A stretch of DNA of 33,896 bases from Alphaproteobacteria bacterium (GTDB lineage Bacteria > Pseudomonadota > Alphaproteobacteria > JABSOH01). A program made the position numbers and the translations under genes. Location of the stretch: contig JABSOH010000003.1 in the NCBI GenBank assembly GCA_013216065.1, positions 5,684 to 39,579 of the forward strand, read 5' to 3'. This document shows, piece after piece, positions 1-33,896 of the stretch; within the stretch, counting starts at the first letter, position 1, and each line of letters opens with the position of its first letter. Below the pieces are notes generated by a model. It was not told where the DNA came from, did not search any database, and saw only the letters and a list, made by a program, of their open reading frames with translations.

Positions 1-1383
1 GGTTTTTGCAGGGCGGGACGTTACTATGTATGGTTCGGTGCGCATGGTATAGACTTGAAGACCTCAGTAAAGATATCTGACACTGCGCTTTTGGCAGAAT
101 TTCTGGCGCAGCCGATGCCTCTAGGGCCGTTCGATTTTCAAGGTCAGGTGACGTTTTCTTCAGGGATTTTAAAGATTGATATTGCGCATTTCCTAGCGCA
201 GGACACCAAATTTAGTGGCCACATGGTACTCAACCTACCCAGTCGCGCGTTGATTGCAGATATCAAGGGACAACAGCTGTCGGTGGCGGATTTCTTGATA
301 GCGGATTCTGCTACCCAAACCGACGGGGTTTCAGCTGAAGTTTCCTCCGTTGCGGTTGCGGCGGATGATGGCCGCTTGATCCCAGATATGGCCCTGCCGA
401 TGGTCTTGCTGCAAAAACACTTTTTACCGGAATTTGCCGACGCCGAAATAACAATCGACTTGGCGATGGTGAAGGCTGATCCGCTGCTGTTTAAGAACGT
501 CAAGGCGAAGATTAAGGCCGATGATCTTGGAGCTGAGATTGATGTCGACAATGCGAACTGGGGTCTTGGCGGTAAGATTAGTGGGCAATTCAGTTTTAAG
601 GTTGGCAAGCAACCGGAATTCATTTCAGATTTTCGTGTTTTGACCACACCAATCTCGACTTTTCAGTCTATTATTCCTGCGATTAATCGCCTCAATGGCA
701 CTGTTAACGCTGAATTGAAGGGAGTTACGAGCGGGCAAGGTCTTCGTGCGTTGGCTTCGAACTTTACTGGCAAAAGCAGCTTCTCGCTGTACGATGGCTA
801 TGTGCATCTGCCCGATGAAGCTGGTGCGGTATTGGCATTGATTGCACCGACCATTCTTGAAGAGGGTCTGCTGATCTTGAAATGTGTCGAGCTACAAAGC
901 GACTTTACGAAAGGCGTGGATGACTCTTTTGATGGCGTGGTACTCTCGCAGGCTCTGAGTGCGTATGGTGGCGGACGCATTGATTTGCGCCAAGAACAAT
1001 TGGGCATGCGTTATCTGTTAGAGCTTGCGGTGCTGGGTGCGCCGATGGGTCTTCCGTTGGGGGTTGAAGGGTCGTTTGTGGCACCGAAGTTTGATCCGAA
1101 TTTTGAGAGTCTCATCTCTGGTAAGGTGGCAAACCCCGTTCCAGTACCGAATGGCAAGCGCAGTGCGTGCCACGATGAAGTTGCGACGAAGCTATCGGGG
1201 AAATACGAGGGCATGCCGTCGTTCTTCAGCCTTGATGCGCTTGGGAACCTCAAAGGTCTCGAAGGCTTAGGGTCTGGAATGGGTACGATCCAAGAGAAGC
1301 TCAAGGAAAATCTGAGCGCGGGTCAAACCGATCAAATTGAAAAGGCGGGCAAATCGCTCCTCGGCGGGCTGCTGGGGAATTAG
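1..1383 (+). CDS. Hypothetical large envelope-type protein, C-terminal part (AsmA/TamB-like is only a guess); 5' end outside the window
   Basis: Frame 1 is open from base 1, with no in-frame stop before the listed TTG at 55, through TAG at 1381-1383. The N-terminus therefore probably lies upstream of the window. I recognise no diagnostic motif; the family guess rests on composition only. Confidence 0.5.
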   Translation, partial: GFCRAGRYYVWFGAHGIDLKTSVKISDTALLAEFLAQPMPLGPFDFQGQVTFSSGILKIDIAHFLAQDTKFSGHMVLNLPSRALIADIKGQQLSVADFLIADSATQTDGVSAEVSSVAVAADDGRLIPDMALPMVLLQKHFLPEFADAEITIDLAMVKADPLLFKNVKAKIKADDLGAEIDVDNANWGLGGKISGQFSFKVGKQPEFISDFRVLTTPISTFQSIIPAINRLNGTVNAELKGVTSGQGLRALASNFTGKSSFSLYDGYVHLPDEAGAVLALIAPTILEEGLLILKCVELQSDFTKGVDDSFDGVVLSQALSAYGGGRIDLRQEQLGMRYLLELAVLGAPMGLPLGVEGSFVAPKFDPNFESLISGKVANPVPVPNGKRSACHDEVATKLSGKYEGMPSFFSLDALGNLKGLEGLGSGMGTIQEKLKENLSAGQTDQIEKAGKSLLGGLLGN

Positions 1384-1403
1384 GCGTTTATCGTAATGGT
1401 GTA

Positions 1404-2135
1404 ATGTTTCAGTCACTAGGTCGTCCCAGAGGGCAGATACGAGTGCTGCAATCTGGTTCGGCGTGGCAGTTGCGCGATGAGATCGGTGAGCTGGCTTTTG
1501 AGGATATTCCAGTGTGCTTGCCGAACCGAGATTGGGCGCAAGCGATTGTGTCGGAATGGCCGCACGATCAAAAGGTCAGCGCGCTGGCAGTCAAGAAGGA
1601 TCGTCCGGCTACGCAGGTTGCGAAGCTCGCATTACTCGGCACATTGCGCACACCGCAAATATACCAGCAGCAGTTGTTGAGCTACCTTGTCACCGACACG
1701 TTGTTGTTTTGGCATCAGAGTCCTTTGGGTTTGTTCCATGCGCAAGAGAGCCAATGGCGGCCTGTACTCGACTGGACGGCGACGACTTTCGGTGCTGTAC
1801 CTGCGCCGCGCTATGATTTTGACGCGGCAGACGTACCTGAAACGCTCAAGACAGCGGTTGCCGATTGGCTTGCACAATGCGATGGTTTTGCGCTGGCGGG
1901 GTTAGTGTTTTTGACCGGGATCAGTGGCTCATTGCTGTTGGGGCTAGCCCAAACCATGGGGCGGCTTGAGGCTGAGGCTGCGTACAGTGCTACCTATCTT
2001 GAGGCATTGTATCAACGTGAACGTTGGGGTCACGATGCTGAGGGTGACGCACGGCTTGAGCGCGGGCGACAAGGTTTTGTGCTCGCGGAATTTTTCTTGC
2101 ATAATAACGTCCAAACGACATTGAGGCGACCATGA
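1404..2135 (+). CDS. ATP12-family F1-ATPase assembly chaperone
   Basis: 243-aa ORF starting at ATG 1404. The pattern LVTDTLLFWHQSP ... WRPVLDW ... SGSLLLGLA ... YQRERWGHDAEGD matches the conserved ATP12 layout (tD.l.yr, W.P.ldW, S.vlaLal, e.WG.D.ea) typical of alphaproteobacteria. Confidence 0.75.
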   Translation: MFQSLGRPRGQIRVLQSGSAWQLRDEIGELAFEDIPVCLPNRDWAQAIVSEWPHDQKVSALAVKKDRPATQVAKLALLGTLRTPQIYQQQLLSYLVTDTLLFWHQSPLGLFHAQESQWRPVLDWTATTFGAVPAPRYDFDAADVPETLKTAVADWLAQCDGFALAGLVFLTGISGSLLLGLAQTMGRLEAEAAYSATYLEALYQRERWGHDAEGDARLERGRQGFVLAEFFLHNNVQTTLRRP

Positions 2136-2981
2136 AGCAGCAGGAAATTCGTCTCGAAACCTAAAGCCGAAGTTCACGTCTGGCCATGCGTCGCGCGAGG
2201 CAAACTTGATGCACAGCAACGATTGCTGGCCTTGCTCGCGGCAAGCCTTGAGGAGTGGGATGCCCCCTAGTCACCCATCAATGCCAGAATCGGCATGGCG
2301 CGGAAAACCCACTCAAGCGATGACGTGGTAACCGGAGTTGGCAGCATCGTTGGGAACACGGTGCGTGTGTATTCACAAGATTTTACGATGTTTCGTAGTT
2401 CGTTATTGATGGCGCGCGCGCAAGATTGTGGAGGTGATGGAAATGGCCCTGTGCACCCGGTGATCGGTTTGTTGGATTCCGGCGGCGCACGTATCCAAGA
2501 GAGCATTGATGTCTTGGCAGGGTACGCCAAGATTTTTCAGGCCAACATTCTGGCTTCTGAGGTGATCCCGAAAATCTCGGTGATCATGGGGCGCGGGCGG
2601 GGTTTTCGCCTGCGATCACGGATGAGGCGGCTTGTACATGTTTGTCACTGGGCCGAAAGGTGCTAAAAACTGTTGACTGGTGAGGAGATTGATCAGAAGT
2701 TCCTAGGCGGAGCGCGGGTGCGTACACAAAAATCCGGCATGGCAGATGGTGTGTTCGATAGCGATCTTGAAACTTGGCTCGCGGTGCGACGGTTGGTGAG
2801 TTTTCTGCCACAAAACAATCGTGCGAAACCGCCGCAGGTCGCGGGGATTCCGGCGCAGGATCAGCAAGCAATTGGATGTTTTAATCCCAGAGTACCCCCC
2901 CATACGCAGTACAACATGTGCGATGTGATCAATAATCTTGCAGATGACGCGGATTTTTTTGAACTCATACCACCGGCATGA
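2133..2981 (+). pseudogene. pccB: Propionyl-CoA carboxylase beta subunit / acyl-CoA carboxyltransferase pseudogene (frameshifted and 3'-truncated)
   Basis: Colinear fragments in different + frames match the carboxyltransferase family. They are RGKLDAQQRLLALL..LEEWD (~2195-2262), VTGVGSIVGNTVRVYSQDFTMF..PVIGLLDSGGARIQESIDVLAGYAKIFQANILASEVIPKISVIMG (~2325-2590), SPAITD, MFVTGPK, and LTGEEIDQKFLGGARVRTQKSGMADGVFDSDLETWLAVRRLVSFLPQNN (~2676-2820). They are separated by stops and frameshifts. The match ends near residue ~300 of an expected ~510 aa. Confidence 0.8.
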
Positions 2982-3212
2982 ATGATTGACCTTTCATGAG
3001 TGTGCCCGTTCTCTGTTTCCGATTGAGGTAATCAGGTCTGGTCTATACCCACACAATCGGCAGGCTCAGGCGCGCCTTTACGGCACTCCCCGCGCGGGAC
3101 GCGATAGATTGCGTTTGAGAATTGACAAGCGGCGAGTATGTCCTATAAGACGATTTTTCGTAGAACGTATTGCCAGAAAGCAATTGAAATATTTAAGATT
3201 TTTTCTTATTCT

Positions 3213-3287
3213 TGGAGCGGGCGATGGGATTCGAACCCACGACTTCAACCTTGGCAAGGTTGCGCTCTACCCCTGAGCTACGCCCGC
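3213..3287 (-). tRNA. tRNA-Gly (anticodon GCC), CCA encoded
   Basis: The reverse complement reads GCGGGCGTAGCTCAGGGGTAGAGCGCAACCTTGCCAAGGTTGAAGTCGTGGGTTCGAATCCCATCGCCCGCTCCA. It has a 7-bp acceptor stem GCGGGCG/CGCCCGC, a D loop AGCTCAGGGGTAGAGC, an anticodon stem-loop CAACC-TTGCCAA-GGTTG, and a T arm GTGGGTTCGAATCCCAT. Confidence 0.93.
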
Positions 3288-3325
3288 GCACGTCTGCTGA
3301 TCTGCGCGGAGGAACAACGAGGCAC

Positions 3326-3354
3326 CTTATAAGCTGTTCGGTAAATAGTGTCTA
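3326..3354 (-). promoter_or_regulatory. Candidate sigma70-type promoter for tRNA-Gly
   Basis: The minus strand reads TAGACA (3354-3349), a 17-nt spacer, then TATAAG (3331-3326). This lies about 40 nt upstream of the tRNA 5' end. Hexamer match only. Confidence 0.35.
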
Positions 3355-3475
3355 GTGTTTTTTCGTAGGCTTTCGCGTGGTTGCAAAGCGGTTATCGAGA
3401 ACCTATTCTTCATGGAGTTGTTCCGAGCGTTTTTTTGTTTTTTGCGAATTTCCTTAAGCCCAGGACCCTGGATCA

Positions 3476-4828
3476 ATGACCAAAAACTCGCCAGTTTCCG
3501 AAAAGCGCTTTATGGGACATACCCGCCGCGTTGTCGAGGTTGGCAGTAGTGTCGCGAGTCTTGTGCTTGGCATGGCGGGGCGGCGTTATCTGGGGGTTGG
3601 CAACGACCTTGATCATGCTGCAGCTAAGGCGACCGCGGTGCTTGGTGGCCTGAAAGGGCCGTTCATGAAGGTGTTTCAAATTCTTGCCACCATTCCCGAT
3701 GTGATGCCCAAAGAATACAGCGACGCTTTGCGGCAATTGCAGTCCAATGCCCCACCGATGGGTTGGTCGTTTGTGCAACGCCGAATGTGCGGCGAGTTGG
3801 GGTCGGGCTGGGCGCAAAAATTGCCCGAATTTAGCCATAAAGCCATTCATGCTGCATCGTTAGGGCAGGTGCATCGCGCTAAACTGCCCGACGGATGCGA
3901 CGTCGCGTGCAAATTGCAATATCCCGATATGAGATCGGTGGTTGATGCAGATTTGAAACAGCTCAAGGTGATCTTGAACCTGTATATGCGTACTAACCCG
4001 GCAATTTCACCAGAAAACATCTATGCCGAGTTGGTGGACCGCTTGCATGAAGAACTCGACTATTGCCGCGAATTAAAGCATTTGATGCTTTACCGCGAGA
4101 TGTTGCAGGACGAATCCTGTGTCACCGTCCCCGAACCGATTGCCGAGCTTTCTACTGACCGTCTGTTGGTGATGCAATGGCTGAGTGGCTCGTCGTTGAT
4201 GGATGTCGGCGACGCACCGCCAGAACAGCGCAACGCGCTTGCACGAGCTATGTTCCGCACTTGGTACGTGCCGTTCTATCGCTACGGTATTATCCATGGC
4301 GATTCGCACCCTGGCAACTATTCGGCGCGGGAAGACCACGGTGTCAACCTGTTGGATTTTGGCTGTGTGCGGGTGTTTTCGCCACAATTTGTTCTTGGTG
4401 TGATGGAGTTGTACTACGCGATTCGTGATCAGGATCAAGATCGTGCGGCTCATGCCTACGAGTTATGGGGTTTTGACCATCTCAGCCGCGAGGTGCTGGA
4501 GATTTTGAATGTTTGGGCGAATTTTCTCTATGCGCCATTCTTGGAAGACAGGGTGCAGAGGATTCAGCAATCCGATAGTGGTCAGTACGGTGCTGGGATT
4601 GCGGGTGGGGTCTACAAACGTCTCAAAGAACGCGGTGGCGTTACGCCACCGCGCGAATTTCTCCTGATGGATCGCGCTGCAATTGGCTTAGGTGCGGTGT
4701 TTTTGCGTATGCGCGCCGAGATCAACTGGTACCAGGAGTTCCATCGGCTAATCAGTGGCTTTGACCACGAAACTATGGCGCAAAACCAAGCCGATATCCT
4801 CAAGCGTCATGGCCTCGATGGCTCTTGA
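3476..4828 (+). CDS. ABC1/UbiB (AarF) family atypical protein kinase
   Basis: 450-aa ORF with LKGPFMKVFQILATIPDVMPKEYSDALRQLQSNAPPM, FSHKAIHAASLGQVHRAKLPDG..VACKLQYPDM and IIHGDSHPGNY. These are classic ABC1/UbiB kinase motifs. The start could instead be ATG 3512. Confidence 0.85.
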   Translation: MTKNSPVSEKRFMGHTRRVVEVGSSVASLVLGMAGRRYLGVGNDLDHAAAKATAVLGGLKGPFMKVFQILATIPDVMPKEYSDALRQLQSNAPPMGWSFVQRRMCGELGSGWAQKLPEFSHKAIHAASLGQVHRAKLPDGCDVACKLQYPDMRSVVDADLKQLKVILNLYMRTNPAISPENIYAELVDRLHEELDYCRELKHLMLYREMLQDESCVTVPEPIAELSTDRLLVMQWLSGSSLMDVGDAPPEQRNALARAMFRTWYVPFYRYGIIHGDSHPGNYSAREDHGVNLLDFGCVRVFSPQFVLGVMELYYAIRDQDQDRAAHAYELWGFDHLSREVLEILNVWANFLYAPFLEDRVQRIQQSDSGQYGAGIAGGVYKRLKERGGVTPPREFLLMDRAAIGLGAVFLRMRAEINWYQEFHRLISGFDHETMAQNQADILKRHGLDGS

Positions 4829-4883
4829 GCAATTAACCTTACTTTGCTTCCTAGGTTGAAGTTTTCGTCGCTGTATTCGGTTT

Positions 4884-4899
4884 TGGCCTTGAAATTGCA
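4884..4899 (+). promoter_or_regulatory. Sigma54 (RpoN) -24/-12 promoter upstream of fliK-flgD
   Basis: TGGCCTTGAAATTGCA has GG at positions 2-3 and GC at positions 14-15, matching the spacing of consensus TGGCAC-N5-TTGCW. It lies 34-88 nt upstream of the candidate fliK starts. Confidence 0.75.
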
Positions 4900-4986
4900 T
4901 GCCTTTTAAGGACATCGCGTGGGTATCGTTGCGTGTCAACAATACAGACGATTTGGTCTTGGCCAAGAGCTTTTTTGAGAATCAGC

Positions 4987-7599
4987 ATGAACTTAGGCGG
5001 AAATTTTTTGCAGCAAATTCTGGGCGACAAAACCCAGATCAATCCGTTCGGTCGGGGTACTGCTTCTGAAAGTGTATCGAAGTCGCGGGGCAAGCCGTCT
5101 TCAAAGGGGCATCGTACGGCGGACGAAGATTTGTGTGAGTTTTCCGACAAGAGGTTTGTGCGCCATCTCGAAGACTTTCGTTCAGCAGAAAAGCAGATGG
5201 AAGACACTGCCAAAAATCGCCAAGGTGCCCCTAAGCACGAATTGCGTCGTGCTACAGACCGTCAAGAAATTGCAGATTCACGGGAGGAATCTCAGCCGCA
5301 TAGCGTGCTGATCAGTTCTGAAAATGCGTCAAAACGTTCGGTGCCAGAAAAGCCGAGCGCAAAACCGAAAACTCCTGTGCCAAAACAGTCGCCGTTGTCT
5401 CAGACTCCATCTTCTCGGGTAAGTCCCCGCCAGCCAGTGCTGACAAAAGATGATGCCGGGCTTGTCGCGCCGGAAGAGGCGTTGCCCAACTCTGTTGGGC
5501 AAACCACCCTAGCTATCGATCTAGTGCCTACTGTGCTGAATCCCGTGATTGATCCGGTACCCAAAGGCGCGCTGGTTGAGTTGACTGCCCCGGTTATTGA
5601 TCCGGTGTCGACGGTTGCACAGTCTGCGCTCGACCTAACTTCCGCAGAGCCTGCGGTGAAAAAGCCGGGGACATCGCTCGGGACGGTGGTGGCAAAATCT
5701 AATCCAGACGCCGCTGCGCCGCCGATCATTTTGATCAAGGCTCAGGTCACGAAGCTTGCTGGGCATTTGCAAATTCTGGGCGTGGTTAGTCCAAATCCCA
5801 CGCAGATATCTGATAGCGATTTTGCCCAACGGCTGGCCATTGAAATCTATGGTCTGATTGATGCCATCGCCAAAGTTGCGCGACAATTTGAATCGAGTCC
5901 TGAGTGCCTGCAAGGTCAGAGCCTAGTGATTGCCTTGCCGATAGAGGCGCAAAAGCCTCTGGAACTTCTTACTGAACTGCAAAATATTCTTGATGCGGAC
6001 TCTTTTGCTGCACTGCTGGGCAATTTGCCGAAATTGATCTCTTTAAGCCCTGAGCAAGAGACGGATGTGCAGCGGCAACTTCAGACATTTCAGCCAGCAG
6101 AGGATTTGGGCGGCAAGCAGTCGGCACTTTTTGTTTTGCTACAGCTCCAAGAGTTAAAAACCACACCCATCTTGCCTTCTGCAACGAACAAGCTCGAAAC
6201 TTTACCCGAATGGCTTGCCGAGGCCGAACCAATCGCAACACCGACGAGTTACGCCCCAGCGAAATCGCTGCCAGCAGATTTGGGGCAGGTATCGGATACT
6301 GTAACCTGGAATGATGGTGGAGTTCTACGCCAAAAGCTCAATTACCAGGCTGCGCAGTACATGCAAACTCAGCGTCACACCCTGCCGATGCATTTGCAAG
6401 CACTCTCGCGTATTCCGGCTCTAGATAGTGCCGACTATGCCGCTTGGGTGCAGAAGGTAGCACAGATTGTTCATCAGGCAAATTTTACGCCTGCGGTCTC
6501 TGCTGGTCAGGTTACGGTCATGCCTTCTGTCTACGTCTTTGAAGATCCCGAAGTCATGCGGCTACTGCAAATGTTGCCGATTTCGACGCTACGCGATGTC
6601 GTGCGCGGTGCCGGACAATTATCGCGCCGCGTTGCGGCGCAGAGTACTTTGGTCCACTCGCAAGGCGTGATACGGGGAATGCAAACCCAGACCCAGAATT
6701 TGCATCAGAGCCATACCCATGAAAGTCCGCGCACTGGTGGGGCATCTCAAGACGCAGGGGTGATCCCTGAAAAAGTCTATCAGCAGACACTTGATCAGGA
6801 ACAGACTCACCCCGTCTCTGATCACGGAACCTTGCCTAAGGGGGTGGCAAAAGATCCGAACTCTACCAGCTTGATGCGTGGTCTGACCACGGCAGTCCCG
6901 ACTACCCACAATCGTGCTTCCGAACGCGATATTCGCGCGATGACGGGCAAGCGTCCTGCTCTTGCGCCAAGCCGTGATCAGCACACCGAACGCAAGGGCG
7001 GAGCAACGGACACGCGGCGTGTGGTATTTGATGCGGTGCAACAGCGTCTGGCGGAAGTTGAGCCCCTGCATCAGGGCCAGGTGCAGAGCTTTGAGTCTGT
7101 CGATAACGCGGCCTTGACACAGAAACTCAATGCGCAGTTTGCGGCACAGGCCGCGCGTAATCAGCATCAAGAACAAGTCGCGCGCATAGCAAAGCATATC
7201 CGTACCCAAATTACGATGCAGGTTTTGCGTCAGGCGCAGGTCAACGCTGAAAGCGTCGAATTGCAGTTGAATCCGCGTCGCTTGGGCAAGATGGAAGTGC
7301 GGATATCGCGCGAGGTTGGCGGCAAAATAACGATCAATTTTGTGGTCGAAAATCCTGAAGCCCTTGAGGTTCTGCGCAACTCTGCTAACAGCTTACTGCA
7401 ATCTCTGCGTGAGGCGGGCGTCAATGCCGACAGAGGCACGATGAATTTCATGTTGAAGGAAGAAAATCGTCAAGCTTTTGAGCAAAAACAGAAGAAAAAC
7501 ACGGTCCCCGGTCTGCCTGAAGACGAAGAGGATTCGATTCTCGAAATAGGGCAACTTGCAGATATCGACGCTGACGGCCACGTCAATGTGCGTGTGTAG
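4987..7599 (+). CDS. fliK: Flagellar hook-length control protein FliK (unusually long, Pro/Gln-rich)
   Basis: The C-terminal region ELQLNPRRLGKMEVRISREVGGKITINFVVENPEALEVLRNSANSLLQSLREAGVN matches the FliK C-terminal (Flg_hook) domain. The N-terminal two thirds are low-complexity and Pro-rich, as in FliK rulers. Its position directly upstream of flgD-flgE fits. I chose ATG 4987 (MNLGGNF...); the ORF is open from GTG 4933. Confidence 0.8.
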   Translation: MNLGGNFLQQILGDKTQINPFGRGTASESVSKSRGKPSSKGHRTADEDLCEFSDKRFVRHLEDFRSAEKQMEDTAKNRQGAPKHELRRATDRQEIADSREESQPHSVLISSENASKRSVPEKPSAKPKTPVPKQSPLSQTPSSRVSPRQPVLTKDDAGLVAPEEALPNSVGQTTLAIDLVPTVLNPVIDPVPKGALVELTAPVIDPVSTVAQSALDLTSAEPAVKKPGTSLGTVVAKSNPDAAAPPIILIKAQVTKLAGHLQILGVVSPNPTQISDSDFAQRLAIEIYGLIDAIAKVARQFESSPECLQGQSLVIALPIEAQKPLELLTELQNILDADSFAALLGNLPKLISLSPEQETDVQRQLQTFQPAEDLGGKQSALFVLLQLQELKTTPILPSATNKLETLPEWLAEAEPIATPTSYAPAKSLPADLGQVSDTVTWNDGGVLRQKLNYQAAQYMQTQRHTLPMHLQALSRIPALDSADYAAWVQKVAQIVHQANFTPAVSAGQVTVMPSVYVFEDPEVMRLLQMLPISTLRDVVRGAGQLSRRVAAQSTLVHSQGVIRGMQTQTQNLHQSHTHESPRTGGASQDAGVIPEKVYQQTLDQEQTHPVSDHGTLPKGVAKDPNSTSLMRGLTTAVPTTHNRASERDIRAMTGKRPALAPSRDQHTERKGGATDTRRVVFDAVQQRLAEVEPLHQGQVQSFESVDNAALTQKLNAQFAAQAARNQHQEQVARIAKHIRTQITMQVLRQAQVNAESVELQLNPRRLGKMEVRISREVGGKITINFVVENPEALEVLRNSANSLLQSLREAGVNADRGTMNFMLKEENRQAFEQKQKKNTVPGLPEDEEDSILEIGQLADIDADGHVNVRV

Positions 7600-7644
7600 C
7601 GCCTTTTGCTGAAGGGGTGCATGAACTATTAAGGATGAAGGTAC

Positions 7645-8874
7645 ATGAGTAATACGATCCCAAATACTACTGCGCAAAGTGCGATCAATGCTGCGACGGC
7701 GAGTGCTGCGGTTGGCGCGGCGAATGCCGGTGGCAGGACGAGTCAGTCGCTGAAGACGCTGAGTGATAATTTTGGCAGTTTTCTGAGGCTGTTGACGGTG
7801 CAGTTGCAAAATCAGGATCCGCTCTCGCCGATGGAAACCCACGAGTTCACCAGTCAGTTGGTGATGTTTGCCGGGGCTGAGCAGGCAATCTCGACGAATC
7901 AGAAACTCGATACCTTGATCGGGATTGGGCAGAAGAATGAAGCCAGCCAGGCATTGAACTATTACGGCAAACAAGTGCGAGTAAAGGGCAATAAGCTGTC
8001 GTTCCAAGGCGAGCCAGTGACCTTCCAATATACGGCCCCTGCCGAGGTTGCTTCTGCCGAGTTGACCGTGCGCGATAGTGCGGGAAAGGTCGTGTTTACC
8101 AAGCCGCTGGAAACCTCGCAATTTCAGCAGGGTGAGCACAATTTGACTTGGGACGGGCGTAATCAGTACGGTTATCAATTGGCTAAGGGGCTATATACTG
8201 TCGTGGTTTCGGGTAAAGACAGCGCGGGGAGCCTGGTAAATACCAGTGACATGACGGTGACGGCGGCGGTCAAGGGTGTCGAGCATAAGAACGGTAAGAC
8301 TTGGCTTAATATGGGCTATTATCAGGTGACACTGGATGATGTTGCTTCGATCACCATGCCAGGGCTCAATGTCGAGGATCAAGTGCGCGCAATGAATTTC
8401 GTCGGCAATAATGTACTCATCATCGGCTCCACGGCTCAGGTTAAAAACGGGCGGCTTAGCCTTGCGTATAACACTGCCGGGATTGCCAATTTCGGCAAGG
8501 CCCTCGGTTCAGAGATCTTGAAGGCTGTGAAACTGAAATTCTATAATCAAAGCGGCAGTCTCGTCAAAACTCAAGATATCACGGCAAAAATGGATATGGC
8601 CAAACTCACTGGCGGTGAGAAGCGTATCGACATGACTATTCCAGATTTGATCAATAACAATTATCGCGTCGAGATGCAGGTTGATTTTGCCGGATCGGGC
8701 AGCGTCACTGGCAGCACCTTCAACAAAATTCCGATGGGCTATTCCGGGAAGGTGCGTCGCGTGGTGTTTAATAATGGCGAAATTCGTCTTGAGATCAACG
8801 GCGTACTGTATAATCCAAGCGATGTTGGTTCCGTGATCAGCAGCGAAACGCCAGTGTTCAAGCTGTCATCGTAG
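7645..8874 (+). CDS. flgD: Flagellar hook capping/assembly protein FlgD with a duplicated C-terminal module
   Basis: N-terminal signature FLRLLTVQLQNQDPLSPMETHEFTSQLVMFAGAEQ. An Ig/FnIII-like segment reads GEHNLTWDGRNQYGYQLAKGLYTVVVSG. RBS AAGGATGAAGG precedes ATG 7645. At 409 aa it is much longer than usual FlgD proteins. Confidence 0.9.
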   Translation: MSNTIPNTTAQSAINAATASAAVGAANAGGRTSQSLKTLSDNFGSFLRLLTVQLQNQDPLSPMETHEFTSQLVMFAGAEQAISTNQKLDTLIGIGQKNEASQALNYYGKQVRVKGNKLSFQGEPVTFQYTAPAEVASAELTVRDSAGKVVFTKPLETSQFQQGEHNLTWDGRNQYGYQLAKGLYTVVVSGKDSAGSLVNTSDMTVTAAVKGVEHKNGKTWLNMGYYQVTLDDVASITMPGLNVEDQVRAMNFVGNNVLIIGSTAQVKNGRLSLAYNTAGIANFGKALGSEILKAVKLKFYNQSGSLVKTQDITAKMDMAKLTGGEKRIDMTIPDLINNNYRVEMQVDFAGSGSVTGSTFNKIPMGYSGKVRRVVFNNGEIRLEINGVLYNPSDVGSVISSETPVFKLSS

Positions 8875-8877
8875 GTT

Positions 8878-8893
8878 TGGCATACAGATTGCT
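8878..8893 (+). promoter_or_regulatory. Sigma54 -24/-12 promoter upstream of the first flgE
   Basis: TGGCATACAGATTGCT has GG/GC at the canonical spacing. It sits immediately after the flgD stop and 93 nt before ATG 8986. Confidence 0.75.
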
Positions 8894-8985
8894 TTGCTAG
8901 AGGCTTGGATAGTTTGATTTTTTTGATCTTTTTTGTTGATCTCCACAATTCATGATCAATGCACAACAGTAAAGGATACGGTCTC

Positions 8986-17369: not shown

Positions 17370-17768
17370 ATGTCAAACGATCGTGGCGAGGATCAGGTTC
17401 AAAGCGACGCGGAGAATCAAGGCGGTGATATTTTACCGGAGTCCGAGGAGCAGAAGCCACTCAAGGACGGCGATTTTCTCGATCCGTTGATGGAAGAAAT
17501 GGACACGCCGAACAGCGGGCGTGACCTTGAGTCGGTGTACGATATTCCGATCAAGGTGTCGGCGGTTTTGGGCAATGCGCGCCTGAAGGTCAAGGACGTG
17601 ATGAAGATGCGCAAGGGCGACGTGGTCGAGTTGGATCGTGCGGTGGGTGATGCGATTGACATTTGGGTGAACAATCGTCTGGTCGCACGCGGCGAAGTGG
17701 TAGTGGTTGAGGAGCGTCTTGGGATCACGATGACTGAGATCATCAAAACCGATAAGGCGCAGGCTTAG
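17370..17768 (+). CDS. fliN: Flagellar motor switch protein FliN
   Basis: 132 aa. The C-terminal SpoA/FliN domain reads IPIKVSAVLGNARLKVKDVMKMRKGDVVELDRAVGDAIDIWVNNRLVARGEVVVVEERLGITMTEII. SD AGGAG lies at 17359-17363. Confidence 0.9.
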   Translation: MSNDRGEDQVQSDAENQGGDILPESEEQKPLKDGDFLDPLMEEMDTPNSGRDLESVYDIPIKVSAVLGNARLKVKDVMKMRKGDVVELDRAVGDAIDIWVNNRLVARGEVVVVEERLGITMTEIIKTDKAQA

Positions 17769-17849
17769 GGTGTGCGGCGTTCAGTGTGTTTGGTGGTTGG
17801 TGGCATAGTCCGTGACACCGAAAATGAGAAGGGAAACCGTTATGAAACG

Positions 17850-17877
17850 AACCCTTAAGAGGTCTAACCCTTAAGAG
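17850..17877 (+). repeat. Two copies of the 12-mer AACCCTTAAGAG (17850-17861 and 17866-17877) just upstream of motA
   Basis: Exact direct repeat read from the sequence, offset 16 bp and ending 9 nt before the motA ATG. It overlaps a 10-codon uORF (ATG 17842, MKRTLKRSNP, TAA 17872-17874). Confidence 0.8.
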
Positions 17878-17885
17878 ACTGGATT

Positions 17886-18701
17886 ATGGCAATAGAAACT
17901 ACTGAATTTACTCAAGTCGAAGCAAAAGCGGGGCTGGATCTTGCGACGGTCATCGGCCTGCTGGTGGCGATTGCTTTGGTGTTGGCGGCGATTTTTCAAG
18001 GGGCAGCGCCGGGTGGATTTGTCGATATTCCTTCGGTGCTGATCGTGGTGGGAGGCACTTTTGGTCTGGTGACAGCGTGCTATTCTTTTGGCAAGCTGAA
18101 AATCGGTGCTAAGCAGGTGGCTTCGGCGTTTATGGCGAAAACCTTACCTGCCCCCCAGGTTGCGGTGCAATTGCTGACCGTTGCCGATCAAGCGCGCAAA
18201 AAAGGCGTACTCTCGATCCAGGAGATGCTTTTGACGCTCGATAACCAACCTTTGTTGCAACAGGGACTCAGCATGGTGGTCGATGGCACTTCGCCGGATG
18301 TGGTGAAGCAGATCATTGCACAGTCGGTTGCCTCTGAAGAAGAGGAGGCCGCTATTTCTGGCACCATCTTGCGTAAAGCGGCTGATTTGGCGCCGGCGAT
18401 GGGGCTGATTGGTACACTGATTGGTCTGGTGCAGATGTTGGCGAACCTTGATGATCCGAACTCGATTGGCCCGGCGATGGCGGTGGCGTTGTTGACGACG
18501 TTTTATGGTGCAGTGATGGCGAACATGCTTTTTACTCCGTTGGCAACGAAGCTCGACCAGAATATGGATACAAAGACGCAGATCAACGCGATGTACATGT
18601 ATGCCATCGGGTCAGTGGCTAAGCAGGACAACCCCCGACGTCTTGAAATGATGTTGAACACCGTACTGTCGGATGCGGAGAAGATCAATTTCTTCGATTA
18701 G
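17886..18701 (+). CDS. motA: Flagellar stator protein MotA (MotA/TolQ/ExbB proton channel family)
   Basis: 271 aa with four predicted TM segments. The C-terminal motif is APAMGLIGTLIGLVQML...IGPAMAVALLTTFYGAVMANMLFTPLATKL. No motB is adjacent. Confidence 0.88.
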   Translation: MAIETTEFTQVEAKAGLDLATVIGLLVAIALVLAAIFQGAAPGGFVDIPSVLIVVGGTFGLVTACYSFGKLKIGAKQVASAFMAKTLPAPQVAVQLLTVADQARKKGVLSIQEMLLTLDNQPLLQQGLSMVVDGTSPDVVKQIIAQSVASEEEEAAISGTILRKAADLAPAMGLIGTLIGLVQMLANLDDPNSIGPAMAVALLTTFYGAVMANMLFTPLATKLDQNMDTKTQINAMYMYAIGSVAKQDNPRRLEMMLNTVLSDAEKINFFD

Positions 18702-18733
18702 ACGCGTAGCAAAGTAGCCGAGCTGGAATTTTC

Positions 18734-20095
18734 ATGAAACTCTTGATTGTCGGGATGTTGGAAGGCCATATGGCGACCGCGGGGGATATTGCCTTGAAGC
18801 GGGGTGCTAGGGTCATTTCGGCCTCGGATACGGCGCGTGCACTTGGGGTGTTGCGCACTGATGGTGATGTTGATGTGGTGATGGCGGATGTGCGCACGGA
18901 TGTTCCGGCGTTGATCAGTGCCATGGAGCGTGAGCATATTGCTGCCCCGGTGATTGCTTGTGGGATTGATGCCACCGATGCTGCCGGAGCGGTGGCGGCG
19001 ATACAGGCTGGGGCGAAAGAGTATATTCCGTTGCCCCCGGATGCAAAGTTGATAGCTGCGGTGTTTGAGGCTATCGCCGAAGAGAGTCAGGCCTACATCT
19101 ACGAAGACCAGAAGATGCATGATTTGATTGCGCAGGCAGATCGGATTGCGGCTTCGTCGGCCTCGGTGTTGATTTTGGGTGAGTCTGGAACCGGGAAAGA
19201 GGGTCTGGCGCGTCATCTGCACCAACAAAGCAACCGTGCGCAGCAGAGCTTTATTGCAGTTAATTGTGCGGCGATTCCAGAGAATTTGTTGGAGTCGGAA
19301 CTGTTTGGCCATGAGAAGGGGGCGTTTACGGGTGCGACGGCGCGCCGGATCGGGAAGTTTGAGGCGGCGCATGGTGGCACTTTGCTGCTTGATGAAATCG
19401 GCGAGATGGCCAAGCATTTGCAGGCCAAGCTGTTGCGTGCGATTCAAGAGCGTGAGATCGACCGTGTTGGTGGTAATGTTCCGGTGAAGGTTGATGTGCG
19501 GCTGCTGGCGACGAGCAACCGGGTTTTGTTTGAAGAGGTTGAGGCGGGCAACTTTCGCCAGGATTTGTATTATCGTTTGAACGTGGTGACCCTGATCCTG
19601 CCGGCTTTGCGTGAACGCGTGGGTGATATTCCGAAATTGGCCGATTATTTTGCCAAACACTACGCCGAGGACAACGGCGTAGCTTACCGTCCGTTTTCGA
19701 AGGAGGCGCGCGAAAAACTCGTGGCCTATAGCTGGCCGGGCAATGTCCGTGAGTTGGAAAATACCGTGCATCGTTCGGTGTTGTTTTCGCAAGGTCAGTA
19801 CCTTGACGCCAATTCGATTCTGCTCAATCCTAAGCAATTCAAGGCCAGCGAGCCGCAGGCAGATACTTCCGAATTGCCCGGAACTTCGGCGGATACAGTC
19901 AAGATGCATCTTGGGTCAGGTGTTTTGGTTGGGCGAACGGTGGATGATGTTGAGCGCGAATTGATTTTAAATACCCTCGATCAGTACACCGGGAATCGCA
20001 CTCAGGCGGCAAAAATTTTGGGAATCTCGATCCGCACTTTGCGCAATAAGTTGAAAAAATACACCGAAGAGGGCTTTGCCATTTGTGGCGAGTAA
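18734..20095 (+). CDS. flbD: Sigma54-dependent transcriptional activator FlbD (atypical receiver + AAA+ + Fis-type HTH)
   Basis: Walker A is [11 protein letters not shown]. The sigma54-contact loop GAFTGA is present ([13 protein letters not shown]). Walker B is [10 protein letters not shown]. The C-terminal HTH is [23 protein letters not shown]. The N-terminal receiver-like domain contains [19 protein letters not shown], as in FlbD proteins. It sits in a fliF-...-fliN-...-flbD context. Confidence 0.9.
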
Positions 20096-20101
20096 AGTTC
20101 C

Positions 20102-22243
20102 ATGAGCGAGCAACAGCCCTCGAAAAATGCCTCAAGCCTATTGAGCGGCTTGGGTCAGGTCATCGGCAACAGTCCGCGCCTACAAAGTGGGCTTGGGATG
20201 ATTCGTGGCCGAGCGGATTACATTCTTCCCGTGGGCATTCTGGCGATTTTGACTCTGTTGTTGATCCCGTTACCGACTTGGTTACTCGACTTCACCTTGT
20301 CGATATCCATCGCGTTTTCCGTCGTGATTCTGATGGCGGTAATCTTTGTTGTTACACCGCTTGAGTTGAGTGCGTTCCCGACCATTTTGCTGCTTGCAAC
20401 CATGCTCAGGCTGGGGTTGAACGTCGCTTCAACACGCCTGATCCTCAGCAACGGTCACGAAGGAACTGATGCTGCCGGGCAGGTGATCCAGGCCTTTGGT
20501 AGCTTTGTCGCTGGAGGTAATTACGTTATCGGGATTATCGTGTTTTCGATTCTGGTGATCATCAACTTTATTGTGATCACCAAGGGTGCCGGGCGTATCG
20601 CTGAGGTGACAGCGCGCTTTACCTTGGATGCGATGCCCGGCAAGCAAATGGCGGTCGATGCGGATTTGTCGGCAGGGCTGATCGACGAGAACGAAGCCCG
20701 CGAGCGACGCTCGATCCTTGAAAAAGAAAGCGCGTTTTTCGGCGCGATGGACGGGGCATCAAAATTTGTCCGCGGTGATGCCATTGCCGGAATTTTGATC
20801 ACGCTGGTCAATATCGTCGGTGGGATCATTATCGGTCTGGTGCAACGCGATATGGCATTGGTGGATGCGGCGCAGAATTATACTTTGTTGACCATCGGCG
20901 ATGGCCTTGTGACTCAAATTCCGGCGTTGGTGGTTTCGACGGCGGCGGGTTTGTTGGTCGCCAAATCTAGTGGAAGCGCCGAAGCTACCGACAAGCAGAT
21001 TTTCGGGCAACTCAGCAATTACTTCTCGGCGATGGTGTTGTCTTCAGTGGTGCTGTTCGGTCTAGCCATCACGCCGGGATTGCCGTTCGCGCCGTTTCTA
21101 TTTCTTTGTGGCCTCACGGCTTTGCTAAGCTATTACATCTATCGTCGTAATCAGCGCGAGGATGATAAGGCCGATGCCATCGCTGATGATGAACTGATTT
21201 TGCCATCTGAAGAACCTATTTCGAGTGCATTGCAGATTGATCTGGTGCGGCTTGAATTGGGCTATGGCCTGTTGCCGCTGATCAATGCCAACAACGAATA
21301 CCGCCTAACCGATCAGATCAAGGCATTGCGGTGGCAAATCGCCTCGGAGTGCGGGTTCATCATGCCAGCGATCCGGATTCAGGACAATCTGCAATTGCCC
21401 TCGAACAGCTACGTGGTGGTGATCAAGGAAATTGAGGCCGGACGTGGCGACTTGCGTCCCAACATGTTATTGGCAATGGATCCGCGTGGCGAGAAAATCA
21501 CCATTGCTGGCGAGTCTGGTATTGAGCCGACCTTTGGCCTTCCGGCAACGTGGATCAACGAAACCTCGCGCGAGGAGGCAATGTTTCGTGGCTATACCGT
21601 GGTTGATCCCTCGACGGTGATCACGACGCACTTGACCGAGTTGGTCAAGAACAACATGCACGAGTTGCTCTCTTACGGCGAAACCCAGAAACTACTCGAT
21701 GAGCTACCAACGCAGCACAGTAAACTGGTTGGCGACTTGATTCCGAGCGCGATTACTTTGGGCGGTGTGCAACGGGTATTGCAAAATTTGCTGCAAGAGC
21801 GGGTTTCGATCCGCGATTTACCGACGATTCTCGAAGGAGTTTACGAATCTTGTAGTTACACCAAGAACGTGCTGTATATCACCGAGCATGTCCGCGCGCG
21901 TTTATCGCGGCAGATATCGAATTCGGTGGTCAATGAACACGGCATCATCATGTTGGTGTCTCTAAGTCCTGAATGGGAGCAAAGCTTCATCGAATCGGTG
22001 GTGGATGAAGATGGGGAACGTCAACTTGCGATGGCACCGAGTGCTTTGCAAGAGTTCACCAAACGCGTCAAAGAGGTCTATCAGGAGCAAAATGAGCGTG
22101 GAATTTCTCCGGTAATGTTGGTCAGTCCGGCAATCCGGCCATACGTGCGTACGGTGATCGAGCGTTTCAATCCGAACATCATGGTGATCTCGCAAAACGA
22201 AATTCATGTTTCGGCGCGGATACGCACTATCGGGCTGATTTAG
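20102..22243 (+). CDS. flhA: Flagellar type III export gate protein FlhA
   Basis: 713 aa with an N-terminal polytopic membrane domain. The FHIPEP motifs are FPTILLLATMLRLGLNVASTRLIL, RIAEVTARFTLDAMPGKQMAVDADL and FVRGDAIAGILIT. A C-terminal cytoplasmic domain follows. Confidence 0.95.
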   Translation: MSEQQPSKNASSLLSGLGQVIGNSPRLQSGLGMIRGRADYILPVGILAILTLLLIPLPTWLLDFTLSISIAFSVVILMAVIFVVTPLELSAFPTILLLATMLRLGLNVASTRLILSNGHEGTDAAGQVIQAFGSFVAGGNYVIGIIVFSILVIINFIVITKGAGRIAEVTARFTLDAMPGKQMAVDADLSAGLIDENEARERRSILEKESAFFGAMDGASKFVRGDAIAGILITLVNIVGGIIIGLVQRDMALVDAAQNYTLLTIGDGLVTQIPALVVSTAAGLLVAKSSGSAEATDKQIFGQLSNYFSAMVLSSVVLFGLAITPGLPFAPFLFLCGLTALLSYYIYRRNQREDDKADAIADDELILPSEEPISSALQIDLVRLELGYGLLPLINANNEYRLTDQIKALRWQIASECGFIMPAIRIQDNLQLPSNSYVVVIKEIEAGRGDLRPNMLLAMDPRGEKITIAGESGIEPTFGLPATWINETSREEAMFRGYTVVDPSTVITTHLTELVKNNMHELLSYGETQKLLDELPTQHSKLVGDLIPSAITLGGVQRVLQNLLQERVSIRDLPTILEGVYESCSYTKNVLYITEHVRARLSRQISNSVVNEHGIIMLVSLSPEWEQSFIESVVDEDGERQLAMAPSALQEFTKRVKEVYQEQNERGISPVMLVSPAIRPYVRTVIERFNPNIMVISQNEIHVSARIRTIGLI

Positions 22244-22546
22244 GGTGGGCATCTTCGAATCCTCATAAAAAACACCGCAGAACAACAACCGCGCGAATAC
22301 ATCGGCCAGCGCGTGTTTATGGCACCATCGGTAAAGAGTTTCCTTCATGGCTCTATCCCAAGGTGATGAAGACTACAGCGATGAGCAAAAGTAACAATTC
22401 GACTGTATTTCTGCATTGATTATCATGGAGCACTCAAGATCGAACGCGGGCTGCAACGCAAGGTTAACATTCAGAAGAAAGCCGCCCAAAATAGACTCTG
22501 GTGAATATAGTTCTGCTCTGCATGACGTTCTGGTTGATCGGTTTGG

Positions 22547-22810
22547 TCAGTAATGCCTTGTCTGCACCCAATAGCGGGTTTTTATCAGGCCAGCACCGTG
22601 TTTGATCGCAACATTTAGCGCTGCAGAAATCAGGCTCAAATCATGGTTGACCTTTGAGGGACAAGCCCGTCTGACTTTATCACCAGTCCATTGCTGAAAA
22701 TGATCAGGTGTTAAGTCTTGCAATGGCGAAAATGCAAAACCGACACGTTTTAATCTTCCAATGCGCATGGCTTCATTATTGCACACTTTTTTTCTTTGGT
22801 GTGACCTCAA
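22547..22810 (-). pseudogene. Fragment of a tyrosine-recombinase (phage-type integrase), N-terminal SAM-like region only
   Basis: The 87-aa ORF reads ...LQDLTPDHFQQWTGDKV...SKVNHDLSLISAALNVAIKHG.GLI. This resembles the core-binding domain (it...i..f......s..t.nr.ls.l...f..A...g.i). No catalytic domain (R..HxxR..Y) follows before flhA. The flanks at 22244-22546 and 22811-23160 carry only broken reading frames. It lies on the 3' side of tRNA-Leu. Confidence 0.45.
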
Positions 22811-23166
22811 TCGCGTGGCGAATCCAGAGCATTGATTGAAGATTTTACCCTGAAGGACTAATCGATCACCATTCTTGGTCGCTAGTCCGTGCTCAAAAGC
22901 CTACAGACTTGTATCCTGAATCTGATCAAAAGGCCTGTTCTGGGATTTGAAATCTTTGCGGCGGATCTGTGCACCTAAAATCGACCGCGATATTCTCTGA
23001 TTGTCACCATCCATTATCACATCTGATCACAAATAATGACAGGACCTGTATGGCACATATTCGACAAAAGTAAATAGTTTTAGTTGTTCAAACCCTAAAA
23101 AACCTATATTTTACAAGGTTTTTGGTGGTTTTTCATGGATTTCTAATTATCTAGATAAACCTAAAG

Positions 23167-23253
23167 TGGTGCCCAGAAGAAGACTCGAACTTCCACGATG
23201 TCACCATCACAGGTACCTGAAACCTGCGCGTCTACCAATTCCGCCACCTGGGC
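23167..23253 (-). tRNA. tRNA-Leu (anticodon CAG), long variable arm, CCA encoded
   Basis: The reverse complement reads GCCCAGGTGGCGGAATTGGTAGACGCGCAGGTTTCAGGTACCTGTGATGGTGACATCGTGGAAGTTCGAGTCTTCTTCTGGGCACCA. It has acceptor GCCCAGG/TCTGGGC with one wobble pair, anticodon stem-loop CAGGT-TTCAGGT-ACCTG, a type II variable arm, and a T arm GGAAGTTCGAGTCTTCT. Confidence 0.92.
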
Positions 23254-23278
23254 AGGTGTGCTGTCAATGAGTGCTGCA

Positions 23279-23307
23279 CTTATGCCTTGTGCACTCTGGG
23301 CTGTCAA
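23279..23307 (-). promoter_or_regulatory. Candidate sigma70-type promoter for tRNA-Leu
   Basis: The minus strand reads TTGACA (23307-23302), a 17-nt spacer, then CATAAG (23284-23279). This lies ~25 nt upstream of the tRNA 5' end. Hexamer match only. Confidence 0.35.
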
Positions 23308-23393
23308 GCAACAACAGTGTGCTGAAATTCTGCGCCGATATCGCGCATTATGTTTCACAGAGAAGCATTGGCCCTAACCTTTAGCCTAAACAC

Positions 23394-24510
23394 TTAAGGA
23401 GTAAGGTATGAATGATTTGTGATCGGCTAGACGTCCTGAATTTGTTAGAGAATGAGGGGAGGTGGATAGGTTTCAGGCTGGATGACACGTTAGGGTATTG
23501 TGACCCTGTAGAGGAGAATACCTGCGCCTGTTTCCGAACAGCTTTCTCAAGAGACCTTGACATAGTGGGAGTTTGGTTTAGTCGTTCACGCCTCTTTCGG
23601 AGTTCAACCTCTCACCATCCAGGAGAATAACAAATGTCGTATGTCGGGGTCGACCACCATACGAGTTCTTTTATGATTTATCGTCTTGATGCTTGGCGAT
23701 GAGTTGGCGGAAGCGATGAGTCATGTTTCCTGATTCTGTGATGAGGTGTGCCCGTGTCTCGACCGGATCGTAGTGGTGAACCTGGGTCAGTTCCAGGTGA
23801 TCCTCCAATCGGTAAAAAAGACGGATCGCAACGATGCCAGGACTTTGGTATTCTTTCTTTCCAAAGATATGTTGCCCGAGACGCATTTGAAATCTGTGGC
23901 TGAGGCCAAGTTGATGTCACTGGTTCAGACCTGTGACAGTTTTGTGAAGAGCCGCACGTTGCTACTGAACAAGATCCACGTTCTTATAATCACCCGGGGA
24001 TGAGGCTCAAAAAAGAAGGTTTGGCAAGCCGGAAGAAACTATTAGCGTTTGACCTTAGCTAGTTCATACAGCTTGAATGTGTTGAACATGACGCTTTACG
24101 TGAGTAGACCCTGAACCTGACGACCGCACTCACGAAACTGGATAATGCTATCGAAACAGCAACTGAGAAAATGGACGGCTTTGATGGGCTGACAGCGTCA
24201 GAGGTGTCGGCGCTTGCTCAGTTGCGGTACTACTCTCAGGTATCGGCAATGTGGATAACTTGACCAGTGCTGACAAACTCGCAACTTATATTGAGATTGT
24301 ACTACGGGTCAGCCAATCGACGCATCACCCAAGCGAGGCAACAAGCTCGTGTGCACGACGCTGGTACAAGCGCACTGATCTTTACATCTTGCAGCATGAA
24401 AATTACTGACGATCATCTATGACGCACTCAAAAACCGCCGGGTATTCAATGATTTTTACATAATTCAAGATTAGGCAAAGTCAATTACATAATGGACAAT
24501 TATCATAGAA
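23394..24510 (+). mobile_element. Degenerate IS110-family insertion sequence (near full length but inactivated)
   Basis: It has a ~240-nt non-coding left end, a broken transposase frame, and a short (~36 nt) right end finishing ...AATGGACAATTATCATAG. The subterminal imperfect inverted repeat is TATGAATGATTTGT (left) versus the reverse complement of ACAATTATCATA (right). Both ends are shared with the element at 16843-17362. Confidence 0.8.
23634..24474 (+). pseudogene. IS110-family (DEDD) transposase pseudogene
   Basis: It starts MSYVGVDHHTSSFMIYRLD and stops after ~22 codons. Later frames give VVNLGQFQVILQSVKKTDRNDARTLVFFLSKDMLPE (the KTDxxDA motif of IS110 DEDD transposases), SFVKSRTLLLNKIHVL and the C-terminal KLLTIIYDALKNRRVFNDF. 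These are interrupted by several stops and frameshifts, and the gene is shorter than an intact one. Confidence 0.78.
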
Positions 24511-24516
24511 AATATT

Positions 24517-25319
24517 ATGGCTTTTCGTGCCTTGATCGTTCGCAAAGATGACGACGCGGCCTCTGCGGCTGTGGAGTACATTACCCACAATCAACTGCTC
24601 GAAGGCAATGTCATCGTGGCCGTAGAGTACTCAACCTTAAATTACAAAGACGGCCTCTGTCTCGGCTCTGGTGGCGGCCTTGTGCGTCGGTATCCGCATG
24701 TGCCGGGTATCGATTTTGCGGGAATGGTGAAAAACTCGGATCACGCTAATTTTGCCCCGGGTGATCGTGTCGTTCTCACCGGATGGGGGGTCGGCCAAAG
24801 TGCGCGGGGGCGGTTACGCCCAACAAGCCCGCGTCAAGGAGCGAGTGGCTGATGAAACTTGCCGGAAGGCCTTTCCACACGTCATGCCATGGCTGTCGTC
24901 GGCACTGCAGGACTAGCCGCCATGCTTGGCCATCAAAGCACTCGAAGCCCCCCACGGTGTTGCACTAGGAGAAAAACCTGTCGTAGTCACCGGCGCGAGC
25001 GGCGGAGTTGGCTCAATCGCCACGGCATTGCTCGCCAAAATCGGCTTCAGTGTTGCCGTCGTTACCGGGCGTGCCGAAACCGCGGACTATCTAAAATCCC
25101 TCGGCGCAACCGAGATTATCCCACGCGAAGAACTTGCCGAAATCGTCAATCATCCTCTTGAATCCGAACGCTGCCTGGGCGTGCATCGACACTCTGCTTG
25201 ATCGCGGTCAACTCGAAACCATCATCACCGATGCCCACATCGAAGACCTCCCCAGCCTTGGGCGTGACATCCTGAAAGGACAAGTCAAAGGCCGAGTTGT
25301 CGTCGACGTGAACGCCTAG
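24517..25319 (+). pseudogene. YhdH/AcuI-type NADPH:quinone (acrylyl-CoA) oxidoreductase pseudogene
   Basis: Frame 1 gives MAFRALIVRKDD...VEYSTLNYKDGLC...PHVPGIDFAGMV...GDRVVLTGWGVGQS. The match continues in other frames as GGYAQQARVK, LPEGLSTRHAMAVVGTAGLAAML, and EKPVVVTGASGGVGSIATALLAKIGFSVAVVTGRAETADYLKSLGATEIIPREE. After an internal deletion it jumps to the C-terminal ILKGQVKGRVVVDV. There are at least three frame breaks. Confidence 0.8.

Positions 25320-33896: not shown

Follow-up and report, generated by a model that had tools for sequence, protein, structure and literature searches.

The flgD gene of the window, by which we mean the whole stretch of 33,896 nucleotides of alphaproteobacterial DNA that was analysed, encodes a FlgD protein whose C-terminal half was confirmed, by sequence comparison and predicted fold, as a real second Tudor/Ig-like FlgD module arranged co-linearly behind the first one. 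The original prediction had proposed such a tandem copy of the hook-cap module, and it was borne out by profile-profile alignment (hhalign) and by AlphaFold2 modelling followed by Foldseek searches. The coding sequence lies at 7645..8874 on the + strand (409 aa plus the stop codon), and all the peptides quoted in that prediction were present in the 409-aa translation of this open reading frame (ORF); the interval assigned to the second half was also exact, running from the opening base of codon 247 (8383) to the final base of the stop codon (8874).

Domain organisation of FlgD

The protein consists of an N-terminal stalk region, a first module, a linker, a second module and a tail of 9 residues. 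The FlgD N-terminal domain (PF03963) was identified at 7720..7911 (+ strand, residues 26-89) with a Pfam E value of 6.2e-17 (62 bits against a cut-off of 27), and its LLTxQLxNQDP motif was invariant in the alignment with relatives. Long helices were predicted at residues 28-55 and 65-104 (AlphaFold2 secondary structure); these match the part that forms the stalk in Salmonella and is indispensable for function there (PMC8595650).

Module 1, the first "petal" (7945..8358, + strand, residues 101-238), showed the arrangement sought in a FlgD, a Tudor-like domain interrupted by an Ig/Fn3-like domain. Both parts scored above the Pfam cut-offs, FlgD_ig (PF13860) at residues 115-192 (E 4e-20, 72 bits) and the split Tudor domain (PF13861) at residues 99-233 (E 8e-9, 36 bits). 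Foldseek matched the full-length model to 7bhq, 7eha, 3c12 and 3osv, with a TM-score of 0.80, normalised by target length, against 3c12 and 3osv. A linker (8359..8382, + strand, residues 239-246 in the AlphaFold2 model) joins the two modules, and after it a short helix was predicted at residues 243-252, where the pLDDT was lower (about 73).

Module 2 (8383..8844, + strand, residues 247-400) is a diverged Tudor-like domain split by a diverged Ig-like domain, with the Tudor strands at residues ~247-262 and ~366-400 and the Ig-like part at ~263-365. The Ig part has a 9-residue insertion with respect to the bona fide second modules of relatives and two extra short helices with respect to module 1, the strand order being otherwise the same in the full-length AlphaFold2 model. 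The W-DG motif, invariant in all the other modules, is missing from the module 2 Ig part of the window clade. The C-terminal tail (8845..8871, + strand, residues 401-409, SETPVFKLS-S), defined from the alignment and the AlphaFold2 model, includes an invariant T-P pair and an extra predicted beta-strand, and is confined to the window's own clade. An internal start for separate expression of module 2 was considered and dropped, the Met at residue 250 being Leu in P0006.

Relationship of the second module to FlgD

When residues 247-409 were scanned alone against Pfam, a sub-threshold match to the split Tudor domain was obtained (E 0.065, 13.9 bits against a cut-off of 26.9), aligning residues 1-148 of the segment to profile positions 4-57 with the same split topology as in module 1. 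No match to PF13860 (FlgD_ig) at the gathering score was found with Pfam in these residues or in module 2 of two clade relatives, and the Ig-like domain of module 2 was recognisable by profile-profile comparison and predicted fold only. Because the W-DG motif was lost and the Ig part was undetectable by Pfam, module 2 may act differently from module 1.

The profile search that was to decide the FlgD-like nature of this half stayed below threshold in Pfam; it was hhalign and a module HMM that linked the segment to FlgD. The module 1 and module 2 halves matched in BLASTP with an E value of 0.007 across 51 residues of the Ig part. By hhalign, over 126-131 columns in two comparisons, module 2 of the window clade matched module 1 with an E value of 1.9e-5 and the bona fide module 2 of relatives with an E value of 1.7e-8 (95% probability, 126 columns). 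The module HMM, which was built without any module 2 from the window clade, matched residues 248-385 co-linearly at HMM positions 2-120 (i-E 6e-3).

The relatives used in these comparisons came from a database search, which gave six full-length proteins of 394-413 aa with 55-69% identity to FlgD of the window, as well as a second group of FlgDs of 362-384 aa from alphaproteobacterial assemblies (hereafter the ~370-aa group). With both groups in one alignment, the ~370-aa proteins show a second half that obviously repeats the first; when these second halves were scanned alone with Pfam, four of four passed the FlgD_ig gathering score and two of four that of the Tudor domain, and hhalign aligned module 2 of the group to its module 1 with an E value of 9e-43.

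In the full-length AlphaFold2 model the pLDDT was 82-91 across most of module 2, going down to 61 near residues 351-360, and the pTM was 0.52, the relative placement of the two modules being uncertain. We know of no solved FlgD structure with two modules. Residues 245-409 modelled separately reached a pLDDT of 81.5 and a pTM of 0.73, and the 18 best PDB matches of this model in Foldseek were all crystal or cryo-EM structures of FlgD, a result to be read with the bias towards the FlgD fold that comes from the bona fide FlgD modules included in the alignment behind the model. The best match was 3c12 (E 4.8e-7, TM 0.57/0.65), while the next, unrelated match had an E value of 0.05. The predicted structure of the second half was in this way FlgD-like, as had been anticipated, and a second Tudor-like domain with an equal split topology was found after the first one by sub-threshold Pfam, hhalign and Foldseek. 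The "different beta-rich insert" that had been described between the repeated boundaries is indeed beta-rich, but rather than an unrelated insertion it is a diverged Ig/Fn3-like domain homologous to FlgD_ig.

These data also bear on whether residues 247-409 could be a beta-rich domain with no relation to FlgD, or else an artefact produced, for instance, by misassembly or by two genes having fused. The lack of a significant Pfam match in the segment alone would agree with it, but hhalign, the locally built HMM and Foldseek all indicated FlgD, the same single ORF was present in independent assemblies from different samples, and module 2 is not preceded by its own N-terminal FlgD domain, which would be expected of a fused second gene. 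We regard this explanation as hardly credible.

Conservation of the second module

The module 2 reading frame was intact in 7 clade members, which were 55-69% identical overall and shared 49 invariant columns in this module, and no truncated or frameshifted module 2 was seen in close relatives. Mean identity within the clade was 78% for the N-terminal region, 64% for module 1 and 58% for module 2 overall, with 73% in its Tudor part and 51% in its Ig part. The dN/dS ratio was about 0.10 for module 2 and 0.12 for module 1, both rough values, as dS was saturated in most pairs. In a tree of the modules, the stem branch of module 2 of the window clade measured 3.1 substitutions per site compared with 0.65 for module 1, and the terminal branches of module 2 were as short as those of module 1. 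Taken together, the sequences indicate that module 2 is maintained under purifying selection after a fast post-duplication divergence.

A decaying and functionless duplication remnant, tolerated because of its position at the C-terminus, would fit a module whose divergence from module 1 (20-25% identity) far exceeds that of every other second module and whose Ig part is unrecognised by Pfam. It would not be expected to keep its frame intact in 7 clade members with 49 invariant columns, to show a dN/dS of about 0.1 or to have a fold confidently predicted by AlphaFold2, and we consider such a relic very unlikely.

Recruitment of module 2 outside capping, as a binder of another flagellar protein or of some component of the surface, sheath, cell wall or host, seems quite unlikely to us. 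FlgD is shed on hook completion. The very long stem and the lost invariant motif, followed by conservation, are a typical change-of-function pattern; the C-terminal tail is conserved and clade-specific, and FlgD_ig-like domains abound in large surface proteins that are not flagellar (110 of the best 150 matches of the profile search reported below). However, no ligand-binding family matched module 2 in Pfam, and its best-conserved part is the Tudor domain (73%), which mediates petal contacts in Salmonella.

Recurrence and origin of two-module FlgD proteins

A FlgD match was present in 214 of 400 sampled species genomes of the same class. Besides the window genome, five genomes of this sample belonging to four families carried a full-length two-module FlgD (G090, G165, G305, G270 and G378), in four of which Pfam recognised two FlgD_ig stretches, the second half being diverged in G378. 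Identity between modules 1 and 2 of the same protein was 51-55% in G090, G165 and G305, 28-44% in G270, G378, the ~370-aa group and P0025/P0027, and 20-25% in the window clade; by this measure FlgD of the window is the most diverged instance of the doubled layout among those examined.

In the module tree, modules 1 and 2 of G165 and G305 fell in one clade (support 100), those of G378 were sisters (support 96), those of G090 grouped together (support 89), and those of the ~370-aa group were placed in one clade (support 88). This grouping within proteins indicates that the whole-module tandem duplication arose several times independently in Alphaproteobacteria. Module 2 of the window attached to P0055, probably as a long-branch effect of its stem of 3.1 substitutions per site. 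The AU test rejected neither a clade uniting it with module 2 of the ~370-aa group (p 0.54) nor a clade uniting modules 1 and 2 of the window, as in a duplication within the lineage (p 0.62).

When 1.84 billion representative proteins were searched with a profile, the best 150 matches included at least 33 clusters (50% identity) of FlgDs of roughly 360-550 aa with two or three full modules, the other 110 matches being large surface proteins (900-7800 aa) with 5-25 FlgD_ig-like repeats. The architectures included three complete Tudor/Ig modules in P0166 (553 aa), one full module plus Tudor(Ig-Ig) in P0131 (454 aa) and Tudor(Ig-Ig-Ig) in P0241 (408 aa), so some of the variants repeat the Ig domain only, inside a single Tudor barrel. 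No description of duplicated FlgD modules was found in the literature searched. The doubled layout is thus recurrent and visible in domain databases, yet undescribed in that literature.

Several long candidates were discarded. A 416-aa open frame in G005 was found to hold a 220-aa FlgD, open-frame lengths being unreliable as gene lengths, and the FlgDs of G263, G194, G037, G328 and G295 were single-module according to the module HMM. Two other genomes, G061 (L024 220-1251) and G231 (L032 243-1193), encode a one-module FlgD with an unrelated C-terminal extension of ~75 aa, and their flgE reading frames are about 1200 aa long.

The flgD gene and its neighbourhood

The gene order in the window was fliK-flgD-flgE-flgE-fliF-fliG, followed by a MotA-type gene, a sigma54 activator and flhA, placing flgD in a flagellar hook cluster beside fliK and flgE. 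The fliK-like hook-length gene immediately 5' of flgD (4933..7599, + strand) encodes a very long product of 888 aa, whose PF02120 match was limited to residues 763-834 and in which the FliK C-terminal domain occupies the last ~70-120 residues only; the length of fliK-like products was 856-956 aa in relatives of the window clade compared with 478-551 aa in the ~370-aa FlgD group. The fliK stop codon is separated from flgD by 45 nt, with a Shine-Dalgarno-like AAGGA upstream of flgD. This gap contained no sigma54-like motif, suggesting that flgD is probably co-transcribed with fliK. Sigma54-type -24/-12 motifs (TGGC-N7-TTGC) were located at 4884-4899, 8878-8893 and 10915-10930, just upstream of fliK and of the first and second flgE genes, respectively, although the number of such motifs in the whole window was not above chance (18 found compared with 15.6 expected), their positions alone being telling.

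The longest ORF of flgE paralogue 1 spans 8959..10785 (+ strand). Translation of this gene probably begins at the ATG at 8986 and not at 8959, because the product then opens with MSLYSALRSGVS, an N-terminus in common with the start of the second flgE; a GGA-rich ribosome site lies just upstream of this ATG. Paralogue 2 (11015..12862, + strand, 615 aa) is 42% identical to paralogue 1 over the full length. The window's own genome (G000) contained a further frame of 529 aa (contig C191:5719-7245), with rod/hook-type N- and C-termini and similarity to the product of the second flgE (E 1e-6 to 1e-11), and this frame possibly represents FlgK or a third protein of the hook type.

Tandem flgE genes and the size of FlgD

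The original prediction had speculated that a doubled cap module encoded directly upstream of a doubled hook gene could be an adaptation to two hook subunits. Across the loci compared, tandem flgE genes were neither necessary nor sufficient for a two-module FlgD, and what stood of that link was a loose co-occurrence of the two. Single-flgE genomes with a two-module FlgD, which had been named as evidence against the link if they occurred widely, were found in part: G090, G165 and G305 (94-100% complete) each had a two-module FlgD and one flgE in the whole genome. At the metagenomic loci of the ~370-aa clade, where only adjacent copies were counted, five of six had a lone flgE with flagellin or other genes behind it, and the doubled FlgD of the P0010 locus was accompanied by two adjacent flgE genes. 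Conversely, tandem flgE genes coexisted with a single-module FlgD in G211 and G141.

In the window's own clade, 2-3 tandem flgE genes were present at all four informative loci. Tandem flgE arrays were found in 8 of the 222 flgE-positive genomes (five families), and FlgD was enlarged in three of these five families (f1, f35 and f54). In f35 and f54, arrays of 2-4 flgE genes lay beside FlgDs of 317-344 aa enlarged by a second Ig domain (Ig-Ig). These were encoded in f35 by G035 (L019 6177-7130) and G340 (L022 2044-3012), and in f54 by G054 (L020 8413-9447), with four flgE genes in a row, and G354 (L021 6393-7412), with three. As the Ig-Ig variants were found only through the inspection of multi-flgE genomes, and members of one family are not independent, the enrichment count is biased. 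When whole-module doubling was considered alone and the window lineage was excluded, no visible association with tandem flgE was observed. The co-occurrence of tandem flgE with an enlarged FlgD is suggestive, and we take it as a lead and not as a result.

One way to read this co-occurrence would be a heteromeric hook, in which module 2 specialised to guide the second FlgE paralogue and the enlarged cap co-evolved with tandem flgE. The four informative loci of the window's clade, the P0010 locus with its two flgE genes, and the f35 and f54 arrays of 2-4 flgE beside Ig-Ig FlgDs agree with it, all the more as tandem flgE is rare (8/222). Against it stand the doubled FlgDs with one flgE genome-wide in G090, G165 and G305, the single adjacent flgE at five of six ~370-aa clade loci, the single-module FlgDs of G211 and G141 in spite of their tandem flgE, the ascertainment of the Ig-Ig variants via multi-flgE genomes and the non-independence of the members of one clade, and we judge it unlikely. 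A broader version, that FlgD gains an extra module (whole or Ig-only) in lineages with several FlgE proteins, which it would sort or template as hook subunits, with module 2 of the window handling the second paralogue, is likewise improbable in our opinion, slightly more so than the heteromeric hook itself.

The size of FlgE was also considered as a reason for the doubling and was dropped, FlgE having 435-443 aa in G090/G165 and about 443-464 aa in G305, compared with about 600 aa in the window. A separate alphaproteobacterial genome of ~2 Mb (G174) carried on contig C2 six dispersed flgE-like genes, from 515 kb to 1.2 Mb, encoding about 485-526 aa, and a single-module FlgD of 250 aa.

Comparison with known systems and a model of the hook cap

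The best structural matches of both the full-length and the module 2 models were canonical FlgDs, namely those of Salmonella enterica (232 aa; 7EHA/7EH9/7BHQ), Xanthomonas (3C12), Pseudomonas (3OSV) and Helicobacter (4ZZF/4ZZK). FlgD of the window has in common with them the N domain, the Tudor barrel split by the Ig domain and a gene located between fliK and flgE, and differs from them by an extra complete Tudor/Ig module and a conserved tail, which bring it to 409 aa compared with about 220-250 aa; the original prediction was right that the protein is longer than is typical. The other two-module FlgDs of Alphaproteobacteria (about 362-398 aa; P0008-P0017, G090, G165, G305 and G270) share with it the N domain followed by [Tudor(Ig)] x2 and the fliK-flgD-flgE cluster. 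Their module 2, however, has FlgD_ig above the Pfam cut-off and is 28-55% identical to module 1, whereas that of the window is 20-25% identical, has lost W-DG, bears insertions and the tail, and gives no above-threshold Pfam match. The same building block was likewise duplicated within the FlgDs enlarged by Ig domains only (G035, G340, G054, G354, P0024 and P0241), but with the Ig repeated within one Tudor barrel as Tudor(Ig-Ig) or Tudor(Ig-Ig-Ig). A precedent for a multi-tier cap head is the filament cap FliD (HAP2), a pentamer with N-terminal legs and a multi-domain head plate (PMC8595650), although FliD has no sequence or fold relationship with FlgD and caps the filament, not the hook.

The Salmonella hook cap is a pentamer with five N-terminal helices in the stalk and five C-terminal Tudor/Fn3 domains as petals; the N-terminal region of FlgD is its minimal functional part, and the petals make hook assembly efficient (PMC8595650). 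By homology to this protein, FlgD of the window would form a pentameric cap at the hook tip and would be a substrate of flagellar type III export (PMC8595650). The reading that we favour, and hold to be rather probable, is that of a hook cap with two petal modules per subunit, produced by whole-module duplication, divergence and constraint, whose second modules make up an extra tier of petals. Beyond the architecture, its conservation and its recurrence, which are established here, we infer this second tier and its effect on hook assembly by analogy.

Accepting the two-tier cap, FlgD of the window would be a hook-cap protein with the usual N-terminal export/stalk region and two tandem petal modules, the second of which would have come from a tandem duplication of the whole C-terminal module followed by very fast divergence (about 3 substitutions per site on the stem). 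As in Salmonella, five N-terminal helices would build the stalk, and the first modules of the five subunits would make up the canonical ring of petals. Their second modules, each attached through the short linker (residues 239-246) to the C-terminal end of its first module, could then form an additional outer or distal tier, giving a larger or stiffer cap over the folding FlgE. The gain of C-terminal modules would be tolerated and recurrent because what FlgD needs for capping and export resides in its N-terminal region, and because, in contrast to FlgE and the rod proteins, Salmonella FlgD carries no export signal at its C-terminus (PMC10936197).

The finding is modest rather than major, since the architecture was already visible in domain databases, though undescribed in the literature searched. 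The repeated independent doubling suggests that enlarging the cap brings a selective advantage in some flagella. If the co-occurrence of an enlarged cap with tandem hook genes holds, the architecture of the cap would be tied to hooks made of more than one protein. The petal domains of Salmonella raise the efficiency of hook assembly only; FlgDs that carry one, two or three petal modules in nature, in some cases among close relatives, offer material for probing what exactly the petals do.
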